A stretch of DNA of 64,000 nucleotides from a phage, in the sequence record PZ452581.1; one strand, written 5' to 3'. Below, one piece after another: positions 1-64,000 of this stretch; positions within the stretch are counted from its first letter, which is position 1; each line of letters opens with the position of its first letter. The notes under the pieces are model-generated. The model was given only the letters and a program-made list of their open reading frames with translations. It did not search any database and had not been told where the DNA came from. A program made the translations under genes and the position numbers.

Positions 1-1836
<1,836 letters not shown>

Positions 1837-1864
1837 TATTAAAGCATATTAAAGAGGATTAAAA

Positions 1865-3844
1865 ATGACTTTATTATCTCCGGGCATTGAGCTCAAAGAA
1901 ACTACGGTTCAAAGCACCGTGGTTAATAACTCTACTGGTACAGCAGCTCTGGCCGGTAAATTCCAGTGGGGTCCTGCTTTTCAAATTAAACAGGTTACAA
2001 ATGAAGTAGATTTAGTTAATACTTTTGGTCAACCTACAGCTGAAACTGCTGACTATTTTATGTCTGCAATGAATTTCTTACAATACGGAAATGATTTGCG
2101 AGTTGTGCGTGCTGTCGATAGAGATACCGCTAAAAACTCATCTCCGATTGCCGGTAATATTGAATACACTATTTCTACCCCAGGTAGTAACTACGCGGTT
2201 GGAGATAAAATCACGGTTAAGTATGTTTCAGAAGACATTGAAACAGAATGTAAAGTTACCGAAGTAGATGCTGATGGAAAAATTAAGAAAATTAATATTC
2301 CTACTGCAAAAATTATCGCTAAAGCGAAAGAAGTCGGTGAATATCCAACATTAGGTTCTAACTGGACCGCGGAAATTTCTTCGTCTTCCTCTGGTTTAGC
2401 TGCAGTAATAACTCTTGGAAAAATTATTACTGATTCTGGTATTTTATTAGCTGAAATTGAAAATGCTGAAGCTGCCATGACAGCTGTTGACTTTCAAGCA
2501 AATCTCGAAAAATATGGAATTCCAGGAGTAGTAGCTCTTTATCCAGGCGAATTAGGCGATAAAATTGAAATTGAAATCGTATCTAAAGCTGACTATGCAA
2601 AAGGAGCTTCTGCATTACTCCCAATTTATCCAGGTGGTGGTACTCGTGCATCTACTGCTAAAGCAGTGTTTGGATATGGACCACAAACTGATTCACAGTA
2701 CGCTATTATAGTTCGTCGTAATGATGCTATTGTTCAAAGCGTTGTTCTTTCAACTAAGCGCGGTGAAAAAGATATTTACGATAGTAACATCTATATCGAT
2801 GACTTTTTCGCAAAAGGTGGTTCAGAATATATTTTTGCAACTGCACAAAACTGGCCAGAAGGCTTCTCTGGAATTTTAACTCTGTCCGGTGGATTATCAT
2901 CAAATGCTGAAGTAACAGCAGGAGATTTGATGGAAGCTTGGGACTTCTTTGCTGACCGTGAATCTGTTGACGTTCAACTGTTTATTGCGGGTTCTTGTGC
3001 CGGTGAATCTTTAGAAACAGCATCTACTGTCCAAAAACACGTCGTTTCAATTGGGGATGCTCGTCAAGATTGCTTAGTATTGTGCTCACCACCACGTGAA
3101 ACTGTAGTTGGAATTCCTGTAACTCGTGCAGTAGATAATTTAGTTAACTGGAGAACTGCAGCAGGTTCATACACTGATAATAACTTTAATATCAGTTCAA
3201 CCTATGCAGCAATCGATGGCAACTACAAATATCAGTATGACAAATATAATGATGTGAATCGTTGGGTTCCATTAGCAGCTGATATTGCTGGTTTATGCGC
3301 GAGAACCGATAACGTTTCTCAGACTTGGATGTCTCCAGCTGGTTATAATCGTGGCCAGATTCTTAACGTTATTAAACTTGCTATTGAAACTCGCCAGGCT
3401 CAGCGCGACCGTTTATACCAAGAAGCTATCAACCCGGTAACCGGTACAGGTGGTGATGGTTACGTATTGTATGGTGATAAAACAGCTACTTCTGTTCCTT
3501 CTCCGTTTGATCGTATTAACGTTCGTCGTCTGTTTAATATGTTGAAAACGAATATCGGACGTAGTTCAAAATATCGTTTGTTCGAATTAAACAATGCGTT
3601 TACTCGTTCATCATTCCGCACAGAAACTGCTCAGTACTTGCAAGGAATTAAAGCTCTTGGCGGAATTTATGAATATCGTGTAGTTTGCGATACAACAAAT
3701 AATACTCCATCAGTAATTGATAGAAATGAGTTTGTTGCAACATTCTACATCCAACCGGCGCGCAGTATAAATTATATTACTTTGAATTTCGTCGCAACTG
3801 CTACTGGTGCAGATTTCGATGAGTTAACTGGTCTTGCAGGTTAA
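1865..3844 (+). CDS. 18: Tail sheath protein (gp18)
   Basis: 659-aa ORF; length and sequence match T4 gp18 as recalled; follows terminase. Confidence 0.95.
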   Translation: MTLLSPGIELKETTVQSTVVNNSTGTAALAGKFQWGPAFQIKQVTNEVDLVNTFGQPTAETADYFMSAMNFLQYGNDLRVVRAVDRDTAKNSSPIAGNIEYTISTPGSNYAVGDKITVKYVSEDIETECKVTEVDADGKIKKINIPTAKIIAKAKEVGEYPTLGSNWTAEISSSSSGLAAVITLGKIITDSGILLAEIENAEAAMTAVDFQANLEKYGIPGVVALYPGELGDKIEIEIVSKADYAKGASALLPIYPGGGTRASTAKAVFGYGPQTDSQYAIIVRRNDAIVQSVVLSTKRGEKDIYDSNIYIDDFFAKGGSEYIFATAQNWPEGFSGILTLSGGLSSNAEVTAGDLMEAWDFFADRESVDVQLFIAGSCAGESLETASTVQKHVVSIGDARQDCLVLCSPPRETVVGIPVTRAVDNLVNWRTAAGSYTDNNFNISSTYAAIDGNYKYQYDKYNDVNRWVPLAADIAGLCARTDNVSQTWMSPAGYNRGQILNVIKLAIETRQAQRDRLYQEAINPVTGTGGDGYVLYGDKTATSVPSPFDRINVRRLFNMLKTNIGRSSKYRLFELNNAFTRSSFRTETAQYLQGIKALGGIYEYRVVCDTTNNTPSVIDRNEFVATFYIQPARSINYITLNFVATATGADFDELTGLAG

Positions 3845-3849
3845 TTGAT

Positions 3850-4500
3850 ATGGGGCTTCGGCCCCTATTCTCGAGGAATCAAGTGATTATTTCTAAATTT
3901 ATTAAAGTGAAAATTGTACCATCAAATTTTAAACATTATCAATCAAAGGGTTATAAATTAACACCTCTTGGAGCGGTTAAACATGGATTTAGGTATTATG
4001 AAATTGATGTTAAAGTTGAAGACATTAAAGGTAGTACCGCGTATGTAAAATGCCGTTGCGATAAATGTGGAATTGAATATAACCAACGCATTGGAAGAAA
4101 CACTGATATTTGTCGTGATTGCCGTCATAAAGATAAAATGCGCAATAATTCATATGGTTCCGCGAATAAAGGAAAAACAGTAGAATGTATGCATGGCGTA
4201 AATCATCCAAGATGGAACCCAAATAAATCTGAAATGCGTGAATATATTTCATTGGTATATAAAGAAACTCGTAAGCATAAGAAAATTTGGTCAAAATGGC
4301 CAAATGCTGATAAAATAGGAGTGTGTGGTACAAAAGGCGCTTACCAACTTGATCATAAGGTATCTATCAAATACGGTTTTGATAATTTAATTCCTGCTAA
4401 AATAATTGGCGGTATTAATAATTTAGAAATAATCACTTGGGAATCTAACCGAGAAAAATCAAAAAGAAATAGTGTAGATCTTTGGGATTTACTAGAATGA
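3850..4500 (+). CDS. Free-standing HNH-family homing endonuclease (zinc-finger plus HNH-like motif)
   Basis: 216-aa ORF with Cys cluster CRCDKCG...CRDCRH and C-terminal DH...N...N motif (QLDHKVSIKYGFDNL...NNLEIITWESNREK); ATG at 3850 lies inside the hairpin, alternative in-frame GTG at 3883 preceded by GAGGA. Confidence 0.6.
   Translation: MGLRPLFSRNQVIISKFIKVKIVPSNFKHYQSKGYKLTPLGAVKHGFRYYEIDVKVEDIKGSTAYVKCRCDKCGIEYNQRIGRNTDICRDCRHKDKMRNNSYGSANKGKTVECMHGVNHPRWNPNKSEMREYISLVYKETRKHKKIWSKWPNADKIGVCGTKGAYQLDHKVSIKYGFDNLIPAKIIGGINNLEIITWESNREKSKRNSVDLWDLLE
3852..3865 (+). terminator. GC stem-loop GGGGC-TTCG-GCCCC after gene 18
   Basis: 5-bp GC stem with UUCG tetraloop directly after the gene 18 stop; overlaps the first in-frame ATG of the downstream HNH ORF. 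Confidence 0.5.
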
Positions 4501-4507
4501 TTCTAAA

Positions 4508-4525
4508 GGCCTGTTTCGGCAGGCC
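4508..4525 (+). terminator. Stem-loop GGCCTG...CAGGCC after the HNH ORF
   Basis: 6-bp inverted repeat directly downstream of the HNH stop codon. Confidence 0.4.
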
Positions 4526-4526
4526 A

Positions 4527-4534
4527 TATAAATA
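4527..4534 (+). promoter_or_regulatory. Late-promoter-like TATAAATA (distal, upstream of gene 19)
   Basis: Exact TATAAATA immediately 3-prime of the HNH-cassette hairpin, about 80 nt upstream of gene 19. Confidence 0.45.
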
Positions 4535-4585
4535 CACTATATCCTTAATTCTTTAATTCTATATGCCCTAGGTTAAACATAGGGA

Positions 4586-4593
4586 TATAAATA
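4586..4593 (+). promoter_or_regulatory. Late promoter TATAAATA (proximal) for gene 19
   Basis: Exact TATAAATA about 15 nt upstream of the gene 19 ATG. Confidence 0.6.
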
Positions 4594-4607
4594 CTACAGA
4601 GGCTAAT

Positions 4608-5099
4608 ATGTTTGTAGATGATGTAACACGAGCGTTTGAATCTGGTGATTTTGCTCGACCTAACTTATTCCAAGTAGAAATTTCTTATCTTGGACAAAAT
4701 TTTACGTTTCAATGTAAAGCCACTGCTTTACCAGCTGGTATTGTAGAAAAAATTCCAGTCGGATTTATGAACCGTAAAATTAACGTAGCAGGCGATCGTA
4801 CATTCGATGACTGGACTGTTACAGTAATGAACGATGAGGCACATGATGCTCGCCAGAAGTTTGTTGATTGGCAAAGCATTGCTGCTGGGCAAGGGAACGA
4901 AATTACTGGTGGAAAACCAGCAGAGTATAAAAAGAGCGCTGTTGTTCGCCAATATGCTCGTGACGCTAAAACTGTAACAAAAGAAGTCGAAATTAAAGGC
5001 CTGTGGCCTACCAACGTGGGTGAACTTCAATTAGATTGGGATTCAAACAATGAAATCCAAACCTTTGAAGTAACTCTTGCTCTCGATTATTGGGAATAA
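4608..5099 (+). CDS. 19: Tail tube protein (gp19)
   Basis: 163-aa ORF matching T4 gp19 as recalled. Confidence 0.95.
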   Translation: MFVDDVTRAFESGDFARPNLFQVEISYLGQNFTFQCKATALPAGIVEKIPVGFMNRKINVAGDRTFDDWTVTVMNDEAHDARQKFVDWQSIAAGQGNEITGGKPAEYKKSAVVRQYARDAKTVTKEVEIKGLWPTNVGELQLDWDSNNEIQTFEVTLALDYWE

Positions 5100-5105
5100 A
5101 ATGAA

Positions 5106-5121
5106 TGGGGAGAAATCCCCA
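5106..5121 (+). terminator. Stem-loop TGGGGA-GAAA-TCCCCA after gene 19
   Basis: 6-bp stem with GAAA tetraloop directly after the gene 19 stop. Confidence 0.5.
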
Positions 5122-5131
5122 TCCTGCTTAA

Positions 5132-6756
<1,625 letters not shown>

Positions 6757-6757
<1 letters not shown>

Positions 6758-7005
6758 TGGAAGGTTTAATTGAAGCTATTAAATCAAACGACCTCGTAGC
6801 CGCTCGTAAATTCTTTGCTGAAGCCATGGCTGCAAGAACGATTGATTTAATTAAAGAAGAAAAAATCGCTATCGCTCGTAATTTCTTAATCGAAGGTGAA
6901 GAACTTGATGATGAGGATGATGAAGACGAGGATGATGACGAAGATAGCGATGATAAAGACGACAAAAAAGACAAAGACTCTGACGAAGACGAGGATGATG
7001 AATAA
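6757..7005 (+). CDS. 67: Prohead core protein (gp67) with acidic C-terminal tail
   Basis: 82-aa ORF, C-terminal D/E-rich tract; ATG overlaps the gene 20 stop. Confidence 0.85.
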
Positions 7006-7430
7006 TGCTTCTGATCCCTGAAACTCATGAATTAGTTCTCGAGAATGTCGAAGCACTTATTCCTGAAGCACAGGGTCGCTTTGACGAATTGTCTTCTGCT
7101 TTAAATAAAGACGATATAAATACAATTGTCGAGAATATGCTTGATGATGAAACTGATTTAGCAATTGCATTAGCTTCTATTAATGAAGATATGCCGCTAA
7201 ATGAATTCATCGTTAAACATGTTTCTGCTCGTGGCGAAATTACACGTACTAAAGACCGCAAGACGCGTGAACGTAATGCATTTCAAACCACCGGGCTGTC
7301 TAAAGCAAAACGTAGACAAATTGCTCGCAAAGCTACCAAAACGAAGATTGCCAATCCAGCAGGTCAATCTCGTGCTCAGCGTAAGCGTAAAAAAGCTCTT
7401 AAACGCCGTAAAGCATTAGGATTAAGCTAA
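7005..7430 (+). CDS. 68: Prohead core protein (gp68)
   Basis: 141-aa ORF, basic C-terminus; position and size as in T4. Confidence 0.85.
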
Positions 7431-8068
7431 TGAATGAACCCCAATTACTAATTGAAACTTGGGGTCAACCTGGCGAAATTATTGATGGTGTGCCAATGCT
7501 TGAATCCCACGATGGAAAAGACTTAGGTTTAAAACCTGGTTTATACATCGAAGGAATATTCATGCAAGCGGAAGTCGTCAATAGAAATAAACGTCTTTAT
7601 CCAAAACGCATATTAGAAAAAGCGGTAAAAGACTATATCAATGAGCAAGTTTTAACTAAACAAGCTCTCGGAGAATTAAATCATCCTCCACGCGCTAATG
7701 TTGACCCGATGCAAGCCGCTATCATTATAGAAGATATGTGGTGGAAAGGAAATGACGTATACGGACGAGCTCGTGTTATTGAAGGTGACCATGGTCCTGG
7801 AGATAAATTAGCAGCTAATATTCGTGCCGGATGGATTCCAGGAGTTTCTTCTCGTGGATTAGGTTCATTGACTGACACAAATAAAGGTTATCGTATCGTA
7901 AACGAAGGATTCAAATTAACTGTAGGTGTTGATGCAGTATGGGGTCCAAGTGCTCCAGATGCATGGGTAACTCCTAAGGAAATTACCGAATCACAGACGG
8001 CGGAAGCCGATACAAGTGCCGATGACGCCTATATGGCTCTCGCAGAGGCCATGAAAAAAGCGTTATAA
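7430..8068 (+). CDS. 21: Prohead core protease (gp21)
   Basis: 212-aa ORF matching T4 gp21 as recalled. Confidence 0.93.
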   Translation: MNEPQLLIETWGQPGEIIDGVPMLESHDGKDLGLKPGLYIEGIFMQAEVVNRNKRLYPKRILEKAVKDYINEQVLTKQALGELNHPPRANVDPMQAAIIIEDMWWKGNDVYGRARVIEGDHGPGDKLAANIRAGWIPGVSSRGLGSLTDTNKGYRIVNEGFKLTVGVDAVWGPSAPDAWVTPKEITESQTAEADTSADDAYMALAEAMKKAL

Positions 8069-8071
8069 ATA
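8064..8071 (+). promoter_or_regulatory. Late promoter TATAAATA for gene 22
   Basis: Exact TATAAATA overlapping the gene 21 stop, about 27 nt upstream of gene 22. Confidence 0.6.
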
Positions 8072-8098
8072 TTATTATCTAAACAACAGGACTACAAA

Positions 8099-8908
8099 AT
8101 GCTTAAAGAACAACTGATTGCTGAAGCGCAAAAAATTGATGCTTCCGTTGCTCTTGATAGTATTTTCGAATCAGTTAATATTTCTCCGGAAGCAAAAGAA
8201 ACTTTCGGCACTGTATTCGAAGCTACCGTCAAGCAGCACGCCGTTAAATTAGCTGAATCTCATATCGCTAAAATTGCTGAAAAAGCAGAAGAAGAAGTAG
8301 AAAAAAATAAAGAAGAAGCCGAAGAAAAAGCTGAGAAGAAAATCGCTGAGCAAGCTTCTAAATTCATCGACCATCTTGCGAAAGAATGGCTCGCTGAAAA
8401 TAAATTAGCAGTTGATAAAGGCATCAAAGCCGAACTGTTTGAATCCATGCTTGGTGGATTAAAAGAGCTCTTTGTTGAACACAACGTTGTTGTTCCAGAA
8501 GAATCAGTTGATGTTGTAGCTGAAATGGAAGAAGAGCTGCAAGAACATAAAGAAGAATCAGCTCGTCTGTTCGAAGAACTCAATAAGCGTGACGCATATA
8601 TCAATTATGTGCAGCGTGAAGTGGCATTGAGCGAAAGTACTAAAGATCTGACTGAGTCTCAAAAAGAAAAAGTCTCTGCTCTGGTCGAAGGTATGGATTA
8701 TTCAGATGAATTCTCAAGTAAATTGAGTGCCATCGTAGAAATGGTGAAGAAGTCTAATAAAGATGAAAGCACTATTACTGAGGGTATAAATACTCCTGAT
8801 ACTGAAGCAGCCGGACTGAATTTCGTCACTGAAGCTGTAGAAGATAAAGCTGCACCTGGTGCAGAAGATATTGTAAGTGTATATGCGAAAGTCGCATCTC
8901 GTTTCTAA
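8099..8908 (+). CDS. 22: Major prohead scaffold protein (gp22)
   Basis: 269-aa acidic coiled-coil-rich ORF matching T4 gp22 in size and position. Confidence 0.9.
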   Translation: MLKEQLIAEAQKIDASVALDSIFESVNISPEAKETFGTVFEATVKQHAVKLAESHIAKIAEKAEEEVEKNKEEAEEKAEKKIAEQASKFIDHLAKEWLAENKLAVDKGIKAELFESMLGGLKELFVEHNVVVPEESVDVVAEMEEELQEHKEESARLFEELNKRDAYINYVQREVALSESTKDLTESQKEKVSALVEGMDYSDEFSSKLSAIVEMVKKSNKDESTITEGINTPDTEAAGLNFVTEAVEDKAAPGAEDIVSVYAKVASRF

Positions 8909-8926
8909 TTTTAAAGGTTAACACAA

Positions 8927-10492
8927 ATGACTATCAAAACTAAAGCTGAACTTTTGAACAAATGGAAACCATTACTGGAAGGTGAAGGTTTACCGGAAAT
9001 TGCTAATAGCAAACAAGCGATTATCGCTAAAATCTTTGAAAACCAGGAAAAAGATTTCCAGACAGCTCCAGAGTACAAAGACGAAAAAATCGCTCAGGCG
9101 TTCGGTTCTTTCTTAACAGAAGCTGAAATCGGTGGTGACCACGGTTACAACGCTACTAACATCGCTGCTGGTCAGACTTCTGGCGCAGTAACTCAGATTG
9201 GCCCAGCTGTTATGGGTATGGTACGTCGTGCTATTCCTAACCTGATTGCTTTCGATATTTGCGGTGTTCAGCCGATGAACAGCCCGACTGGCCAGGTATT
9301 CGCACTGCGCGCAGTATATGGTAAAGACCCAATCGCTTCCGGTGCTAAAGAAGCATTCCACCCAATGTATGGTCCAGATGCAATGTTCTCTGGTCAGGGT
9401 GCTGCTAAGAAATTCCCAGCTTTGGCTGCTAGCACAGAAACTGTTGTAGGTGACATCTATACTCACTTCTTCCAGGAAACTGGTACTGTGTATCTGCAAG
9501 CTTCTGCTCAAGTAACAATTAGTGCAAGCGCAAATGATGCAGATAAATTAGATGCTGAAATTAAGAAACAAATGGAAGCTGGTGTACTGGTAGAAATCGC
9601 TGAAGGTATGGCTACTTCTATCGCTGAACTTCAGGAAGGTTTCAACGGTTCTACCGATAACCCATGGAATGAAATGGGCTTCCGTATCGATAAACAAGTT
9701 ATCGAAGCTAAATCTCGCCAGCTGAAAGCTGCTTACTCTATCGAATTAGCACAAGACCTCCGCGCTGTTCACGGTATGGATGCTGATGCTGAACTGTCTG
9801 GTATTCTGGCTACCGAAATCATGCTGGAAATCAACCGCGAAGTTGTTGATTGGATTAACTACTCAGCTCAGGTTGGTAAATCTGGTATGACCCTGACTCC
9901 GGGTTCTAAAGCTGGCGTATTTGACTTCCAGGATCCGATTGATATTCGTGGTGCTCGCTGGGCGGGTGAATCCTTTAAAGCTCTGTTGTTCCAGATTGAC
10001 AAAGAAGCAGTTGAAATTGCTCGTCAGACCGGTCGTGGTGAAGGTAACTTCATTATCGCTTCCCGTAACGTAGTTAACGTTCTGGCTTCAGTTGATACTG
10101 GCATTTCTTATGCTGCACAGGGTCTGGCTACCGGCTTTAACACTGATACTACCAAGTCAGTATTTGCGGGTGTTCTGGGTGGTAAATACCGTGTATATAT
10201 CGACCAGTATGCTAAACAGGATTATTTCACTGTAGGTTATAAAGGTCCGAACGAAATGGATGCTGGTATTTACTATGCTCCATATGTAGCTCTGACTCCG
10301 CTGCGTGGTTCCGATCCGAAGAACTTCCAACCAGTAATGGGATTCAAAACTCGTTACGGTATCGGTATCAACCCATTTGCAGAATCCGCTGCTCAGGCTC
10401 CGGCTTCTCGCATCCAGAGCGGTATGCCTTCTATTCTGAATAGCCTTGGTAAAAACGCTTACTTCCGCCGTGTATATGTTAAAGGTATCTAA
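8927..10492 (+). CDS. 23: Major capsid protein (gp23)
   Basis: 521-aa ORF; N-terminus MTIKTKAELLNKWKPLLEGEGLPEIANSK matches T4 gp23 as recalled. Confidence 0.97.
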   Translation: MTIKTKAELLNKWKPLLEGEGLPEIANSKQAIIAKIFENQEKDFQTAPEYKDEKIAQAFGSFLTEAEIGGDHGYNATNIAAGQTSGAVTQIGPAVMGMVRRAIPNLIAFDICGVQPMNSPTGQVFALRAVYGKDPIASGAKEAFHPMYGPDAMFSGQGAAKKFPALAASTETVVGDIYTHFFQETGTVYLQASAQVTISASANDADKLDAEIKKQMEAGVLVEIAEGMATSIAELQEGFNGSTDNPWNEMGFRIDKQVIEAKSRQLKAAYSIELAQDLRAVHGMDADAELSGILATEIMLEINREVVDWINYSAQVGKSGMTLTPGSKAGVFDFQDPIDIRGARWAGESFKALLFQIDKEAVEIARQTGRGEGNFIIASRNVVNVLASVDTGISYAAQGLATGFNTDTTKSVFAGVLGGKYRVYIDQYAKQDYFTVGYKGPNEMDAGIYYAPYVALTPLRGSDPKNFQPVMGFKTRYGIGINPFAESAAQAPASRIQSGMPSILNSLGKNAYFRRVYVKGI

Positions 10493-10507
10493 TCTTTGAC
10501 GATTTAA

Positions 10508-10523
10508 GGGACCTTCGGGTCCC
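10508..10523 (+). terminator. Stem-loop GGGACC-TTCG-GGTCCC followed by a T-rich tract (after gene 23)
   Basis: 6-bp stem with UUCG loop followed by TTTAGTTGTTTTT. Confidence 0.6.
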
Positions 10524-10540
10524 TTTAGTTGTTTTTATGG

Positions 10541-10548
10541 TATAAATA
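10541..10548 (+). promoter_or_regulatory. Late promoter TATAAATA for gene 24
   Basis: Exact TATAAATA about 28 nt upstream of the gene 24 ATG. Confidence 0.6.
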
Positions 10549-10575
10549 AATCATATAAACCAAAAGGAAAGCGCA

Positions 10576-11859
10576 ATGGCTAAAATCAACGAACTTCTGC
10601 GCGAATCAACTACAACGAATAGCAACTCAATCGGTCGCCCAAATCTCGTTGCTTTGACTCGCGCTACCACTAAATTAATATATTCTGACATTGTAGCAAC
10701 GCAAAGAACTAATCAACCTGTTGCTGCTTTTTATGGTATCAAATACCTTAACCCAGATAACGAATTTACATTTAAAACTGGTGCTACTTACGCTGGCGAA
10801 GCTGGGTATGTAGACCGAGAACAAATCACAGAATTAACAGAAGAGTCTAAATTAACTCTCAATAAAGGCGATTTATTCAAATATAATAATATCGTTTATA
10901 AAGTATTAGAAGATACACCATTTGCTGATATTGAAGAAAGCGATTTAGAATTAGCTCTTCAGATTGCAATTGTTCTTTTAAAGGTTCGTTTATTTTCTGA
11001 TGCTGCAGTAACAAGCAAATTTGAAAGCTCTGATAGTGAAATTGCGGATGCTAGATTCCAGATTAATAAATGGCAAACCGCAGTTAAATCTCGTAAACTT
11101 AAAACTGGCATTACGGTTGAATTAGCACAAGATTTAGAAGCAAATGGATTCGATGCTCCTAATTTCTTGGAAGATTTGCTTGCAACTGAAATGGCGGATG
11201 AAATCAATAAAGATATTCTGCAGTCTTTGATTACAGTATCAAAACGCTATAAAGTCACAGGAATTACTGATACTGGATTCATTGATTTGAGTTATGCATC
11301 TGCACCTGAAGCTGGTCGTTCATTATACCGAATGGTGTGTGAAATGGTTTCGCATATCCAAAAAGAATCAACTTATACTGCAACGTTCTGTGTTGCTTCA
11401 GCTCGTGCCGCTGCGATTCTTGCTGCATCAGGTTGGTTAAAACATAAACCAGAAGATGACAAATATCTTTCACAAAATGCCTACGGGTTCTTAGCTAATG
11501 GTTTACCGCTTTATTGCGATACCAACAGCCCATTAGATTATGTAATCGTTGGCGTAGTAGAAAATATCGGTGAAAAAGAAATTGTTGGATCAATTTTCTA
11601 TGCTCCATATACAGAAGGTCTTGACTTAGATGACCCTGAACATGTAGGTGCATTTAAAGTTGTAGTTGATCCAGAAAGTTTGCAGCCATCTATCGGTTTA
11701 TTGGTTAGATATGCTTTATCTGCAAATCCTTATACTGTAGCAAAAGATGAAAAAGAAGCAAGAATAATTGATGGTGGAGACATGGATAAAATGGCGGGTC
11801 GTTCAGATTTGTCTGTTTTATTAGGTGTTAAGCTACCAAAAATTATCGTTGATGAATAA
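10576..11859 (+). CDS. 24: Capsid vertex protein (gp24)
   Basis: 427-aa ORF, gp23 paralog in size and position. Confidence 0.92.
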   Translation: MAKINELLRESTTTNSNSIGRPNLVALTRATTKLIYSDIVATQRTNQPVAAFYGIKYLNPDNEFTFKTGATYAGEAGYVDREQITELTEESKLTLNKGDLFKYNNIVYKVLEDTPFADIEESDLELALQIAIVLLKVRLFSDAAVTSKFESSDSEIADARFQINKWQTAVKSRKLKTGITVELAQDLEANGFDAPNFLEDLLATEMADEINKDILQSLITVSKRYKVTGITDTGFIDLSYASAPEAGRSLYRMVCEMVSHIQKESTYTATFCVASARAAAILAASGWLKHKPEDDKYLSQNAYGFLANGLPLYCDTNSPLDYVIVGVVENIGEKEIVGSIFYAPYTEGLDLDDPEHVGAFKVVVDPESLQPSIGLLVRYALSANPYTVAKDEKEARIIDGGDMDKMAGRSDLSVLLGVKLPKIIVDE

Positions 11860-11862
11860 AAC

Positions 11863-11884
11863 AAAGGGACCGAAAGGTCCCTTT
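11863..11884. terminator. Bidirectional stem-loop AAAGGGACC-GAAA-GGTCCCTTT between convergent genes 24 and rnlB
   Basis: Perfect hairpin flanked by an A-tract on one side and a T-tract on the other, at a convergent gene junction. Confidence 0.6.
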
Positions 11885-11888
11885 TTAT

Positions 11889-12893
11889 TTAACTTACCAA
11901 TTCAATCCAAGCCGGACGAAGTACATCTTGTACCATTTTAACTAATTCCTTCTTAATCAAGGAAGGATTATCCGCTTGAGTTAAAGTAATACCTTCACGA
12001 GAAGTTTCTTCCAAAATATCTTGAACAGTTAGTCCCATCACCTTTCCAAAATCTTTTGGACCAATTTCGCCAATTTTAGAAATAACGTTATTTACCCGAT
12101 TCAGTGTAACGTAGCAAGCTAAAATTCCAACTAATTTGTTATCAGCTTCTGACAGTTCAACTTTAACTTTAATAGGCTTATCAGACTTTTTCTTTTCGCT
12201 AAATTTAGAGTTCTTGCATTTGATAGCTACGCGATTACCATTAGGCATCCAAGAAGGATAACAAGGTTTCAATACATATCCTTCAGCAGTAAATACTTCG
12301 CCTTTTGCTTCAGCATTCCAAACGCATTTATTTGCATCAACTAATCCAGCGTGGTCTACCGTAAAATTATAATCCTGGACGACAGAATCTAAATCATTTG
12401 GCAATTTAATAAGTTCTTCAAATTTACCACGACCCAAAAGTGGAGCCATTTTAAATTTGAATGTATTACAGAATGATTCCATCATATAATCATCGACATA
12501 AGTCACATCACCACTTTCTGTAGTAACAATAATGTCAAATACATAAAAATCTTTATCACCATAATCGACATTCTTCTGAATGCCAGGTCCAGCGAATTCG
12601 CCGAAGACTTGATAAGATACAACTGCCGAAGTTTCCATAATATCTTGTACTGCTTTAATGGAATCAGCGTAATTCTTTAGAATAATTTCATACCCAAAGA
12701 AATCTTCAGCAGGAAGAATCGGTCCAGTACGTTTAGCACAAGTTGCTTTATCGCGTTCAATAATCAGTGAGAAATTTGTGCCATGAATCTTTTCACGAGC
12801 TACCCATTCGCCGCCAGTCAATCCTAAACTGTAAAGTTTTTCAATGAATTTAGAATTGTAATGATTTTCAAGACTGCTATACTTTTTAAACAT
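11889..12893 (-). CDS. rnlB: RNA ligase 2 (Rnl2)
   Basis: 334-aa ORF with nucleotidyltransferase lysine motif EKIHGTN; matches T4 Rnl2 length. Confidence 0.9.
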
Positions 12894-12902
12894 AATTAAT
12901 CC

Positions 12903-13181
12903 TCAAAATGTAATTTCTAACCAATCACCATCACGTTGATCACTATTGACTTTAAAGCTAAATCCTTCTTTTCTCAGCCAATCACCAATTTCTTCAGTAA
13001 TCAATTTATCGCGAGCAGTACAATAATAACTAAAATATGTTTTACCTTGTTCAGCTGCTTTATTAGCAAGTTCCGAAAAATCTTTAATAAAACACTCTAG
13101 CTTAAACTGTTTACTTTTAAGTGCTTTTTCACGTAATTGATTAGCAAAAGATTCATTTTCATAAAGATCATACTGTTCCAT
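12903..13181 (-). CDS. Hypothetical protein (24.2-like)
   Basis: 92-aa ORF, ATG start, co-oriented in the rnlB cluster. Confidence 0.55.
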   Translation of the reverse strand: MEQYDLYENESFANQLREKALKSKQFKLECFIKDFSELANKAAEQGKTYFSYYCTARDKLITEEIGDWLRKEGFSFKVNSDQRDGDWLEITF

Positions 13182-13383
13182 TTTTCACCTTTTTATTAAT
13201 ATGTCTTTTTCTATAGACAACTTTTTCTCGAGTCTCAAATTTATTCTTAGCAGTCATAGCTCGAGCCCATAATACAGCCACTTCTTTCGCCTGTAAGTTC
13301 AATTCACGAGAAATTTCAATGAATGACTTTCCAGACTCATGAAGAGTAAACACCACAACTTCAGTTCTCATAATCAATCTCAT
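13168..13383 (-). CDS. Hypothetical small protein with possible helix-turn-helix (24.3-like)
   Basis: 71-aa ORF, ATG start; segment SGKSFIEISRELNLQAKEV resembles an HTH. Confidence 0.5.
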   Translation of the reverse strand: MRLIMRTEVVVFTLHESGKSFIEISRELNLQAKEVAVLWARAMTAKNKFETREKVVYRKRHINKKVKNGTV

Positions 13384-13452
13384 GTTATCGAGTTGGTGCC
13401 ATTATATACATCATTTTCTGATTGTGTTTTGTGTGCTTTCAAAATGAAGAAA

Positions 13453-13466
13453 GGGGCCGAAGCCCC
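13453..13466 (-). terminator. Stem-loop GGGGC-CGAA-GCCCC downstream of hoc
   Basis: GC hairpin just after the hoc stop on the minus strand, followed by a U-rich tract in minus orientation. Confidence 0.5.
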
Positions 13467-13471
13467 TAAGA

Positions 13472-14602
13472 TTATGGATAGGTATAGATGATACCAGTTT
13501 CTAAAGCAGTTTTATGAATGATGTATCCATTGCGCGATTCTTGAACATCAACTTCTGGATAGTCTTTCATCATCTTCTGAAGAGTGTAACGATGCAAGTA
13601 GTACTTACTATCTGGGTCGTCAGTTTTCCAATCTTTACCTTCTTCAGTCATTTTTTGGATTTCATCCATAACCCACCAACCGCACCAGATGTAAGCTGAA
13701 GTGCGATGTGGAAGAGGATGAACATAAGGTAATTCACCTTCTGGTTCCGGAGCAACTTTATCAGTTACCTGAACTTGACCTTCTGCTGTAATAGTTTTGC
13801 TATCATAGTCAGTAGCGGTAACAGTTGCAGTAACTTCAATGGTTTGACTTCCAATAGATGATGTATCAACAGTATATACATTAGTTGATTCTTCTCCTGT
13901 AGAAGAATCTTTCTTCCATGAATATTCGATTTGCGCTTCTTCTGGAGCATCAGTGACATTAGCCGTAAATGTAGCCGAAGCACCTTGCTGAACGTTAATA
14001 GAAGGAGGAGTCAATGTAACTTGTGGATTCATCGTCTTCTTATTAACTGTTAATGATACTTCATTAGAAGTAACTTCCTTTTCATTGTAATTTTCTGCCG
14101 TTACTTGGGCTACACATTTAATTCTTTTTACTCCACTTGTAGTTGGAGTATAGCTAAATGTAGAATTAGTTTCTCCACCAATTTGAGAATCATCTACGTA
14201 CCATTTATATGTAGCAGATGCACTTGGTGGCTGTGAAGCTAAGGCAGCGGTAAATTCAACGGCTGTTCCAATTACTCCAGCTGAAGGACTATCAGGAGTT
14301 ACTGCCAAGGTAGTTGTCTGTGTCTTATTTTGAACTGTGATAGTTGTAGTAGTTTCTGCTGTTTCAGGTTCAGATTCTGCAACTTGATTGGTTGCAACTA
14401 CTTTAATAGTCTTTTGACCGGCAGGTCCTTTTAGTACATAACTAAAAGTTGCTGACGTTTCTTCCTGTGGAGCGTCGTCTACAGTCCAAGCATATGTAAT
14501 AGGTCCATCTCCAGTTTGACCACTGGGTGTAGCAGTAAACTGCTTGGTTTCATCAATAACTCCTGTTGGTGTTTTAGGAGTTATATCAACTGTAAAAGCC
14601 AT
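13472..14602 (-). CDS. hoc: Highly immunogenic outer capsid protein Hoc (Ig-like domains)
   Basis: 376-aa T/S-rich ORF with repeated beta-rich segments; size and position as T4 Hoc. Confidence 0.9.
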   Translation of the reverse strand: MAFTVDITPKTPTGVIDETKQFTATPSGQTGDGPITYAWTVDDAPQEETSATFSYVLKGPAGQKTIKVVATNQVAESEPETAETTTTITVQNKTQTTTLAVTPDSPSAGVIGTAVEFTAALASQPPSASATYKWYVDDSQIGGETNSTFSYTPTTSGVKRIKCVAQVTAENYNEKEVTSNEVSLTVNKKTMNPQVTLTPPSINVQQGASATFTANVTDAPEEAQIEYSWKKDSSTGEESTNVYTVDTSSIGSQTIEVTATVTATDYDSKTITAEGQVQVTDKVAPEPEGELPYVHPLPHRTSAYIWCGWWVMDEIQKMTEEGKDWKTDDPDSKYYLHRYTLQKMMKDYPEVDVQESRNGYIIHKTALETGIIYTYP

Positions 14603-14611
14603 AAGTTATCC

Positions 14612-15292
14612 TTATTTTAATGTTACGAAAGAAGAATTGCGTGTTTCACGAATTAGAACTGATCCGTCGCGATTAATGTAATAAATTAAGCTAAATAAAG
14701 TTTGGTGTGCCGACGCATGTTCAAAACTAGTTGGGTGAGATTTCCAATCCGGAGTTTCAGCAATCCACTGGTAAATCCACCAAGGAACAGTGCAGAATCC
14801 TGGATTTTTTCCAATCAGCTGAAGATTCGGACTAAAGTTTTCCGGAAGAGTAAATACAGACGGCTTTTCAGATTCAATAATCTCAGCTACAGCTTGCTCG
14901 AATTTTTCTTCAACAAAAGGAGTATCTTCAATCAAAACATCGGTATTTTCAGGAATTTTATCCATTTCTACTACTTCAATTTTAATGTCAGATTTAACCG
15001 GAGAATCAATCAGAAGTGCTGCCTCTAGATTGACTTCTTCATCGTCATATTTTAATCCGTCTGCGGCATCAGCAGCATCAATTAAGTCTTTAATAGATAA
15101 CCCATCAGTCTCTGGCATAGGTTCACTAGCGAGCTTCTGGAGGGCTTCTTCAATATCATTAACGATATTATCAAAAGATTTATTCTTTTTGACCTTTATA
15201 CCAAACTGTTCAGCATATTCAGCTAATTTAGCTTTAGCTTCTTTATTATCATCAAGAGCCTTCAGCTCTGCAATATAATCTTTATCTATCAT
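14612..15292 (-). CDS. inh: Inhibitor of prohead protease (Inh)
   Basis: 226-aa ORF; size and position as T4 Inh. Confidence 0.8.
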   Translation of the reverse strand: MIDKDYIAELKALDDNKEAKAKLAEYAEQFGIKVKKNKSFDNIVNDIEEALQKLASEPMPETDGLSIKDLIDAADAADGLKYDDEEVNLEAALLIDSPVKSDIKIEVVEMDKIPENTDVLIEDTPFVEEKFEQAVAEIIESEKPSVFTLPENFSPNLQLIGKNPGFCTVPWWIYQWIAETPDWKSHPTSFEHASAHQTLFSLIYYINRDGSVLIRETRNSSFVTLK

Positions 15293-15305
15293 AATATTTC
15301 CTCAG

Positions 15306-15313
15306 TATAAATA
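15306..15313 (+). promoter_or_regulatory. Late promoter TATAAATA for uvsW
   Basis: Exact TATAAATA about 30 nt upstream of the uvsW ATG. Confidence 0.6.
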
Positions 15314-15342
15314 TAGATATATTTATTACATGGTATTTAGAC

Positions 15343-16854
15343 ATGACTGACATTAAAGTACATTTTTATGATTTTAGTCACGTGAGAATTGATTGTGAAG
15401 AAAGTACATTTCATGAACTCCGTGATTTCTTTAGCTTTGAAGCTGAAGGGTATCGTTTTAATCCGAAATACAAATATGGTCACTGGGATGGACGAATCCG
15501 TCTTTTAGATTATAATCGCCTTCTTCCATTCGGCTTAGTCGGGCAAATTAAAAAGTTCTGTGATAACTTTGGCTATAAAGCCTGGATTGACCCGCAGATT
15601 AACGAAAAAGAAGAATTATCAAGAAAAGATTTTGATGAATGGCTTTCTAAATTAGAAATCTATTCAGGAAATAAAAGAATTGAACCACACTGGTATCAAA
15701 AAGATGCAGTGTTCGAAGGATTAGTTAATCGTCGTAGAATTCTTAATCTTCCAACATCCGCAGGTAAATCTTTAATTCAAGCTTTACTCGCTCGATATTA
15801 TTTGGAAAATTATGAAGGTAAAATTCTTATCATTGTTCCAACAACTGCTTTAACAACTCAGATGGCTGATGACTTTGTTGACTATCGTTTATTCAGTCAT
15901 GCAATGATAAAGAAAATCGGCGGTGGAGCATCAAAAGATGATAAATATAAAAATGATGCACCAGTCGTTGTTGGTACATGGCAAACTGTAGTAAAACAAC
16001 CAAAAGAATGGTTCTCACAGTTTGGAATGATGATGAATGATGAATGTCATCTTGCTACAGGAAAAAGTATTTCATCTATCATATCAGGTTTAAATAACTG
16101 CATGTTTAAATTTGGTTTGTCCGGTTCATTGCGTGATGGCAAAGCTAATATCATGCAGTATGTTGGAATGTTTGGTGAAATATTTAAGCCAGTAACGACT
16201 TCTAAATTAATGGAAGATGGACAAGTAACTGAGTTAAAAATTAATAGTATTTTTCTTCGCTATCCCGATGAGTTCACTACTAAATTAAAGGGAAAAACTT
16301 ACCAAGAAGAAATAAAAATTATTACTGGGCTCAGTAAAAGAAATAAATGGATCGCTAAATTAGCTATTAAGCTTGCGCAAAAAGATGAAAACGCTTTTGT
16401 CATGTTTAAACACGTATCACACGGTAAAGCTATTTTCGATTTAATTAAAAATGAATACGATAAAGTTTATTACGTATCAGGGGAAGTTGATACCGAAACA
16501 CGCAACGTAATGAAAACCCTAGCTGAAAACGGTAAAGGAATAATTATAGTAGCTAGTTATGGTGTATTTTCTACTGGTATTTCAGTTAAAAATCTGCATC
16601 ACGTTGTTTTAGCACACGGTGTTAAATCTAAAATTATTGTATTGCAAACAATAGGTCGCGTATTACGTAAGCATGGTTCTAAAACAATCGCAACGGTCTG
16701 GGACCTCATCGATGATTGTGGTGTTAAGCCAAAATCTGCTAATACGAAAAAGAAATACGTTCATTTGAACTATCTTTTAAAACACGGCATTGATCGTATT
16801 CAGCGCTACGCAGATGAAAAATTTAATTACGTAATGAAAACAGTTAATTTATAA
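15343..16854 (+). CDS. uvsW: UvsW helicase (SF2, DECH box)
   Basis: 503-aa ORF with Walker A PTSAGKS and DECH motif (MNDECH). Confidence 0.93.
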   Translation: MTDIKVHFYDFSHVRIDCEESTFHELRDFFSFEAEGYRFNPKYKYGHWDGRIRLLDYNRLLPFGLVGQIKKFCDNFGYKAWIDPQINEKEELSRKDFDEWLSKLEIYSGNKRIEPHWYQKDAVFEGLVNRRRILNLPTSAGKSLIQALLARYYLENYEGKILIIVPTTALTTQMADDFVDYRLFSHAMIKKIGGGASKDDKYKNDAPVVVGTWQTVVKQPKEWFSQFGMMMNDECHLATGKSISSIISGLNNCMFKFGLSGSLRDGKANIMQYVGMFGEIFKPVTTSKLMEDGQVTELKINSIFLRYPDEFTTKLKGKTYQEEIKIITGLSKRNKWIAKLAIKLAQKDENAFVMFKHVSHGKAIFDLIKNEYDKVYYVSGEVDTETRNVMKTLAENGKGIIIVASYGVFSTGISVKNLHHVVLAHGVKSKIIVLQTIGRVLRKHGSKTIATVWDLIDDCGVKPKSANTKKKYVHLNYLLKHGIDRIQRYADEKFNYVMKTVNL

Positions 16855-16879
16855 GGGCTTCGGCCCTTTGGAGAAAAAG

Positions 16880-17110
16880 ATGTTACTAGAATTTAAACAA
16901 TTTCTTTATGAAGCTTCTATTGATGAATTTATGGGTAAAATTGCCTCTTGTCAAACATTAGAAGGTCTAGAAGAACTTGAAGCTTATTATAAGAAAAGAG
17001 TTAAAGAAACTGAATTAAAAGATACTGATGACATCTCTGTGAGAGATGCTTTGGCAGGAAAAAGAGCTGAATTAGAAGATTCAGACGATGAAGTAGAAGA
17101 AAGCTTTTAA
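16880..17110 (+). CDS. uvsW.1: UvsW.1 small acidic protein
   Basis: Track ORF starts at TTG (16868); the ATG at 16880 preceded by GGAG gives 76 aa, as in T4. Confidence 0.75.
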   Translation: MLLEFKQFLYEASIDEFMGKIASCQTLEGLEELEAYYKKRVKETELKDTDDISVRDALAGKRAELEDSDDEVEESF

Positions 17111-17168
17111 ATTAAAAAAAAAGGCCCAACCAAAAAGGAAGGGCCAAAACTATAGACTAAAGGTCACA

Positions 17169-17336
17169 CTATAGCAAAAGTTGTGTTTCATTTAATTGTT
17201 CTTCCGAACTTTCTGAAACTGGTAGTTCTTTAATGTAATTATAACAAGGCCCAGGATGTACAGGACCTTTGTCTGTTTCAACAACCAATGCAGAATCGAT
17301 TGGAGTTTTACAGACAACACAAATCTTATCTGACAT
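17169..17336 (-). CDS. Small Cys-containing protein (55 aa), not in the ORF track
   Basis: Minus-strand ATG at 17336 preceded by GAGGAGA and a late promoter; translation MSDKICVVCKTPIDSALVVETDKGPVHPGPCYNYIKELPVSESSEEQLNETQLLL; below the track length cut-off. Confidence 0.5.
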   Translation of the reverse strand: MSDKICVVCKTPIDSALVVETDKGPVHPGPCYNYIKELPVSESSEEQLNETQLLL

Positions 17337-17361
17337 GATTGTCTCCTCTAAATTATATATC

Positions 17362-17369
17362 TATTTATA
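17362..17369 (-). promoter_or_regulatory. Late promoter TATAAATA (minus strand) for the 55-aa ORF
   Basis: Plus-strand TATTTATA, about 25 nt upstream of the minus-strand ATG at 17336. Confidence 0.5.
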
Positions 17370-17589
17370 TAACTCTCATATGCATATCAATGCCCATATC
17401 TTTAGAATAAAAATACTCATCAAGATACCCGGCAAATTTTCCTTTAATATAAAGTACATCTTCACCGCATGGGTGGTCGGCCAGGATACGAATATCCTGA
17501 CGCTTGAGATTATACTTTTTCATTAAGAATTGAATTTCCGTTTCGAATTCTTCTTCATAATTAAAAGCATCATCAATGCTATATTTCAT
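17365..17589 (-). CDS. Hypothetical protein (uvsY.-1-like)
   Basis: 74-aa ORF, ATG start overlapping the uvsY stop. Confidence 0.6.
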   Translation of the reverse strand: MKYSIDDAFNYEEEFETEIQFLMKKYNLKRQDIRILADHPCGEDVLYIKGKFAGYLDEYFYSKDMGIDMHMRVI

Positions 17590-18002
17590 TATTTTCCAGC
17601 CTCAAATGCTCGCATGTCTTGAATATGCTTAATAGCAAATCCACGTGATTTAATAGCATCAAGAGCTCCGCTACAGAAATCTAATAAAATCCCCCAATAC
17701 TGTAACGAGGTATCAACCTTTAAAACATCCTTATCAGCTGATAGAACTGTCTTCATTTCTGATTTCTCGTAACGATCCATACTAAATTCATCACCATCTC
17801 CTCGTCCCGAGTAGTAGTCTAATTTAGCTTTAAGAGCAACTTTTTTCTGTGCATCAATTCTAAGCATTTCCTTTTTAATACTTGAATGCTTATTAAGCCA
17901 TTTACTATATAACATCACATTATTAGCTGCTTCATACTGTAATTTAGTCGAATCTATAAACACATCTTTCTTCAATTCTTCTTGAAGATCTTCTAATCTC
18001 AT
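17589..18002 (-). CDS. uvsY: UvsY recombination mediator
   Basis: 137-aa ORF; size and position as T4 UvsY. Confidence 0.9.
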   Translation of the reverse strand: MRLEDLQEELKKDVFIDSTKLQYEAANNVMLYSKWLNKHSSIKKEMLRIDAQKKVALKAKLDYYSGRGDGDEFSMDRYEKSEMKTVLSADKDVLKVDTSLQYWGILLDFCSGALDAIKSRGFAIKHIQDMRAFEAGK

Positions 18003-18042
18003 ATTGTTCTCTATTCAATTGTTATTGGATGGACTTAGATTC

Positions 18043-18071
18043 ATTATACCACGTTTATACGTGAAGCATTA
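18043..18071 (-). promoter_or_regulatory. MotA-dependent middle promoter upstream of uvsY (oriF-type origin promoter)
   Basis: Minus-strand TAATGCTTCA (MotA-box consensus), 13-nt spacer, then TATAAT; sits between the gene 25 stop and the uvsY start. Confidence 0.6.
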
Positions 18072-18467
18072 TACTCTGTTACTGGAAGCCAGTTGTAGTT
18101 TTATCTGCTCAATATCATCAGGGTTATCGATGACCGAAAAGCGTATTTCTACTATCAGAGTATAATCATCATAAACTGGTATTACATTAACTGCTAATTT
18201 ATCAATACGTGGCTCGTAGTTTCTTACTGCGCTTTCAATGTTACGCTCAACAGTATCAGCAGTAAGAGGAGTCATATTCTCAAAAAGCTGATCAGATAAA
18301 TCGCATCCAAATTCTGGGTCAAATGGCCTTGACCCTTTCCTAGTTGTAATAATTCCTAAAAGGCTATTTTTAATTGACCTTAATCCAAGAGATCTAGAAA
18401 CATCTTTGTCCCAATCCATTTTCATTTCTGGGTCAATGTCAGAATAAAGCTTATTAATATTTGCCAT
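18069..18467 (-). CDS. 25: Baseplate wedge protein (gp25)
   Basis: 132-aa ORF; size and position as T4 gp25. Confidence 0.9.
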   Translation of the reverse strand: MANINKLYSDIDPEMKMDWDKDVSRSLGLRSIKNSLLGIITTRKGSRPFDPEFGCDLSDQLFENMTPLTADTVERNIESAVRNYEPRIDKLAVNVIPVYDDYTLIVEIRFSVIDNPDDIEQIKLQLASSNRV

Positions 18468-19093
18468 TACAATAGCTCAAAGAATTCTTTGAGTCCTCTT
18501 ATTACATGAGCGTGAGTTTTTCCACACTCTGGACACTTAATTGGAACAGCCAAATAAACAGTAGGCTTTAAAAGCATATCTTTTATAGCTACAATATCTG
18601 ACTCTGTGATGATAGAATATAAATCTTCCAATTCTTTTTCATTTAAGTCTTCAACTGGAATGCTTTCCCCGTTAGCATGAATCGTTTCTATACATGATAC
18701 TATCATGTGGGCTATATTTTTATCATCAAAAATTTTAGGGTAATGGAACTTAATTTTAATGTCACCCAGTGTATACCAGAGGTCTTCTGGTGCATCTATT
18801 TGTGTATGTAATAGATTTATATGGGTTGGTATTTCAGTTCCACAGGTGCACTTCCAGGAGTTTTCATGATTAACTTCTCCAAGAGAATGCGCCCATAAAT
18901 GAATCAGAAGTAGTTCTGATTCTTGACGGTTTAAATCTTTTGCATTTGTACAGTCTTTAATTAGCTTTTTAACGATCTCTTCTACTGAACCGTTCTTTTT
19001 AGCAGTAATAAGTTCTAGATATTCTTTAAGAGTAAATGCGCGACAGTTGATTATTTTAGAACCAACTCTCGCATCAAATTTGTATTCATACAT
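18467..19093 (-). CDS. 26: Baseplate hub protein (gp26)
   Basis: 208-aa ORF; size and position as T4 gp26. Confidence 0.88.
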
Positions 19094-19114
19094 ATTTAGC
19101 TCCTTTATTTATCA

Positions 19115-19122
19115 TATTTATA
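19115..19122 (-). promoter_or_regulatory. Late promoter TATAAATA (minus strand) for gene 26
   Basis: Plus-strand TATTTATA about 22 nt upstream of the gene 26 ATG; overlaps the plus-strand late promoter by 4 nt. Confidence 0.55.
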
Positions 19123-19126
19123 AATA
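19119..19126 (+). promoter_or_regulatory. Late promoter TATAAATA for gene 51
   Basis: Exact TATAAATA about 18 nt upstream of the gene 51 ATG; part of the TATTTATAAATA divergent pair. Confidence 0.55.
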
Positions 19127-19143
19127 GAATAAAAGGAGCATCT

Positions 19144-19893
19144 ATGGCAAACATTATTCGTTGTAAATTACCAGATGGTGTTCATCGTTTTAAACCATTT
19201 ACGGTAGAAGATTATCGAGATTTTTTGTTAGTTCGAAACGATATAGAACATCGGTCACCACAAGAACAAAAAGAAATAATTGCTGATTTAATTGCCGATT
19301 ATTTTGGAGACTATCCGAAGACTTGGCAACCATTTATATTTTTGCAGGTATTTGTAGGGTCAATAGGTAAAACTAAAGTACCGGTCACATTTGTGTGTCC
19401 AAAATGTAAAAAAGAAAAGACAGTTCCATTTGAAATATATCAAAAAGAATTAAAGGAACCTGTTTTTGATGTAGCTAATGTTAAAATTAAATTAAAGTTT
19501 CCTTCTGAATTTTATGAAAATAAAGCAAAGATGATTACTGAAAATATTCATTCTGTTCAAGTAGATGAAATATGGTATGATTGGAAGGAAATTAGTGAAT
19601 CGAGCCAAATAGAACTTGTTGATGCTATCGAGATAGAAACATTAGAAAAAATTCTCGATGCAATGAATCCTATTAATTTAACATTGCATATGTCATGTTG
19701 TAATAAGTATGTAAAAAAATACACTGATATAGTAGATGTGTTTAAGCTATTAGTTAACCCAGATGAAATATTTACTTTTTATCAAATTAATCACACACTC
19801 GTAAAAAGTAATTATAGCTTAAATTCAATAATGAAAATGATTCCTGCTGAGCGCGGATTCGTATTAAAACTGATTGAGAAGGATAAACAATAA
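19144..19893 (+). CDS. 51: Baseplate hub assembly protein (gp51)
   Basis: 249-aa ORF; size and position as T4 gp51. Confidence 0.88.
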
Positions 19894-21068
19894 TGAGTAT
19901 GTTGCAACGCCCAGGATATCCAAATCTCAGCGTTAAATTATTTGATAGCTACGACGCTTGGAGTAATAATAGATTTGTTGAATTAGCTGCTACTATTACC
20001 ACATTAACTATGCGGGATTCTCTTTATGGCCGAAATGAAGGAATGTTGCAGTTTTATGATTCTAAAAATATCCATACAAAAATGGATGGAAATGAAATAA
20101 TTCAGATTTCTGTAGCTAACGCAAACGATATTAATAATGTTAAAACACGAATTTATGGATGTAAGCATTTTTCCGTGTCAGTAGATTCAAAGGGTGATAA
20201 CATCATTGCTATTGAATTGGGAACTATTCATTCCATAGAAAATCTTAAATTTGGCAGACCGTTTTTCTCTGATGCAGGTGAATCTATAAAGGAAATGCTT
20301 GGTGTCATTTATCAGGATCGCACGTTATTAACTCCAGCAATAAATGCTATAAATGCTTATGTTCCTGATATTCCATGGACTAGCACATTTGAAAACTATT
20401 TGTCGTATGTCAGGGAAGTTGCTCTAGCTGTAGGAAGTGACAAATTTGTATTTGTGTGGCAAGACATCATGGGAGTTAACATGATGGACTATGATATGAT
20501 GATAAATCAAGAACCGTATCCAATGATTGTCGGTGAGCCATCTTTAATAGGTCAATTCATCCAAGAATTAAAATATCCATTAGCATATGATTTCGTTTGG
20601 TTGACTAAATCGAATCCTCATAAACGTGACCCAATGAAAAATGCTACTATCTATGCTCATTCATTTTTAGATTCTTCATTGCCAATGATTACTACAGGAA
20701 AGGGCGAAAACTCTATTGTAGTATCAAGGTCAGGTGCTTATTCTGAAATGACTTATAGGAATGGCTATGAAGAAGCTATTCGTCTTCAAACTATGGCACA
20801 ATACGATGGCTATGCTAAATGTTCTACTGTCGGTAATTTTAACTTGACTCCTGGCGTTAAAATTATTTTTAATGATAGTAAAAACCAATTTAAAACAGAA
20901 TTTTACGTTGATGAAGTTATCCATGAATTATCTAATAATAATTCAGTAACTCATCTATATATGTTCACTAATGCAACGAAACTGGAAACAATAGACCCAG
21001 TTAAGGTTAAAAATGAATTTAAATCTGATACTACCACTGAAGAAAGTAGTTCTTCCAATAAGCAATAA
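19893..21068 (+). CDS. 27: Baseplate hub protein (gp27)
   Basis: 391-aa ORF; size and position as T4 gp27. Confidence 0.92.
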
Positions 21069-21546
21069 AGAAGTTTCTATTCCTAAAATGGGTCTTAAAC
21101 ATTATAACATTTTAAAAGATGTTAAAGGTCCTGATGAAAATTTAAAACTTCTTATTGATTCTATTTGTCCGAATTTATCACCGGCAGAAGTTGATTTCGT
21201 TTCTATTCATTTATTGGAATTTAATGGAAAGATTAAATCTCGTAAAGAAATAGATGGTTATACTTATGACATTAATGATGTTTATGTGTGCCAAAGATTA
21301 GAATTTCAATACCAAGGAAATACATTTTATTTTAGACCTCCTGGAAAATTTGAACAATTTTTAACGGTGAGCGATATGTTATCCAAATGCTTGCTTAAGG
21401 TCAATGATGAAGTTAAAGAAATTAATTTTCTTGAGATGCCAGCATTCGTTTTAAAATGGGCAAATGATATTTTTACAACTTTAGCAATTCCTGGCCCTAA
21501 TGGTCCAATAACTGGAATTGGTAATATTATTGGATTATTTGAATGA
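21013..21546 (+). CDS. 28: Baseplate hub distal protein (gp28)
   Basis: 177-aa ORF overlapping the gp27 3-prime end; size as T4 gp28. Confidence 0.8.
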
Positions 21547-23315
21547 AAAAGCCACAAGAAATGCAAACGATGCGTAGAAAAGTTATTTCAGATAATAAAC
21601 CAACACAGGAAGCGGCTAAATCTGCTTCTAACACTTTATCTGGACTTAACGATATATCTACGAAATTGGATGATGCTCAAGCTGCCTCTGAATTAATAGC
21701 TCAGACTGTTGAAGAAAAATCAAATGAAATAGTTGGAGCAATTGATAACGTTGAAAGCGCAGTAAGTGATACTACTGCCGGTTCTGAGTTAATTGCTGAA
21801 ACTGTTGAAATTGGAAACAATATTAATAAAGAAATCGGTGAATCGCTCGGAAGCAAATTAGATAAATTAACAAGTTTACTAGAGCAAAAAATTCAGACAG
21901 CTGGAATTCAACAGACTGGGACTAGTTTAGCCACAGTTGAAAGCGCTATTCCTGTTAAAGTCGTTGAGGATGATACCGCTGAATCTGTGGGTCCTTTATT
22001 ACCGGCTCCTGAAGCAGTTAATAATGATCCTGATGCTGATTTTTTCCCGACCCCTCAGCCAGTTGAACCCAAACAAGAATCGCCAGAAGAAAAACAGAAA
22101 AAAGACGCATTTAACTTAAAATTATCTCAAGCTTTAGATAAATTAACAAAGACTGTTGATTTCGGATTTAAGAAATCTATTTCAATTACTGATAAAATAT
22201 CAAGCATGCTATTTAAGTATACCGTCAGTGCTGCTATTGAAGCCGCTAAAATGACTGCAATGATATTGGCTGTTGTTGTTGGAATAGATCTGCTGATGGT
22301 TCACTTTAAATATTGGTCAGATAAATTTTCGCAGGCTTGGGATTTGTTTAGTTCAAACTTTACTAAATTCTCTAGCGAAACCGGAACATGGGGTCCTTTA
22401 TTACAGAGCATCTTTAGTTCTATCGATGAAATTAAAAAATTCTGGGAAGCGGGAGACTGGGGTGGTTTGACGGTAGCTATTGTAGAAGGGCTTGGAAAGG
22501 TTCTTTATAATTTAGGAGAACTTATTCAGCTTGGAATGGCTAAATTATCTGCTGCAATTCTTCGAGTCATTCCTGGCATGAAGGATACCGCTGATGAAGT
22601 AGAAGGAAGAGCACTAGAAAATTTCCAAAATTCTACTGGAGCATCTCTCAATAAAGAAGACCAGGAAAAAGTTGCAAATTATCAAGATAAACGAATGAAC
22701 GGAGACCTTGGTCCGATAGCAAAAGGATTAGATAAAATTGCTAATTGGAAAACTCGTGCATCTAACTGGATTCGTGGCGTTGATAATAAAGAAGCACTAA
22801 CTACCGACGAAGAACGCGCAGCAGAAGAAGAAAAATTAAAGCAACTTTCACCAGAAGAAAGAAAAAATGCTTTAATGAAGGCTAATGAAGCCCGTGCCGC
22901 GATGATTCGTTTTGAAAAATACGCTGATTCGGCTGATATGAGTAAAGACCCAACGGTTAAATCAGTTGAAGCTGCCTATGAAGACCTTAAAAAACGGATG
23001 GATGACCCGGATTTAAATAATTCACCGGCAGTTAAAAAAGAACTTGCTGCTAGATTTTCTAAAATTGATGCTACTTATCAAGAGCTCAAGAAAAATCAGC
23101 CTAATGCCAAACCTGAAACTTCTGCTAAATCGCCAGAAGCAAAACAAGTCCAGGTAATAGAAAAGAACAAAGCACAGCAAGCTCCTGTTCAACAAGCATC
23201 TCCTTCGATCAATAATACTAATAATGTTGTTAAGAAAAATACTGTCGTTCATAATATGACACCCGTAACGAGCACGACTGCTCCTGGTGTATTTGATGCG
23301 ACTGGAGTTAATTAA
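21543..23315 (+). CDS. 29: Tail tape-measure / baseplate hub protein (gp29)
   Basis: 590-aa ORF; size and position as T4 gp29. Confidence 0.92.
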   Translation: MKKPQEMQTMRRKVISDNKPTQEAAKSASNTLSGLNDISTKLDDAQAASELIAQTVEEKSNEIVGAIDNVESAVSDTTAGSELIAETVEIGNNINKEIGESLGSKLDKLTSLLEQKIQTAGIQQTGTSLATVESAIPVKVVEDDTAESVGPLLPAPEAVNNDPDADFFPTPQPVEPKQESPEEKQKKDAFNLKLSQALDKLTKTVDFGFKKSISITDKISSMLFKYTVSAAIEAAKMTAMILAVVVGIDLLMVHFKYWSDKFSQAWDLFSSNFTKFSSETGTWGPLLQSIFSSIDEIKKFWEAGDWGGLTVAIVEGLGKVLYNLGELIQLGMAKLSAAILRVIPGMKDTADEVEGRALENFQNSTGASLNKEDQEKVANYQDKRMNGDLGPIAKGLDKIANWKTRASNWIRGVDNKEALTTDEERAAEEEKLKQLSPEERKNALMKANEARAAMIRFEKYADSADMSKDPTVKSVEAAYEDLKKRMDDPDLNNSPAVKKELAARFSKIDATYQELKKNQPNAKPETSAKSPEAKQVQVIEKNKAQQAPVQQASPSINNTNNVVKKNTVVHNMTPVTSTTAPGVFDATGVN

Positions 23316-23323
23316 GGAATAAT

Positions 23324-24418
23324 ATGGCAATTGTTAAAGAAATAACTGCTGATTTAATTAAAAAGTCCGGTGAGAAAATTTCAGCCGGACAGAGTACTAA
23401 ATCAGAAGTAGTAACTAAAACATACACTGCCCAGTTTCCAACTGGGCGTGCTAGTGGTAATGACACTACAGGGGACTTCCAGGTAACAGATCTATATAAG
23501 AATGGATTATTATTTACTGCATACAATATGTCATCTAGGGATTCTGGAAGTCTTAGATCGATGAGATCTAACTACTCTTCTTCATCTTCGAGTATTTTAA
23601 GTACAGCTAGAAACACTATTAGTAGTACAGTATCAAAACTATCAAATGGATTAATATCCAACAATAATTCAGGAACAATAAGTAAAGCTCCTGTCGCAAA
23701 CATTCTTTTACCGAGATCTAAATCTGACGTTGATACGTCATCACACAGATTTAATGATGTTCAAGAAAGTCTTATCAGCAGAGGCGGAGGTACTGCTACT
23801 GGTGTGTTAAGTAATATTGCTTCAACTGCAGTATTTGGGGCACTGGAAAGTATAACACAAGGTATAATGGCTGATAATAATGAACAGATTTATACGACAG
23901 CTAGAAGTATGTATGGCGGTGCTGAGAATAGAACTAAAGTGTTTACATGGGATTTGACGCCACGTTCAACAGAAGATTTAATGGCTATTATTAATATCTA
24001 TCAATATTTTAACTATTTTTCTTATGGTGAAACGGGTAAATCTCAATATGCTGCTGAAATAAAGGGGTATTTAGATGATTGGTATCGTTCTACTTTAATT
24101 GAACCTTTATCTCCGGAAGACGCAGCTAAAAATAAAACACTATTTGAGAAAATGACATCGAGTTTAACTAACGTTCTAGTAGTTTCAAACCCGACAATTT
24201 GGATGGTGAAAAACTTTGGCGCAACATCTAAGTTTGATGGAAAAACGGAAATATTTGGCCCATGCCAAATACAGAGCATCAGATTTGATAAAACACCTAA
24301 TGGTAACTTTAACGGATTAGCTATTGCTCCAAACCTCCCTAGTACATTTACTCTTGAGATTACTATGAGAGAAATTATCACGTTAAACCGTGCTTCTTTA
24401 TATGCGGGGACTTTTTAA
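23324..24418 (+). CDS. 48: Baseplate tail-tube junction protein (gp48)
   Basis: 364-aa ORF; size and position as T4 gp48. Confidence 0.9.
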   Translation: MAIVKEITADLIKKSGEKISAGQSTKSEVVTKTYTAQFPTGRASGNDTTGDFQVTDLYKNGLLFTAYNMSSRDSGSLRSMRSNYSSSSSSILSTARNTISSTVSKLSNGLISNNNSGTISKAPVANILLPRSKSDVDTSSHRFNDVQESLISRGGGTATGVLSNIASTAVFGALESITQGIMADNNEQIYTTARSMYGGAENRTKVFTWDLTPRSTEDLMAIINIYQYFNYFSYGETGKSQYAAEIKGYLDDWYRSTLIEPLSPEDAAKNKTLFEKMTSSLTNVLVVSNPTIWMVKNFGATSKFDGKTEIFGPCQIQSIRFDKTPNGNFNGLAIAPNLPSTFTLEITMREIITLNRASLYAGTF

Positions 24419-25383
24419 TGTATTCTTTAGAGGAATTTAATAATCAAGCAATAAACGCAGATTTCCAACGTAATAATATGTTTAGCTGCGTTTTTGCGAC
24501 AACTCCATCAACTAAAAGCTCTTCGTTGATAAGTTCAATTAGCAACTTTTCTTATAATAACTTGGGTCTAAATTCAGATTGGTTAGGATTGACTCAAGGC
24601 GATATTAATCAGGGAATTACCACGCTAATTACTGCTGGCACACAAAAACTGATAAGAAAATCAGGGGTTAGTAAATATCTTATTGGTGCCATGAGTCAAC
24701 GTACAGTTCAAAGTTTATTGGGCTCATTTACAGTTGGTACATATTTAATTGACTTCTTTAACATGGCATATAACTCATCTGGATTGATGATATATTCCGT
24801 AAAAATGCCAGAGAATAGATTATCCTATGAAACTGACTGGAACTATAATTCTCCTAATATTCGTATAACTGGGAGAGAATTAGACCCTTTGGTTATTTCA
24901 TTTAGAATGGATTCAGAAGCTTGTAACTATCGTGCAATGCAAGACTGGGTTAACGCTGTTCAAGACCCAGTAACTGGATTGCGTGCTTTGCCACAAGATG
25001 TCGAGGCAGATATTCAGGTTAATCTTCATGCTCGTAATGGATTACCTCATACTGCGGTGATGTTCACTGGATGCATTCCAGTGTCAGTGAGCGCTCCTGA
25101 GTTATCATATGATGGAGATAACCAAATAACTACATTTGATGTTACTTTTGCGTATAGAGTCATGCAGGCTGGATCGGTTGATAGACAAGCTGCGCTTGAG
25201 TGGCTTGAATCTGCTGCTATAAATGGCATTCAAAGCGTTCTCGGAAATAGTGGAGGTGTTACTGGATTATCTAATTCGCTTTCACGACTTAGTAGATTAG
25301 GGGGAACTGCAGGAAGCATTTCAAACATTAATACTATGACAGGAATTGTCAATTCGCAAAGTAAAATATTAGGAGCAATATAA
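24418..25383 (+). CDS. 54: Baseplate tail-tube initiator (gp54)
   Basis: 321-aa ORF; gp48 paralog in size and position. Confidence 0.9.
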   Translation: MYSLEEFNNQAINADFQRNNMFSCVFATTPSTKSSSLISSISNFSYNNLGLNSDWLGLTQGDINQGITTLITAGTQKLIRKSGVSKYLIGAMSQRTVQSLLGSFTVGTYLIDFFNMAYNSSGLMIYSVKMPENRLSYETDWNYNSPNIRITGRELDPLVISFRMDSEACNYRAMQDWVNAVQDPVTGLRALPQDVEADIQVNLHARNGLPHTAVMFTGCIPVSVSAPELSYDGDNQITTFDVTFAYRVMQAGSVDRQAALEWLESAAINGIQSVLGNSGGVTGLSNSLSRLSRLGGTAGSISNINTMTGIVNSQSKILGAI

Positions 25384-25387
25384 CAAT

Positions 25388-25405
25388 GGGGACCGAAAGG
25401 TCCCC
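25388..25405. terminator. Stem-loop GGGGACC-GAAA-GGTCCCC between convergent gene 54 and the minus-strand alt cluster
   Basis: 7-bp GC stem with GAAA loop followed by a T-rich run. Confidence 0.55.
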
Positions 25406-25411
25406 ATATTT

Positions 25412-25702
25412 TTATTTACGGAATGAAATAAAAGCAGAAACTGAAGCAACTAAACTGTCTTCAATATAAACTTCAATTTTTACTGGAGCTTCTGACTCAA
25501 ATTTACCTGTTACTACACCTTGGAAAATGCTTTCAGTCTGTTCTGGCTTTGAAAAATTTTCAGAAGGAAAAATTCCGAACTTTTTATCTGTTCCAAAAAT
25601 TTTGATAAATTCATCATAAACTGCTTCATTAAAAGCATTATCAGCAGGAATAACGCCTTCAACTACAAGTTCTTGACCTAAAAAGCGCAAAGAAGATTTC
25701 AT
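25412..25702 (-). CDS. Hypothetical protein (alt.-3-like)
   Basis: 96-aa ORF, ATG preceded by GAGGA; downstream of an early promoter. Confidence 0.6.
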   Translation of the reverse strand: MKSSLRFLGQELVVEGVIPADNAFNEAVYDEFIKIFGTDKKFGIFPSENFSKPEQTESIFQGVVTGKFESEAPVKIEVYIEDSLVASVSAFISFRK

Positions 25703-25710
25703 TTTGTGTT

Positions 25711-25763
25711 CCTCATGTTATGTCAGTAAAATTACTATAACACAACACGAGGGACTTGTAAAC
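25711..25763 (-). promoter_or_regulatory. Early promoter plus leader cassette, copy A
   Basis: Minus strand: -35 GTTTAC, 18-nt spacer ending in TGT, -10 TATAGT, then leader with GAGGA; 50 of 53 nt identical to copy B at 41471-41523. Confidence 0.6.
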
Positions 25764-27820
25764 TACATCTTGAACTTTTTAGACATTCCGTTGATGTTAA
25801 CCAAAGAAGCCAAGATTTGAGAAACTTCGTTTTCCTCTTCTTTTGATTCTTCTACAAGGAATTGATTAAACCCAGCCATTGGACGAACTTCACCAGTTTC
25901 CATCAGATGATCGCCATCATATATCGATTCTTCTAATTGTTCAGAAGGAGGAACGATTGTGCCTTCGATTAGATACTTGTTATAAGCAGTTTCTTTCATC
26001 ATGTACGTGCTTACTTTATTAATCTTCAACAAAATTCCACGCGGTAAAATAACTTCAGCTTCTGATGGAAATCCTGATAAATGACCTGGAACGATAACTT
26101 TAATTCGCTCAGCTCCTTTTATTACCATACCTACGCTAGTTTCAGCATCTTCATTAGCATATGCAGAATGACTACCCATATGCATTAAATCTTCAGCATC
26201 AACGGAACCTTCTCCTTCACCAGAAAATACTGCACCGGAATCATCTAGAGCCATATAGTTTTTACCATGCTCACCGAAGATATTTGGTTTAAGCGATGTT
26301 GATACGAAGTTCTTGAAATAGAACATTTTATTTTCAATATTATGACGTAAAGTTTTAAAGGTAACTTCTTGTCCACGGTAAAGTGTAGTTCCCGGAGGAA
26401 GAACTGATCCTTTGGCGAATGCAGAATCCAGCGTCTCGATGTGTTTAATAGCTCGTTCCATGTATTCTTCACGGGTAGAATCTGGTTTACCCAAGAGGAA
26501 CGAGTTCATTTCAACATATGAATCTGCACAATAATCTTCAATTACATCAGACTCAGCCTGAGTCAGTCCTTTTGGAGTTACTTCGGTGCTTGCGTATTCA
26601 TATGCCTGAGCAGCAGATTCATTAATCAATTTATAAATGCCATTCATGACAAATTGAATAATAGCTACCTTTTCGTCTGGCGTGGCTTTAGAACCTTTAA
26701 CTAAATCATTGATAATTTTCTTAATAACATCAAAGCTATTAGAAATATTAATGTCAGCGAGATCGCTCAAAATTTTATCGGTTTTATAATCAAAGAATTC
26801 TTTATTCTTTAAATATTCTTGAGAACCTTGATATGTTATATCGCTCTGCAGCTTGATAGATGGATCACGTAAACGTGCATGGGCCAATGCAATATGATTT
26901 CGGAAGCTTTCTAGTTCATAATCGTTAGATTTAAAACGAGAAGCACTTCTCATACCACCGATAGCTCCTTTGCCGAAGTTTGAACCAATCTGAATAACGC
27001 CAGAGTTCATTGGTCCTTCTGCTTTATATACCGGAACTTTAGATTCAAACTCTTGATATTTCTTGGCAGCGAAGCTATCGCCTTGAAGTGAAGCATCGAC
27101 AGTAGAGTATTGAGCTTGTGCTGCTAATCGACGACTAATTTTAGTTTTCTGAATAACAGCTTGATCCGTGCGCTTATCATTTTCTAAAGCAATAGAAGCA
27201 GCAACAGCAACAGCTTTAGGAACAGCATTACCTGTTTTAACATCTACATAAACATCACCAACCTTTGATTCAACTTTTGTGAATAACTCAGTTGAAATAG
27301 GAGGTACACCTGGAATGTCTTCTAAATTGGCATTTTTACGGTAAACCATAATATATGCATACTTTTTATCGTAATCCCAGATTTCCTTTAAAAGAACATA
27401 TCGACCTGCTCCTTTAGTACGTACTAAACGGTCAGCAATAACTTGCATTTGACGAGCTGCGCCATTTGTTTTACTTTTTAGTACGCGGAATAGGCATGCG
27501 TCAATTTTATACTGTTTCATTGTTTGAAGAGCAGTATCAAAAACCGCATTAATAACACCAATTGGATTTCCACCCAAGTTTTTAAGTTTAACTAATGATA
27601 GTTTCTCATTAACACCTATCATTACGATATGCATCATTTTATCGCCTGGCTTAACGTTTTTATTTGTATCACCGCCAGAGGTGTATGTACAAAATCTAAA
27701 TCCAGGAAGCACGCTTTCTTCACCGGCTTGAATAGCAAAAATTTGAGGTATTTTATGCTTGGGATTTAAGTTAACAACCGGCGCCGAAGCGCCGTCAAAT
27801 AATTCTGTAATAAGTTCCAT
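25763..27820 (-). CDS. Alt-like mono-ADP-ribosyltransferase, downstream paralog
   Basis: 685-aa ORF; N-terminal MELITELFD and first ~200 aa similar to the upstream 698-aa gene; C-terminal R-S-E ART motifs (YRGQ..., FVSTSL, EAEVILPRG). Confidence 0.8.
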   Translation of the reverse strand: MELITELFDGASAPVVNLNPKHKIPQIFAIQAGEESVLPGFRFCTYTSGGDTNKNVKPGDKMMHIVMIGVNEKLSLVKLKNLGGNPIGVINAVFDTALQTMKQYKIDACLFRVLKSKTNGAARQMQVIADRLVRTKGAGRYVLLKEIWDYDKKYAYIMVYRKNANLEDIPGVPPISTELFTKVESKVGDVYVDVKTGNAVPKAVAVAASIALENDKRTDQAVIQKTKISRRLAAQAQYSTVDASLQGDSFAAKKYQEFESKVPVYKAEGPMNSGVIQIGSNFGKGAIGGMRSASRFKSNDYELESFRNHIALAHARLRDPSIKLQSDITYQGSQEYLKNKEFFDYKTDKILSDLADINISNSFDVIKKIINDLVKGSKATPDEKVAIIQFVMNGIYKLINESAAQAYEYASTEVTPKGLTQAESDVIEDYCADSYVEMNSFLLGKPDSTREEYMERAIKHIETLDSAFAKGSVLPPGTTLYRGQEVTFKTLRHNIENKMFYFKNFVSTSLKPNIFGEHGKNYMALDDSGAVFSGEGEGSVDAEDLMHMGSHSAYANEDAETSVGMVIKGAERIKVIVPGHLSGFPSEAEVILPRGILLKINKVSTYMMKETAYNKYLIEGTIVPPSEQLEESIYDGDHLMETGEVRPMAGFNQFLVEESKEEENEVSQILASLVNINGMSKKFKM

Positions 27821-27823
27821 GAT

Positions 27824-29920
27824 TTATCCTTGAACGAACTTGTAAGGCATGTTTGTAATATCTATGCAAGATGCAATAATTCCAAGAGATGATTCTACTT
27901 TTTGTTTAACATTTGATGAAACAAATGATGCAAAGTCAACTCTGTCTTCTATTTCAATATCACCTGTCATTGCAACTACTTCACCAGTTTCCATTAGACG
28001 GTCACCGTCATAAATGACTGATTCGGTGAGTTCTTCCGTAGTCATAACTTCAGCTTGAATGAGTTTTGTATTATTAGATGTTGTTCCATCATTATTAGAA
28101 GCATCAGTTATTTTATTAACTTTGACCATCAATCCGCGTGGTAGAATTACTTCAGCTTCTGTTGCTATTCCGAGACTTCCTGGATATACAACATTAACTT
28201 TATGAGCTCCATCAATTGCCCATCCTATTTGAACTTTAACGTATTCAGGATTTTCTTTATACGCTCTTATTTCGTTTGGATTAATAGTTATTCCTTCTTC
28301 ATTTTTATCAACTGTCAATTCGTTACGAGCTTCTGGTTCTAAAAGACCAATACCAGCATGTGTAATTCCAAAACGTCCAAAAATGATAGGAGTTAAAGAA
28401 GTAGATACAAAATTTCTGAAATAGAATACTTTATTTTTAACTAATGCTTCGTATATAGGAGCAGTCATGCTTTGAGCACGATAAACTGTAATGCCTTCTG
28501 GTATACGGTCACCGTTTTCAAAAGCTGAATCTAAGTTATTTATAGCAGATTCAATTTCTTTTTCACTCATTACATCATATCGTTCTGGATTGTAACGACC
28601 CAAAAGAAGATTATTGATGTCAGTATATCCTGATCCACAATACTCTCTAATGCCGCGCTTTTGTGATGGAGTATATTTAGAACCATCACGGGCAATAGTA
28701 ATATCAATCATTGGACCTGCACCAATTCCAGAAAAGCTATAAATCATTCGTTTGAGGAATTTAGTTTTTGCCGCGTTCCAGGAATTTTTAGTTATTTCTT
28801 CCCAGACTTCATCTGGCTGTCCTTTACGTGTTTTATTATGTTTATCAAGCCATTTATCTTTGTATTCTTCAAAGAATTTATTAACAGCTGCTGCGTATTT
28901 CTCTAAACATTTTATTGAAGTAGTTGGTTCATTTTTGATCGCGTTAAAAATTACGTCTTTAATTTTTTCAGAAACTTCATTAACCTCACTTTTTGAAAAG
29001 AATTTATAGTCATAATGAAGTTCATCTGCAGTTCCTTCAGCAATAATTTTTGCTGCCTTAGTTTTAGAAGCCAATGAATTAATTCCAAGTTTCATTTCTT
29101 CTGCTTCGGGAATTAAAGGAGCGGTAGCAGGTTTATTGAAATTAGCTGCGGTAGATTCATACTTCTGGAATAATTCGCTTTCAAATCTAGAAGATTCTAA
29201 TGATTGACTTTGTGCAATTGCTCTACGGGAAATTTTAACTTTAACAATAACAGCTTGGTCAGAACGTTTATCATTTTCTTGCGCAATAGATGCAGCAATT
29301 GCCTCATTTTTAGTTACTTGAGCTCCAGTATCTTTATTGATATAAACATCACCGACCTTCGATTCAACTTTAGTAAAGAGCTCGGTGCTAATTTCCGGAA
29401 CTCCTGGAATGTCTTCTAGTGATACATTTTTGCGATGTATAAGAATATATGCATACTTTTTATCGTAATCCCAGAGTTCCTTAAGAAGGACGTATCTGCC
29501 ACCTGAACGACTGCGGATAAGTCTATCAGCAATAAGTTGAATTTGACGAGCTTGACCAGCAGTTTTAGACTTAAGAATACGGAGCATACAGGCATCAATT
29601 TTATACTGACGCATCGTCTGCATCGCAACAGTAAAAACTGAATTGATGTAATTAATTGGGCTTGGACCGAGACCTTTTAATTTAGCAATTGAACCTTTAG
29701 CAGTTAATGTAAAAGGAACAATATGCATCATTTTATCGCCCATCTTTAAATCGCGATTAGTATCACCTCCAGATGTATAAGTACATAAACGAAAACCTGG
29801 TTGTTCAATTGCGTCATCAACATGAACTGAAAAAATTTGTGGTATTTTCTTCTTTGGATTTAAGTTTGTAATCGGAAGAGTAGTATCTTCGTCAAATAAT
29901 TCTGTAATGAGTTCCATCAT
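27824..29920 (-). CDS. alt: Alt mono-ADP-ribosyltransferase (capsid-packaged, late promoter)
   Basis: 698-aa ORF; C-terminal ART motifs (YRAQ, FVSTSL, EAEVILPRG); own TATAAATA late promoter. Confidence 0.85.
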   Translation of the reverse strand: MMELITELFDEDTTLPITNLNPKKKIPQIFSVHVDDAIEQPGFRLCTYTSGGDTNRDLKMGDKMMHIVPFTLTAKGSIAKLKGLGPSPINYINSVFTVAMQTMRQYKIDACMLRILKSKTAGQARQIQLIADRLIRSRSGGRYVLLKELWDYDKKYAYILIHRKNVSLEDIPGVPEISTELFTKVESKVGDVYINKDTGAQVTKNEAIAASIAQENDKRSDQAVIVKVKISRRAIAQSQSLESSRFESELFQKYESTAANFNKPATAPLIPEAEEMKLGINSLASKTKAAKIIAEGTADELHYDYKFFSKSEVNEVSEKIKDVIFNAIKNEPTTSIKCLEKYAAAVNKFFEEYKDKWLDKHNKTRKGQPDEVWEEITKNSWNAAKTKFLKRMIYSFSGIGAGPMIDITIARDGSKYTPSQKRGIREYCGSGYTDINNLLLGRYNPERYDVMSEKEIESAINNLDSAFENGDRIPEGITVYRAQSMTAPIYEALVKNKVFYFRNFVSTSLTPIIFGRFGITHAGIGLLEPEARNELTVDKNEEGITINPNEIRAYKENPEYVKVQIGWAIDGAHKVNVVYPGSLGIATEAEVILPRGLMVKVNKITDASNNDGTTSNNTKLIQAEVMTTEELTESVIYDGDRLMETGEVVAMTGDIEIEDRVDFASFVSSNVKQKVESSLGIIASCIDITNMPYKFVQG

Positions 29921-29940
29921 ATCCTCTCTAGTGTTTATTC

Positions 29941-29948
29941 TATTTATA
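29941..29948 (-). promoter_or_regulatory. Late promoter TATAAATA (minus strand) for alt
   Basis: Plus-strand TATTTATA about 21 nt upstream of the alt ATG at 29920. Confidence 0.6.
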
Positions 29949-29953
29949 AAATT

Positions 29954-29971
29954 AAAGGCCCGAAGGCCTTT
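29954..29971 (-). terminator. Stem-loop AAAGGCC-CGAA-GGCCTTT upstream of the alt late promoter
   Basis: 7-bp stem hairpin overlapping the stop codon of the 62-aa ORF. Confidence 0.5.
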
Positions 29972-30158
29972 AATAATCTATTGGTAAGAGAGTACGATAT
30001 ATTTCAAACTTTGGACCTTTTTCATAGGCATCAAATGTTTCTGTGAATTTATTATAAGCATATGCATCTATAAATTCAATCATAATTTGTGATACAGAAG
30101 TAGAAACATCTCCACCTTCTTTTTGAGCAACGACAATTGTTTCTAAGTAAGCTTTCAT
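29970..30158 (-). CDS. Hypothetical protein
   Basis: 62-aa ORF, ATG start overlapping the ligase stop. Confidence 0.5.
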   Translation of the reverse strand: MKAYLETIVVAQKEGGDVSTSVSQIMIEFIDAYAYNKFTETFDAYEKGPKFEIYRTLLPIDY

Positions 30159-31618
30159 AGACCAGTTACCTCATGAAAATCACCAAATACATCCTCGAAT
30201 GTATTAGCTTTAGTTTTATCTTCACGTAAACGAATCGCAATTGGAAGAAATAATTTTACGTAATCAGTGCGGCCATCAGATTTTAGCCAACCGTTGCATT
30301 CGCACTCTAGAATTTTTCCAATATAATAATTTTGGTTTTCCATAATGCGAGTACGGTCAAGTTCATGTGATTTTACACCGGCTTTATCTTTTAAGCCTGA
30401 ACCAGCATTTACTTTAATTTTTCCACACTCTGATTCAAGAATAAATCCACCTGCTTTAGTAGGGTCTTTACGGTGAGGATAAATTCCTACAATTTTTAAA
30501 TCAACATCAATTACTTCTTTAAATTTATAGAGATTTTTTGAACGAGCATTTTCCCACAATCCATCGGTATTTTTGAGAATAATACCTTCAAGACCTTGGT
30601 CAATATACTTTTTATAAATTACCTTAGCTTCATCTAGGTTATTTACTACCTGGTTTTCAATTAAAATTACTTTATCATATCCTGATGTCATTTGTTCTAG
30701 TTTAGAAAAACGTACATCATATTTTAAACGAAACGCCGGAAGACCGTATATTTCTACCAACGGGACATAATCCCAGACCTGAAACTTCATGCATTTGGCT
30801 TCTTTTTCGGAAATGGTTCCTTTTAAGGATTTATTGGCGATTCCATTAGAAGCAGTACGAGATTCCGCTACTTCGGCGAATTCTTTAGCTTTACTAATTT
30901 CAGGATAAGCATCAAAAAGAAAATCTAGGCCTTCTGGTTCCTTTTTAACTTGCTCATGGTATACCAATTCGCCATCAATTAACACACCTTCTGGATGAAT
31001 CTGGCGGGCTTCAGCAGTCATTTTGATTAACTCTTCCTTAAGAAGATCTAATCCTAGATATTCATTACCAGCTCGTGATAAAAGACGAACATCATCTAAT
31101 TCATCACCTCGGACTTCAGCAAAACACCGAGCTCCATCTGCTTTTAACTGTGCAAAGGCTGGAAACTTGATATTCTTATTAATGCCTTTTTCATCATAAG
31201 AACTTGCCAGCATTTGAGGTTGTTCAGGAATTAAACCTGGCCAAACTTTGTTTGCAATAGATACTGAAGCACCGCATTCAAGGTCTCGCATCATCACTCG
31301 ACGCAAAACTTCAACATCATCCTTTTTACCATCGGTGATATATCCAGTCAATTCCTCAATTGCAGCATTTCCGGTCAATTTCCGAGTAGCTAACGTGAAT
31401 TCAATGAAGTCAAGCATATCGGTAATGGTCAGCATTCCAAAACTCTGGGTAGCAATACCAGGTTTAGGCCATTTCTTGATATAATACTGTAACCCACGAG
31501 AATAAGTTAGACGATATACTCGTTTAAGCAATTCATTATCTTTATTCTTTTCAAGAATTGCTTGCTTCTGCTTAGTTGATCCAATAGATGCTATTTCATT
31601 CAGAATTTTAAGAATCAT
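30155..31618 (-). CDS. 30: ATP-dependent DNA ligase (gp30)
   Basis: 487-aa ORF; adenylation motif AQLKADGARC; matches T4 DNA ligase as recalled. Confidence 0.95.
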   Translation of the reverse strand: MILKILNEIASIGSTKQKQAILEKNKDNELLKRVYRLTYSRGLQYYIKKWPKPGIATQSFGMLTITDMLDFIEFTLATRKLTGNAAIEELTGYITDGKKDDVEVLRRVMMRDLECGASVSIANKVWPGLIPEQPQMLASSYDEKGINKNIKFPAFAQLKADGARCFAEVRGDELDDVRLLSRAGNEYLGLDLLKEELIKMTAEARQIHPEGVLIDGELVYHEQVKKEPEGLDFLFDAYPEISKAKEFAEVAESRTASNGIANKSLKGTISEKEAKCMKFQVWDYVPLVEIYGLPAFRLKYDVRFSKLEQMTSGYDKVILIENQVVNNLDEAKVIYKKYIDQGLEGIILKNTDGLWENARSKNLYKFKEVIDVDLKIVGIYPHRKDPTKAGGFILESECGKIKVNAGSGLKDKAGVKSHELDRTRIMENQNYYIGKILECECNGWLKSDGRTDYVKLFLPIAIRLREDKTKANTFEDVFGDFHEVTGL

Positions 31619-31884
31619 TGTTCATCCTTCAGAGTTTGATTTACAGCTCTATTATAAATCAATTCATCATTAAGCTCAGTCAAAGACCTATGATATGTAG
31701 TTCTAACTTTATTTCCTTGCATCCAGTGCTTGACGTAAATGAAACCTTGCTCTACACATTTTTTAAAAATTCGTTCGTCTTTTTGAGCTCGGAATTCTGG
31801 ATTGCATCTAAAAAATTGATTTACGTGACCGTAATCACGTGTAGTATTACCTTCATTTTCATAAATAGTGTGAACGACAAACAT
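31615..31884 (-). CDS. Hypothetical protein (30.1-like)
   Basis: 89-aa ORF, ATG start, overlapping neighbours. Confidence 0.55.
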   Translation of the reverse strand: MFVVHTIYENEGNTTRDYGHVNQFFRCNPEFRAQKDERIFKKCVEQGFIYVKHWMQGNKVRTTYHRSLTELNDELIYNRAVNQTLKDEQ

Positions 31885-32747
31885 TAGAATGCTCCTTGGA
31901 AAATATTATCACCACTAGTAAATCTATTAAAATACCCTGCATCACCAGGCTTAGTATAACTCCACGTATGGAATGGATTCATATGATACGGGTGTGTATA
32001 ATATGGATTATATGGATGTGTATAATATGGATTATACGGATTAAATCCAGGAGTTCTCCAGGTAGTGTTCCAACGAAAAGAATCGTTTTTAACCATCTTC
32101 TCAATTACATCTTTTATAGCTTTTTCACTATCAAAACTTTCTTTATTTTCCTTCGGTGAAAAAAGCTTATTTTCTACATCATTCCATGTATAAACTCGCT
32201 GAGCGGTTTTTGGAATATTGTCACGCTCTCCTCGCGCCATCCAATAAACAGGAACATTTAATATTTCACTCGCATGATCGCAATGGTGAGCGAGATCGTC
32301 AATGTAACAAATTACGTTATATTTCTCTTTTGCCTTTTTGAACAACTCTTCTTTTGAAGAATCATGACCACACATCATTACTTCTGAGAAGGCACCAGGA
32401 AAAAGAGCATTCAAATTAAATTGACGATTCAACAGAGCGTCAATAGAATCACCCAATGCTGTAACAGCTACAAAATTATAATCTTCTTTTAATTTGTTAA
32501 TTACACACAGTGCATCTTTATATGGAGACAAATAACGAATAAAATCTGATCGATTATATTTTTCAATTAACTTGACACCAAGTTCTTCATCACAATTAAA
32601 GAGTTTACCCGGAGAAATAAATTTCTCATCTTGGATCATTTTTAAAATATGTTCTAACGGAAGATTATATTTCTGAGCAAAATAAGGAAGGCCTGATTGC
32701 CAGCTTAAACATACTCCATCAATATCAGTCAAAATAGTAGGCTTCAT
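31884..32747 (-). CDS. HAD-superfamily hydrolase-like protein with C-terminal Tyr/Pro-rich repeat (30.2-like)
   Basis: 287-aa ORF; N-terminal ILTDIDGV resembles HAD motif I; C-terminal NPYNPYYTHPYNPYYTHPY repeat. Confidence 0.6.
   Translation of the reverse strand: MKPTILTDIDGVCLSWQSGLPYFAQKYNLPLEHILKMIQDEKFISPGKLFNCDEELGVKLIEKYNRSDFIRYLSPYKDALCVINKLKEDYNFVAVTALGDSIDALLNRQFNLNALFPGAFSEVMMCGHDSSKEELFKKAKEKYNVICYIDDLAHHCDHASEILNVPVYWMARGERDNIPKTAQRVYTWNDVENKLFSPKENKESFDSEKAIKDVIEKMVKNDSFRWNTTWRTPGFNPYNPYYTHPYNPYYTHPYHMNPFHTWSYTKPGDAGYFNRFTSGDNIFQGAF
31993..32040. repeat. Tandem direct repeat, 24-nt unit x2, inside the 30.2-like gene
   Basis: tgtgtataatatggattatatgga followed by tgtgtataatatggattatacgga (1 mismatch). 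Confidence 0.8.
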
Positions 32748-33202
32748 AGAGAGTCTCTTAATAGGTTTAACACATCAATAAATTCAGCTTCGGTTAGTAT
32801 TGTATCATCTTTTGTTAGACCACTAGCCATGCTGTGCTTCAAAACTTTTCCTTTCGAGGCTTGTAATGCATCACGAAAGCCCCTGTTTTGGATCGCTGCT
32901 TCAAAATATGCATTTGTGTATAATTCTTTCCACGCCGGGGAGTATCTTGAAAACGGAACTCCAAGCCAGAACAACGTGCCACGATCCTGAGCTCTAGCAT
33001 AAGACCTTCCAGCTTGTTGAGCGGCAAGCCCGGATAACCCAAATATACGTCTTTGCTGTTCAACATTTTTCACCTTACACCCTTGGAGGAATCCTTCGAG
33101 ACCTCCAAATTGAATACCATCCATAACGAAAGGCCATTGGGCGAAATTACTTAATGCACATGATGGCCATTTAAAATTGCTTCTTATCTCTAGCTCAGAC
33201 AT
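32744..33202 (-). CDS. NADAR (YbiA/DUF1768)-like protein, putative ADP-ribose processing enzyme (30.3-like)
   Basis: Motif LSNFAQWPFVMDGIQFGGLEGFLQGCK resembles the YbiA/NADAR core FSNFAAWP..VDG...SEHYFQAQK; track ORF starts at TTG 33208, first ATG is 33202. Confidence 0.6.
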   Translation of the reverse strand: MSELEIRSNFKWPSCALSNFAQWPFVMDGIQFGGLEGFLQGCKVKNVEQQRRIFGLSGLAAQQAGRSYARAQDRGTLFWLGVPFSRYSPAWKELYTNAYFEAAIQNRGFRDALQASKGKVLKHSMASGLTKDDTILTEAEFIDVLNLLRDSL

Positions 33203-33401
33203 TTTCAATACTTATAATTTCAACATCAGCCCAATGACCATAGCAAGGAAGACGAAATTCAACTGGCCAGTTAGGGTCCTTTTCTAATATAATAGACTGA
33301 ACTTGTGGCTCTTCATATTCATCGGTATACGGACCTTTATACGTTACTTTATATGTGACCTTAATGTACTGAATTCCAAAAATCTTATTAATTATATTCA
33401 T
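33195..33401 (-). CDS. Hypothetical protein
   Basis: 68-aa ORF, ATG start, operon context. Confidence 0.5.
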   Translation of the reverse strand: MNIINKIFGIQYIKVTYKVTYKGPYTDEYEEPQVQSIILEKDPNWPVEFRLPCYGHWADVEIISIENV

Positions 33402-33595
33402 ACTAATTCCTTTAATCCGTAAATAGGAGATAATTCATCACCCATACGAAGGTCTTCATTTCCATCTACCCAGGAAACAATATAAGCCTCTTTTATTTGA
33501 ATACCACTCCATTTAAATGGAGGTAGAACCTTAGAAATTAATCCAGGTATACCAACTCCCTTTAATTCAACAGTTTGACCTAAAAAGAATTTCAT
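33398..33595 (-). CDS. Hypothetical protein
   Basis: 65-aa ORF, ATG start, operon context. Confidence 0.5.
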   Translation of the reverse strand: MKFFLGQTVELKGVGIPGLISKVLPPFKWSGIQIKEAYIVSWVDGNEDLRMGDELSPIYGLKELV

Positions 33596-33882
33596 TAGAA
33601 CCTCATCTGAAAACCATGCGATTTAACATTACCGCCGCCAATATCAGAAATGTTAATTTCACGCGCAATTGAAGGGTCAATGTCAATTTCACGATTAAGT
33701 TTAGTGATAGCTAAAGTATCGCGGCCATTTACAGTACGGAACTCTAAAGGGCAGACTACATTAACATAGTTTTTAATCGATTCACTAGTAGGCTGCAAAT
33801 GAGCAGGAAGGTCTTTAGGTGCCTTAGAGAAAACCACTTCACAGAAATTTTTGCGGGTATCAAAATAAGTAGTCATAAACAT
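33595..33882 (-). CDS. Hypothetical protein
   Basis: 95-aa ORF, ATG preceded by GAGGA. Confidence 0.55.
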   Translation of the reverse strand: MFMTTYFDTRKNFCEVVFSKAPKDLPAHLQPTSESIKNYVNVVCPLEFRTVNGRDTLAITKLNREIDIDPSIAREINISDIGGGNVKSHGFQMRF

Positions 33883-33899
33883 AGTATTTTCCTCAGTAA

Positions 33900-33913
33900 G
33901 GGGCCGAAGCCCC
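33900..33913. other. Intergenic stem-loop GGGGC-CGAA-GCCCC
   Basis: GC hairpin between two minus-strand genes; the T-tract lies on the plus-strand side. Confidence 0.45.
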
Positions 33914-33923
33914 TCATTTTATT

Positions 33924-34289
33924 TTAAATATCAAATTCGTTAAGAACTACATCAAAGATTGCTTCCAGATGCTCAGGTTTAGCTCTGTTACTCAGAATAT
34001 GACGAATCCAAGTTTTAACCAGAAGCTTGCGATTAACGCCATTCCAGCAAGGATGAGTCCCTAAATCGCGTTGACGAAAATCATCATCCAATGCGATTTT
34101 AAAAGAAGAACCTTCTTTCGTGATTGAAACCGTGATGCCATTTTCAAATCGCATATAAACGTAGTTAGGAGTCATATACTGTTCAATTTCGCATACTGAT
34201 CCATTTTGATGTTTCCAAAGGCAGATAGTATCAATAGAACCTGCAATACCGTTAGAAACATATTTACGTTCAAAGTTGATGTAATTCAT
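33924..34289 (-). CDS. Hypothetical protein (30.7-like)
   Basis: 121-aa ORF, ATG start; downstream of an early promoter. Confidence 0.55.
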   Translation of the reverse strand: MNYINFERKYVSNGIAGSIDTICLWKHQNGSVCEIEQYMTPNYVYMRFENGITVSITKEGSSFKIALDDDFRQRDLGTHPCWNGVNRKLLVKTWIRHILSNRAKPEHLEAIFDVVLNEFDI

Positions 34290-34326
34290 TTTTATTCTCC
34301 GAGATGTTTAATTGCGGTACAAGTAT

Positions 34327-34355
34327 ATAATATCATATCCTGTACCAAAGTAAAC
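34327..34355 (-). promoter_or_regulatory. Early promoter (GTTTAC, 17 nt, TGA-TATTAT)
   Basis: Minus-strand GTTTAC, 17-nt spacer, extended -10 TGATATTAT; inverted repeat GGTACAGG/CTTGTACC brackets the -10. Confidence 0.55.
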
Positions 34356-34359
34356 TATT

Positions 34360-34728
34360 TTATGCAACTTTAATCCAATTATCTAAATTTAATTCACCTT
34401 TGGCTTTCATTTTTTCAATCAAGAGGTCAGCGGTAATACGACCATTTTGATACCACGTAACATCTTCAGAGTAACCAGTTTCTTTATCTTCATAAGTCTC
34501 GCAGCGAATTTTACCAAGAATCAAAGTTTTTAATTCGTATGTATCTCCAGTAAAAAAGTTAGTTAACATTATTTTCCAAGAGAAATCATCAGAAGGACCT
34601 TCAGGAGTCATACAATCTACGAATTCAAATTGTTCTTTGTATAAGTGCCACTGAAGTTCTTTAGTTTCGATAGCTTTATAGCCGTCGTGATCTTTACCTT
34701 TGATGTATGAGTTAAGATTGATTTTCAT
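34360..34728 (-). CDS. Hypothetical protein (30.8-like)
   Basis: 122-aa ORF, ATG start. Confidence 0.55.
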   Translation of the reverse strand: MKINLNSYIKGKDHDGYKAIETKELQWHLYKEQFEFVDCMTPEGPSDDFSWKIMLTNFFTGDTYELKTLILGKIRCETYEDKETGYSEDVTWYQNGRITADLLIEKMKAKGELNLDNWIKVA

Positions 34729-34815
34729 TTTATTCTCCTTTGTTTGTGTAAGATAATACTATCACAAAGGAACCATACTGTAAACAACTTTGTGCAATCT
34801 TTGGAAAATAAAAAA

Positions 34816-34833
34816 GGACTCCCGAAGGAGTCC
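34816..34833 (-). terminator. Rho-independent terminator (minus strand) GGACTCC-CGAA-GGAGTCC
   Basis: 7-bp stem; in minus orientation it is followed by UUUUUUAUUUU; lies directly after the stop of the 34839..35057 ORF. Confidence 0.65.
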
Positions 34834-34838
34834 TCAAC

Positions 34839-35057
34839 TTATGCTTTCTGCTTACCAAAACGAGAAGCATCATCTCGAAGAACCGCACGTGCTCGGCGCA
34901 TGATCTTCTCAACAGTTTGATTGATACGAGAGTTCGACCCACGCTTGTAACCAGCGCGTTTAGAATCACCAACTTTCTTTTCAACTGCTTTCTTTGCTTT
35001 AGCTTGTTTTGCCATTATAAATTCTCTTTTAAATGAAAATGCAGGACTTATTGGCAT
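34839..35057 (-). CDS. Small basic protein (K/R-rich)
   Basis: My translation of the reverse complement reproduces the track protein MPISPA...GKQKA, so the gene is on the minus strand although the track labels it +; an internal ATG at 35015 (MAKQAKAKK...) is an alternative start. Confidence 0.5.
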   Translation of the reverse strand: MPISPAFSFKREFIMAKQAKAKKAVEKKVGDSKRAGYKRGSNSRINQTVEKIMRRARAVLRDDASRFGKQKA

Positions 35058-35134
35058 TGCCTGCGAAAGCCCTCAAGGGGTACTTAGGTTTTGAATATTT
35101 ACCGACAGGATAACCATAAACCTCGTCAACATAA

Positions 35135-35383
35135 TTACTTCAGTGTTACCACAAAGTGACGAACTGCTTTTCGTGCAGCAGAAGCCAGAGGCTTAGCATA
35201 TTTAAGTTCATCTTTTTCCTGAAGCTCAGCAGCTAGTGCAGTTTGAGCAGGATTCAGATGTTTGAAATAACGCAGGATTTCAAGAGCTTCGGCTTCAACA
35301 TCAATAGATGCGCCATAGTTTTCGTGACCATTATTCCATGCGTTTCGTTGCAGTTCAAGAGCGTGTTGTAATTGTTTAATCAT
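35135..35383 (-). CDS. rIII: rIII lysis-inhibition accessory protein
   Basis: 82-aa ORF; size and position as T4 rIII. Confidence 0.8.
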   Translation of the reverse strand: MIKQLQHALELQRNAWNNGHENYGASIDVEAEALEILRYFKHLNPAQTALAAELQEKDELKYAKPLASAARKAVRHFVVTLK

Positions 35384-35522
35384 TTAAAAATTCTCGTTAG
35401 AGATTAAAACTCGGTAGTCACGTTCTTCTGAATTTCATCTTCTTTCGACAGATCTCTCAGTTGTAGACTACCACATAGAATTGTTCGGTTAACTTATTAT
35501 TCCGACACCCAATTCATATTAT

Positions 35523-35530
35523 TATTTATA
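35523..35530 (-). promoter_or_regulatory. Late promoter TATAAATA (minus strand) downstream of gene 31, upstream of rIII
   Basis: Plus-strand TATTTATA abutting the gene 31 stop, about 140 nt upstream of rIII. Confidence 0.45.
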
Positions 35531-35866
35531 TCACTTATAAAGACACGGAATAGCTTTATAGTGACAGGTAACAAATTTTTGTTTAATTTCTTTTGGCTTC
35601 TTAAGACCCAGAGCTACAAAAGGATGTGGAACGTTTCGAATTTGACCAACTGGAAGAGAAGTCAAATCACCAACTTCACAGAAACCTTCAGGAACATCAG
35701 GACCAACAGAGTGAACTACACACAGTTCAGGAACTTCACCTTGGACACGTTTACCAATAATAAGTCCTGATTCTGTAACTTCTTCATCACCGGCTTGTGC
35801 AGGTTCAGAAACTAAAATAACATATTCACCGACAGCACGAATTGGTAGCTGTTGTACTTCAGACAT
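35531..35866 (-). CDS. 31: Co-chaperonin (GroES-like, gp31)
   Basis: 111-aa ORF; size and position as T4 gp31. Confidence 0.88.
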
Positions 35867-35922
35867 CGTTTTTCCTTTTTGTTAACAGATGAATTAATAA
35901 TAACAAATAATTCTTAAAGCAT

Positions 35923-36231
35923 TTATTTACCAATAAATTGAAGCAAATGCTCAACTTTCATGCCATTAACGGAAATCAATTTGTCAATAGAAAAACCTCG
36001 CCATGCACCGAGTTCAACATCAAATATCGGAATCATATCAGTAGATTCTTTCCGAGTAGATTCAGTCAATTTACCGGTTTGCATGGTTGGCATAAAGTCT
36101 GCATCACGAGTACCTTTCATAGTACGAATAGTACCATCAGACTTTTCAAAAACCACGTTTGAAATACCCATGGACAATTTAGTTTTCAAAATTTCACGAA
36201 TTGCTACTTTCTGTTCAGTTGTCAGTTTCAT
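35923..36231 (-). CDS. Hypothetical protein (31.1-like)
   Basis: 102-aa ORF, ATG start. Confidence 0.55.
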   Translation of the reverse strand: MKLTTEQKVAIREILKTKLSMGISNVVFEKSDGTIRTMKGTRDADFMPTMQTGKLTESTRKESTDMIPIFDVELGAWRGFSIDKLISVNGMKVEHLLQFIGK

Positions 36232-36468
36232 TTATTTACCTATTACAGTTTTAATATGAGTTGTTCCACGTTCTTTAAGAGTGGAAAGCAACTTTTGGCA
36301 TTTTTCTAAATCAGATTTCCAACTATACGGCCTATCAATACAAACCCATTCTGACTTATAATACTGTTTCCATTTAGAGAAAAAATATTTCTTATACTCT
36401 ACAGCAAATGAAATGTTCTCGTTAGAATAAGAACTAATTGCTGTGAGCTGTACCAAACGAAATTTCAT
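36232..36468 (-). CDS. Hypothetical protein (31.2-like)
   Basis: 78-aa ORF, start overlaps the cd stop. Confidence 0.55.
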   Translation of the reverse strand: MKFRLVQLTAISSYSNENISFAVEYKKYFFSKWKQYYKSEWVCIDRPYSWKSDLEKCQKLLSTLKERGTTHIKTVIGK

Positions 36469-37049
36469 TATTCACCACAGAATTCGTTGATATTTTCCCA
36501 ATTTAACTTATTTAAGTTTTTCTTAGGAACATTAAACACTTCAATACCCGCATTTCGCAGAATATCATCCCAGCCAGGTTTATTTTTATCGTATGTTTCG
36601 CAATAAACCAGCTTTTTAATTCCAGATTGAGCTATCGCTTTTGCACAATCTGGGCAAGGAGAAAGTGTTACATACATAGTAGCACCTTCAATTGAAGAAC
36701 CATTTCGCGCAGCAAACAAAATCGCATTTAGTTCAGCATGAATTTCATTTTTAGACGACCACTCAGAGTGAGCACTACGATGTTCTTTCGCCAAGACAAA
36801 ACGATCAGTTGAACCAAATGATACACATTCAGGCTTATGACCTTGAATGATAGTATGTTTAGGCTTATTCAGCAACCAACCTTGCTCAGCAGCATAATCG
36901 CAGCAATTCACACCCCCGGCAGGTGAACCATTATATCCGGTAGAAATAATACGTCCATTCTTTTCAATTACCGCTCCTACCTTCCAGGAGCAACATTTTG
37001 ATTCTTGTGATACTAAATATGCAATTTGAAGTACTGTACTCGCTTTCAT
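36468..37049 (-). CDS. cd: dCMP deaminase
   Basis: 193-aa ORF with zinc-binding deaminase motifs HAELNAI and PCPDC. Confidence 0.93.
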   Translation of the reverse strand: MKASTVLQIAYLVSQESKCCSWKVGAVIEKNGRIISTGYNGSPAGGVNCCDYAAEQGWLLNKPKHTIIQGHKPECVSFGSTDRFVLAKEHRSAHSEWSSKNEIHAELNAILFAARNGSSIEGATMYVTLSPCPDCAKAIAQSGIKKLVYCETYDKNKPGWDDILRNAGIEVFNVPKKNLNKLNWENINEFCGE

Positions 37050-37384
37050 TTCATAATCACCAGATAAGCAGATTTAGCAGTTTCAACACGATAAATTTCG
37101 TGACGAAGTTTAGTTATACTTTTAATAACAGAACTAATTATATTCTGCCCATCTTTAAAGCGGTTTTTCTTATCAATAAAAATTGCACCAACCATCTTTT
37201 TGTGAAGCTCAACCGGATACTTCGTCACAATAATAGCATCATACACAGAAGGATGAATACTATTCACTAGAGTATCATTCATTAAAGTTATTCTAATGAA
37301 CTGTGCTGTTTCAGAGTCAAGCGCTCTATGATCACCAGTATCATTTTCAAGACAATTATCAATTATATCAGTTAAATTCATCAT
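37046..37384 (-). CDS. Hypothetical protein (cd.1-like)
   Basis: 112-aa ORF. Confidence 0.55.
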   Translation of the reverse strand: MMNLTDIIDNCLENDTGDHRALDSETAQFIRITLMNDTLVNSIHPSVYDAIIVTKYPVELHKKMVGAIFIDKKNRFKDGQNIISSVIKSITKLRHEIYRVETAKSAYLVIMK

Positions 37385-37617
37385 AGTACGCCATACACCC
37401 TTTGTGCTTCAACTAATCCATCAAAATCCAGTTTAAGATGTGTTATTTGATCACCATCACCTGGATTCACAATTACTAATACTGAACGAGGAGTTTCGGT
37501 AATAACACGAACCGATGTTTCAGGAAATCGTTCAGAAACCTTATTTACCAATTCCTGAGCAAATAGTTTAACTTTTTCTTGGAATTCTTTAACAGTAATT
37601 GGTTTTTCACTTAGCAT
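37381..37617 (-). CDS. Hypothetical protein (cd.2-like)
   Basis: 78-aa ORF. Confidence 0.55.
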   Translation of the reverse strand: MLSEKPITVKEFQEKVKLFAQELVNKVSERFPETSVRVITETPRSVLVIVNPGDGDQITHLKLDFDGLVEAQRVYGVL

Positions 37618-38138
37618 GTTGATCCCAGCTCCTTACTTTCAACGTTTTTAACTAATTTGACAGAAACTAATTCGGCATCTTGGGTAATCATTACCGGGCC
37701 TTCTTCATACTCTTCAAGATATTCTAGAGCTTTCTTTTTAGCTTCTTCCTTCGTATCAGTTTGAGCATAGATATAGAACATACAACCAGTAATACCTACT
37801 ACTTTCCACTTAATTTCTTTATCAGTTTTAATTTCAAATTTACTGATAGAGTCATCTTTTTGAACTTCTTCGAAAAAATAATATTCTGACATATAAGTAA
37901 TTGAAAATAACGGGCTATCTTTATAAGATTCGCCCATTACATCAACAGCTTTATACCAGCAGTCATCAATTTCACGTTTAATGCTAATAACATTTTTCGC
38001 AGAATCTATTTTTACTTTAAATGAATTTTCCCCAATAAACTTGGCAATTCGTTTATTAGCCCCGCAAGTTTCATTAAAAATATCTTTATATCCAGCTTTA
38101 AAGCGATAAACCTTATCTTCTTCAAACCATTTGCTCAT
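37611..38138 (-). CDS. Hypothetical protein (cd.3-like)
   Basis: 175-aa ORF downstream of an early promoter. Confidence 0.55.
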   Translation of the reverse strand: MSKWFEEDKVYRFKAGYKDIFNETCGANKRIAKFIGENSFKVKIDSAKNVISIKREIDDCWYKAVDVMGESYKDSPLFSITYMSEYYFFEEVQKDDSISKFEIKTDKEIKWKVVGITGCMFYIYAQTDTKEEAKKKALEYLEEYEEGPVMITQDAELVSVKLVKNVESKELGSTC

Positions 38139-38159
38139 TTCAATTTCCTCATTTGTTTT

Positions 38160-38198
38160 GGTAGAGCTATAATATCACAACTCTACCGTAAAGTAAAC
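38160..38198 (-). promoter_or_regulatory. Early promoter (GTTTAC, 18 nt, TGA-TATTAT) with flanking inverted repeat
   Basis: Minus-strand GTTTAC, spacer, TATTAT; 7-bp inverted repeat GGTAGAG/CTCTACC brackets the -10. Confidence 0.55.
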
Positions 38199-38200
38199 TG

Positions 38201-38476
38201 TTAAATTGCCTTGAATTCTGATGTCTGTGATTCAAAACGAATATCGCCTTTGATGACTAGCTCAGCATCAAGACCGAATACGACAATGATATGTGCGGAA
38301 CCTGGATACAGCGTAATGGCAATAGAATCAACCTGGTCTGGAAGCAAAGTATTCAATACATGAGTCACTTGAGCATGAATTCGAAGCTCGGCTGCGTTAT
38401 CAAGCTTTTCAAACATATTATTAGCGATAATTTGGCTAAACACTACTTCTACGATTTTAGAATAAGTCGGAAACAT
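38201..38476 (-). CDS. Hypothetical protein (cd.4-like)
   Basis: 91-aa ORF. Confidence 0.5.
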   Translation of the reverse strand: MFPTYSKIVEVVFSQIIANNMFEKLDNAAELRIHAQVTHVLNTLLPDQVDSIAITLYPGSAHIIVVFGLDAELVIKGDIRFESQTSEFKAI

Positions 38477-38478
38477 AT

Positions 38479-38679
38479 TTACCTCACATAATTTTCTTCA
38501 AGCCAATCAATAACATCCAACGCATTATCAAAAGTTGAACCATCTACTTTATCTTCTGTTTCATAATCAAGAACATCTAAGCCTACTCTTCCATCAACAA
38601 TAGGCCATAAACAAAATAGATATTTCTTTTCTTTTTCAATTTTATCACAAAGACGATAAATCTTTTCTATATTATTCAT
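38479..38679 (-). CDS. Hypothetical protein (cd.5-like)
   Basis: 66-aa ORF. Confidence 0.5.
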   Translation of the reverse strand: MNNIEKIYRLCDKIEKEKKYLFCLWPIVDGRVGLDVLDYETEDKVDGSTFDNALDVIDWLEENYVR

Positions 38680-38868
38680 AAGTTTTCCATGGTAAAGGCA
38701 GTTTAGTTTTCTTTACTGTTAGTTCAATATCAGGATTCTTTTCTCTTAATTTAAGGCATTCCTCCCAAGCTCTGATTTCACTAGTGAATACACAAAATTG
38801 CCCATTACTAGTACCAACTAAACCACTATTTACAATAACAATAGACCAAGTTTCATGATGCCACGCCA

Positions 38869-38869
<1 letters not shown>
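38672..38869 (-). CDS. Hypothetical protein
   Basis: 65-aa ORF overlapping neighbours. Confidence 0.5.
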
Positions 38870-40094
<1,225 letters not shown>

Positions 40095-40097
40095 TTA

Positions 40098-40328
40098 TTA
40101 TTTCTCAACCAATGATTGAATATAATCATGCAGGTCTTTAGATGCTTTACCCCACTTATTTTGGTATTCATTTTTAAGATTAGCCCGAGATTGAGCTAAT
40201 AAAACATCATTAGTTGGAGGTAAAGATTCTAATCGTTGAATCTGGCGTCCATAAATCATTGCAGCCATCTCGGATTCATAAATCAATCCTTTGAGATGTT
40301 CAAATTGATGCCATGAAATCATTTGCAT
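40098..40328 (-). CDS. Hypothetical protein
   Basis: 76-aa ORF. Confidence 0.5.
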   Translation of the reverse strand: MQMISWHQFEHLKGLIYESEMAAMIYGRQIQRLESLPPTNDVLLAQSRANLKNEYQNKWGKASKDLHDYIQSLVEK

Positions 40329-40618
40329 TTATCCTCTTTTAACTCTTGGCGATAATAACATATCATAGTTTTCTGATCATGTACATATCGTTTTACATCA
40401 TTAAGCCAAATACGAAATTCCTGAGAATCTTCAAATGGCATACCGACCCAAGCTTTACCGTCAATAACTTTAACCTGCCAAGATAGTTTAGCTTCATCAT
40501 ATGACTTTATTTGCACAGGCCAATTAGGATGAACTGTTTCTTTCTTTACTTCTAGAGGCTTTGTCGAACAACCAACTAGAAGACCAATAGATAATATTAC
40601 TGCTGATAGTTTAATCAT
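40319..40618 (-). CDS. Outer-membrane spanin (o-spanin, Rz1-like lipoprotein)
   Basis: 99-aa ORF with signal peptide and lipobox LLVGC; immediately downstream of the i-spanin-like gene. Confidence 0.65.
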   Translation of the reverse strand: MIKLSAVILSIGLLVGCSTKPLEVKKETVHPNWPVQIKSYDEAKLSWQVKVIDGKAWVGMPFEDSQEFRIWLNDVKRYVHDQKTMICYYRQELKEDKCK

Positions 40619-40968
40619 TTAGAAAGGTCCTGGATGTCTTCTGCGAACTTGTTGAAGGAGTTGTTGATTTGTTTTTCAACCAATCCTGGCTTATGAGCCA
40701 CCACATCCGCCTTCTTTGCGTCTTTGCGCAGTTTTTCATTTTCACGCTCAATAGCAGCAATTGCCTCACGATTTTTATTATTCATCGCATCAATATAATT
40801 ATACTGAATTCGCAAATTATTTAATGCTAAAGCGTTTTCATTGGCCGTTTTTGTAATTTCTACAACAGACGTTTCTAATCTTTCAATTTTATTTTTTAAA
40901 ATTAAAGAAGTTCCGCCTAATGCAATTACAATTAATAGCAAGCCTGCTGTCGTATTACTTAATTGCAT
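40615..40968 (-). CDS. Inner-membrane spanin (i-spanin, Rz-like)
   Basis: 117-aa ORF with N-terminal transmembrane segment (AGLLLIVIALGGTSLIL) followed by a coiled-coil-like region. Confidence 0.65.
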   Translation of the reverse strand: MQLSNTTAGLLLIVIALGGTSLILKNKIERLETSVVEITKTANENALALNNLRIQYNYIDAMNNKNREAIAAIERENEKLRKDAKKADVVAHKPGLVEKQINNSFNKFAEDIQDLSK

Positions 40969-41465
40969 AAAGTTTTAATAACCTCTATAATATCGTCTTG
41001 AGAAAGACCGTTAATTAAAATATGATGTTCAGCCGGAGATTTAGAAATTTTAAAGCATGCCTCAACATCTTCTGCCATATCCGATGCACTACGATTTGGA
41101 TTACTAATTCCAAGACGATGCTTTCCAGTCAAAGGATTAACGATGATATAGCATTTGCAGCTATTGATATGAACATTAGGCTGAGTCTGATTAATGAATA
41201 CTTCGCACTCATACTTAGCGAGTTGATTTTCTAAAAAGACTTTCATCTCCTCAACCGCATCAGGAAGCATATCACGGGCTTGCTCAAGACGACGATTTCG
41301 ATATTCTTTAATGGTCGTTTTCCGCTTGACTTGCTTAGCTAAATCTTTCTTAAGATCGGTGATATATCCAACTCGACGATTTCCTTTGAATACAGAAATC
41401 CCATCTGTAGTATCACCGTATGCTTCAACGACCATTTCAGTAGTAATAAGCTGCAAATCCATCAT
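40959..41465 (-). CDS. alc: Alc (host transcription unfolding / elongation terminator on cytosine DNA)
   Basis: 168-aa ORF; size and position between pseT cluster and rnlA as in T4. Confidence 0.8.
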   Translation of the reverse strand: MMDLQLITTEMVVEAYGDTTDGISVFKGNRRVGYITDLKKDLAKQVKRKTTIKEYRNRRLEQARDMLPDAVEEMKVFLENQLAKYECEVFINQTQPNVHINSCKCYIIVNPLTGKHRLGISNPNRSASDMAEDVEACFKISKSPAEHHILINGLSQDDIIEVIKTLCN

Positions 41466-41470
41466 AAAGT

Positions 41471-41523
41471 CCTCATGTTATGTCAGTAAGACTACTGTAA
41501 CACAACACGAGGGACTTGTAAAC
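41471..41523 (-). promoter_or_regulatory. Early promoter plus leader cassette, copy B
   Basis: Minus strand: -35 GTTTAC, 18-nt spacer, TGT-TACAGT, leader with GAGGA; 50 of 53 nt identical to copy A. Confidence 0.6.
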
Positions 41524-41526
41524 AGC

Positions 41527-43114
<1,588 letters not shown>

Positions 43115-43122
43115 AATAAAAT

Positions 43123-43136
43123 GGGCCTTGCGGCCC
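43123..43136 (-). terminator. Stem-loop GGGCC-TTGC-GGCCC downstream of nrdB
   Basis: GC hairpin followed by a U-rich tract in minus orientation. Confidence 0.5.
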
Positions 43137-43141
43137 ACTCC

Positions 43142-44320
43142 TTAAAAATATTTTTTAAAACTCATCATAACTTTATCATCAACATCATTATCAATCTGTG
43201 CTACAAGGTAAGATGACAGTTCTACTTCTTGCGGCGCGGATTGAACATTATCAGAATTAAGGTATTCACGAATCCAAGGATATGGATGTTTAACCGGAGC
43301 ATCGGTAATTGGACATGGAAGACCACACTGTTTCATACGAGATACAGTTAAGTAATCAATAAAGCTCCACATGCTATTTGTATTTAATCCAGGAACATCG
43401 CCATCTTTAAATAAATGAACTGCCCAATCTTTTTCTTGGCGGTTAACTTCCATGAAAATATCAACTGCTTCTTGTTCACACTCTTGAGCAATTTTAACCC
43501 ATTCATCGCCATCAGTACCAGATTGAAGTTGACGAATAATATATTGGGTGCCTTTAAGGTGAAGCTGTTCATCGCGTGCAATGAACTTCATAATCTTGGC
43601 ATTACCTTCCATGATTTCCATGTTCTTATGGAAGTTAAAGGTACATGCGAAAGATACATAAAAACGAATAGCTTCCAATGCATTGATTACATGCAAACAG
43701 AGGTAAAGAGATTTCATTAGCTCACGCTTCCAATATGTCTCATGCTCAATAGCATCTTCAATAACGTCTTCGTCTGCATTAATTTCTTTTTGGTATTCGA
43801 TATCAGCTTTAGCGTTTTCCCAATAACGAGTTTTAATCAGAACATCATCATAATAACGTCCAATGGATTCAGCACGTTTCATAATAGCTTCATCTAATAC
43901 AATTTCATCAAATACCTTCGATGGATCAGTATAAAGATTTCGCATGATATGAGTATATGAACGACTGTGAATAGTTTCACTAAAAGTCCATGTAGCAACC
44001 CATGTATCAAGGCTTGGGTCTGAAATTAATGACATAAGTACAGCAGATGGCGCGCGACCCTGAATGCTATCTAAAAGTGATTGATACTTCAAGTTGTTAG
44101 TAAAAATATTTTGCTGATACTGAGGAAGCTTATTAAACTGTGCAGCATCCATCATCAAGTTTACTTCTTCAGGACGCCAGAAAAATGATAATTGCTTTTC
44201 GGTTAAATCTTCAAAAACTTTATGACGTTGAATATCATAACGCGCAATACCAAGACCTGAACCAAAAAACATAGGTTCTTTTAAAACATCAACTGGATTT
44301 GTATTAAAAACTGTGCTCAT
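43142..44320 (-). CDS. nrdB: Ribonucleotide reductase small subunit (uninterrupted, no intron)
   Basis: 392-aa continuous ORF of the expected length for NrdB. Confidence 0.92.
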   Translation of the reverse strand: MSTVFNTNPVDVLKEPMFFGSGLGIARYDIQRHKVFEDLTEKQLSFFWRPEEVNLMMDAAQFNKLPQYQQNIFTNNLKYQSLLDSIQGRAPSAVLMSLISDPSLDTWVATWTFSETIHSRSYTHIMRNLYTDPSKVFDEIVLDEAIMKRAESIGRYYDDVLIKTRYWENAKADIEYQKEINADEDVIEDAIEHETYWKRELMKSLYLCLHVINALEAIRFYVSFACTFNFHKNMEIMEGNAKIMKFIARDEQLHLKGTQYIIRQLQSGTDGDEWVKIAQECEQEAVDIFMEVNRQEKDWAVHLFKDGDVPGLNTNSMWSFIDYLTVSRMKQCGLPCPITDAPVKHPYPWIREYLNSDNVQSAPQEVELSSYLVAQIDNDVDDKVMMSFKKYF

Positions 44321-44346
44321 AAATTTTCCGCTTAGTTAATAGATAG

Positions 44347-44371
44347 TGACTCGTCCATGAGTCAAATTATA
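44347..44371 (-). promoter_or_regulatory. Promoter-like TATAAT with adjacent perfect palindrome TGACTC-GTCCAT-GAGTCA upstream of nrdB
   Basis: Minus-strand TGATATAAT followed by an 18-nt palindrome in the nrdB leader. Confidence 0.4.
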
Positions 44372-46636
44372 TCATAATTTACAGGATGAACAATCTTCAG
44401 CTTTTGGAGTTTCTATTTCATAATCATCAGTACCAGAACCATCGCGAGTATTATGATAATAGAAATTTTTTCCGCCAAAATACCAAAAATACAAAAGGTC
44501 ATCAATCATTATTGACATTGGAACCTTTCCTTTTGGAAAAATCTGCGGGTCATAATATGTATTCGCTGAAGCTGATTGACATACCCATTTAAGCATAATA
44601 GCTACCTGCGTAAGATAAGGTTTATTACCTTTCTTAGCTAATTTCCACGTATAATCATAGAGGTCTATGTTATGCTCAATATTGGGCACGACTTGATTAA
44701 AGGAACCCTCTTTTGATTCTTTAACAGAGACTGGTCCACGTGGAGGCTCGATACCGTTTGTACTGTTAGAAACTTGGGAAGATGACTCACATGGCATAAG
44801 TGCTGATAATGTGCTATTACGGATGCCAAAGAGCTTAAGGTCTTCCCGCAGCGACGACCAGTCACAAACGTATTTTGGAGCTGCGATTTGGTCAATCTTT
44901 TTATTGTACCAGTCGATAGGTAATTCGCCTCGAGACCAACGAGTGTCTGAATAATATTCGCAAGGTCCTTTTTCTTTGGCGAGTTTAATGGATGCTTTAA
45001 TGAGTCCATACTGTAATCTCTCAAATAGTTCATGTGTTAAATCGTTAGCATCTTCATAAGAAGCAAAATTACTTGCCAGCCAAGCTGCATAGTTAGTAAC
45101 ACCTACACCGAGATTTCGACGCTTTTTAGCTTTTTCTGCTTCAGGAACTGGATATCCTTGGTAATCCAAAAGATTATCAAGAGCACGAACTTGAACTTCT
45201 GCCAATTCATTAATTTTATCTTGGTCTTGCCAATCGAAGTTATCTAACACAAATGCAGATAACGTACACAGTCCAATTTCGGCATCAGGACTATTCACGT
45301 CATTTGTTGGAATAGCAATTTCACAACACAAGTTGCTCTGACGAATAGGTGCCTTTTCACGAATAAATGGAGTATAGTTATTCGTATTATCAATGAACTG
45401 CACATAAATCCTTGCTGTTCCTGAGCGTTCAGTCATGAGTAATTCAAACAGTTCACGGGCTTTAATACGCTTTTTACGAATATTAGGGTCTTTTTCTGCG
45501 GCTTCATATAATTCACGGAAACGGTCTTGGTCTTTAAAATAAGAATAATAAAGCTCACCACCCATTTCATGCGGACTGAACAAAGTAATGTAATCATTCC
45601 TTCCGAATCGTTCCATCATTAGGTCATTCAGTTGAACGCCATAATCCATATGACGGATACGGTTTTCTTCTACACCTTTGTTATTTTTCAAAACGAGAAG
45701 ATTTTCAACTTCCAAATGCCAAATAGGATAATAAGCAGTAGCAGCGCCGCCACGAATTCCACCCTGTGAGCATGATTTAACAGCAGTCTGAAAATGTTTC
45801 CAAAAAGGAATAACACCAGTATGACGTACTTCACCTGTGCCAATCTTAGAACCTTCAGCACGAATCATACCAACGTTAATACCAATTCCAGCGCGTTTGG
45901 AGATATATTCAACAATTGAAGCGGAAGCCTTATTGATAGACTTCAGCGAATCACCTGCCTCAATAACAACACATGAACTAAACTGTCGAGTCGGAGTACG
46001 ACAGCCAGCCATAATAGGAGTTGGCAATGAAATCTGTCGAGTAGATACTGCTTCATAAAAACGAATAACATGTTTTAATCTATCAACAGGTTCATCTTGA
46101 TGTAATGCCATTCCAATAGTCATAAATGCAAACTGTGGAGTTTCATAAATTTGACCAGTGGTTTTATCTTTAACTAAATATTTTTCTTTTAATTGCATCG
46201 CCCCGGAATAAGTAAATTCCATATCCCGCTCATGCTTAATTTTTGATTCTAAAAATGTAATTTCTTCGGCAGAATATTTTGACAACAATTCAGGGTCGTA
46301 TTTACCTTCATTTACACAGTAAGAAATATGGTCAATAAATGAGCATGGTTCATACTGACCATAAACATGCTTACGAAGAGCGAACATTAAACAGCGTGCA
46401 GCTACGTATTGATAATCAGGCTCTTCAACCGAAATAGAATTCGCAGCAGCCTTAATTACAATGGTTTGAATGTCATCAGTGGTCATTCCATCACGGAGAT
46501 ATGATTTAATATTTTCATATAATTCATAAGGATCTACAGATGTTCCTTCAGCTGCCCAAGATAAAACTTTAATAATTTTTTGCGGGTCAAAGCTCTGAGA
46601 AACACCACTACTTTTGATAATATTAATTAATTGCAT
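44372..46636 (-). CDS. nrdA: Ribonucleotide reductase large subunit
   Basis: 754-aa ORF; size and position as T4 NrdA. Confidence 0.93.
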   Translation of the reverse strand: MQLINIIKSSGVSQSFDPQKIIKVLSWAAEGTSVDPYELYENIKSYLRDGMTTDDIQTIVIKAAANSISVEEPDYQYVAARCLMFALRKHVYGQYEPCSFIDHISYCVNEGKYDPELLSKYSAEEITFLESKIKHERDMEFTYSGAMQLKEKYLVKDKTTGQIYETPQFAFMTIGMALHQDEPVDRLKHVIRFYEAVSTRQISLPTPIMAGCRTPTRQFSSCVVIEAGDSLKSINKASASIVEYISKRAGIGINVGMIRAEGSKIGTGEVRHTGVIPFWKHFQTAVKSCSQGGIRGGAATAYYPIWHLEVENLLVLKNNKGVEENRIRHMDYGVQLNDLMMERFGRNDYITLFSPHEMGGELYYSYFKDQDRFRELYEAAEKDPNIRKKRIKARELFELLMTERSGTARIYVQFIDNTNNYTPFIREKAPIRQSNLCCEIAIPTNDVNSPDAEIGLCTLSAFVLDNFDWQDQDKINELAEVQVRALDNLLDYQGYPVPEAEKAKKRRNLGVGVTNYAAWLASNFASYEDANDLTHELFERLQYGLIKASIKLAKEKGPCEYYSDTRWSRGELPIDWYNKKIDQIAAPKYVCDWSSLREDLKLFGIRNSTLSALMPCESSSQVSNSTNGIEPPRGPVSVKESKEGSFNQVVPNIEHNIDLYDYTWKLAKKGNKPYLTQVAIMLKWVCQSASANTYYDPQIFPKGKVPMSIMIDDLLYFWYFGGKNFYYHNTRDGSGTDDYEIETPKAEDCSSCKL

Positions 46637-46953
46637 AAGTCCTCAACTTGAAAATCGTCTTTAAACAATCGGTTAACTATATGAGCTATTATATCACCAT
46701 GACACGGCTTTGGTTTACATGTGCATCCTAGCCTCATTCCACGTAAAGGCTCTAAATGTGCTTTAGTTATTTCTCCGGATTTAATTCGACGTATAAAATC
46801 TTTTTTGAATAATTCAATGGCAGCCTCCCGGCTGCCAGCATCTTTACCGACGTAATTTCCCCAAAATGTACCACGGTGAATATTAACATCAAAGTCGGAT
46901 TTATATTTATTCACTACCCGGCATAGACGGCCCGCGTGGTAATAATTCGTCAT
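46627..46953 (-). CDS. Hypothetical Cys/His-containing protein (nrdA.1-like)
   Basis: 108-aa ORF; motif [12 protein letters not shown]. Confidence 0.55.
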
Positions 46954-47182
46954 ATTGTTTTTCCGTTAAAACAGTAATATCATAATAACAATCAGAAGAA
47001 GTTTTAACTGTAGAAATTTTATTATCAAAATACTCACGAGTCATTTTATGAGTATAATATTTTTTACCATAAATTATAATAGGCTGTTCTGGTCCTGGAA
47101 CTTCTAACTCGCTTGGATTAGGAAGTGTAAAAAGAACAACACCAGAAGTATCCTTAAATCGTAAAATCATATATCCTCTCAA
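46907..47182 (-). CDS. Hypothetical protein (nrdA.2-like)
   Basis: 91-aa ORF. Confidence 0.5.
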
Positions 47183-47193
47183 TTAAATTAAAA

Positions 47194-48054
47194 TTACACC
47201 GCCATCTTTCCTTTCAAGACACCATGGGACTGATAATCTTTGAGAACGAAATCTCGTGCTGTCATATATTCAGTTAACCAATACATTTGAGTTTCAGTAT
47301 CGCATTGACTGAATCCATTAGGCCAATTAATACTGAGTTTGCATAGATCCATAGGAGTTCTATTTAATATCTCTTTGCATTGCTCAATATGGTTAGAATA
47401 AATGTGTGTATTACCACCCGAGAATACCAAATCGCCCGGAACTAGTTCACACATGTCAGCAACAATATGCAAAAGAGCAGCATAACTCGCGATGTTAAAT
47501 GGAAGACCGAGGAAAACATCTACCGAACGTTGATACCATTGGAGGTCAAGGTATCCGTTACGCACATTAAACTGATAGAACATATGACAAGGAGGTAATG
47601 CCATCTGCTTGAGTTCAGCTGGATTCCATGCCGACACAATTTGACGCCTATCGTTGGGAAATGTTTTAATACGATTAACAACTTCTACAATTTGATCTAC
47701 ACCACCAAAATCACGCCACTGTTTTCCGTAAATTGGACCAAGTTCACCGCTATGATAACCTAAGTCTTTGGCCTGGTTTTCGTAGTTTTCATCCCAAATT
47801 GTTTTTCCTGCAATTAAAGATCCATGAGTACGTTGACGTAAATCATTTACGTTAGTACTTCCTGATAAGAACCACAATAACTCAGAAATACATGCATTCC
47901 AGGCGAGCTTCTTAGTCGTTACTGCAGGAAAACCTTTAGTTAAATCCCAGCGTAATTTAGTACCGAACAAAGCAATTGTTCCTGTGCCTGTTCGGTCATC
48001 AGTTTCATAGCCATTTTCAAAAATGTCTTTAATTAAATCTTGGTATTGTTTCAT
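47194..48054 (-). CDS. td: Thymidylate synthase (uninterrupted, no intron)
   Basis: 286-aa continuous ORF containing the catalytic PPCH motif. Confidence 0.95.
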   Translation of the reverse strand: MKQYQDLIKDIFENGYETDDRTGTGTIALFGTKLRWDLTKGFPAVTTKKLAWNACISELLWFLSGSTNVNDLRQRTHGSLIAGKTIWDENYENQAKDLGYHSGELGPIYGKQWRDFGGVDQIVEVVNRIKTFPNDRRQIVSAWNPAELKQMALPPCHMFYQFNVRNGYLDLQWYQRSVDVFLGLPFNIASYAALLHIVADMCELVPGDLVFSGGNTHIYSNHIEQCKEILNRTPMDLCKLSINWPNGFSQCDTETQMYWLTEYMTARDFVLKDYQSHGVLKGKMAV

Positions 48055-48098
48055 TTAGTACCTTATATAAATTATAATACATTTTATGAAGCTAATAA

Positions 48099-48446
48099 TC
48101 AATACGGTTTAGCATCAAATTTTCTTTCAATTTCAGGCGTAAAATACAATTCTTTACCACGCTTGGAAAAGCGACCAATAATATGATAATTATTCTCATC
48201 AAACGTGATATTGCCGATATCCATAGCTTTCAACCAAATATCGATATTTCTGTCAAGCTTTATATCAAAATTCCAATACGGAGAACTATTACCGAAAATA
48301 CTACAAGCGGATTCAGTGAAACAACTGCTATAAATCTTGTCTTTAGGAACTACTAATTGATAGACGCCTTTAATAAACTGAGGACCCTGCCATTTTGGTT
48401 GTTTCGCGTCTTTTTCTAATAGAATAGGGTAATAATTAAAATTCAT
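48099..48446 (-). CDS. Hypothetical protein in a frd-td insertion
   Basis: 115-aa ORF with ATG and GGCGGA ribosome-binding site, between the frd stop and td start. Confidence 0.55.
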   Translation of the reverse strand: MNFNYYPILLEKDAKQPKWQGPQFIKGVYQLVVPKDKIYSSCFTESACSIFGNSSPYWNFDIKLDRNIDIWLKAMDIGNITFDENNYHIIGRFSKRGKELYFTPEIERKFDAKPY

Positions 48447-48465
48447 ATTTTCCGCCAGCGTTATT

Positions 48466-49292
<827 letters not shown>

Positions 49293-49303
49293 ATTATCTC
49301 CTA

Positions 49304-49636
49304 TTAAAAAGGATCAGGAACATATCCGCTAGCTTTAATCATTTTAATTAACGTTAACATTCCTTTGTTAACTGCTCGTGAGATTTCATCAAAAACTTCA
49401 TCACTAAAAAGTTCTAACACGCCCTTCTGAACTTTTAATTTACAGCCAATAATTTCTTCATCGCCTATAGTAAATTCATTACCACCAATTCCACCGAAAA
49501 ACTTAATTACGCCAGTTAACTGTCTTCCACGAGAATATGGATCATGTGATAAAGTAATATGAGTCACCCCAGGTACAGTTTTAAATTGACAGCGAATGTT
49601 TACTTGAGCAATTCCAGTTACATGAATGTCAGACAT
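49304..49636 (-). CDS. Hypothetical protein (frd.2-like)
   Basis: 110-aa ORF. Confidence 0.55.
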   Translation of the reverse strand: MSDIHVTGIAQVNIRCQFKTVPGVTHITLSHDPYSRGRQLTGVIKFFGGIGGNEFTIGDEEIIGCKLKVQKGVLELFSDEVFDEISRAVNKGMLTLIKMIKASGYVPDPF

Positions 49637-49646
49637 AATATTTTCC

Positions 49647-49889
49647 TCAAACAGACTTTTTCACAGTTTTCCAATCAGCTTTAAACTGATCAACATCAGA
49701 ATGGTAAATCCAGAATCCTGCGCTTTCTCCATCTTCATAAAGAGGACATCCATCGCATTCATCTTCCCATCCCATATCACGCAAAAGACGTTCAGCTTTT
49801 TCAACAAGTTCAGAATCTTTACCGATGATATTAAAATACCATTTACCTCTAACTTCTGAATCTTTGATGCTTTGGCGTTGTAATCTCAT
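49647..49889 (-). CDS. Hypothetical protein (frd.3-like)
   Basis: 80-aa ORF downstream of an early promoter. Confidence 0.55.
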   Translation of the reverse strand: MRLQRQSIKDSEVRGKWYFNIIGKDSELVEKAERLLRDMGWEDECDGCPLYEDGESAGFWIYHSDVDQFKADWKTVKKSV

Positions 49890-49910
49890 TTTATTCTCCT
49901 CAGTAGTTGA

Positions 49911-49947
49911 TAGGGTAATAGTATCACACTACTACCCTGTTGTAAAC
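49911..49947 (-). promoter_or_regulatory. Early promoter (GTTTAC, 18 nt, TGA-TACTAT) with flanking inverted repeat
   Basis: Minus-strand GTTTAC, spacer, TACTAT; near-palindrome AGGGTAGTAGTGTGATACTATTACCCT spans the -10. Confidence 0.55.
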
Positions 49948-49949
49948 AA

Positions 49950-50252
49950 TTATTTTTGAATTTTATCGAGCCACTTACCAAGCTTAATCATTTCTTTAGT
50001 AGCCTTTTCCATACTTCTGAACTTAACCAATAGAGGATAGGTATCGACACCCATAACTAAACTGGTTACAAGACTGTGTTCACCCACAAGCCATAATGAA
50101 TACGTTTGAATATCGAGTCCGTAATTTCTGTCTTTATGGACCCGTACACCCATCACTTCAAATTTCTCACTAGCTTTTTCTACCGCATCCAGGAAATCAT
50201 CTTTAGTCATATTAGGCCTTAAAAGTTTTTCGCAAAAGTTCAATGATTTCAT
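49950..50252 (-). CDS. Hypothetical protein
   Basis: 100-aa ORF. Confidence 0.5.
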   Translation of the reverse strand: MKSLNFCEKLLRPNMTKDDFLDAVEKASEKFEVMGVRVHKDRNYGLDIQTYSLWLVGEHSLVTSLVMGVDTYPLLVKFRSMEKATKEMIKLGKWLDKIQK

Positions 50253-50613
50253 CTACATTGTTTTCATCAACAATGCAGTGAATTTTTGTTACGTCAGAAA
50301 CCTTGTCTTCGACTTTATCTTCTTCAGAAGTTGGTTCTTTATATTCGCGGAAACAATAAAACTCTTCTTCACTAAGTTCAAAATAATCATCACCCATACC
50401 ATCATCATTATAGATTTCACCGTTAGCACAAATGATTTCGGTTACATAATCAAAGCCATCTAAACTTAATATTGATTTAACTTCAAACCAACCACCATTT
50501 TCTTGAATGATGCCGACCATATTAGCATTTGATGAACTAATATCAATGAAAGATTTAATACGGTGTGGATTTAACTCATATTTTTTGCCGATTTCCATTT
50601 TGATTTTCCTCAT
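50212..50613 (-). CDS. Hypothetical acidic protein
   Basis: 133-aa ORF. Confidence 0.5.
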   Translation of the reverse strand: MRKIKMEIGKKYELNPHRIKSFIDISSSNANMVGIIQENGGWFEVKSILSLDGFDYVTEIICANGEIYNDDGMGDDYFELSEEEFYCFREYKEPTSEEDKVEDKVSDVTKIHCIVDENNVDEIIELLRKTFKA

Positions 50614-50643
50614 TTTAATAGGGGCTTGATAGCCCCTTGATAA

Positions 50644-50895
50644 TTATTGTTCAATCAGTCCCATGTAGAATTCTGCGTCTTCAGAATCCATGCCATCACA
50701 ATATTCATTAGCCATAAAGCGGGTGAGGTCTTCAAGAGGACCTTCAATGACAATAGAAAAATTGCAATAATTGGGATCATCATGAATACTTGTGATACTA
50801 AGTTCAGGATAACGATTACGAATAATCTCTTCAATATATTCAAAATCAACGATGTCAATATCAACTTTAGCCATATTATTTTCCTCTTTAATCAT
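50644..50895 (-). CDS. Hypothetical acidic protein
   Basis: 83-aa ORF downstream of an early promoter. Confidence 0.5.
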
Positions 50896-50917
50896 CAGCA
50901 GTATTGCCGATAGTTGT

Positions 50918-50947
50918 ATAGTACCATAAAGCTTTATGCTTGTAAAC
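50918..50947 (-). promoter_or_regulatory. Early promoter (GTTTAC, 18 nt, TGG-TACTAT)
   Basis: Minus-strand GTTTAC, spacer containing the 14-bp palindrome CATAAAGCTTTATG, then TACTAT. Confidence 0.55.
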
Positions 50948-50978
50948 CGTTTTGTGAAAAAATTTTTGAAATAAAAAA

Positions 50979-50997
50979 GGGGACCTCTAGGGTCCCC
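50979..50997 (-). terminator. Rho-independent terminator downstream of gene 32
   Basis: Stem GGGGACC/GGTCCCC followed by UUUUUUAUUU in minus orientation. Confidence 0.65.
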
Positions 50998-51019
50998 AAT
51001 TAATTAGTAATATAATCTA

Positions 51020-51928
51020 TTAAAGGTCATTCAAAAGGTCATCCAGGTCCGTGTCATCAGCACTAGATGAACTGCCAGAGCTTGAGCTCATAAAATCATC
51101 TTCAGTTTTTGTGTTAAAATCATCAACATTGAATGCATCCAAATCATCAGCAACTTTATCAGCTTTCTTAGCAGCAGTTGCAGCGGCACCGCCCATCACA
51201 GCAGTTCCCATAACTTGACCGAATTTAGTATTCAGTTCTTCAAACGATTTGAATTTATCTTTAGAAGTCATTTCAGAAAGGTCAACCATTTGTTCGAACA
51301 GTTCTTTCTGGAAAGATTCATCGTCAATGTTTGGAATCGCAGATTGATTCAGGAATTTAGATTCGTCGTAGTTACTAAATCCAGAAACTTGTTTAACTTT
51401 CAGTACAAAGTTAGCACCTTCCCACGGACAAGTTACATCAACCGGAGTTTCACCCATTTCAACATCAACTGCAATCATTGCGTTGATTTTATCCCAGATT
51501 TTCTTACCGAAACGGTATTTAAATACTTTACCTTCATTTTCTGGAGCAGCTGGGTCTTTTACTACAAGAATGTTAGCCCAGTAAGAAGTTTTACGTTTAA
51601 CAAGACTGTACTCTTTATTGTCAGTGTTGTACAAATCATTTTTACTGATGTACTGACATACTGGACAAGAATCGTAATCACCGTGGGTAGATGAGCAATT
51701 TTCGATATACCATTTACCGTTTTTCTTGAAACCGTGATTTACAAGAATTGCGAATGGTGCTTGTTCATCATTTTTAGACGGAAGAAAACGAATTACTGCT
51801 TGACCGTTACCCGCATTGTCGAGTTTCAGTTTCCACTCGCCTTTATCTTCAGAAGAAAAACCACCTTTATTTCCAGCCAATTTAGCCATTTGTGCAGCGA
51901 GTTCAGCAGTAGATTTACGTTTAAACAT
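51020..51928 (-). CDS. 32: Single-stranded DNA-binding protein (gp32)
   Basis: 302-aa ORF with zinc-binding [14 protein letters not shown] and acidic C-terminus; matches T4 gp32. Confidence 0.95.
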
Positions 51929-51962
51929 TTTTATTTCCTTTTTAATTTAATTAACAGTTGGT

Positions 51963-51996
51963 GCTATGACGATGTATGACCTCATAGCTGGTCAGT
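51963..51996 (-). promoter_or_regulatory. Gene 32 translational operator (pseudoknot in the 5-prime leader)
   Basis: Minus-strand ACUGACCAGCUAUGAGGUCAUACAUCGUCAUAGC can form two interlocked stems (UGACC/GGUCA and GCUAUGA/UCAUAGC), followed by an A/U-rich tract before the ATG. Confidence 0.6.
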
Positions 51997-52011
51997 GAGA
52001 TAATTATAATC

Positions 52012-52019
52012 TATTTATA
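52012..52019 (-). promoter_or_regulatory. Late promoter TATAAATA (minus strand) upstream of gene 32
   Basis: Plus-strand TATTTATA about 85 nt upstream of the gene 32 ATG. Confidence 0.5.
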
Positions 52020-52027
52020 ATAAGCAA

Positions 52028-52681
52028 TTAATACTTACAAGATTTCACAGTTTCAATAAAAACTTTTTTAGCTTCCTGTGAATCAATATTTAAAATTTTT
52101 CTATAAGCCTTTAATTTTATAGAATAATTATTCCAGACTAAATTATCAGTCTGTTCATCATGTTTATCAATTATATTTAAAAACGAATCAAGCAAGATAA
52201 ACGTCTCAAACGAAATTATATTTGATTGAAGTAGTTTAAAAATATAACTTGATTGAACTTTTGGATTATACTCAAAAATTTCTTTAAAAGCAGAAACTTC
52301 AACTTTTTTACTAAAATAATAAATGTTGCGAATATCTTCTTCAAACTTAAATTTAATTTGCTTTAAGCGTCCGATATATTCACGATAAAACACAAGTGCA
52401 TCAGCGTCAGAGATGTCACCAATCCAAGCATCTTGGTTAGCAACCAAATTACTTATAAAGATTAAAGCAAGTTCCTTTAATTTATATTTTTCTGATAACT
52501 TCTGGAAAAAATACTTATCCCTTCGCTTTTGATAAGCGGCATCAGACACCCGCATGCACCAATTATACTTAATAACATCATACTTTCCATTCATATGTTG
52601 TTTTATCATTAAGTATAATTTATAAACTGATTTACCATCAATATATCTTTCACCACCAGCAGGCATGCGGAGTTTAATCAT
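52028..52681 (-). CDS. 59: Helicase loader (gp59)
   Basis: 217-aa ORF; size and position as T4 gp59. Confidence 0.9.
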   Translation of the reverse strand: MIKLRMPAGGERYIDGKSVYKLYLMIKQHMNGKYDVIKYNWCMRVSDAAYQKRRDKYFFQKLSEKYKLKELALIFISNLVANQDAWIGDISDADALVFYREYIGRLKQIKFKFEEDIRNIYYFSKKVEVSAFKEIFEYNPKVQSSYIFKLLQSNIISFETFILLDSFLNIIDKHDEQTDNLVWNNYSIKLKAYRKILNIDSQEAKKVFIETVKSCKY

Positions 52682-53016
52682 AGTAGAAAATCTAATGTAT
52701 TAGTTTTTTCACAACGAACAACAGAAGGACGTAAAAGATTTTCGTCAATGGCTTCTGACTGAATTTTTTCAATTATACCCGAAGGAATAAATTTAGCAAA
52801 TTGAGTTTCAGGAATAGAATTTTCTTCCAAGAATGCTGTCGTAGCTTCAAGATAACTCATTCCAAACTCTTCTACCATTTTTTCAATAATAAATCCATTT
52901 TCTTGACGATCAAGAAGCTTTGCGATTTCATCTTTTTCCTTTTTAAGGGAAAGTTCTTTTTCTGAAAGCCCGGCCTCATCGACCGGGCGAATATCATTTA
53001 GAGAAAACTGTGTCAT
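52678..53016 (-). CDS. 33: Late transcription co-activator (gp33)
   Basis: Track start is TTG; the ATG at 53016 gives 112 aa (MTQFSLNDIRPV...), as T4 gp33. Confidence 0.88.
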   Translation of the reverse strand: MTQFSLNDIRPVDEAGLSEKELSLKKEKDEIAKLLDRQENGFIIEKMVEEFGMSYLEATTAFLEENSIPETQFAKFIPSGIIEKIQSEAIDENLLRPSVVRCEKTNTLDFLL

Positions 53017-53263
53017 AAAGTTCAACTACCTCTTCAGTTTCAGCTTCAAACACATCACGGTTATCTTTATGATACAAAGCTAATAGACGATTAAACATCT
53101 TACCATCAACGCCAAGTTCATCTTTAGCACGAATTCGAATATCTTTAATCAGTTCATTATAACCGGAAATTTTCAGTTTATGATCAGATGCTTCTTTAAT
53201 AAATTTAGCCAAGTCTTCGCCGTGGATAGCTTCATCAAATTCAACCATTTCTTTTTTAGCCAT
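52994..53263 (-). CDS. dsbA: Double-stranded DNA-binding protein DsbA
   Basis: 89-aa ORF; size and position as T4 DsbA. Confidence 0.8.
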   Translation of the reverse strand: MAKKEMVEFDEAIHGEDLAKFIKEASDHKLKISGYNELIKDIRIRAKDELGVDGKMFNRLLALYHKDNRDVFEAETEEVVELYDTVFSK

Positions 53264-53271
53264 TATTCACC

Positions 53272-54189
53272 TCAAAATTCATTAATGCTATTAGTTAATT
53301 TAGAAAGACCCGCTTTTACAAAATATGAATAAATTTTGCCACGCGGTGGTAATTTATATGAATTATAGTAATTCACAATGTTTGAAGCAATATTATCAGG
53401 AATATAATCAAAATCAATTAGAACTAAATTTTCTTTATAACGATTATATTCAGATTCTGTGAGAAGCACCTTAGCTTGCTCACGGTCATTAGCAATAGCT
53501 TCAACGATTGAAGTTTTCATTGAAGGAGTTCGTTCACCTTCAACTTTGGTAAACCAAAAGTCAGATCGTACTTTAACTGAAGCAACGTTATCCTTTTTAT
53601 CGCCTTTAAGGATTTTAGTCATACAGTCAATTTCAGCAGAACCGCTTTTAATTTTAACCCATTTCTTATGCATCGGTGACCATTGCTTAACATTTGGATA
53701 TTTGTGAAGTTGAGTAAAGTCACCATCCGATGAAATGATTAAAATCTTGTGTCCTTCTAAAGAGAACTTTTTAACAAGAACAGCAATGTGGTCATCTGCT
53801 TCATACTTATCAATATCCATAACAATGTATGGCATATAAGCTTTCAATTCATCTATAACTTTGTGGCTGGATTCAAAATAACCTTCCCAGTCCCAAGTCG
53901 ATTCTTCTCGTGCTTTTCCACGGTTTTTCTTATAATAATACGCGAAATCACGACGCCAGTATCCAGATTTCGCGTTATCAATACACAGTACAATTTTAGT
54001 GTATCCAAGCGTTTTTGCTTTTTTGACATTAAACTTAATTGAGTTCAATATCAAATGACGAACCATTGATAAATTAATTTTTTCTTTATCTGGGAAGTTT
54101 ACTAAAGCAGTTGAAAGCGCAATTTGACTAAAGTCAATTAAGCAGATTCCTTCTTTGTAATCTTCATCCAGCATCATTTCTAAATCCAT
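53272..54189 (-). CDS. rnh: RNase H (5-prime to 3-prime exonuclease, FEN-like)
   Basis: Track start is TTG; the ATG at 54189 preceded by GAGG gives 305 aa (MDLEMMLDED...), as T4 RNase H. Confidence 0.92.
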   Translation of the reverse strand: MDLEMMLDEDYKEGICLIDFSQIALSTALVNFPDKEKINLSMVRHLILNSIKFNVKKAKTLGYTKIVLCIDNAKSGYWRRDFAYYYKKNRGKAREESTWDWEGYFESSHKVIDELKAYMPYIVMDIDKYEADDHIAVLVKKFSLEGHKILIISSDGDFTQLHKYPNVKQWSPMHKKWVKIKSGSAEIDCMTKILKGDKKDNVASVKVRSDFWFTKVEGERTPSMKTSIVEAIANDREQAKVLLTESEYNRYKENLVLIDFDYIPDNIASNIVNYYNSYKLPPRGKIYSYFVKAGLSKLTNSINEF

Positions 54190-54252
54190 ATGAACCTCGT
54201 TCAATTAGTGAGATTTCTATTATATACCATCCGAATCTTAAAGTAAACAAGT

Positions 54253-54260
54253 ATAAATAC
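54253..54260 (+). promoter_or_regulatory. Late promoter TATAAATA for gene 34
   Basis: Exact TATAAATA about 34 nt upstream of the gene 34 ATG, which is preceded by GGAG. Confidence 0.6.
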
Positions 54261-54293
54261 TTATTATTGAAAACACAATAGGAGCCCGGGAGA

Positions 54294-57200
54294 ATGGCCG
54301 AGATTAAAAGAAAGTTCAGAGCAGAAGATGGTCTGGACGCAGGTGGTGATAAAATAATCAACGTAGCTTTAGCTGATCGTACCGTAGGAACTGACGGTGT
54401 TAACGTTGATTACCTAATTCAAGAAAACACAGTTCAACAATACGATCCAACTCGTGGATATTTAAAAGATTTTGTAATCATTTATGATAACCGCTTTTGG
54501 GCTGCTATAAATGATATTCCAAAACCGGCAGGAGCTTTTAATAGCGGGCGCTGGAGAGCATTACGTACTGATGCTAACTGGATTACAGTTTCATCTGGTT
54601 CATATCAATTAAAATCCGGTGAAGCTATTTCGGTTAACACTGCAGCTGGTAATGATATTACATTTACTTTACCATCTACTCCAATTGACGGTGATACTAT
54701 CGTTCTCCAAGACATTGGAGGAAAACCTGGAGTTAACCAAGTTTTAATTGTAGCTCCAGTACAAAGTATTGTAAACTTTAGAGGCGAACAAGTACGTTCA
54801 GTACTAATGACTCATCCAAAGTCACAGTTAGTTTTAATTTTTAGTAATCGTCTGTGGCAAATGTATGTAGCTGATTATAGTAGAGAAGCTGTAGTTGTAA
54901 CACCAGCGAATACTTATCAAGCGCAATCCAACGATTTTATCGTACGTAGATTTACTTCTGCTGCACCGATAAATATTAAACTTCCGAGATTTGCTAATCA
55001 TGGCGATATTATTAATTTCGTCGATTTGGATAAATTAAATCCGCTTTATCATACAATTGTTACAACATATGATGAAACCACTTCAGTACAAGAAGTTGGA
55101 ACTCATTCTATTGAAGGCCGTACATCTATTGACGGTTTCTTGATGTATGACGATAATGAGAAATTATGGAGATTATTTGACGGGGACAGTAAAGCACGTT
55201 TACGTATCATAACAACTAATTCAAACATTCGTCCAAATGAAGAAGTTATGGTATTTGGTGCGAATAATGGAACAACTCAAACAATTGAGCTTCAGCTTCC
55301 AACTAATATTTCTGTTGGTGATACTGTTAAAATTTCCATGAATTACATGAGAAAAGGACAAACAGTTAAAATCAAAGCTGCCGGTGAAGATAAAATTGCT
55401 TCTTCAGTTCAATTGCTGCAATTCCCAAAACGTTCAGAATATCCGCCTGAAACTAAATGGGTAACTGTTCAAGAATTAGTTTTTAACGGTGAAACTAATT
55501 ATGTTCCAGTTTTACAGCTTGCTTATATAGAAGATTCTGATGGAAAATACTGGGTTGTACAACAAAACGTTCCAACCGTAGAAAGAGTTGATTCTTTAAA
55601 TGATTCTACTAGAGCAAGATTAGGCGTAATTGCTTTAGCTACACAGGCTCAAGCTAACGTCGATTTAGAAAATTCTCCACAAAAAGAATTAGCAATTACT
55701 CCAGAAACATTAGCTAACCGTACTGCTACAGAAACTCGTAGAGGTATCGCAAGAATAGCAACTACTGCTCAAGTGAATCAGAACACCACATTCTCTTTTG
55801 CTGATGATATTATCATCACTCCTAAAAAGCTGAATGAAAGAACTGCTACAGAAACTCGCAGAGGTGTTGCAGAAATTGCTACTCAGCAAGAAACAAACGC
55901 AGGAACAGATGATACAACCATCATTACTCCTAAAAAGCTTCAAGCTCGTCAAGGTTCTGAATCATTATCTGGTATTGTAACTTTTGTATCTACTGCAGGT
56001 GCTACTCCAGCTTCTAGCCGTGAATTAAATGGTACGAATGTTTATAATAAAAACACTAATAATTTAGTTGTTTCGCCAAAAGCTTTGGATCAATATAAAG
56101 CTACTCCAACGCAACAAGGTGCAGTAATTTTAGCAGTTGAAAGTGAAGTAATTGCTGGACAAAGCCAAGAAGGATGGGCAAATGCGGTTGTAACGCCAGA
56201 AACGTTACATAAAAAGACATCAACTGATGCAAGAATTGGTTTAATTGAAATTGCTACGCAAAGTGAAGTTAATACAGGAACTGATTATACTCGTGCAGTC
56301 ACTCCTAAAACTTTAAATGACCGTAGAGCAACTGAAAGTTTAAGTGGTATAGCTGAAATTGCTACACAAGTTGAATTCGACGCAGGCGTCGACGATACTC
56401 GTATCTCTACACCATTAAAAATTAAAACCAGATTTAATAGTACTGATCGTACTTCTGTTGTTGCTCTATCTGGATTAGTTGAATCAGGAACTCTCTGGGA
56501 CCATTATACCCTTAATATTCTTGAAGCAAATGAGACGCAACGTGGTACACTTCGTGTAGCTACACAAGTTGAAGCTGCTGCAGGAACATTAGATAATGTT
56601 TTAATAACTCCTAAAAAGCTTTTAGGTACTAAATCTACCGAATCGCAAGAAGGTGTTATTAAAGTTGCAACTCAAGCTGAAACCGTAGCTGGAACATCAG
56701 CAAATACTGCTGTATCTCCAAAAAATTTAAAATGGATTGTGCAGAGTGAACCTACTTGGGCAGCTACTACTGCAATAAGAGGTTTTGTTAAAACTTCATC
56801 TGGTTCAATTACATTCGTTGGTAATGATACAGTCGGTTCTACCCAAGATTTAGAACTGTATGAGAAAAATAGCTATGCGGTATCACCATATGAATTAAAC
56901 CGTGTATTAGCAAATTATTTGCCATTAAAAGCAAAAGCTGCTGATACAAATTTATTGGATGGTCTAGATTCATCTCAGTTCATTCGTAGGGATATCGCAC
57001 AGACGGTTAATGGTTCACTAACCTTAACCCAACAAACGAATCTGAGTGCCCCTCTTGTATCATCTAGTACTGCTACGTTTGGTGGATCAGTTTCGGCAAA
57101 TAGTACATTAACTATTTCTAATACTGGAACGGCAACTCGTCTGATTTTTGAGAAAGGACCTCAAACTGGAACTAACCCAGCACAGACGATGACTATCAGA

Positions 57201-58163
57201 GTTTGGGGAAATCAGTTTGGTGGCGGATCAGATACAACGCGTTCTACTGTATTTGAAGTTGGTGATGAAACATCTAATCACTTTTATTCTCAACGTAATA
57301 AAGATGGGAATATAACGTTTAGCATTAATGGTACTGTGATGCCAATAAATGTTAACGCTTCAGGCACGTTAAATGCGAATGGCGTTGCAACATTCGGTCG
57401 TTCAGTTACAGCCAACGGTGAATTCATTAGCAAGTCTGCAAATGCTTTCAGAGCAATTAGTGGTGATTACGGATTCTTTATTCGCAATGATGCTGCTAAT
57501 ACCTATTTTATGCTCACTGCATCCGGTGATCAGACTGGCGGATTTAATGGATTACGTCCTTTGTCTATTAATAATGCATCTGGCCAAGTAACGATTGGTG
57601 AAAGCTTAATAATTGCCAAAGGTGCTACTATAAATTCAGGTGGTTTGACTGTTAACTCGAGAATTCGTTCTCAGGGTACTAAAACATCTGATTTATACAC
57701 CCGTGCACCAACATCTGATACTGTAGGATTCTGGTCAATTGATATTAACGATTCAGCCACTTATAACCAGTTCCCGGGTTATTTTAAAATGGTTGAAAAA
57801 ACTAATGAAGTGACTGGGCTTCCATACTTAGAACGTGGCGAAGAAGTTAAATCTCCTGGTACACTGACTCAGTTTGGTAACACACTTGATTCGCTTTACC
57901 AAGATTGGATTACTTATCCAACGACGCCGGAAGCGCGTACCACTCGCTGGACACGTACATGGCAGAAAACCAAAAACTCTTGGTCAAGTTTTGTTCAGGT
58001 ATTTGACGGAGGTAACCCTCCTCAGCCGTCTGATATCGGTGCTTTACCGTCTGATAATGCTACAATGGGAAATCTTACTATTCGTGATTTCTTACGAATT
58101 GGTAATGTTCGCATTATTCCTGACCCAGCGAATAAAACGGTTAAATTTGAATGGGTTGAATAA
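54294..58163 (+). CDS. 34: Long tail fibre proximal subunit (gp34)
   Basis: 1289-aa ORF with internal ~38-aa repeats (ATETRRG..IATQ...ITPKKL); length matches T4 gp34. Confidence 0.93.
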   Translation: MAEIKRKFRAEDGLDAGGDKIINVALADRTVGTDGVNVDYLIQENTVQQYDPTRGYLKDFVIIYDNRFWAAINDIPKPAGAFNSGRWRALRTDANWITVSSGSYQLKSGEAISVNTAAGNDITFTLPSTPIDGDTIVLQDIGGKPGVNQVLIVAPVQSIVNFRGEQVRSVLMTHPKSQLVLIFSNRLWQMYVADYSREAVVVTPANTYQAQSNDFIVRRFTSAAPINIKLPRFANHGDIINFVDLDKLNPLYHTIVTTYDETTSVQEVGTHSIEGRTSIDGFLMYDDNEKLWRLFDGDSKARLRIITTNSNIRPNEEVMVFGANNGTTQTIELQLPTNISVGDTVKISMNYMRKGQTVKIKAAGEDKIASSVQLLQFPKRSEYPPETKWVTVQELVFNGETNYVPVLQLAYIEDSDGKYWVVQQNVPTVERVDSLNDSTRARLGVIALATQAQANVDLENSPQKELAITPETLANRTATETRRGIARIATTAQVNQNTTFSFADDIIITPKKLNERTATETRRGVAEIATQQETNAGTDDTTIITPKKLQARQGSESLSGIVTFVSTAGATPASSRELNGTNVYNKNTNNLVVSPKALDQYKATPTQQGAVILAVESEVIAGQSQEGWANAVVTPETLHKKTSTDARIGLIEIATQSEVNTGTDYTRAVTPKTLNDRRATESLSGIAEIATQVEFDAGVDDTRISTPLKIKTRFNSTDRTSVVALSGLVESGTLWDHYTLNILEANETQRGTLRVATQVEAAAGTLDNVLITPKKLLGTKSTESQEGVIKVATQAETVAGTSANTAVSPKNLKWIVQSEPTWAATTAIRGFVKTSSGSITFVGNDTVGSTQDLELYEKNSYAVSPYELNRVLANYLPLKAKAADTNLLDGLDSSQFIRRDIAQTVNGSLTLTQQTNLSAPLVSSSTATFGGSVSANSTLTISNTGTATRLIFEKGPQTGTNPAQTMTIRVWGNQFGGGSDTTRSTVFEVGDETSNHFYSQRNKDGNITFSINGTVMPINVNASGTLNANGVATFGRSVTANGEFISKSANAFRAISGDYGFFIRNDAANTYFMLTASGDQTGGFNGLRPLSINNASGQVTIGESLIIAKGATINSGGLTVNSRIRSQGTKTSDLYTRAPTSDTVGFWSIDINDSATYNQFPGYFKMVEKTNEVTGLPYLERGEEVKSPGTLTQFGNTLDSLYQDWITYPTTPEARTTRWTRTWQKTKNSWSSFVQVFDGGNPPQPSDIGALPSDNATMGNLTIRDFLRIGNVRIIPDPANKTVKFEWVE

Positions 58164-58171
58164 GAGGTATT

Positions 58172-59287
58172 ATGGAAAAATTTATGGCAGAGTTTGGACA
58201 AGGATATGTCCAAACGCCATTTTTATCGGAAAGTAATTCAGTAAGATACAAAATAAGTATAGCGGGTTCTTGCCCGCTTTCTACTGCAGGACCATATGTT
58301 AAATTTCAAGATAATCCCGTAGGAAGTCAAACATTTAGCGCAGGCCTTCATTTAAGAGTTTTTGACCCTTCCACCGGAGCATTAGTTGATAGTAAGTCAT
58401 ATGCTTTTTCGACTTCAAATGATACTACATCAGCTGCTTTTGTTAGTTTCATGAATTCTTTGGCAAATAATAGAATTGTTGCTATATTAACTAGTGGAAA
58501 GGTTAATTTTCCTCCTGAAGTAGTATCTTGGTTAAGAACCGCAGGAACGTCTGCTTTTCCATCTGATTCTATATTGTCAAGATTCGACGTATCATATGCT
58601 GCTTTTTATACTTCTTCTAAAAGAGCTATCGCATTAGAGCATGTTAAACTGAGTAATAGAAAAAGCACAGATGATTATCAAACTATTTTAGATGTTGTAT
58701 TTGACAGTTTAGAAGATGTAGGAGCTACCGGGTTTCCAAGAAGAACGTATGAAAGCGTTGAGCAATTCATGTCAGCGGTTGGTGGAACTAATAACGAAAT
58801 TGCGCGTCTACCAACTTCAGCTGCTATAAGTAAATTATCTGATTATAATTTAATTCCCGGAGATGTTCTTTATCTTAAAGCTCAGTTATATGCTGATGCT
58901 GATTTACTTGCGCTTGGAACTACAAATATATCTATCCGTTTTTATAATGCATCTAATGGATATATTTCCTCGACACAAGCTGAGTTTACTGGACAGGCTG
59001 GGTCTTGGGAATTAAAGGAAGACTATGTAGTTGTTCCAGAAAATGCAGTTGGATTTACGATATATGCACAAAGAACTGCTCAAGCGGGACAAGGCGGTAT
59101 GCGAAATTTAAGCTTTTCTGAAGTATCAAGAAATGGCGGAATTTCAAAACCCGCTGAATTTGGCGTCAACGGCATTCGTGTTAATTATATCTGTGAATCT
59201 GCTTCACCTCCGGATATAATGGTACTTCCTACACAAGCATCGTCTAAAACTGGTAAAGTGTTTGGGCAAGAATTTAGAGAAGTATAA
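58172..59287 (+). CDS. 35: Long tail fibre hinge connector (gp35)
   Basis: 371-aa ORF; size and position as T4 gp35. Confidence 0.88.
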   Translation: MEKFMAEFGQGYVQTPFLSESNSVRYKISIAGSCPLSTAGPYVKFQDNPVGSQTFSAGLHLRVFDPSTGALVDSKSYAFSTSNDTTSAAFVSFMNSLANNRIVAILTSGKVNFPPEVVSWLRTAGTSAFPSDSILSRFDVSYAAFYTSSKRAIALEHVKLSNRKSTDDYQTILDVVFDSLEDVGATGFPRRTYESVEQFMSAVGGTNNEIARLPTSAAISKLSDYNLIPGDVLYLKAQLYADADLLALGTTNISIRFYNASNGYISSTQAEFTGQAGSWELKEDYVVVPENAVGFTIYAQRTAQAGQGGMRNLSFSEVSRNGGISKPAEFGVNGIRVNYICESASPPDIMVLPTQASSKTGKVFGQEFREV

Positions 59288-59292
59288 ATTGA

Positions 59293-59310
59293 GGGAGCCT
59301 TCGGGTTCCC
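59293..59310 (+). terminator. Stem-loop GGGAGCC-TTCG-GGTTCCC followed by a T-tract
   Basis: 7-bp stem (one G-U pair) with UUCG loop, then TTTTTCTTT. Confidence 0.6.
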
Positions 59311-59318
59311 TTTTTCTT

Positions 59319-59326
59319 TATAAATA
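59319..59326 (+). promoter_or_regulatory. Late promoter TATAAATA for gene 36
   Basis: Exact TATAAATA about 24 nt upstream of the gene 36 ATG. Confidence 0.6.
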
Positions 59327-59349
59327 CTATTAAAATAAAGGGGCATACA

Positions 59350-60015
59350 ATGGCTGATTTAAAAGTAGGTTCAACAACTGGAGGCTCTGTCATTTGGCAT
59401 CAAGGAAATTTTCCATTGAATCCGGCCGGTGACGATGTACTCTATAAATCATTTAAAATATATTCAGAATATAACAAACCACAAGCTGCAGATAACGATT
59501 TCGTTTCTAAAGCTAACGGTGGTACTTATGCATCAAAGGTAACATTTAATGCTGGTGTTCAAGTACCATATGCTATAAACAATACAAACCAAAGTGGTAT
59601 TTATCCTGGTAATGGAGATGCAGCTACTTTTGTTACAGCAAATATTGATATTGTTTCATGGTATGGCGTAGGATTTAAATCATCACAAGGATCTGCCGGT
59701 AGAACTGTAGTAATTAATACACGCAATGGTGATATTAGCACAAAAGGTGTTGTGTCGGCAGCTGGTCAAGTAAGAAGTGATGCGGCTGCTCCTATAGCAG
59801 CGAATGACCTTACTAGAAAGGACTATGTTGATGGAGCAATAAATACTGTTACAGCAAATGCAAACTCTAGAGTGTTACGATCTGGTGACACTATGACGGG
59901 AAACTTAACCGCACCAAACTTTTTCTCGCAGAATCCTGCATCTCAACCTTCACATGTTCCACGATTTGACCAAATCGTAATTAAGGATTCTGTTCAAGAT
60001 TTCGGCTATTATTAA
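59350..60015 (+). CDS. 36: Long tail fibre distal connector (gp36)
   Basis: 221-aa ORF; size and position as T4 gp36. Confidence 0.9.
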   Translation: MADLKVGSTTGGSVIWHQGNFPLNPAGDDVLYKSFKIYSEYNKPQAADNDFVSKANGGTYASKVTFNAGVQVPYAINNTNQSGIYPGNGDAATFVTANIDIVSWYGVGFKSSQGSAGRTVVINTRNGDISTKGVVSAAGQVRSDAAAPIAANDLTRKDYVDGAINTVTANANSRVLRSGDTMTGNLTAPNFFSQNPASQPSHVPRFDQIVIKDSVQDFGYY

Positions 60016-60023
60016 GAGGACTT

Positions 60024-63000
60024 ATGGCTACTTTAAAACAAATACAATTTAAAAGAAGCAAAACCGCAGGTGCACGTCCTGCTGCTTCAGTATTAGCCGA
60101 AGGTGAATTGGCTATAAATTTAAAAGATAGAACAATTTTTACTAAAGACGATTCAGGAAATATCATTGACTTAAGCATTTCCGCTGGCGGTAATATCAGT
60201 GGTAATATCACTCAAACTGGTGATTATACACAGACTGGAAAATTTAATTTAATTGGCCCGCAGATTATAGCAAGTGGTGGATATATTGAGTTTAATTATC
60301 GTACTACTGGAAGTGGGGCTTGGTCCGGTCAACACACTGCAAAGGCTCCAATTTTTGTAGATTTAAGCTCAGCTACTTCCACATCTGAATATAATCCTAT
60401 AATTAAACAGCGCTTTAAAGATGGAACTTTTTCATTAGGTACTTTAGTTTCTGAAGGTTCGTTGAAGATTCATTATATTGATGAAACTGGTCAATCTAAA
60501 TATTGGACATTTGCGCGCTCAGGTAATTTTCAAGTTGATTCTGGTAATTTATTAGTATCTGGTGGGTATTTAGTCGCTCAGAGTAATATTGAAACAAGAA
60601 CAGGTTCTTTGATTGGTCCATCTGTTGTAACTAAAAATATTTCATTTGATACGAAAGCGTTTGGACAATACGATTCGCAGTCATTAGTTCAATATGTTTA
60701 TCCTGGAACTGGTGAAACAAACGGAATTAATTACCTTCGTAAATTCCGTGCAAAATCTGGTGGTACGATTTATCATGAATTAGCTTCTGCACAAACCGGA
60801 AAAAGTGATGAACTGTCTTGGTGGACCGGTAATACAGCCGTTAATAAACAAATGGGCCTTCGCAATGATGGGTCTTTAGTGTTGCGACGCTCACTCGCAA
60901 TTGGTACAATTACAACAGATGAAAACATTAATAATTACGGCTCCACTGGAGCAATGGGTGAATGCTATATAGTCATTGGAGATGCCGCAACTGGTGTATC
61001 ATATAAAAGATCTGGTGTATATGATTTAGTTGCTAATGGTCTTTCTATCGCGTCTATTACTCCTGACAGTTTCCGTAGTACTCGTAAAGCATTATTTGGA
61101 CGTTCAGAAGACCAAGGCGGAACATGGAATATGCCTGGAACGAACGCCGCGTTTTTATCGGTTCAAACACAGGCTGATGAAAACACTGCTGGAGACGGTC
61201 AAACCCATATTGGATATAATTCTGGCGGAAAAATGAACCACTATTTCCGTGGTAAAGGAAAAACTAATATTAATACTCAAGAAGGCATGGAAGTTAACCC
61301 GGGTATTTTGAAATTGGTAACTGGCTCTAATAATGTAATGTTTTATGCTGATGGCGGTATTACATCTGTTAAGCAGCTTTCAATATATAACGGCATATAT
61401 TTAGCAGCTAATAATTCTACTGCTGGGCTAACATTCGCTCCAACTACTACAATTGATGGCACTAAGCAAATTTTGTGGGAAGGCGGTACTCGTGCTGGTC
61501 AGAATAAAAGCTATGTAACTGTTAAAGCATGGGGTAATTCATTTAACGCATCTGGCGATCGTAATCGTGAAACGGTTTTTGAAGTAGCTGATGGACAAGG
61601 ATATTATTTTTATTCACAGCGTGTGGCTCCAAGTGGCTCTGAAACTACTGGGCCTGTTGTAACCCAGTTCAATGGACAAGTTAATGCTAGAGGAAGTATT
61701 ATTACTGACGGAAGTTTTAAAGTTAATGGATTAAGCACTTTAGTCGGTAATGTTACCATGTCTAATGGTTTGTTTGTCCAAGGTGGTTCTTCTATTACTG
61801 GACAGGTAAAAATTGGTGGAACGGCTGATGCATTAAGAATTTGGAATGCTGAATACGGTGCTATTTTCCGTCGCTCAGAAAGTAATCTTTATATTATACC
61901 GACTCCTAAAGATGCTGGAGAATCGGGCGGTATAAGTAATCTTAGACCATTGATAATAGAACTGAACACTGGCACAGTTAAAATGTCGCATGATGTTCAT
62001 TTAGGAGATTCTGGATCTGGTACAGGACTTTTACAAGTAAGTAATAGTCTTAAAACTATTAAAATGATATGTCCAGTAACTATTAATGAACGCAATGCAG
62101 CGCTTACCCTGGATTCTCCTTCATCTTCTTCTGCTAATTATTTACAGGGTTCTAAAGCTGGAACTAGATCATGGTACGTTGGTCTTGGCGGCGCTGGAAA
62201 TGATTTATCTCTTTATAGCCAATCTTATGGACATGGTCTTGTTATAAGCGATAATTTCGTGTCAATCAGTAAACCTCTTAAAGTTGGAAATGCCCAACTA
62301 GGAACTGATGGTAATATTACTAGCGGTTCAGGAAACTTTGCCAACTTGAACACCACACTAAACCGTAAAGTTAATTCTGGATTTATTACTTATGGAGCAA
62401 CCGCTGGATGGTATAAGTTTGCAACAGTAACAATGCCACAATCCACTTCGACGGTCTTCTTTAAAATAGTTGGAGGTTCTGGATTTAATAGCGGATTATT
62501 CACACAATGTAATATTGCTGAAATTGTTTTACGTACTAGTAATGAAAGACCTGCTGACTTAAATGCTGCATTATACACAAGAACAATTGGAGCTGCATTT
62601 AAAGATATTGCAGTTAATAACGTCTCTGGAGATACATATGACATTTATGTTTCTGCTGGAACATATTGTAATCAATTAGCTTGTGAGTGGTCATGTACCG
62701 AAAATGCTACTGTTAGTGTTATTGGTATTAACTCATCTACACAATCACCTGTAGATGCTCTTCCAGATACAGCAGTTAATGGTCAAGTTGCTAATGTTCT
62801 TAATAACTTGGTTGATCGCGGTAAAGTTAAGCGTTATGAAGCCGATTCTGAACTAGCTATTAATAGCCCAACCGGTATTCGTATCAGAAGCAATGCCGAT
62901 AAAACTGGTTCTGTGGCTACAATGTTACGAAATGATGGCGGTAGTTTTTATATTCTGTTTACAGATAAAAATGCCACCGATGGCGCAGCAACTGTTAATG

Positions 63001-63806
63001 GTGATTGGAATAGTAAACGTCCTTTCGCAATTAACTTAACAACCGGCGAAGTGATGATGAATAACGGCATAGCTGTTCGCAGCGCTGCTTTATTCTATAA
63101 TAGCATAAACGTCAAAGATAATGGTTCTATTAACTTTGATAAATCAGGCGCTAACCCGAGAAATATGAGAATATTTCATGCTGGCGATGCTTCTCGCGGT
63201 AACCGTATTGAAATTGCCGATGAAACTAACTATATTGCTTACTTTGAAAAAACACCAGGTGGAGCTAATCGCTTTGTAGTAAATAATGCTACTGTAGCTG
63301 GTGTTAATCAAATGAATTCATTTGGTATTAACATCAATAACGCACTTGGTGGAAATAGTATAGCGTTTGGCGATAATGACACTGGTATTAAGCAAAATGG
63401 CGATGGATTATTAGACATATATGCGAATGGTGTACAGACTTTCCGTTTCCAAAACGGTGATTTGTACTCATACAAAAATATAAATGCTCCAAACGTTTAT
63501 ATTCGTTCTGATATTCGTTTAAAATCTAACTTCAAACCTATCGAAAATGCACTTGATAAAGTTGAAAAACTTAACGGTGTCATTTACGATAAAGCTGAAT
63601 ATATCGGTGGAGAGGCAATTGAAACTGAAGCGGGTATTGTGGCTCAAACGTTACAAGACGTTTTACCAGAAGCTGTCCGTGAAACAGAAGACAGTAAGGG
63701 TAATAAAATACTCACTGTTTCTTCTCAAGCCCAGATTGCTCTTCTGGTTGAAGCTGTGAAAACACTTTCTGCTCGTGTAAAAGAACTTGAATCTAAACTT
63801 ATGTAA
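60024..63806 (+). CDS. 37: Long tail fibre distal subunit (gp37), T2-type with C-terminal intramolecular-chaperone-like domain
   Basis: 1260-aa ORF; N-terminus MATLKQIQFKRSK as in T-even gp37; C-terminal ~110 aa (IRSDIRLKSNFKPIENALDKVEKLNGVIYD...KELESKL) resemble autocleaving chaperone domains of phage fibres. Confidence 0.9.
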   Translation: MATLKQIQFKRSKTAGARPAASVLAEGELAINLKDRTIFTKDDSGNIIDLSISAGGNISGNITQTGDYTQTGKFNLIGPQIIASGGYIEFNYRTTGSGAWSGQHTAKAPIFVDLSSATSTSEYNPIIKQRFKDGTFSLGTLVSEGSLKIHYIDETGQSKYWTFARSGNFQVDSGNLLVSGGYLVAQSNIETRTGSLIGPSVVTKNISFDTKAFGQYDSQSLVQYVYPGTGETNGINYLRKFRAKSGGTIYHELASAQTGKSDELSWWTGNTAVNKQMGLRNDGSLVLRRSLAIGTITTDENINNYGSTGAMGECYIVIGDAATGVSYKRSGVYDLVANGLSIASITPDSFRSTRKALFGRSEDQGGTWNMPGTNAAFLSVQTQADENTAGDGQTHIGYNSGGKMNHYFRGKGKTNINTQEGMEVNPGILKLVTGSNNVMFYADGGITSVKQLSIYNGIYLAANNSTAGLTFAPTTTIDGTKQILWEGGTRAGQNKSYVTVKAWGNSFNASGDRNRETVFEVADGQGYYFYSQRVAPSGSETTGPVVTQFNGQVNARGSIITDGSFKVNGLSTLVGNVTMSNGLFVQGGSSITGQVKIGGTADALRIWNAEYGAIFRRSESNLYIIPTPKDAGESGGISNLRPLIIELNTGTVKMSHDVHLGDSGSGTGLLQVSNSLKTIKMICPVTINERNAALTLDSPSSSSANYLQGSKAGTRSWYVGLGGAGNDLSLYSQSYGHGLVISDNFVSISKPLKVGNAQLGTDGNITSGSGNFANLNTTLNRKVNSGFITYGATAGWYKFATVTMPQSTSTVFFKIVGGSGFNSGLFTQCNIAEIVLRTSNERPADLNAALYTRTIGAAFKDIAVNNVSGDTYDIYVSAGTYCNQLACEWSCTENATVSVIGINSSTQSPVDALPDTAVNGQVANVLNNLVDRGKVKRYEADSELAINSPTGIRIRSNADKTGSVATMLRNDGGSFYILFTDKNATDGAATVNGDWNSKRPFAINLTTGEVMMNNGIAVRSAALFYNSINVKDNGSINFDKSGANPRNMRIFHAGDASRGNRIEIADETNYIAYFEKTPGGANRFVVNNATVAGVNQMNSFGININNALGGNSIAFGDNDTGIKQNGDGLLDIYANGVQTFRFQNGDLYSYKNINAPNVYIRSDIRLKSNFKPIENALDKVEKLNGVIYDKAEYIGGEAIETEAGIVAQTLQDVLPEAVRETEDSKGNKILTVSSQAQIALLVEAVKTLSARVKELESKLM

Positions 63807-63807
63807 A

Positions 63808-63825
63808 AGAGGGCTTCGGCCCTCT
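63808..63825 (+). terminator. Stem-loop AGAGGGC-TTCG-GCCCTCT after gene 37
   Basis: 7-bp stem with UUCG loop immediately after the gene 37 stop. Confidence 0.5.
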
Positions 63826-63836
63826 AAGGATTTTTA

Positions 63837-64000
63837 ATGGCAATTGTAGGTGTTCCTGGCTGGATTGGTGAATCTGCCGTGAATGAAACTGGACAACGCT
63901 GGATGGATGCTGCAATGAAAGCAGTTCGTGTTTCAGTTCCCGGTTGGATGAGCTCAATGGCCGGACAATCTAAAGAAGTATATTATAGCATTGGTGCTAG
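63837..64000 (+). CDS. 38: Receptor-recognising adhesin gp38 (T2-type), 5-prime partial
   Basis: ATG at 63837; translation MAIVGVPGWIGESAVNETGQRWM... resembles the T2-family gp38 N-terminus; truncated by the window end. Confidence 0.75.
   Translation, partial: MAIVGVPGWIGESAVNETGQRWMDAAMKAVRVSVPGWMSSMAGQSKEVYYSIGA

What the first reader, a model, noticed from the sequence alone, without database searches (positions are those of the whole stretch)
3845..4607. HNH endonuclease cassette between tail sheath (18) and tail tube (19) genes, with its start codon inside a GC hairpin
The 18-19 junction holds a 216-aa ORF with a Cys4-type zinc finger and an HNH-like motif. As far as I recall, T4 has no gene at this position. 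The cassette is bracketed by GC hairpins (3852-3865 and 4508-4525) and followed by an extra TATAAATA at 4527 in addition to the gene 19 promoter at 4586. The first ATG (3850) is part of the hairpin stem, which would occlude initiation on read-through gene 18 transcripts; an in-frame GTG at 3883 with a GAGGA upstream is the alternative start. This looks like a free-standing homing endonuclease that arrived with its own flanking signals.
Basis: partly seen in the sequence, partly recalled or inferred. Interest (0 to 1): 0.6.

Follow-up and report, generated by a model that had tools for sequence, protein, structure and literature searches.

The report
Uncharacterised homing-endonuclease-like gene between tail genes
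A small optional gene sits between the tail sheath and tail tube genes of this T4-like phage; it looks like a selfish DNA-cutting "homing" gene of an undescribed family, and its start site is predicted to be locked shut by pairing with its own active-site coding region 520 bases downstream.

Summary

**The insert.** Relative to T4, window 3845-4499 (655 bp) replaces 8 nt (TACGGTGC). About 400 of roughly 520 Tequatrovirus records have the empty site. 48 carry this "RB3-type" allele and 70 carry a "T6-type" allele (T6 ORF19.1, deposited 1994).

**The flanks.** The downstream hairpin (4508-4525) and both TATAAATA boxes are native T4 intergenic sequence, not cassette-borne. Only the upstream UUCG hairpin came with the insert.

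**The start codon.** It is GTG 3883 (205 aa), conserved across genera. It is not ATG 3850.

**Mobility.** Relatives split rnlA in Acinetobacter phage 133 and interrupt the tail sheath gene in Campylobacter phage CP21.

- A perfect 20-nt inverted repeat (3880-3899 / 4420-4439) forms part of a roughly 40-bp predicted helix that sequesters the ribosome-binding site and GTG. It is conserved in six lineages, with compensatory and synonymous-site support.
- Two unrelated N-terminal modules share one catalytic module in at least five lineages.

No cleavage or homing data exist, so the mechanism is inferred.

The parts
1865..3844 (+). Gene 18 (tail sheath), the upstream flank. Its last 45 nt are almost invariant in 14 compared genomes.
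3760..3793 (+). Patch of dense, almost entirely synonymous polymorphism in the 3' end of g18, with three haplotypes. It is in strong linkage with the insert type and is a candidate target or co-conversion tract (inferred).
   Evidence: An analogous patch exists in a second lineage.
3845..4499 (+). The insert relative to T4: 655 bp replacing the T4 octamer TACGGTGC.
   Evidence: alignment
3852..3865 (+). Cassette-borne hairpin GGGGC-UUCG-GCCCC, 7 nt after the g18 stop. It lies upstream of the ribosome-binding site and does not cover it. An equivalent UUCG hairpin follows g18 in Salmonella phage S16.
   Evidence: dG -11.6, z -2.9
3850..3852 (+). Probably not used: it is AAG in PP01 and absent from the family consensus N-terminus.
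3873..3877 (+). Shine-Dalgarno-like GAGGA, 5 nt before the GTG. Mostly paired in the predicted long-range helix.
3883..4500 (+). Most probable coding sequence: 205 aa, GTG start, TGA stop. This is the RB3-type allele of the 'ORF19.1' family (PHROG 5104).
3880..3899 (+). 5' arm of the perfect 20-nt inverted repeat. It covers the GTG start and codons 1-6 (V-I-I-S-K-F).
4420..4439 (+). 3' arm of the inverted repeat. It encodes N-L-E-I-I-T-W of the nuclease motif.
3868..3909 (+). 5' side of the extended long-range helix (about 40 bp) in the minimum-energy and centroid folds of the whole ORF RNA. The partner is about 4410-4455.
   Evidence: The same architecture appears in S16 and PSD9.
3904..4282 (+). 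Central module (residues about 8-133: N-terminal domain, zinc ribbon, linker). It is only 33-57% identical in DNA to the T6-type allele, while both ends are 80-100% identical.
4057..4122 (+). Cys4 zinc ribbon or treble-clef-like motif (C59, C62, C77, C80). It gives weak DUF4379 matches in 10 of 36 relatives.
4351..4458 (+). Putative beta-beta-alpha-metal (H-N-N) nuclease core: D157, H158, N180, N189, K192, invariant in 36 close and 42 distant relatives.
4500..4607 (+). Resident g18-g19 intergenic region, identical in empty-site phages. It holds the hairpin 4508-4525, TATAAATA at 4527-4534 and 4586-4593, and the g19 ribosome-binding site. It is not part of the mobile insert.
4608..5099 (+). Gene 19 (tail tube), the downstream flank.

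Best explanation
Window 3845-4499 is an optional, free-standing homing-endonuclease-type gene. It belongs to an uncharacterised family: T6 'ORF19.1', PHROG 5104.

**The protein (inferred).** It is 205 aa, starting at GTG 3883. It has an N-terminal DNA-recognition part with a Cys4 zinc ribbon, and a C-terminal H-N-N nuclease core of the beta-beta-alpha-metal (HNH) type.

**Proposed action (inferred).** In mixed infections the enzyme would cut gene-less genomes at or near the 18/19 junction. The cut site is either across the junction that the insert disrupts, or in the polymorphic patch 45-85 bp inside the 3' end of g18. Recombinational repair would then copy the gene and the adjacent g18 sequence into the cut genome.

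**Proposed expression control (inferred).**
- There is no promoter of its own here, so transcription would come by read-through of late g18 transcripts past the cassette's UUCG hairpin.
- The start codon is a weak GTG.
- A roughly 40-bp long-range RNA helix pairs the ribosome-binding site, the GTG and the first six codons with the N-L-E-I-I-T-W coding segment 520 nt downstream.
- Ribosomes could therefore load only before the 3' arm is transcribed. Alternatively, the duplex is cut by RNase III.

**What is shown:** the insert boundaries, its distribution, the family, the invariant motif, the fold resemblance, the inverted repeat and its conservation.

**What is inferred:** nuclease activity, the target, homing and the translational effect.
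For: **Empty site and distribution**
- The empty site is precise.
- 48 RB3-type records and 70 T6-type records sit among about 520 Tequatrovirus records with near-identical flanks.
- The site is also empty in Mosigvirus JK36.
- It is occupied in S16, Dhakavirus phages, Aeromonas AS-zj and Sinorhizobium phiM7.

**Mobility of the family**
- A member splits rnlA in Acinetobacter phage 133 (profile E 4e-20).
- A member sits inside the fragmented tail sheath gene of Campylobacter CP21 (E 4e-19).
- The family has 6160 cluster representatives at E<=1e-3.
- Distant members fuse the same C-terminal core to NUMOD3 and helix-turn-helix modules.

**Nuclease core**
- D157, H158, N180, N189 and K192 are invariant.
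- AlphaFold pLDDT is 85-86.

**Start codon**
- GTG is conserved and the ATG is not.

**Long-range helix**
- The 20-nt perfect inverted repeat was not reached in 2000 shuffles (maximum 15). It is the only one of its kind in the 64-kb window.
- The helix is present in both the minimum-energy and centroid folds for the window (z -6.65), S16 (z -4.66) and PSD9 (z -6.09).
- Duplex energy is -29 to -38 kcal/mol in 12 of the 13 GTG-start homologues, against -19 to -24 for the best other site. The thirteenth (L043) has lost it at -15.9.
- It is absent in ATG-start homologues.
- 91.8% of cells are paired, against 31-45% in slid controls. Two pairs show compensatory changes on both sides.
- Within the arms, 49 of 54 codons with the same amino acid are identical, against 248 of 508 elsewhere.

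**Linkage**
- 44 of 48 RB3-type records carry g18 haplotype B.
- All 11 sampled T6-type records carry haplotype C.
Against: - No HNH family in Pfam or NCBIfam, and no solved HNH structure, matches by sequence.
- Foldseek against the PDB found nothing.
- There is no detectable relation to the T4-type HNH homing enzymes I-TevIII and MobE (hhalign probability below 1%).
- From 45 bp upstream to 130 bp downstream of the insertion point, the 13 tabulated genomes differ at a single silent g18 position, so there is no obvious immunity polymorphism there.
- All three g18 haplotypes also occur in empty-site phages.
- Four RB3-type records carry the T4-like haplotype.
- Linkage over less than 100 bp is expected from plain descent.
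- The gene occupies the same junction in many genera, which vertical inheritance with losses also explains.
- The covariation evidence is thin: 3 cells in 2 pairs among 11 related sequences.
- A helix spanning 520 nt may not form on translated mRNA.
- No transcript, protein or cleavage data exist.
Confidence: 0.6

Rival explanations
1. The gene is a domesticated or accessory nuclease kept for the phage's benefit, not an actively homing element. Possible roles are degrading or excluding co-infecting relatives, or countering a host defence. Its presence or absence would reflect selection in different hosts.
For: - The gene is intact, and both the catalytic-type residues and the elaborate expression control are conserved across several genera at one locus.
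- Two allelic recognition modules are maintained in at least five lineages, which suggests balancing selection.
- Petrov et al. 2010 (PMC2993671) note that homing enzymes contribute to exclusion between T-even phages.
Against: - It is absent from about three quarters of Tequatrovirus records with no sign of cost.
- It has no match in the PADLOC defence library.
- Relatives that split rnlA and a tail sheath gene behave as selfish insertions.
- Exclusion and homing are not mutually exclusive.
Confidence: 0.15
2. The gene is a passive cassette. It moves or is lost by ordinary homologous recombination between conserved flanks and stem-loops, in the manner of morons or promoter-stem-loop (PeSL) cassettes. 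The nuclease would play no part, or would be inactive.
For: - Both ends of the insert adjoin stable GC-rich stem-loops.
- Dhakavirus and metagenomic versions carry a GTTTAC...TATAAT early-promoter-like sequence plus a stem-loop upstream of the gene. This is the PeSL arrangement described by Arbiol et al. 2010 (PMC2839356).
- Recombinant alleles exist: YwIITB1 and 121/2022-2B.
Against: - The window's copy has no sigma-70-like promoter between 3845 and 3882.
- The two hairpins share no extended homology.
- Purifying selection keeps the nuclease-type residues invariant over thousands of relatives.
- This reading does not explain the gene-splitting insertions of relatives.
Confidence: 0.1
3. The gene is ancestral to T4-like phages and inherited vertically. 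T4, T2 and most Tequatrovirus phages would simply have deleted it.
For: - The same position is occupied in Tevenvirinae genera, Emmerichvirinae (AS-zj) and Emdodecavirus (phiM7).
- Protein divergence between genera (44-67% identity) is of the order expected for accessory genes.
Against: - Three states (empty and two alleles) segregate among phages whose flanks are more than 97% identical.
- The empty site is identical in hundreds of records rather than a scatter of independent deletions.
- Allele type is decoupled from the rest of g18 and g19, which are mosaic.
- The family also occurs at other sites.
Confidence: 0.1
4. The inverted repeat 3880-3899 / 4420-4439 acts otherwise than by blocking ribosome loading. 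It could be a double-stranded RNase III target that removes the ORF RNA from g18-g19 late transcripts. Or it could act at DNA level, for example as a recombination or secondary-structure element.
For: - A nearly continuous duplex of about 40 bp is long enough for RNase III (general knowledge).
- Cleavage would leave g18 RNA ending in its hairpin and free the g19 RNA.
- The arms lie in the two segments shared by both allele types.
Against: - The duplex always includes the ribosome-binding site and start codon. In S16 and the Dhakavirus phages the paired stretch extends over GGAUU of the ribosome-binding site. That points to initiation control.
- It co-occurs strictly with the weak GTG start.
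- The arms do not coincide with the boundaries of the variable module.
Confidence: 0.2

Closest known systems
Free-standing homing endonuclease genes of T-even phages (seg and mob genes such as SegF, SegG and MobE)
   Same: - It is an optional gene in an intergenic spot between conserved essential genes.
- A precise empty site exists in close relatives.
- It is linked to flanking sequence variants.
- It is small and modular, with a DNA-binding part plus a nuclease part.
- Expression looks tightly restrained.
   Different: - There is no sequence relation to the GIY-YIG seg genes or to mob-type HNH genes (hhalign probability below 1% against MobE).
- The domain order is reversed: the nuclease motif is C-terminal here and N-terminal in MobE and I-TevIII.
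- RB3's row in the 2010 census table of homing genes has no entry in the 'other HNH' column, which is where this gene would fall.
- No cleavage or homing has been shown.
HNH / beta-beta-alpha-metal nucleases, e.g. the phage-type HNH proteins Gme HNH (4h9d) and GVE2 HNH (5h0o)
   Same: - These are the best structural matches of the predicted C-terminal domain.
- The Asp-His on strand 1, Asn before strand 2 and Asn in the following helix are invariant.
   Different: - No HNH profile matches.
- Helices are inserted between the two strands.
- There is no CxxC pair flanking the core.
- The metal ligand is Asn (H-N-N type) rather than His.
RNA hairpins that sequester the ribosome-binding site of T4 homing endonuclease genes (I-TevI, I-TevII, I-TevIII, segB, Aeh1 mobE), and the hairpin just upstream of the site in seg43(25) (Edgell et al. 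2010, PMC2988022)
   Same: - The ribosome-binding site and start codon are buried in a stable RNA structure.
- A separate very stable hairpin sits just upstream of the ribosome-binding site without covering it, as described for seg43(25).
   Different: - The known cases are local hairpins, relieved by a late promoter placed inside the structure.
- Here the partner strand lies 520-540 nt downstream, inside the same ORF, in the active-site coding region.
- No late promoter lies between the arms upstream of the start.
Long-distance RNA interactions that control translation in RNA phage MS2 (maturation gene and the coat-replicase 'Min Jou' interaction); recalled from general knowledge, not tested here
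   Same: - A long-range duplex closes a start site.
- Initiation would then be possible only on nascent or ribosome-opened RNA.
   Different: - The phage type is different, and so are the genes.
- Here the 3' arm lies in the gene's own coding region.
- The effect is only predicted.
[not shown]
   Same: - RB3_165 is the same gene, 100% identical over 763 nt.
- T6 ORF19.1 is the alternative allele at the same site. Its depositors also proposed a GTG start.
   Different: - Both are annotated only as an ORF or a hypothetical protein.
- No function, fold, regulation or allele structure is described in the records or in the papers searched.

Membership tests
HNH / beta-beta-alpha-metal nuclease superfamily | Significant match to an HNH sequence profile (Pfam HNH, HNH_2-5, NCBIfam) or to a solved HNH protein by sequence | tested here: not met
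   - There is no HNH hit at E<=1 for the window protein.
- Among 36 relatives, single insignificant HNH_4 and HNH_5 hits appear (E 0.08 and 0.22).
- 2 of 42 distant relatives hit PF01844 at E>=0.003.
- PDB profile searches found no nuclease.
HNH / beta-beta-alpha-metal nuclease superfamily | Beta-hairpin followed by a helix (beta-beta-alpha) fold | tested here: inconclusive
   - The models have pLDDT 85-86, with strand 154-158, strand 181-185 and helix 186-192.
- Foldseek against the PDB found nothing.
HNH / beta-beta-alpha-metal nuclease superfamily | Invariant general-base His at the end of strand 1, structural Asn, and a metal-binding Asn or His in the helix | tested here: met
   D157, H158, N180 and N189 (plus K192) are invariant in 36 close and 42 distant relatives. 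Their positions match the predicted strands and helix.
HNH / beta-beta-alpha-metal nuclease superfamily | Divalent-metal-dependent DNA cleavage | not testable with these tools
   This needs a biochemical assay.
Free-standing homing endonuclease genes | Presence/absence polymorphism with a precise empty site among closely related genomes | tested here: met
   655 bp replace 8 nt. About 400 records are empty and 118 occupied among roughly 520 Tequatrovirus records with near-identical flanks.
Free-standing homing endonuclease genes | Family members found at different insertion sites, including inside host genes | tested here: met
   - A member splits rnlA in Acinetobacter phage 133.
- A member lies within the fragmented tail sheath gene of Campylobacter CP21, beside other homing genes.
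Free-standing homing endonuclease genes | Enzyme cuts the gene-less allele near the insertion site, and the carrier genome is immune | not testable with these tools
   The only candidates are the junction disrupted by the insert and the g18 patch 3760-3793.
Free-standing homing endonuclease genes | Over-transmission with co-conversion of flanking markers in mixed infection | tested here: inconclusive
   - Allele type is strongly linked to g18 3' haplotypes (44 of 48 records; 11 of 11 sampled).
- Divergence is elevated in the last roughly 100 bp of g18 in two lineages.
- Such linkage is also expected without homing. Crosses are needed.
T4 mob-type / I-TevIII-type HNH homing endonucleases | N-terminal HNH (HNH_3 / PF01844) domain followed by NUMOD-type DNA-binding modules; detectable homology | tested here: not met
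   - RB3 I-TevIII has an N-terminal HNH_3 domain. RB3 MobE has an N-terminal match to Pfam HNH (PF01844, 19.3 bits, just under its 21.4-bit cut-off) plus NUMOD1.
- hhalign probability against this family is 0.6% for each.
- The domain order is the opposite here.
PeSL (promoter-early stem-loop) cassettes | Early sigma-70-like promoter overlapping or next to a stem-loop on both sides of the ORF | tested here: not met
   - No promoter-like site lies in 3845-3882.
- The downstream stem-loop is resident T4 sequence followed by late promoters.
- Dhakavirus-type copies do show GTTTAC...TATAAT plus a stem-loop upstream.
Hairpin-regulated T4 homing endonuclease genes | Stable RNA structure that buries the ribosome-binding site or start | tested here: met
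   In silico only. The long-range helix covers GAGGA and the GTG in the minimum-energy and centroid folds, in three genera.
Hairpin-regulated T4 homing endonuclease genes | Late promoter inside the structure that yields an open, translatable transcript | tested here: not met
   No TATAAATA lies between the g18 stop and the start. The nearest are at 1829 and 4527.

The most novel reading that the evidence does not exclude
The 18/19 element may be a two-allele homing system with a self-limiting RNA switch.

- **Two alleles.** Two anciently diverged recognition modules (A = RB3-type, B = T6-type) share one catalytic module and one leader. Each is tied to its own silent-site variant of the g18 3' end. 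They have co-existed across at least five phage lineages. A possible reason is that each enzyme cuts genomes that are empty or carry the other allele, giving frequency-dependent replacement.
- **RNA switch.** Production of the nuclease would be limited to roughly one round per transcript. A conserved helix of about 40 bp pairs the ribosome-binding site and start with the gene's own active-site coding segment 520-540 nt away. To my knowledge this kind of control has not been described for homing endonuclease genes.
Probability: 0.25. Interest if true: 0.75.

Novelty: new variant of a known kind. Interest (0 to 1): 0.5.

Why it matters
T-even phages are the reference system for free-standing homing endonucleases, and their mobile-gene content was thought to be largely catalogued.

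- **A missed family.** This family has thousands of relatives in metagenomes, and the Pfam, NCBIfam, PHROGs and PADLOC libraries searched here give it no functional annotation. RB3's row in the 2010 census has no 'other HNH' entry. It sits in the middle of the tail gene block.
- **What activity would show.** If the enzyme is active, it adds a new nuclease scaffold with two natural, interchangeable recognition modules on one catalytic core. That is a ready-made case for studying how specificity is swapped.
- **A testable RNA mechanism.** The predicted long-range closure of the start site by the active-site coding region shows a way for a toxic selfish gene to limit its own expression without a promoter of its own. 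Synonymous and compensatory mutations can test it directly.
- **Annotation.** The correct start is GTG. The S16 gene call is truncated. Labels such as 'holin', 'head morphogenesis' and 'type II restriction endonuclease' on this gene in public records are not supported.

Tried and rejected
**Sequence and structure searches**
- Pfam, NCBIfam, PADLOC and PDB sequence searches gave no informative hit: single protein, 36-sequence profile and C-terminal profile.
- Foldseek against the PDB found nothing.
- The AlphaFold-database Foldseek library was unavailable.
- Rfam found no known RNA family in 3700-4700.
- Profile-profile comparison with RB3 I-TevIII and MobE was negative. I had wrongly recalled I-TevIII as having a C-terminal HNH; one search corrected this.

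**Sequence features**
- Base composition of the insert (33% GC) is ordinary for T4-like DNA and says nothing about origin.
- The sigma-70 and terminator scans showed no promoter or intrinsic terminator belonging to the cassette. The hairpins lack U-tracts, so I do not call them terminators.
- ATG 3850 as the start is rejected.
- 'Downstream hairpin and extra late promoter are part of the cassette' is rejected.
- No paralogue of the gene exists in the 64-kb window.

**Literature**
- Searches for this ORF or family found no functional study.
- One search was wasted on Candida 'orf19.1' names.

**Data limits**
- T4 records carry no annotated promoters or stem-loops for the 18-19 spacer.
Full report
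**What the window is.** The region is a T4-like (Tequatrovirus) late-gene block:
- terminase gene 17 at 1-1833;
- tail sheath gene 18 at 1865-3844;
- the ORF in question;
- tail tube gene 19 at 4608-5099;
- portal gene 20 from 5171.

Window 3845-4607 is 100% identical to phage RB3, where the ORF is RB3_165, 'hypothetical protein', annotated from the GTG that corresponds to window 3883.

**Checking the observation.**
- Present as described: the 216-codon ORF from ATG 3850, the Cys-rich segment, the D-H...N...N segment, both GC hairpins and both TATAAATA boxes.
- The hairpins fold better than shuffles (z -2.9 and -3.3).
- TATAAATA is enriched in the window: 18 occurrences against 9.2 expected.
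- T4 has 8 nt (TACGGTGC) where the window has 3845-4499.
- Window 4500-4607 is 100% identical in T4, T2, RB14 and many other empty-site phages. The downstream hairpin, the 'extra' TATAAATA at 4527 and the g19 promoter therefore belong to the resident 18-19 spacer, not to the insert.
- Only the upstream hairpin GGGGC-UUCG-GCCCC arrived with the gene.

**Distribution.**
- About 520 phage records match the flanks at 90% identity or more.
- 48 of them carry this allele at 95% protein identity or more.
- 70 carry a second allele, first deposited in 1994 as T6 'ORF19.1', with the depositors' note that it probably starts at GTG.
- The rest are empty.
- Homologues occupy the same junction in Salmonella phage S16, Dhakavirus phages (PSD9, IME540, UGJNEcP4), Aeromonas phage AS-zj and Sinorhizobium phage phiM7.
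- Mosigvirus JK36 is empty.
- Public annotations are mostly 'hypothetical protein'. A few are automated labels: homing endonuclease, HNH endonuclease, type II restriction endonuclease, holin, head morphogenesis.

**Is it an HNH nuclease?** By sequence profiles, no.
- Pfam, NCBIfam and PDB searches with the single protein, a 36-member profile and a C-terminal profile give nothing. The exceptions are weak zinc-ribbon matches (DUF4379 in 10 of 36 relatives, and the mitoribosomal protein mS66).
- PHROGs places the protein in family 5104, of unknown function.
- An exhaustive profile search shows a large family: 6160 cluster representatives at E<=1e-3 and 111 at E<=1e-30.
- D157, H158, N180, N189 and K192 are invariant in close and distant members.
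- Distant members join the same C-terminal core to NUMOD3 and helix-turn-helix modules and to DUF7487, and two reach Pfam HNH weakly.
- AlphaFold models (pLDDT 85-86) place D-H at the end of a strand, N180 before a second strand and N189 in the following helix.
- Foldseek found nothing.

I conclude that an H-N-N variant of the beta-beta-alpha-metal core is likely. The evidence is a motif plus a modest fold match. The family is unrelated at profile level to RB3 I-TevIII and MobE, and its domain order is reversed.

**Evidence for mobility.**
- The empty site is precise.
- A family member splits rnlA in Acinetobacter phage 133. Its annotators noted similarity to T6 ORF19.1.
- Another member lies within the fragmented tail sheath gene of Campylobacter phage CP21, beside other homing genes. 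Profile E-values are 4e-20 and 4e-19.
- The window has no paralogue.

**Start codon.**
- Most of the aligned homologues begin at M/V-I-I-S-K.
- PP01 has AAG in place of the upstream ATG.
- S16, the Dhakavirus phages and metagenomic relatives all use GTG preceded by a GGA-type ribosome-binding site.

The start is therefore GTG 3883.

**Two allele classes.**
- Against T6-type alleles the DNA is at least 90% identical in 3845-3903.
- It is 33-57% identical in 3904-4282.
- It is 70-100% identical in 30-nt windows across 4283-4492, and 100% identical from 4493 to 4607.
- Recombinants exist: YwIITB1 and 121/2022-2B.
- At protein level, five A/B pairs from different lineages have C-terminal domains 92-99% identical but N-terminal modules only 27-36% identical. 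The same module type in different lineages is 46-61% identical in the N-terminal part and 75-82% in the C-terminal part.
- A second lineage shows the same sharp mosaic at DNA level (L027 against L028).

The recognition part is therefore dimorphic, and the dimorphism spans lineages.

**Flanks.**
- Among 14 genomes, the last 45 bp of g18, the spacer and the first roughly 130 bp of g19 differ at a single silent g18 position in 13 of them. The 14th, 236Ecol005PP, has two small differences in the spacer.
- A 34-bp patch in g18 (3760-3793) has three haplotypes that differ almost only at silent sites.
- 44 of 48 RB3-type records carry haplotype B. The other four carry the T4-like haplotype A. All 11 sampled T6-type records carry haplotype C.
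- All three haplotypes also occur in empty-site phages.
- In the second lineage, A- and B-bearing contigs differ at 16 of the last 102 nt of g18 and at 3 of the preceding 100.

This fits co-conversion or target-site differences. It is also what tight linkage alone would give.

**The long-range helix.**
- A repeat scan found a perfect 20-nt inverted repeat. The 5' arm, 3880-3899, spans CAA, the GTG and codons 2-6. The 3' arm, 4420-4439, encodes N-L-E-I-I-T-W.
- None of 1000 mononucleotide shuffles or 1000 codon shuffles exceeded 15 nt. It is the only perfect inverted repeat of 16 nt or more, with arms 30-2000 nt apart, in the 64-kb window.
- Folding the whole ORF RNA (3845-4530) puts this duplex in both the minimum-energy and centroid structures. 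With small bulges it extends to about 40 bp and includes GAGGA. The z-score is -6.65.
- S16 and PSD9 give the same architecture, with z-scores of -4.66 and -6.09.
- In 12 of the 13 distinct GTG-start homologues, from six lineages, the start region pairs with the NLEIITW region at -29 to -38 kcal/mol. The best other site in the ORF gives -19 to -24. The thirteenth (L043) has lost the pairing (-15.9). ATG-start relatives lack the pairing too, at -5 to -17.
- On a codon-anchored alignment, 91.8% of cells pair, against 31-45% when partners are slid.
- Two pairs change on both sides: U-A to C-G in S16 and L042, and A-U to U-A in L046.
- Codons for identical amino acids are the same codon in 49 of 54 cases in the arms and in 248 of 508 elsewhere.

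The covariation count is small and the sequences are related, so it is supporting evidence rather than proof. The repeat and its nucleotide-level conservation are solid.

**Comparison with known regulation.**
- Edgell et al. 2010 (PMC2988022) describe local hairpins that bury the ribosome-binding site of I-TevI, I-TevII, I-TevIII, segB and Aeh1 mobE. These are relieved by a late promoter placed inside the hairpin.
- They also describe a stable hairpin just upstream of the ribosome-binding site of seg43(25).
- Here the upstream UUCG hairpin resembles the seg43(25) case.
- The burial of the start is long-range, and no late promoter lies inside it.
- How the start is ever opened is inferred. Candidates are loading on nascent RNA, opening by ribosomes, and RNase III processing.

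**Literature.**
- RB3's row in the 2010 census of homing genes in T4-related genomes has no entry in the 'other HNH' column, where this gene would fall (PMC2993671, Table 5).
- The T4 mobile-element review does not mention the 18-19 locus.
- A 2023 survey of phage nuclease genes does not treat it.
- Searches on the gene and family names found nothing relevant.
- The library does not cover most subscription journals, including the 1994 paper that is probably linked to the T6 record. Prior description cannot be excluded.

**Verdict.** This is a real, optional gene of a large uncharacterised family, and most likely a free-standing homing endonuclease with an HNH-like core. Its stated profile test fails. 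The long-range start-site helix and the lineage-spanning two-module allele system are the parts that go beyond routine annotation.

Noticed in passing
window 43142-44320, 44372-46636, 47194-48054 (minus strand): By size and position the ORFs look like uninterrupted nrdB (392 aa), nrdA (754 aa) and td (286 aa). Only 51 nt separate nrdA and nrdB. This phage therefore seems to lack the nrdB and td introns and mobE that RB3 carries, although its 18-19 region is identical to RB3. The ORFs were judged from lengths only and were not identified by search.
   Followed up: partly
window 3941-3958 versus 4575-4592: An 18-nt direct repeat is 83% identical. It places TATAAATT (7 of 8 of the late-promoter box) inside the ORF at 3951-3958, in a context like the g19 late promoter. 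If active, it would give transcripts carrying only the 3' arm of the long-range helix.
   Followed up: no
L004 (Salmonella phage S16) 2965-3585: The public annotation (gp100.1) covers only the C-terminal third of the homologue (3265-3585). The full reading frame with a GTG start is intact.
   Followed up: partly
L027 1619-2191, L028 1908-2480, L006 4148-4729: Some Dhakavirus-like genomes carry a further ORF of about 190 aa, with no Pfam hit, between gene 19 and gene 20. The two metagenomic copies differ sharply in one internal stretch of about 120 bp (50-68% identity, against more than 90% around it).
   Followed up: no
L022 (Acinetobacter phage 133) 2070-4147: rnlA is split into two ORFs by a member of this family. 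The overlaps at both junctions could allow study of how the split ligase is made.
   Followed up: partly
L023 (Campylobacter phage CP21) 1-6186: The tail sheath gene is broken into at least four annotated pieces, interleaved with a 388-aa family member and followed by three annotated homing endonuclease genes.
   Followed up: no
phage records MG010123.1 and PV654520.1: Records named as a Staphylococcus phage (SAJK-IND, 32 kb) and a Pseudomonas phage (vB_PSGBLB0006) contain this T4-like g18-ORF-g19 region at 98-99.5% identity. This is probably contamination or mislabelling.
   Followed up: no
L005 2760-2830, L027 205-275, L028 500-570: In Dhakavirus-type copies the space between the g18 stop and the GTG holds GTTTAC, an 18-nt spacer, TATAAT and a GC stem-loop. 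This is the promoter-stem-loop (PeSL) arrangement of Arbiol et al. 2010. The Tequatrovirus copy lacks the promoter part.
   Followed up: partly

Follow-up and report, generated by a model that had tools for sequence, protein, structure and literature searches.

Organization of the alt locus

The window analysed is a 64,000 nt stretch of phage DNA (record PZ452581.1), and the features of its alt locus are listed in Table 1. The locus lies between gene 54/alt.-3 and alt.1/gene 30, and both this gene order and the late promoter TATAAATA agree with the position and the late transcription of Alt-family genes. A sequence-only reading of the window had described two adjoining minus-strand genes of 698 and 685 aa, 3 nt apart. 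This was borne out, with a length of 697 aa now favoured for the upstream product. The upstream ORF spans 27824-29920 (-) (698 aa) if the first ATG is used; the second ATG, at 29917, yields a protein beginning with MELITELFD, and is favoured because of the spacing of a GAGG Shine-Dalgarno sequence (29926-29923) and because of the annotations of T4, T2, T6 and KRT47. The TAA of the upstream gene and the ATG of the downstream gene are separated by only 3 nt (ATC, 27821-27823). The alt.-3 homolog is probably on the same late transcript as the two alt genes.

The element TATAAATA of the alt operon is identical in sequence and position in T2, T6, KRT47, T4 and OE5505. The sequence-only reading had assigned a late promoter to the upstream copy alone. 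That is correct for the intergenic space, but fails for the locus as a whole, because a second TATAAATA is present on the same strand within the upstream ORF. This internal element is conserved in T2, T6 and KRT47, overlaps conserved codons (A-I-N-N), and is missing from T4 and from OE5505, in which the downstream gene is still intact. As a sequence match it could act as an additional late promoter, serving the downstream gene, or could simply reflect the coding sequence at that point, and the downstream gene may have a late transcript of its own from this site.

Two hairpins flank the operon. The one just upstream of the late promoter has a predicted folding energy of -14.5 kcal/mol (z = -3.8), and none of 200 shuffled sequences folded as well. 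A terminator is annotated at the equivalent place in OE5505, and the hairpin is likely to be a terminator or an RNA-end structure. The bidirectional hairpin beyond alt.-3 is likely to represent the 3' end of the alt transcript. From 29940 to 25407 the minus strand was found to contain no terminator-like site, and both alt genes are situated behind one intergenic late promoter with no terminator in between.

Table 1. Positions of the genes, protein domains and nucleotide elements of the alt locus
Feature	Position	Strand	Remarks
Hairpin UUAAAGGCC-UUCG-GGCCUUUAA, then U-rich run	29951-29974	(-)	Overlaps alt.1 stop codon
T4-type late promoter TATAAATA of alt operon	29941-29948	(-)	Sequence match
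Upstream alt gene	27824-29917	(-)	697 aa; T2/T6-type Alt allele; R480, S505-T-S507, E587-A-E589; gp21 sites ITE-6 and LTE-632
Upstream N-terminal alpha/beta domain, aa 1-238	29204-29917	(-)	Lineage-conserved; AlphaFold model
Upstream exchanged effector module (helical central domain and ART), aa ~239-630	28028-29203	(-)	Identity comparisons
Internal TATAAATA within upstream ORF	28537-28544	(-)	717 nt ahead of downstream start
AAGGA Shine-Dalgarno of downstream gene	27827-27831	(-)	Within last codons of upstream gene (junction sequence)
Downstream alt paralog	25763-27820	(-)	685 aa; R482, S507-T-S509, E587-A-E589; ITE-6 and LEE-631; intact here, deleted in T4
Downstream N-terminal alpha/beta domain, aa 1-238	27107-27820	(-)	67% identical to upstream N-terminal domain; AlphaFold model
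Left 9-bp direct repeat CTAAAAAGT	27473-27481	(-)	Left endpoint of T4 deletion
Downstream linker and all-helical central domain, aa ~239-470	26411-27106	(-)	Predicted structure
Downstream ART catalytic domain, aa ~471-628	25937-26410	(-)
Downstream C-terminal tail, aa 629-685	25766-25936	(-)	Low confidence, pLDDT <50 from aa 629
Right 9-bp direct repeat CTAAAAAGT	25774-25782	(-)	Right endpoint of T4 deletion
alt.-3 homolog	25412-25702	(-)	96 aa; DUF5498; final gene ahead of terminator
Bidirectional hairpin terminator	25386-25407	.	Between gene 54 (+) and alt.-3 (-)

Comparison of the two Alt-like proteins

The sequence-only reading had proposed that the genes encode tandem, divergent Alt-like paralogs with a common N-terminal domain, R-S-E motifs and a differing centre, and had suggested pairwise alignment and structure prediction of the central domains as checks. 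Both were performed, and together with profile searches they confirm the proposal. In a BLASTP comparison the two proteins are 42% identical (E = 3e-159), and it is apparent that this identity is unevenly distributed: it is highest in the N-terminal 238 residues (67%), falls to 13% in the central region, and stands at 32% for the ART domain and 35% for the tail. Between S-T-S and E-x-E the loops cannot be aligned, and no broad gene conversion was observed between the two genes. The N-terminal domains have the same order of secondary-structure elements and the same predicted fold in the AlphaFold models; that of the upstream protein is presumed to be a capsid-targeting or delivery module. The central domains are helical in the predicted structures, and that of the downstream protein has no Pfam match.

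Both proteins match Pfam family PF03496 (ADPrib_exo_Tox) above its curated cut-off of 23.4 bits (upstream, E = 1.7e-37, 129.1 bits; downstream, E = 3e-20, 72.8 bits), and phrog_802 is matched end to end (E = 3.8e-272 and 7.4e-256, respectively). Each contains R (YRAQ or YRGQ), S-T-S and E-A-E-V-I-L-P motifs, and the catalytic R, S-T-S and E-x-E occur in this order, invariant, in 22 aligned family members. The ART fold of the C3/VIP2 clade of R-S-E ADP-ribosyltransferases is represented in both. Judged by these motifs, both genes encode catalytically complete enzymes of the predicted arginine-specific mono-ADP-ribosyltransferase class. Known members of the C3/VIP2/iota-type arginine-specific group (Vis, C3bot2, CPILE-a, Certhrax and VIP2) are only 18-23% identical in sequence. 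Those toxins have other delivery domains, whereas Alt has a Tevenvirinae-specific N-terminal domain (PF26846) and is delivered from the phage capsid. Precomputed matches to PF26846 (Tevenvirinae_ADPRT) are present for 113 of the 120 homologs listed, the exceptions being truncated fragments (P0008, P0010); Pfam scans of the two proteins themselves did not report this profile, which was probably absent from the copy used.

Predicted cleavage sites of the prohead protease

T4 Alt has gp21 prohead-protease sites at ITE-6 and LTE-619 (PMC5694885). As sequence motifs, such sites are found at both ends of each protein studied here (Table 1), and the MELITE/LFD propeptide and gp21 site are identical in the two. 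At the C-terminal end of the downstream protein, E630 is aligned with the T4 LTE-619 site but sits in Q-L-E, so that an L-x-E match needs a one-residue shift to L-E-E. By analogy, the downstream tail is presumed to be a C-terminal propeptide removed by gp21. A tail motif, Y-D-G-D...L-M-E-T-G-E, is shared by both proteins and invariant across the Alt family. T4 Alt is present in the capsid at ~40 copies and is injected with the DNA (PMC9958956, PMC9026906). The retention in both proteins of ITE-6 and of an L-x-E at or beside the LTE-619 position suggests that both would be packaged and injected; no virion proteomics of a two-copy phage, or for the second paralog, was found in the literature.

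The same gene pair in T2, T6 and their relatives

T2 (AP018813, EcT2_00208/00209) and T6 (AP018814, EcT6_00197/00198) carry a pair of genes of equal length (685 and 697 aa), likewise separated by 3 nt; the upstream protein is 98.6-98.9% and the downstream protein 98.4-98.5% identical to its counterparts there. The pair also occurs, with essentially no difference, in RB51, ime09, KRT47 and others, and the downstream gene was found at ≥95% identity in 397 phage records. Its annotation varies: it is only a 'hypothetical protein' in T2 and T6, and the full-length gene is labelled 'alt.-2' in RB51 and ime09. RefSeq names both genes Alt-like.

Since a near-identical pair is annotated in T2, T6 and hundreds of other phages, the tandem arrangement is already known; it is how the locus is normally arranged in T2, T6 and ~400 relatives, and is ordinary as a genome feature. 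The source phage is a T2/T6-type Tequatrovirus with a full alt locus that contains two old Alt paralogs. The possibility raised beforehand, that the copies would prove identical to a known and characterized pair, therefore holds as regards the pair being known, but not as regards its being characterized, as no functional study of the second gene was found in the literature.

Relationship to T4 Alt and to the Dhakavirus array

T4 Alt (gpAlt, NP_049811; 682 aa) is encoded at the same locus behind the same late promoter, and has the same R/S-T-S/E-x-E residues and the same ITE-6 and LTE sites as the upstream protein. The two are 70% identical overall, with values of 99% for the N-terminal 238 aa, 92% for the tail, 31% for the central region and 61% for the ART domain; the nucleotides encoding the N-terminal domain are 94-99% identical to T4 alt. 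The upstream gene is a different allele from T4 alt, since the central and ART regions have diverged to this extent. The downstream protein is 42% identical to T4 Alt overall, and only 7% and 34% identical in the central and ART regions. A target-recognition and catalytic module similar to that of T4 Alt, as functional equivalence would entail, was found in neither protein. The known targets of T4 Alt include RNA polymerase alpha (R265), MazF (R84) and EF-Tu; given these sequence comparisons, its target list should not be assumed for either protein.

The Dhakavirus QL01 array (YP_009202932/31/30) is likewise built of Alt-like genes in tandem, separated by 3 nt and found in the same genomic context. 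It differs in having a third copy, and its N-terminal domains show only 41-46% identity to those studied here. The upstream protein is 64% identical to QL01 slot 1 in the central region and 95% in the ART domain, and nucleotide identity reaches 84-97% over aa 478-627, as against 41-62% in the flanks. On these identity patterns, the upstream gene is a mosaic: its N-terminal domain and tail are conserved, and the effector module between them has been exchanged between phage genera. The nearest relative of the downstream effector part is QL01 slot 3, with which it shares a ...KFKM end; residues 239-415 are 43% identical to slot 3 and 13% identical to the upstream copy. Dhakavirus and a divergent lineage known from metagenomes have orthologous slots, and the size of the alt array ranges from one to three genes across relatives.

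Origin of alt.-1 and alt.-2 in T4

The sequence-only reading had been unsure how many copies T4 carries. The comparison shows one full-length alt, together with alt.-1 (NP_049810) and alt.-2 (NP_049809), which are 95% and 98% identical to residues 1-56 and 62-116, respectively, of the downstream protein. Two copies of CTAAAAAGT, 1,699 bp apart, are intact in the phage studied here, and T4 lacks the 1,699 bp between them. In the T4 annotation, alt.-1 and alt.-2 are explained by an ancient duplication of the initial part of alt; from the sequences, they are better read as the stump of the downstream paralog that remained after a 1,699-bp deletion at microhomology and a frameshift. The T4 junction is common to 91 phage records (T4 and 90 others), natural isolates included, all with a frameshifted, 128-codon remnant. 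The second gene would thus be dispensable on at least some hosts, since these 91 phages do without it. Reference T4 is the exception, most of its second gene having gone with this 1.7-kb deletion.

Proposed roles of the two enzymes

It is considered probable that the two genes of this intact T2/T6-type locus encode late, co-expressed Alt paralogs that are packaged, trimmed by gp21 and injected, and that act on different host targets. A single late transcript would serve for both proteins, and the second would be translated in a manner coupled to the first. The shared N-terminal region would take both into the prohead core, where gp21 would trim them at ITE-6 and at the L-x-E ~55-65 residues from the C-terminus, and they would then be injected with the DNA. 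In the cell, each enzyme would ADP-ribosylate arginines on a different set of host proteins; the divergent helical central domain and the variable loops between S-T-S and E-x-E would determine the choice of target. Different target specificities are plausible from the divergence of these regions; if they exist, the paralogs would complement each other instead of being redundant, and one activity would be missing from T4 and its close relatives.

Three other explanations were weighed. The downstream copy might be a decaying, functionless duplicate, whose fate is shown by the T4 truncation. The T4-type remnant and the finding that T4 Alt itself is non-essential (PMC9026906) are in its favour. 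However, the downstream ORF is full-length with all catalytic residues present, conserved in the 397 records, and has orthologs in Dhakavirus and the metagenomic lineage. Moreover, strong purifying selection acts on both genes (dN/dS 0.02-0.05; for the downstream gene, at dS up to 0.24), on which account, and with frames and motifs intact, neither copy is a pseudogene, as had also been considered at the outset. This explanation is very improbable and already largely refuted. It is unlikely that the downstream enzyme, though a late product, remains unpackaged and acts in the producing cell, for instance on proteins of the host or the phage while particles are assembled. Such a role would agree with the lack of proteomic support for packaging in the literature, with uncoupling of expression by the possible internal late promoter, and with the inexact position of the C-terminal cleavage motif; it is at odds with the identical N-terminal propeptide and cleavage site, the similarity in sequence and predicted fold of the N-terminal domain, and the family-invariant tail motif.

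It is likewise unlikely that the genes are redundant, with the same targets (RNA polymerase alpha, etc.), and that a second copy does no more than increase the dose injected. The two genes do agree in architecture, catalytic motif and N-terminal domain and share a promoter, and promiscuity is already seen in T4 Alt, for which at least 27 targets are on record (PMC8120803). A dosage duplicate, though, would be expected to be similar or homogenized, yet the low central and ART identities, the unalignable loops and the lack of broad gene conversion indicate otherwise, and the two types were separate lineages already before Tequatrovirus and Dhakavirus diverged, and have been kept so.

A broader view, to which we would give an even chance, is that most natural T-even phages inject two different Alt-type enzymes, the downstream one an unstudied effector with its own host targets, and that the locus behaves as an array of polymorphic effectors, with one to three copies and with modules that are swapped between genera inside a constant frame of N-terminal delivery domain and cleavable tail. 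On this view, and by analogy with MazF for T4 Alt, the target of the downstream enzyme would possibly be a host-defence protein; we know of no search for its targets.

Textbooks credit the T-even phages with three ADP-ribosyltransferases (Alt, ModA and ModB). That count rests on T4, a carrier of the deletion, in which all known Alt biochemistry was done, and a fourth, strongly conserved predicted enzyme is encoded in most relatives. The modular exchange of effector parts between genera suggests that these enzymes are under host-driven diversification.

Organization of the alt locus

The window originates from a T4-like phage genome. When 5 kb covering its alt locus served as the query, KRT47 (a Shigella phage, Tequatrovirus ime09) matched at 98.4%, and 356 phage records matched over 80% or more of the query length. 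The features of the locus are listed in the table; gene 54 lies on the plus strand, convergent with the minus-strand alt genes.

Features of the alt locus in the window
Feature	Position	Strand	Remarks
Gene 30.2 homolog	31884-32747	-	287 aa; tandem NPYYTHPY NPYYTHPY at end of Pro/Tyr/His-rich tail
Gene 30 (ligase)	30155-31618	-	
alt.1 homolog	29970-30158	-	62 aa; matches recent Pfam PF24647 'Phage blade protein' (E = 7.5e-29)
TATAAATA, late promoter element	29941-29948	-	
GAGG	29926-29923	-	
Upstream alt ORF	27824-29917/29920	-	697/698 aa
TATAAATA, internal	28537-28544	-	within upstream ORF
Downstream alt ORF	25763-27820	-	685 aa
CTAAAAAGT, 9-bp direct repeat	27473-27481 and 25774-25782		
alt.-3 promoter match	25734-25762	-	T4-early-like sigma-70, TTTACA-17-TATAGT with extended TG
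alt.-3 homolog	25412-25702	-	96 aa; DUF5498
Bidirectional terminator	25386-25407		GC-rich hairpin, 9-bp stem, between convergent gene 54 and alt.-3

As described in the sequence-only reading, the two large minus-strand ORFs are 3 nt apart. Their junction is TAA-ATC-ATG, with the AAGGA ribosome-binding site of the downstream gene situated within the 3′ end of the upstream gene. The upstream ORF opens with two adjacent ATGs. The 698 aa length proposed in that reading holds for the first (29920), but the spacing from the GAGG fits only the second, at 29917, from which a protein of 697 aa is obtained. This start yields the MELITELFD noted at the head of both copies, and matches the annotations of T4, T2, T6 and KRT47.

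Comparison of the two Alt-like proteins

The upstream and downstream proteins were 42% identical overall (E = 3e-159), and very unevenly so: 67% over aa 1-238, 13% in the central region, 32% in the catalytic domain and 35% in the tail. The shared N-terminal region and divergent centre noted in the sequence-only reading are borne out by alignment. Both proteins scored far above threshold for Pfam ADPrib_exo_Tox and matched the Alt-specific PHROG 802 along their full length. The reported R-S-E motifs of ADP-ribosyltransferases (ARTs) were present in both copies as the catalytic Arg, Ser-Thr-Ser and Glu-x-Glu, which were invariant among 22 aligned family members. In AlphaFold models (pLDDT 75.6 and 75.0) both proteins have the same four-part architecture. 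An alpha/beta N-terminal domain (~225 residues) is joined by a short, flexible linker to a central domain that is all-helical and reaches ~residue 470; the beta-rich ART domain comes next, and the tail after it is poorly ordered.

The locus in T4, T2 and T6

The number of full-length copies in T4, left open in the sequence-only reading, can now be stated. T4 contains a single full-length alt (682 aa), followed by alt.-1 (61 aa) and alt.-2 (67 aa), which the T4 annotators took for an ancient duplicate of the beginning of alt, whereas T2 and T6 possess the intact pair, with equal lengths, the same 3-nt gap and proteins 98.4-98.9% identical to those of the window. T4 alt.-1 and alt.-2 are 95% and 98% identical to the downstream gene over residues 1-56 and 62-116, respectively, and only ~60% identical to the upstream gene. 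T4 DNA aligned with the window in two blocks (94% and 96% identity) separated by 1,699 bp in the window, and CTAAAAAGT, present twice in the window, occurs as a single copy at the T4 junction. T4 has therefore lost codons ~114-682 of a complete paralog through a microhomology-mediated deletion, and a frameshift divides the remaining stump in two.

The T4 deletion junction (L001, 5005-5213) was also found in RB55, RB59, vB_EcoM_112, HY03, Salmonella phage SG1 and others; in its exact form it is common to 91 records, environmental isolates included. It marks a natural clade, not a laboratory event. Proteins at least 95% identical to the downstream protein were found in 397 phage-collection records, the next matches jumping to below 60%. 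Given 397 records versus 91 with the T4 junction, the intact pair is the majority state and T4 a natural minority lineage.

The pair is an ordinary feature of this phage group, already known from the T2 and T6 reference genomes and from hundreds of further records. RefSeq names both genes Alt-like RNA polymerase ADP-ribosyltransferases, Pfam has a dedicated family, Tevenvirinae_ADPRT, and alt paralogs, T4 alt.-1 and alt.-2 included, were noted in a 2006 comparative paper (PMC1524935). The two copies are an annotated T-even pair; no functional work on the second (downstream) enzyme was found in the literature within search reach, and reviews still count three T4 ARTs. The deletion reading of alt.-1/alt.-2 and the exchange between genera described below are small refinements, not discoveries.

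Mosaic structure and relatives of the pair

Nucleotide identity between the upstream gene and T4 alt was 94-99% over codons 1-238, 34-72% over codons ~239-626 (up to 81% over the last ~30 of these) and 97% over the last ~40 codons. Dhakavirus QL01 (L006, 4495-10755) has a tandem array of three Alt-like genes (694, 681 and 707 aa) with 3-nt gaps, the first and third of which pair with the window upstream and downstream genes, respectively. Against the first QL01 gene the pattern was reversed, with ~42-62% identity in the N-terminal domain and 84-97% in the ART domain (95% for protein). By these opposite profiles, the effector module has been exchanged between genera, within a conserved frame composed of the N-terminal domain and C-terminal tail. 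The middle QL01 gene represents a third effector type, its ART domain being at most 38% identical to any other copy compared.

The upstream allele occurs at 90% identity or more in ~317 records; ~211 others, the T4 type among them, fall at 60-80%. The two slots assort independently, as shown by OE5505, in which a T4-type alt is found together with an intact downstream gene. Metagenome contig SRR23924977_2808 (L007, 2242-6423) carries a divergent tandem pair whose proteins are 63% and 74% identical to the window upstream and downstream proteins, respectively. The ligase...alt.-3...gene 54 context is shared, and the 240-nt gap at the expected place of alt.1 yielded no ORF call.

Selection and age of the duplication

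In comparisons with T2, T6 and KRT47, each gene showed 26-90 synonymous and only 3-13 nonsynonymous differences, for a dN/dS of 0.02-0.05 at dS up to 0.24. These values argue that both genes are functional; a pseudogene reading of either copy is rejected on this basis, and decay of the downstream copy is all but excluded. The duplication is old: in the N-terminal domain the paralogs were 58-83% identical at the DNA level, with ordinary synonymous divergence and a single identical 32-bp patch. Divergence this deep and old makes simple dosage redundancy of the two copies unlikely.

Expression and proposed mode of action

T4 Alt is a late product present at ~40 copies in the prohead core, trimmed by the gp21 prohead protease at ITE-6 and LTE-619 to a 68.2-kDa mature form; it enters the host with the injected DNA and ADP-ribosylates RNA polymerase alpha R265, MazF R84, EF-Tu and more than 20 other proteins (PMC9958956, PMC9026906, PMC5694885, PMC8120803). 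The 68.2 kDa was recomputed here from residues 7-619. MELITE|LFD opens both window proteins. At the C-terminal site, LTE is kept in the upstream protein (LTE-632); in the downstream protein E630 aligns with the T4 site, the L-x-E motif is LEE-631, and predicted disorder starts at this position. No terminator-like site was found on the minus strand from the late promoter to the bidirectional terminator.

From these cleavage-site motifs, the terminator-free late strand and the T4 Alt precedent, we infer that the two genes would be co-transcribed late, with coupled translation, and that both proteins would be packaged, trimmed and injected; the host proteins whose arginines they modify would differ between the two. 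The unrelated central domains would determine which targets are chosen, together with the hypervariable loops between S-T-S and E-x-E, a role established for such loops in C3-like ARTs. Alternatively, the downstream enzyme may act late, unpackaged. The observation that gave rise to this analysis is confirmed and its interpretation partly supported, different target specificities being plausible from the sequence divergence.

The late promoter element assigned to the upstream copy was found as claimed, immediately preceded by a stable hairpin overlapping the alt.1 stop codon; it is not the only one, however, as a further copy of TATAAATA occurs on this strand within the upstream ORF. This internal element overlaps conserved A-I-N-N codons, and is kept in T2, T6 and KRT47 but absent from the T4-type allele. 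It could serve as a separate late promoter for the downstream gene, but cannot be required, being absent from OE5505, which retains an intact downstream gene. The promoter-like site of alt.-3 falls within the 60 nt that separate this gene from the downstream paralog; T4 mutants whose Alt.-3 is extended at its C terminus evade CmdTAC defence (PMC11618068).

Follow-up and report, generated by a model that had tools for sequence, protein, structure and literature searches.

A near-identical 54-bp early promoter cassette upstream of alc and alt.-3 in Tequatrovirus phages, with a predicted hairpin that may restrict translation to its own transcripts

The closest described systems are the PeSL (promoter-early stem-loop) cassettes of T4-type phages (Arbiol et al. 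2010, PMC2839356), whose stems were interpreted as attenuators, a class later extended to the Tequatrovirus PST by Comeau et al. (2014, PMC4122927). These cassettes combine a strong sigma-70-type early promoter, a stem-loop placed between the -35 and -10 elements or over the -10, and a terminal Shine-Dalgarno sequence (SD) with a start codon; they lie between ORFs of the same direction, occur in several mutually similar copies per genome, are associated with indels and have been proposed to recombine with one another. A second group is represented by the T4 genes e (lysozyme), soc, 49 and I-TevI, where a hairpin sequestering the ribosome binding site (RBS) is bypassed by an internal promoter (PMC3014915). 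In these genes a helix holds the SD, and only transcripts initiated upstream contain the 5' strand of that helix; the internal promoter yields a translatable message, the outcome being temporal control of translation. Neither alc nor alt.-3 is listed among the hairpin cases in the T4 reviews consulted, including PMC3014915, and older T4 papers may note the repeat or the hairpin. The control of alt.-3 expression is of some interest, as this gene has lately gained relevance for the CmdTAC defence system (PMC11618068).

The window, that is, the whole 64-kb stretch of phage DNA analysed here, comes from a Tequatrovirus with 98-99% identity to Shfl2, SH-1 and relatives, and carries one such cassette upstream of alc and another upstream of alt.-3. 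Both share the promoter, stem-loop, position between ORFs and repetition described above, may recombine with each other as proposed for PeSL copies, and fall within the PeSL definition, having an early promoter, a stem-loop between the -35 and -10 elements or over the -10 in the predicted fold, and an SD followed by ATG. Besides these similarities, there are differences: the alc/alt.-3 stem extends to the SD, covariation conserves the stem at one locus (alc), the repeat covers 54 bp with sharp edges instead of about 100 bp, and, unlike the RB49 PeSL elements, the cassettes have neither a U-tract nor a G/C-tract. Moreover, as the copies number only two and lie 13-16 kb apart on either side of essential genes, excision of a mini-circle would not be viable. 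A stable, G+C-containing intergenic hairpin is also shared with intrinsic terminators, which differ in having the U-tract that is absent here. Regarding e, soc, 49 and I-TevI, the cassettes are predicted to resemble them in having the SD in a helix, the 5' strand only on upstream-started transcripts and a translatable message from the internal promoter, so that the same logic of temporal control may apply to alc and alt.-3. However, the internal promoter of those genes is late (gp55 class), giving late-only translation, whereas that of the cassettes is an early sigma-70 promoter whose spacer would be the anti-SD, giving a predicted early-only translation; a late internal promoter (TATAAATA) is found in neither cassette. 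The alc/alt.-3 pair is then a clear example of known T4 regulatory designs and not a new kind of element.

As read at both loci and recovered by a mismatch search, the repeat comprises 54 bp on the minus strand, at 25710-25763 and 41470-41523, with 3 mismatches; the near-identity claimed in the preliminary description is confirmed, with one base more than the 53 given there. The sequence shared by both loci, on the minus strand, is GTTTACAAGTCCCTCGTGTTGTGTTA[T/C]AGTA[A/G]T[T/C]TTACTGACATAACATGAGGA. The anatomy described earlier was also read at both loci in the minus orientation, in the order GTTTAC, an 18-nt spacer with a terminal TGT, TATAGT or TACAGT, and a leader ending in GAGGA, located 4-10 nt from the start codon. 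In the alt.-3 cassette (25710-25763), the -35 GTTTAC is at 25758-25763, the extended -10 (TGT TATAGT) ends at 25734 and the SD GAGGA is at 25710-25714, while in the alc cassette (41470-41523) the -35 lies at 41518-41523, the -10 TACAGT at 41494-41499 and the SD at 41470-41474, all on the minus strand. The edges of the repeat are sharp, the flanking DNA being unrelated between the two loci on both the 5' and the 3' side. The mismatch search returned only these two in the 64-kb window and no match in 100 dinucleotide-preserving shuffles.

Extended consensus elements are common to T4 early promoters, and a tight consensus, or chance, might be thought to account for the similarity. The comparison set consisted of the eight T4-type early promoters on the minus strand of the window that are followed by an SD and a start codon. 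The alc/alt.-3 pair is identical at 51/54 positions, compared to a mean of 24.6 and a maximum of 36 for the remaining pairs; when the -35 and -10 elements are excluded, the values are 37/39 for alc/alt.-3 and a mean of 13.9 (maximum 22) for the other pairs. Among 150 within-genome promoter pairs from seven genera (29.0 +/- 4.9), alc/alt.-3 is the maximum, 4.5 SD above the mean. The identity thus goes beyond what the promoter consensus requires, as had been claimed, and on exact alignment it is not confined to consensus positions. The alignment already refutes the reading by chance or consensus, which was rejected, and, considering also the empty shuffles, its probability is practically negligible.

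The alt.-3 cassette serves a 96-aa gene of the Pfam family DUF5498 (alt.-3, 25412-25702, minus), and the other serves alc (40959-41465, minus; Pfam ALC), an inhibitor of host transcription. At the start of alc, there are two adjacent in-frame ATGs (41462-41465, minus), the second of which (41462) corresponds to the T4 annotation and has the better SD spacing (7 nt). Read-through into alt.-3 would come from an alt-like ADP-ribosyltransferase paralogue (25763-27820, minus), whose stop codon overlaps the -35 G of the cassette, preceded by alt (27824-29920, minus). Just upstream of alt there is a late promoter, TATAAATA (29941-29948, minus), matched by a late-promoter annotation at the corresponding position of phage Lutter, and transcripts from it can continue through both alt genes into alt.-3. 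The source of read-through into alc is rnlA (RNA ligase 1; 41527-42651, minus). A MotA-box middle promoter (ATGCTTCC-N13-TACTAT) is predicted directly upstream of rnlA, at approximately 42650-42703 (minus), and is absent from the published list of T4 middle promoters. The terminator scan found no terminator between alt, the alt-like gene and alt.-3, nor between rnlA and alc; it did find a bidirectional terminator hairpin at 25386-25407, closing the alt/alt.-3 unit against gene 54.

Both cassettes read as T4-type early (sigma-70) promoters, with GTTTAC(A/T), a 17-18 bp spacer, a TGn extended -10 and TAnnnT, and both carry a promoter annotation in phage Lutter. In T4, another phage than this one, both alc and alt.-3 belong to the early class at the RNA and at the protein level (supplement of PMC9697503); rnlA RNA is early and its protein late, and alt is a late gene (PMC9697503). 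These expression classes and the missing terminators fit with alc and alt.-3 being translated from their own early promoters alone. No T4 map of transcription starts was found in the literature, and the starts of both cassettes are placed by promoter geometry.

According to the predicted folds, the entire repeat forms one long RNA hairpin of roughly 45 nt that includes the SD; dG ranges from -23 to -26 kcal/mol and z from -5.3 to -5.9, whether the two copies are taken from the window or from T4. Its helix joins the spacer CCCUCGUGUUGUGUU to the leader GACAUAACAUGAGG by 14 contiguous pairs, three of them G.U, and the -10 region forms a 4-bp apical stem, placing the -10 element at the apex of the hairpin. 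For alt.-3, the predicted 5' arm, acting as anti-SD, lies in the promoter spacer at 25739-25752 (minus) and the predicted 3' arm, containing the SD, in the leader at 25711-25724 (minus). The full alc hairpin is predicted at 41467-41517 (minus; dG -25.7 kcal/mol, z -5.8) and adds to the shared 14-bp core an AAGUC/GACUU stem extension specific to the alc flank. With the -10 at the apex, the predicted start falls inside the hairpin, near 25726-25727 for alt.-3 (the -10 plus 7 nt, within the apical stem), so that the own transcript would carry only the 3' arm. In the predictions, 4-5 of the 5 SD nucleotides pair with bases upstream of the start and are largely free in the primary transcript. The cost of opening the SD-to-AUG region is predicted to be 14.5-14.8 kcal/mol in read-through RNA compared to 2.0-4.5 kcal/mol in the primary transcript, a contrast that, among the eight window promoters, is greatest at the alc and alt.-3 cassettes. 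In addition, the Tequatrovirus sense strand folds at -24.4 and the antisense at -15.4, due to the three G.U pairs. As these pairs favour folding of the sense strand, they point to a role at the RNA level more than at the DNA level; in the strand-asymmetry test, sense and antisense were separated in Tequatrovirus only. A DNA cruciform was rejected, given the G.U pairs and the C.A mismatches on the opposite strand.

Based on these predictions, we consider it probable that this PeSL-type cassette is a gate allowing translation from its own promoter only, and that it was copied between the two loci in the genus ancestor. Each copy would be a complete, portable module of the PeSL type, with a strong early sigma-70 promoter of the T4 kind (GTTTAC-18-TGnTAnnnT) placed within the roughly 45-nt hairpin, the spacer serving as 5' arm and anti-SD, the -10 as apex, and the leader with the SD as 3' arm. 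Transcripts from the embedded promoter would start inside the hairpin, at about ACUGACAUAAC in both cassettes, and would carry the 3' arm alone, leaving the RBS open for translation immediately after infection. Meanwhile, read-through RNA, delayed-early or middle via rnlA and late via alt, would have both arms, so that the hairpin would fold in vivo and hide the SD; from this putative block we infer that production of Alc and Alt.-3 would be limited to the time when each gene's own early promoter is active. Ribosomes that terminate on the upstream ORF come to a halt only 3-10 nt short of the helix and may open it in part, which would give coupling and not a block. If the mechanism is true, it explains how strictly early genes can lie downstream of middle and late units without terminators, as a mirror image of the classic lysozyme (e) case. 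The 54-bp promoter and RBS module would then be insulated from upstream transcription, with possible use in phage or synthetic-circuit engineering.

For a comparison across genera, the syntenic alc and alt.-3 regions of other genera were fetched and folded. At alc, the spacer pairs with the leader and SD in Jiaodavirus, Gelderlandvirus, Dhakavirus, Winklervirus, Karamvirus and Bragavirus with differing sequences, the arms being, for instance, AUCCUCGUCAG/CUGAUGAGGAU in Jiaodavirus and AUCUCCGUUUAGUU/AACUAAACGGAGAU in Gelderlandvirus. In these six genera, the predicted helices have 9-14 bp and z of -3.6 to -7.1, with each SD nucleotide paired to bases before the start. RNAalifold on nine genera recovered the same alc helix, with compensatory double changes in 7/9 pairs. 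The alc hairpin design, as predicted, is thus kept in seven genera with different arms, which is covariation. The design is not obligatory for alc, as seen by its exceptions: the Mosigvirus alc has a hairpin within the spacer only and an unsequestered SD, the Kanagawavirus alc has a strong -10-centred hairpin with a free SD, and no such alc structure was found in the Acinetobacter and Aeromonas relatives. Regarding alt.-3, the promoter is another one in 6/6 outgroup genera, where the spacer forms a small CAC-AAGGA-GUG hairpin, the SD is free and z is -1.9 to +0.8. The sequences flanking these promoters (TTCAAAATGTAGTTTACAA... and ...ACATGAGGA...ATGAAATCT) and the flanks of Tequatrovirus alt.-3 are orthologous. 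This other promoter and free SD indicate that the Tequatrovirus alt.-3 cassette is derived.

Other roles for the stem-loop have to be weighed against an own-promoter gate. It could mainly be a transcription attenuator or terminator, or a 3'-end stabiliser for the rnlA and alt messages, with the SD included incidentally; terminator-like activity was measured for an RB49 PeSL stem-loop and such a role was proposed (Arbiol et al. 2010, PMC2839356), and early cassettes are generally structured (mean z of -2.33 among 49), many having hairpins without contact to the SD. However, a U-tract after the stem is present in neither copy nor in the other six genera and the terminator scan flags neither cassette, and an intrinsic terminator was rejected on both counts; the genes downstream of alc (spanins, pseT, cd) need transcription to continue, and the 3' arm always ends on the SD in the seven genera while the remainder of the arm varies. 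An attenuating or stabilising function as the main role is hence unlikely. Translational coupling is a further alternative, in which, on polycistronic RNA, only ribosomes finishing rnlA or alt would free the SD of the following gene (alc or alt.-3), so that expression from read-through RNA would depend on upstream translation instead of being blocked. The stop codon of the upstream gene precedes the -35 hexamer by 0-3 nt and is 8-14 nt from the core helix, a spacing conserved in other genera, but, judging from the footprint size, a terminating ribosome should reach the outer 2-5 pairs and not the 14-bp core, and Alc and Alt.-3 are early proteins, unlike the late products of rnlA and alt; on these grounds coupling is rather improbable.

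The preliminary description had also raised a shared operator or RNA element. An RNA element is supported by the SD-containing hairpin, while the operator, a site for a sequence-specific phage or host factor co-regulating both genes, on the DNA palindrome or on the RNA hairpin, fared worse. It is true that two unlinked genes have the same 54 bp genus-wide and that the mechanism of T4 early-promoter shut-off is unknown. However, other genera keep the alc pairing and not its sequence, as expected for a structure instead of a recognition sequence, and their alt.-3 promoters do not have the element; moreover, no Rfam family matches at gathering score, chance-level miRNA hairpin matches being the only ones obtained. 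Such an operator is therefore very improbable, and translation restricted to the own transcript is kept as the preferred reading.

Considering the distribution within the genus, T4 also has the alc/alt.-3 pair, with a single mismatch and copies 13.2 kb apart, and a blastn search using the alt.-3 copy gives matches at two positions in essentially all of the ~500 Tequatrovirus records. The duplication is thus as old as the genus, dating to its ancestor, and the recent event first suggested gave way to an ancient one. The window contains two full-length alt paralogues in tandem (25763-29920, minus), compared to alt plus the remnants alt.-1 and alt.-2 in T4 and three paralogues in Dhakavirus; the second full-length paralogue accounts for the spacing of 15.8 kb here against 13.2 kb in T4. 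Sequences were sampled from 17 genomes fetched individually out of the ~500, protein-anchored scans of IMG/VR yielded 5-6 Tequatrovirus contigs, and a scan of IMG/VR with a degenerate cassette pattern gave chance matches only. In the 14 genomes with both copies read, 0-5 of the 54 positions distinguish the paralogues (1.9 on average), and the copies are identical in four: Lutter, slur14, one UViG and G28. Among the 15 cassette haplotypes within Tequatrovirus, most changes in the core helix keep the pair (C-G becomes U.G at two sites, G.U becomes A-U, U.G becomes U-A, and in one double change C-G becomes U-A), and three changes break a pair, two at the outermost core pairs and one in the apical stem (TATAGT to TATAAT). 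Variation within the genus is sparse, and the observed covariation, reached by 97/500 shuffles, is compatible with the helix and non-significant.

The cassette was probably copied from alc to alt.-3 in the Tequatrovirus ancestor, a direction that we infer from sequence comparison, and it offers a concrete, datable case of a regulatory cassette copied between distant loci. The shared ends, GTTTACA and CATGAGGA, may have served as microhomology, with the end points of the copying inside them, after which overlapping constraints of promoter, helix and SD would hold nearly every base, perhaps with occasional gene conversion. The 5' arm UCC(C)UCGU resembles the Jiaodavirus alc; the cassette ends (GTTTACAAG, ACATGAGGA), in turn, resemble alt.-3-type cassettes of other genera, which counts against this direction. 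Five variable sites are common to both loci; G28 has the same two derived bases in 3/3 copies and GBLB0003 shares two, and a permutation of pairings for shared derived alleles gave P = 0.044, which is suggestive only, because parallel mutation at weakly constrained sites may account for it. Regarding the potential site for homologous recombination noted before, these observations are faint hints of a continuing non-crossover exchange or gene conversion between the copies, while a crossover would delete or duplicate about 16 kb containing genes 30 and 31. Cassette number is two per genome and three in G28, and the alt.-3 copy adjoins the variable alt-paralogue region. In phage G28 (15898 and 16249, minus), the third copy arose through a 351-bp tandem duplication spanning the 3' end of rnlA, the cassette and the 5' part of alc, which leaves a truncated alc ORF; a TATAAT/AATC variant is found in all three copies.

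Likenesses between the two loci were also seen in other genera. In Mosigvirus OLB35 (19944-20006 and 33821-33882), the alc cassette lacks the SD-sequestering helix and bears a likeness to alt.-3-type cassettes, in its spacer hairpin (ACACCA-AGGA-UGGUGU) and in the leader AUCAACAACAYGAGGA that it shares with them. This may reflect a reverse exchange, from alt.-3 to alc, for which the global-alignment identities of 50-nt cassettes, with a high background of about 70%, give weak support. In Jiaodavirus JD18 (19960-20003 and 33792-33834), alc and alt.-3 are identical at 38/43 positions between the -10 region and the ATG but not in the spacer, and of the five differences three lie in the part of the alc 3' arm (CUG and U) that pairs with the alc spacer. 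The same phage has the second most similar within-genome pair, at 26036 and 27042 (45/54), neighbouring promoters approximately 1 kb apart, which may be another cassette copy. As a wider and more doubtful proposal, promoter-embedded anti-SD hairpins could be a general, portable own-promoter-only gate in T-even-type phages, keeping a gene silent on middle or late read-through RNA, and whole cassettes would be moved by gene conversion over short tracts (from alc to alt.-3 in Tequatrovirus and perhaps the reverse in Mosigvirus, with shared leaders in Jiaodavirus); we regard this as tentative.

Embedded hairpins are also seen at other early promoters. Among 49 early-promoter cassettes from the seven genera, z has the mean given above and is below -2 in 45%. 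Most T4-type early cassettes have a -10-centred hairpin, in the window those with the -35 G at 49947, 38198, 34785 and 34355 (minus), and at 34785 the SD (AAGGA) also pairs with its own spacer. At one promoter, whose locus offset is similar in each genome, a strong embedded hairpin is seen throughout the seven genera (z between -3.4 and -5.5), the window promoter being that at 34355 (minus), with counterparts at 27042 in Jiaodavirus JD18, 28181 in Serratia phage CHI14, 27470 in Mosigvirus OLB35, and 26481 and 27868 in two further genomes. The ORF downstream of the 34355 promoter (33924-34289) is, by its position, presumably T4 gene 30.7. This hairpin includes the SD in Gelderlandvirus and Karamvirus and may be a second conserved case similar to alc. 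Finally, in Serratia phage CHI14 (34651-34992), the annotated alt.-3 start at 34651 falls within the promoter, and the true start is likely the SD-preceded ATG at 34681.

Follow-up and report, generated by a model that had tools for sequence, protein, structure and literature searches.

What is the function of the short reading frame, located on the minus strand of a phage DNA of 64,000 nucleotides (the whole stretch that was analysed, here called the window), whose product carries the motif LSNFAQWPFVMDGIQFGGLEGFLQGCK, and could this product undo the ADP-ribosylation of DNA and so help the phage against a host defence? From the letters only it had been proposed that a NADAR protein reversing guanine ADP-ribosylation in DNA is encoded here, and this proposal agrees with published experiments on the T4 protein as well as with our own fold and profile tests. 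With high confidence we assign the gene to adfN, coding for a single-domain NADAR enzyme that would reverse the guanine ADP-ribosylation of DNA by DarT1 and thereby defeat the defence system DarTG1. adfN (gp30.3) is already known and experimentally characterised, i.e., it is not a new gene, and the value of the present work lies in annotation rather than in discovery. Homologues are encoded in 1511 phage records, and most public T4-like genomes label the gene as “hypothetical protein”; in Escherichia phage EAWsc9 (PQ341120; L004 1501-1959) it is unannotated, and in Rhizobium phage P10VF (L007 4004-4465) it bears the label “putative homing endonuclease”. The presence of adfN predicts growth of a therapeutic or environmental T4-like phage on hosts carrying DarTG1. 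Here a motif of 27 residues, read from sequence alone, pointed to a real and experimentally validated counter-defence function.

The mechanically called reading frame spans 32744..33208 on the minus strand, comprises 154 aa from a TTG and contains LSNFAQWPFVMDGIQFGGLEGFLQGCK. The frame is thus real and holds the peptide quoted originally; only its start has to be moved. The true start is almost certainly the ATG at 33202 and not the TTG at 33208, because the T4 CDS has 459 nt (MSELEIRS start) and the published cloning primers for the T4 gene begin with ATG TCT GAG, encoding MSELEIRSNF... (PMC11825919). The two extra codons TTG AAA (33203..33208, minus strand) are probably untranslated, and the adfN CDS accordingly covers 32744..33202 (minus strand, 152 aa plus stop). 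An ungapped alignment across 152 aa reveals that 149 residues (98%) are identical to T4 gp30.3, all three differences (R11K, K106R, I124M) being conservative, and the protein of phage EO1 is 100% identical to the adfN product. At the DNA level the 2-kb region around adfN matches 682 phage records, the best of them being Escherichia phage vB_EcoM_P8 with 98.3%. The source of the window is a T4-like Tequatrovirus, a relative of T4 rather than T4. The protein matches Pfam family PF08010 (Phage_30_3) over profile positions 1-138 of 138 (E=8.2e-70, 233 bits, cut-off 36) and phrog_652 (E=2e-51), a group that PHROGs lists as “unknown function”.

Direct sequence searches are blind to the relationship with NADAR enzymes. 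At E <= 1 the adfN product was not recognised by PF08719, the NADAR model of Pfam (DUF1768), and PF08010 was its sole Pfam match; a search of NCBIfam yielded no match, and phmmer against the PDB sequences returned one chance-level match and nothing else. Therefore, a family profile or the fold was needed to establish the link. A profile search of the sequence library collected 1450 clusters (50% identity) at E <= 1e-3, from which a family alignment of 60 sequences (A2) was drawn; a smaller alignment (A1) holds 10 sequences. Comparison of A2 with full-length E. coli YbiA by hhalign gave a probability of 94.9% (E=4.1e-8, 134 columns), and YbiA was also the top match (E=0.0023) in an hmmsearch of the A2 profile against the PDB. 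One family member, P0093, shows a sub-threshold match to PF08719 in the equivalent region (E=3.8e-4, 21 bits vs a cut-off of 35). In the fold comparison the adfN product exhibits the YbiA-like fold of the NADAR superfamily; Pfam keeps the phage clade (PF08010) separate from the NADAR model PF08719. The resemblance of LSNFAQWPFVMDGIQFGGLEGFLQGCK to the YbiA/NADAR core, from which the sequence-only reading had started, is borne out by the family profile, which aligns the motif with FSNFAAWPIKVDGKTWPTSEHYFQAQK of E. coli YbiA. The check recommended there, a search with the NADAR/DUF1768 model, came out negative at E <= 1; homology to YbiA was nonetheless found with the family profile.

The motif LSNFAQWPFVMDGIQFGGLEGFLQGCK comprises residues 17-43 (33074..33154, minus strand) and holds the catalytic residues E36 (codon 33095-33097, minus strand) and K43 (codon 33074-33076, minus strand). 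Over 60 family members E36 is invariant and K43 is conserved in at least 90%, and in profile alignments the two residues stand opposite YbiA E48 and K55. They show the arrangement that is expected of a NADAR enzyme, namely a first-helix Glu and a Lys seven residues apart (E43/K50 in PnNADAR, E48/K55 in YbiA). In the last β-strand a histidine, H123 (codon 32834..32836, minus strand), replaces the Glu of the YbiA family or the Asp of the DarT1-associated family. H123 is located within the predicted last strand (residues 120-123) of the structure model, is invariant in the 10 sequences of A1, conserved in at least 90% of the 60 sequences of A2, and marks the gp30.3 subfamily. The replacement of Glu or Asp by His in the phage gp30.3 subfamily is stated in the literature (PMC11125620, PMC11543638). 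In the hhalign alignment of A2 with YbiA H123 is offset by one to two positions from YbiA E125, so that the equivalence of His and Glu rests on the published structure-based alignments. Since His123 is found where the YbiA family (sensu de Souza and Aravind) has its last-strand glutamate, the adfN product is a NADAR enzyme outside the YbiA family, and the term “YbiA-like” applies to its fold only. A missing NADAR profile match or the loss of the conserved catalytic glutamate had been named beforehand as grounds for giving up the assignment. Of the glutamates, E36 is kept and the last-strand one of YbiA-type NADARs is a histidine by nature; with the silence of PF08719 and this histidine, a true call would have been wrongly discarded. 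The C-terminal α-helix (residues 138-151; 32750..32791, minus strand) is intact according to the model and the full-length alignment to T4. In RB69 the allele is truncated by 15 residues and lacks this helix, which accompanies sensitivity to DarTG1 (PMC11825919).

The activity of the T4 protein has been described in several studies. Johannesman et al. (bioRxiv 2024, Nat Commun 2025; PMC11825919) renamed gp30.3 as AdfN (anti-DarT factor NADAR). In their work crosses of T2/T4 with RB69 mapped the resistance against DarTG1 to gene 30.3, deletion of adfN rendered T4 and T2 about 4 logs more sensitive to DarTG1, and ectopic adfN restored RB69 on DarTG1; the gene is necessary and sufficient for T-even resistance. 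Purified AdfN strips ADP-ribose from guanine of DarT1-modified DNA in vitro, for which E36 and K43 are needed, most of the rescue activity is gone in the mutants E36A and K43A, and no association of AdfN with DarT1 was seen in a bacterial two-hybrid assay. Protection by AdfN remains in T4-GT7 with its unmodified DNA, and DarTG2 is not countered. In the published phylogeny the gp30.3 proteins are closest to DarT1-associated NADARs (PMC11825919). Schuller et al. (2023) described the reversal of DarT1 guanine ADP-ribosylation by NADARs and drew attention to the His variant of phages (PMC11543638), and according to a paper in Toxins (2024) purified T4 gp30.3 hydrolyses guanosine-ADPr, not thymidine-ADPr (PMC11125620). 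In the HIDEN-SEQ preprint (2025, transposon sequencing) 30.3/adfN is non-essential on K-12 and its insertions are lost on DarTG1: in the comparison of T4 insertions between control and DarTG1 (Data S6) the value for 30.3 falls from 261.0 to 0.7 (log2FC -7.25, adjusted p 0). In the same data adfA (61.2) shows no significant change (log2FC -0.34), and the macrodomain gene tk.4 (AdfM) is presented as anti-DarTG2 factor.

These data suggest the following mechanism. The DarT1 toxin of the host DarTG1 system would ADP-ribosylate guanines in the infecting phage DNA and thereby block its replication; AdfN would cleave the N-glycosidic bond between guanine and ADP-ribose, by which replicable DNA would be restored. 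In the NADAR pocket E36 and K43 would contact the ADP-ribose, with H123 in place of the last-strand Glu or Asp. AdfN could thus be regarded as an orphan, phage-borne counterpart of the DarG1 antitoxin. Our analysis establishes the identity with T4 AdfN, the family membership, the NADAR fold, the conserved catalytic residues and the intact C-terminus; all features of recognised importance are present in this copy. The guanine-ADP-ribose glycohydrolase activity published for the T4 protein may be extended to the present allele by identity, and we infer that this 98%-identical copy behaves like T4 AdfN. The idea that a phage copy could counter DarTG-type defence holds for DarTG1, i.e., for guanine, and fails for DarT2/DarG, as DarTG2 is unaffected and thymidine-ADPr is not hydrolysed in the published work; because of this inactivity a negative result has to be expected from plating on DarT2/DarG hosts, as it had been suggested. 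AdfN(T4) does not neutralise DarT1 in uninfected cells and helps T5 and Bas25 weakly (PMC11825919). This lack of rescue in uninfected cells and the weak rescue of non-T-even phages mean that a mechanism with the enzyme alone is incomplete in vivo, and a T-even co-factor was proposed by Johannesman et al. (PMC11825919). Full function of AdfN is confined to T-even infection.

adfN belongs to a head-to-tail overlapping array of non-essential genes that extends from 30.7 to 30.1 and is located upstream of DNA ligase; in the T4 annotation the order of this array and the overlap between 30.4 and adfN are identical. The start of adfN overlaps the stop of 30.4 by 8 nt (ATGTCTGA, 33195..33202, minus strand; from the ORF coordinates and the sequence), and no Shine-Dalgarno-like sequence was seen upstream of the adfN ATG. 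For these reasons translation of adfN is likely coupled to that of 30.4. A scan for sigma-70 promoters and terminators in 31500-36500 found sites no commoner than in shuffled sequences and none directly upstream of adfN. Gene 30.4 (33195..33401, minus strand) directly upstream of adfN encodes 68 aa and belongs to phrog_2042; its homologues are detectable only within Tevenvirinae, with 37-43% identity in VR5 and EAWsc9. In HIDEN-SEQ Data S6 insertions in 30.4 show a partial, yet significant depletion on DarTG1 (375.9 to 108.0, log2FC -1.79, adjusted p 0.014). The simplest reading of this depletion is a polar effect on adfN. There is a slim chance that gp30.4 is instead a T-even-specific partner required by AdfN for full activity in vivo, and, if true, such an accessory role would answer the question of the AdfN co-factor. 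Inside adfN an alternative-frame ORF of 75 aa, 30.3' (32839..33066, minus strand), is annotated in T4. It is open in four phages, T4, VR5 and EAWsc9 among them, whose nucleotide identity is about 80%. In the overlap with 30.3' the third-codon positions of adfN are under no extra constraint (26/76 diverged vs 12/45 in the 5' flank), and since divergence is not lower there, we see no evidence of selection on 30.3'.

The downstream neighbour, gene 30.2 (31884..32747, minus strand), overlaps with its start the stop of adfN by 4 nt. Residues 1-195 of gp30.2 are modelled as a HAD-superfamily domain resembling 5'(3')-deoxyribonucleotidases with pLDDT above 90. The domain displays a Rossmannoid fold with motif I DxD, motif II Thr/Ser, motif III Lys and motif IV DD; the invariant residues of its family are D8, D10, K132, D150 and D151, and conservation of T96 reaches at least 90%. 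A Pfam search with gp30.2 found no family at E <= 1. Foldseek with the gp30.2 model matched HAD hydrolases, 5'(3')-deoxyribonucleotidases among them, with a probability of 1.0 (top 2jao, E=1.9e-8), and the best match of the family profile among the PDB sequences was likewise the 5'(3')-deoxyribonucleotidase. Residues 200-287 form a disordered tail rich in Pro, Tyr and Asn (NPYNPYYTHPYNPYYTHPY...), whose pLDDT is lower than 50 beyond about residue 228; the C-terminal third (31884-32290 of the window, minus strand) contains an extra repeat of 10 residues relative to T4, and in many homologues (196-220 aa) the tail is missing or much shorter. In Vibrio phage phi-ST2 (L008 4007-4958) a gene with the Pfam domain NT5C (5'(3')-deoxyribonucleotidase-like) directly follows the adfN homologue and overlaps its 3' end. 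This pair has the late sigma factor gene on one side and gp47/gp46 on the other, surroundings that are not related to the T4 ligase block, and its arrangement parallels the adfN-30.2 pairing of T4-like phages; the match of the NT5C protein to the gp30.2 profile is confined to the 24 residues of the motif-I region (hhalign probability 62%).

From this neighbourhood it could be concluded that AdfN and gp30.2 form a two-enzyme module, in which the translationally coupled gp30.2 might remove the ADP-ribose set free by AdfN or a phosphorylated product. The true HAD fold, in which the catalytic set DxD...K...DD is intact, the 4-nt overlap of the two genes, the retention of the adfN-30.2 pair in Acj61, Slopekvirus, Dhakavirus and Gaprivervirus, the overlapping NT5C gene of phi-ST2 in another genomic context and the T-even co-factor postulated by Johannesman et al. 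(PMC11825919) are all in line with such a module. Nevertheless, we consider it very improbable. T4 insertions in 30.2 undergo no depletion on DarTG1 (271.5 to 249.8, log2FC -0.12, p 0.61; Data S6), which largely refutes the module for DarTG1; AdfN by itself is active in vitro (PMC11825919, PMC11125620), and the shared ligase-30.x synteny block accounts for the conserved adjacency. Moreover, in a set of 86 divergent loci of adfN, of which 80 were taken from IMG/VR and six from GenBank phages, a 30.2-family gene occurs within 5 kb of adfN in 15 only, each time on the same strand, plus one NT5C. By non-depletion together with this weak co-occurrence gp30.2 was rejected as functional partner of AdfN; of the earlier suggestion about this neighbour the HAD assignment stands and the functional link does not, 30.2 being dispensable against DarTG1. 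The probability is practically nil that AdfN neutralises DarT1 by binding the toxin rather than by catalysis, as might be imagined by analogy with AdfA, another anti-DarT factor, whose R164H variant binds DarT1: the two-hybrid result without AdfN-DarT1 association, the impaired catalytic mutants and the removal of ADPr from DNA in vitro (all PMC11825919) refute it with published data. A housekeeping role as YbiA-type N-glycosidase that clears reactive intermediates of the riboflavin pathway and takes no part in defence evasion would fit the fold and the E/K motif common to AdfN and E. coli YbiA, and RefSeq labels YbiA as N-glycosidase. Yet the last-strand Glu that is the signature of the YbiA family is His in AdfN, the published phylogeny places the gp30.3 proteins next to DarT1-associated NADARs, and the DarTG1 phenotype together with the directly demonstrated de-ADP-ribosylation of DNA (PMC11825919, PMC11125620, HIDEN-SEQ) already contradicts this role, which is thus hardly conceivable.

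A small but real probability has to be assigned to the reading that the main natural substrate of AdfN is not DarT1-modified DNA but another ADP-ribosylated or N-glycosidic compound, DarTG1 being only one tested case. With an equally low likelihood such substrates could arise from other DNA/RNA ADP-ribosyltransferase defences that are directed at guanine or cytidine, or be nucleic acids collaterally modified by the phage's own Alt, ModA or ModB. In favour of a broader range, guanine-ADPr is also cleaved by NADARs from different contexts, a 2026 paper reports that cytidine-ADPr is reversed by NADARs (PMC12945103), the subfamily-specific His123 may alter specificity (PMC11825919), and the family is large (1450 clusters at 50% identity) with non-phage members fused to unrelated domains. 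Furthermore, two Alt-type ADP-ribosyltransferases are encoded nearby. The T4 Alt orthologue (27824-29920, minus strand, 698 aa) and a second Alt-type paralogue (25763-27820, minus strand, 685 aa), both with Pfam PF03496, are full-length proteins in tandem and 42% identical to each other; a distance of about 3 kb had been reported before, and the nearest of these genes indeed ends at 29920, 2.8 kb from adfN. The first is 70% identical to T4 Alt overall, its N-terminal ~250 residues being nearly identical and its catalytic half diverged, and at the place of the second T4 has only the short remnants alt.-1 and alt.-2. Against another main substrate stand the size and the specificity of the DarTG1 phenotype (plaque assays, 4 logs; log2FC -7.25), and adfN is non-essential in HIDEN-SEQ when DarTG1 is absent, which means that under laboratory conditions it is not needed against self-inflicted ADP-ribosylation. 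Insertions in alt likewise have no DarTG1 phenotype (log2FC -0.01; Data S6); because they are unaffected, the proximity of adfN and alt is T4 synteny with no link shown.

The assignment as a NADAR enzyme directed against DarTG1 can finally be placed among the known systems. T4 gp30.3, i.e., AdfN itself, shares with the product described here the syntenic position (30.4-30.3-30.2-30.1-ligase), the length, E36, K43, H123 and the C-terminal helix, and differs from it by the exchanges R11K, K106R and I124M; the present phage is a relative of T4. More distant are E. coli YbiA and the Phytophthora NADAR (PF08719; PDB 2b3w, 8bau), with 18-21% sequence identity; AdfN lacks a direct PF08719 match, has His instead of the last-strand Glu of the YbiA family, and acts in counter-defence, in contrast with the clean-up of riboflavin intermediates. 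The phage-type NADAR domain is also found in larger proteins: in the metagenome representatives P0093, P0126, P0098, P0053 and P0083 gp30.3-type domains have as fusion partners BspA-type leucine-rich repeats, prolipoprotein diacylglyceryl transferase, GDSL lipase and α/β-hydrolase, and by such fusions the “phage” clade of NADARs extends beyond single-domain phage proteins. Compared with DarG1, the DarT1-associated NADAR antitoxin of the BC4488 family (e.g., the Geobacter lovleyi NADAR, PDB 8bat), AdfN has no N-terminal extension, and its last strand carries His where DarG1 has Asp; unlike DarG1 it is not encoded beside a DarT and cannot substitute for DarG1 in uninfected cells. The NADARs of Bas32 and Bas60 and the macrodomain protein AdfM (T4 tk.4) have no gene in this part of the window; they are, like AdfN, phage-borne ADP-ribosylglycohydrolases that undo DarT modification. 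AdfM differs as a macrodomain directed at DarTG2 and thus at thymidine, whereas the Bas32 and Bas60 enzymes belong to other NADAR clades and, unlike AdfN, are active in uninfected cells too.

Follow-up and report, generated by a model that had tools for sequence, protein, structure and literature searches.

The 3' end of the DNA analysed here (a 64,000-nucleotide stretch of phage sequence, hereafter the window) reads as the part of a long tail fibre that recognises the receptor, in the form known from T2-like E. coli phages of the genus Tequatrovirus: the distal fibre protein gp37 would release a C-terminal Peptidase_S74 chaperone and the gp38 adhesin would then dock onto the exposed tip, an interpretation to which we give a probability of about 0.93. 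It is carried by the structure of the genes, the membership of their domains in known families, the conservation of a catalytic dyad, the identity to phages T2 and K3, and the adhesin architecture found in all close relatives. The arrangement itself is fully known already: it is the standard T-even fibre tip, the predominant and long-characterised form, established by genetics in the 1980s, traced through the T4 superfamily in a survey of 2011, resolved structurally in 2018 and present in hundreds of sequenced phages.

The window is a segment of a Tequatrovirus (T-even) genome and, taken as a whole, was ~96-97% identical at the nucleotide level over 24 kb to phages such as teqdroes, teqskov and G50; a nucleotide comparison with deposited phages returned no record identical to it. 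The closest relative was FriedrichMiescher/Bas39. A tRNA scan and an Rfam scan of the whole window gave no matches. A block of long-tail-fibre genes, all on the + strand, fills its last 10 kb:

54294-58163, + strand: g34, 1289 aa (Pfam Gp34_trimer, Gp34_2nd)
58172-59287, + strand: g35, 371 aa (Pfam ILEI)
59350-60015, + strand: g36, 221 aa (Pfam Phage_T4_gp36)
60024-63806, + strand: g37, distal subunit of the long tail fibre, 1260 aa and a stop codon (Pfam gp37_trimer, Gp34_trimer, Peptidase_S74)
63837-64000, + strand: gene 38 (tail fibre tip adhesin), 5' portion, cut off by the window edge after 54 complete codons

The gene order g34-g35-g36-g37-g38 is shared with T2 (AP018813; g37 at 150027-154052, g38 at 154083-154871), with t and asiA following g38 both there and in the relatives. 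Minus-strand open reading frames (ORFs) of 42-55 aa beneath positions 63400-64000 were considered as genes and rejected, since they lie wholly within g37/g38 coding sequence that is strongly conserved, and nothing supports them.

Gene 37 is an uninterrupted ORF of exactly 1260 aa, the length given in the first-pass annotation of this DNA. Over its full length it was 96.6% identical at the nucleotide level to g37 of FriedrichMiescher and teqhal, and it was mosaic relative to JLBYU22 and K3, as is expected for a fibre locus; the exact gp37 protein was absent from the assembly collection. The K3 protein (X04747, 1243 aa) was 82-100% identical to residues 641-1260 of the window's gp37 per 50-residue block and diverged in its N-terminal half, with 16-60% identity over residues 51-340, while T2 gp37 measures 1341 aa against 1260 aa here, the shaft being mosaic. 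In one relative, JK38, the g37 annotation is split. The trimerisation domains recognised by Pfam, gp37_trimer and Gp34_trimer, sit upstream of the chaperone domain, and the C-terminal part of the protein was resolved into the following features:

63333-63506, + strand: mature gp37 distal tip (~residues 1104-1161, ending ...APNVYIR1161), predicted gp38 docking surface
63504-63524, + strand: predicted autocleavage site R1161/S1162 (nt 63506/63507) and dyad, motif SDIRLK
63507-63803, + strand: intramolecular chaperone (Peptidase_S74) domain, 99 aa (S1162-M1260), predicted to be removed after trimerisation

The first-pass annotation had described a chaperone-like end of about 110 residues and proposed its alignment with S74-type chaperone domains. 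That alignment upheld the domain and shortened it: the Peptidase_S74 family ('Chaperone of endosialidase', PF13884) matched gp37 residues 1162-1219 over its whole profile (1-58/58) with a score of 56.5 bits (E 3.5e-15, against a Pfam curated cutoff of 22 bits) and with the Ser-x4-Lys dyad aligned, and counted from the aligned cleavage serine the domain comprises 99 residues, the extreme C-terminus of gp37. Furthermore, residues 1104-1258, within the last ~155, matched the gp37 construct of Salmonella phage S16 (6F45 chain A) at E 3.4e-11 to 3.9e-13, and the chaperone part matched the ICA domain of the eukaryotic protein MyRF (7DC3) at E 9.5e-4. Judged by their scores, the Peptidase_S74 match and the Gp38_N match described below are far beyond chance. 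For the last 160 residues of gp37, AlphaFold2 run on the single sequence gave a model with a mean pLDDT of 50.4 and a pTM of 0.36, too poor to judge the fold, in which a C-terminal helix over approximately the last 25 residues was placed at low confidence.

Both codons of the dyad, Ser1162 (63507-63509) and Lys1167 (63522-63524), are intact. S1162 aligned with the second serine of the S16 site DLNVS^SDRRIKK, at which cleavage was mapped experimentally (PMC7917993), and K1167 was likewise aligned to that site. The same two residues aligned with MyRF positions 587 and 592, the arginine between them also being intact and aligned, and MyRF S587/K592 are equivalent to S911/K916 of endoNF, the catalytic Ser-Lys dyad (PMC8326128; dyad also PMC3742443). 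From the alignment of S1162 and K1167 to the S16 and MyRF/endoNF sites, a cut is predicted between R1161 and S1162, which would free 99 residues. EndoNF, MEROPS S74 and the MyRF ICA domain belong to the same Pfam family and share the Ser-x4-Lys dyad as well as a cut directly in front of its serine. The passenger differs, being a T-even fibre shaft here as opposed to a sialidase tailspike in endoNF or a transcription factor in MyRF, and, unlike in those two proteins, the newly exposed end would here serve as the docking site for a second protein.

Over its last 99 residues the window's gp37 was identical (99/99) to both T2 gp37 and K3 gp37, and in T2 the motif SDxRxK stands exactly 99 residues from the end, as it does in the window. 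Over the last 165 aligned residues 154 were identical between the window and T2, the differences falling upstream of the cleavage site. Among the relatives the domain was near-invariant (97-99/99 in 11 of 12) while the upstream fibre varied, and this pattern of conservation in the aligned proteins indicates purifying selection on the chaperone domain. Proteolytic processing of T2 gp37 has been reported (Drexler, Riede and Henning 1986, as cited in PMC3157838), and from that report and the identity of the domain to its T2 counterpart we infer that it would be released autoproteolytically after trimerisation.

Alternatively, the S74-like domain might be a degenerate, non-cleaving remnant that is kept on the fibre, with gp38 docking elsewhere or not at all. 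Such a reading could draw on the length of the domain, 99 residues compared to the 113 of the intramolecular chaperone (IMC) of S16, a phage with a Salmonella host and of another genus, and on the fact that cleavage is here a prediction. The difference of 14 residues has to be set against an intact and aligned catalytic Ser, Lys and intervening Arg, against complete identity to the domain of T2, whose gp37 is reportedly processed, and against conservation that persists beneath a variable fibre, and we therefore regard a remnant as very unlikely.

Returning to a domain that is released, the end it would leave behind is the distal tip of mature gp37. The tip aligned with the S16 gp37 fragment that was crystallised with gp38 (6F45 chain A, from residue 19 onward), and 80-101 of 101 residues were identical between it and the relatives; a docking role would follow by analogy with the S16 structure (PMC6851490). 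Earlier, the module had been taken to begin at 63400; its identity stands, and its start lies further upstream only insofar as the docking tip (~1104-1161, from nt 63333) is counted as part of it. S16 (PDB 6F45, Dunne et al. 2018) presents the same gp37 architecture, with a beta-helical tip and an autocleaved IMC at an S/SDxRxK site, and its gp38, built from a beta-helix and a polyglycine sandwich and carrying three Trp prongs, is of the kind expected here, though S16 is distant in sequence, its gp37 C-terminus matching at E 3.9e-13 with several indels.

The ORF that starts at 63837 leaves the window after 54 codons (MAIVGVPGWIGESAVNETGQRWMDAAMKAVRVSVPGWMSSMAGQSKEVYYSIGA), and its first 23 residues read exactly MAIVGVPGWIGESAVNETGQRWM, the beginning that had been quoted for this gene. 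Residues 1-42 (63837-63962) constitute a Gp38_N domain (PF21721, 'Phage tail fibre adhesin Gp38 N-terminal domain'), matched over profile positions 1-40/40 with a score of 69.9 bits (E 1.8e-19), the curated Pfam cutoff being 25 bits. Together with an identity of 50/54 to T2 gp38, this match substantiated the proposed resemblance to T2-family gp38 adhesins. The stub contains three tryptophans, W9, W22 and W37, which aligned with those of S16 gp38 (6F45 chain D) by way of the gp38 of JLBYU22, a protein that differs from the stub by 1 residue and matches S16 gp38 at E 2.7e-49. In the S16 complex the three tryptophans are described as spaced 120 degrees apart, each set into a hydrophobic pocket of the gp37 trimer that is equivalent to the other two (PMC6851490). 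The gp38 body had rightly been placed outside the window, as ~80% of gene 38, including all glycine-rich motifs and hypervariable segments, lies beyond position 64000. An exact 56-nt pattern taken from the stub had no match in IMG/VR, and no exact match to this g37-g38 junction was found among deposited phages.

Between the g37 stop and the g38 start lies a 30-nt spacer, identical to that of T2, which holds the expression signals listed here together with the nearest upstream promoter motif:

59319-59326, + strand: TATAAATA, late-promoter consensus, lying 24 nt before gene 36, with no further exact copy up to gene 38
63808-63825, + strand: intercistronic hairpin AGAGGGC-UUCG-GCCCUCU, terminator-like, 7 pairs (5 G-C), UUCG loop
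63826-63830, + strand: gene 38 Shine-Dalgarno AAGGA, 6 nt before the ATG, read from the sequence

The hairpin had a folding energy of -13.4 kcal/mol (z -2.07) and is labelled a potential terminator in the records of K3 (X04747) and G50. Its tail is AAGGATTTTT, the U-rich stretch of which overlaps the g38 ribosome-binding region, and the segment directly 3' of the hairpin, AAGGAUUUUU, contains the g38 Shine-Dalgarno. In K3, too, a gp38 adhesin lies downstream, and the same hairpin, the gene 38 ribosome-binding site and the start codon are annotated; at the position equivalent to the Shine-Dalgarno the K3 record places an alternative rRNA binding site for gene 38. We take TATAAATA to be the T4-type late-promoter consensus, its function as a promoter being putative. 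The other exact copy lies at 54252, upstream of g34, and there was none between 59326 and 64000. Since no exact TATAAATA separates the 59319 copy, upstream of g36, from g38, the latter is probably expressed by read-through, with g36, g37 and g38 probably co-transcribed.

As a stand-in for the window's own continuation, the downstream locus was compared in the 11 closest deposited phages and T2. All 11 relatives carry, in order, g37, 30 nt, a gp38 of 261-264 aa, the holin t, and asiA on the opposite strand, and their first 54 gp38 residues were identical to the stub at 53-54 positions. Glycine runs separated by variable segments were present in the gp38 of all 11 and of T2, and the gp38 of three representative relatives matched Pfam GP38 at E 1.8e-69 to 8.3e-73, plus Gp38_N. 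Together with the stub, these comparisons strongly suggest that this phage, too, carries a gp38 adhesin, the integrity of which is assumed from the relatives.

Gene 38 might nonetheless be defective or replaced past the window edge, whether as a recombinant with a non-adhesin body or as a pseudogene. The body does lie outside the window, recombination is known to be frequent at the fibre locus, where gp37 is mosaic, and one relative (JK38) has the split g37 annotation mentioned above. Yet an intact adhesin of 261-264 aa follows the stub in every one of the 11 relatives with 53-54/54 identity, and in T2, and a lytic T-even phage without its adhesin would be non-infective, which makes a lost or replaced gene 38 extremely improbable.

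Behind their near-identical N-termini, the gp38 bodies of the 11 relatives fell into three groups, mutually 64-81% identical:

Group 1: JLBYU22, teqhal, FriedrichMiescher, JK38, SholemSchwarzbard
Group 2: RB18, TB004, G50
Group 3: ECP2301, SA21RB, Sf22

With at least three body types behind such similar stubs, the receptor of this phage is not readable from the window, and a prediction of the receptor from the stub was rejected on the same ground, namely that relatives with 53-54/54 stubs have three body types. The receptor of T2 is FadL; whether this phage shares it is not claimable from the window, the gp38 body lying outside. It is unlikely that the body combines its hypervariable segments, and hence specifies a receptor, in a manner unlike that of characterised adhesins. 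A tblastn search with the 54-aa stub found homologues in 857 phage records, from phages of Escherichia, Klebsiella, Shigella, Enterobacter, Yersinia, Salmonella, Citrobacter, Cronobacter and others, in agreement with the published view that the adhesin-capped fibre predominates over the T4 version (PMC3157838, PMC6851490).

The proximal and shaft parts of the T4 fibre, and the position of its locus, are homologous to the window. At the tip the two part ways, as had been proposed from the sequence: the window's gp37 matched the S74 family and S16 gp37, and the solved T4 gp37 tip structure (2XGF) was not among its PDB matches at E<=0.01. The literature describes the arrangement for T2, T6 and S16 and draws the same contrast (PMC3157838, PMC6851490, PMC7917993): in T4 the adhesin is the C-terminal domain of gp37 itself, whereas gp38, an unrelated protein, serves as an assembly chaperone and is absent from the virion (PMC3157838, PMC6851490), its sequence differing greatly from that of adhesin-type gp38 (PMC6851490). 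That the window should follow T4, with the gp37 tip binding the receptor and gp38 acting merely as an assembly chaperone, is extremely unlikely: several relatives' records do name gp38 'distal long tail fiber assembly catalyst', but annotation has transferred these names from T4, the gp38 proteins of the same relatives match Pfam GP38 'tail fibre adhesin' (E ~1e-70) and 6F45 chain D, and the window itself pairs a Gp38_N stub with an S74-bearing gp37 that lacks a match to the T4 tip.

For the T2-type module, we propose a mechanism that draws cleavage, docking and receptor binding from homologues, namely the genetics and biochemistry of T2 and the structure of S16. Three gp37 chains would fold into the distal half-fibre, with the 99-residue S74 domain driving folding and trimerisation from the C-terminal end and thereby nucleating and registering the trimer. 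Upon completion of the trimer, the Ser1162/Lys1167 dyad of each chain would cut R1161-S1162 and free the chaperone, the loss of which would expose a three-fold symmetric blunt end. One gp38 monomer would then dock via its N-terminal three-helix attachment domain, W9, W22 and W37 each entering a hydrophobic pocket, the three pockets being equivalent. For the gp38 body, a beta-helix and a polyglycine-II sandwich with hypervariable loops are expected, and these loops would attach to a protein of the outer membrane and determine which hosts are infected; docking of gp38 Trp prongs into gp37 and determination of host range by gp38 are both described in the literature (PMC6851490).

The analysis opens no new biological question, and its value is one of annotation. 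The gp38 of this phage should be labelled an adhesin and not, as in the mislabelled records of several relatives, a T4-style 'assembly catalyst', and prediction or engineering of its host range must use the hypervariable loops of gp38, which lie just outside the window.

By its sequence, gp37, the distal subunit of the long tail fibre (window 60024-63806, plus strand), is a mosaic of the sort typical of fibre-shaft recombination. Its residues 641-740 share 34-36% identity with gp37 of phage JLBYU22 and 86-98% with that of K3, and outside this segment the JLBYU22 protein is near-identical to it; across residues 51-340, identity is 16-60% to K3 and 80-100% to JLBYU22. The internal residues 467-658 (window 61422-61997) share homology with the trimerisation domain at the C-terminus of gp34 (Pfam Gp34_trimer) and match PDB 4UXE with an E-value of 1e-13; this module is common to both half-fibres, gp34 (proximal) and gp37. 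A separate observation concerns the hinge protein, in which residues 58-126 match Pfam ILEI at 35.9 bits (curated cutoff 27; E 1.1e-8):

58172-59287, gp35, hinge protein matching the Pfam family ILEI (interleukin-like EMT inducer / FAM3-type)

Among the relatives, the record of Shigella phage JK38 splits gene 37 (positions 1-2507 of locus L011) into two CDS that overlap, a possible sign of a frameshift or of an error in sequencing; the IMC domain of this phage, with 81 of 99 residues identical, shows the greatest divergence in the set. Three other relatives carry the label "distal long tail fiber assembly catalyst" on their gp38:

L002 2538-3329, gp38 of RB18
L007 2538-3323, gp38 of teqhal
L009 2538-3332, gp38 of SA21RB

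All three proteins match the Pfam GP38 adhesin family (E about 1e-70), and the assembly-catalyst role is that of T4 gp38, which is unrelated to gp38 of the adhesin type (PMC3157838; PMC6851490). The label on these adhesins is a propagated mis-annotation.

The T4-type late-promoter consensus TATAAATA occurs 18 times in the window (1-64000) versus 9.2 expected, a count reached in none of 100 shuffles, with copies just 5' of g34 (54252) and g36 (59319). No exact TATAAATA was found between g36 and g38, and so g38 is probably transcribed by read-through of a hairpin in the g37-g38 spacer:

63808-63835, plus strand, g37-g38 spacer with hairpin AGAGGGC-UUCG-GCCCUCU (-13.4 kcal/mol, cUUCGg tetraloop)

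Scans of the whole window (1-64000) for tRNA genes and Rfam families returned no matches. The spacer hairpin is stable, and its tail, AAGGAUUUUU, also serves as the Shine-Dalgarno sequence and spacer of gene 38. An identical hairpin lies in the g37-g38 spacer of T2, and the equivalent structure is labelled a potential terminator in the K3 and G50 records. Speculatively, this hairpin might set the gp37:gp38 ratio nearer to a 3:1 stoichiometry.
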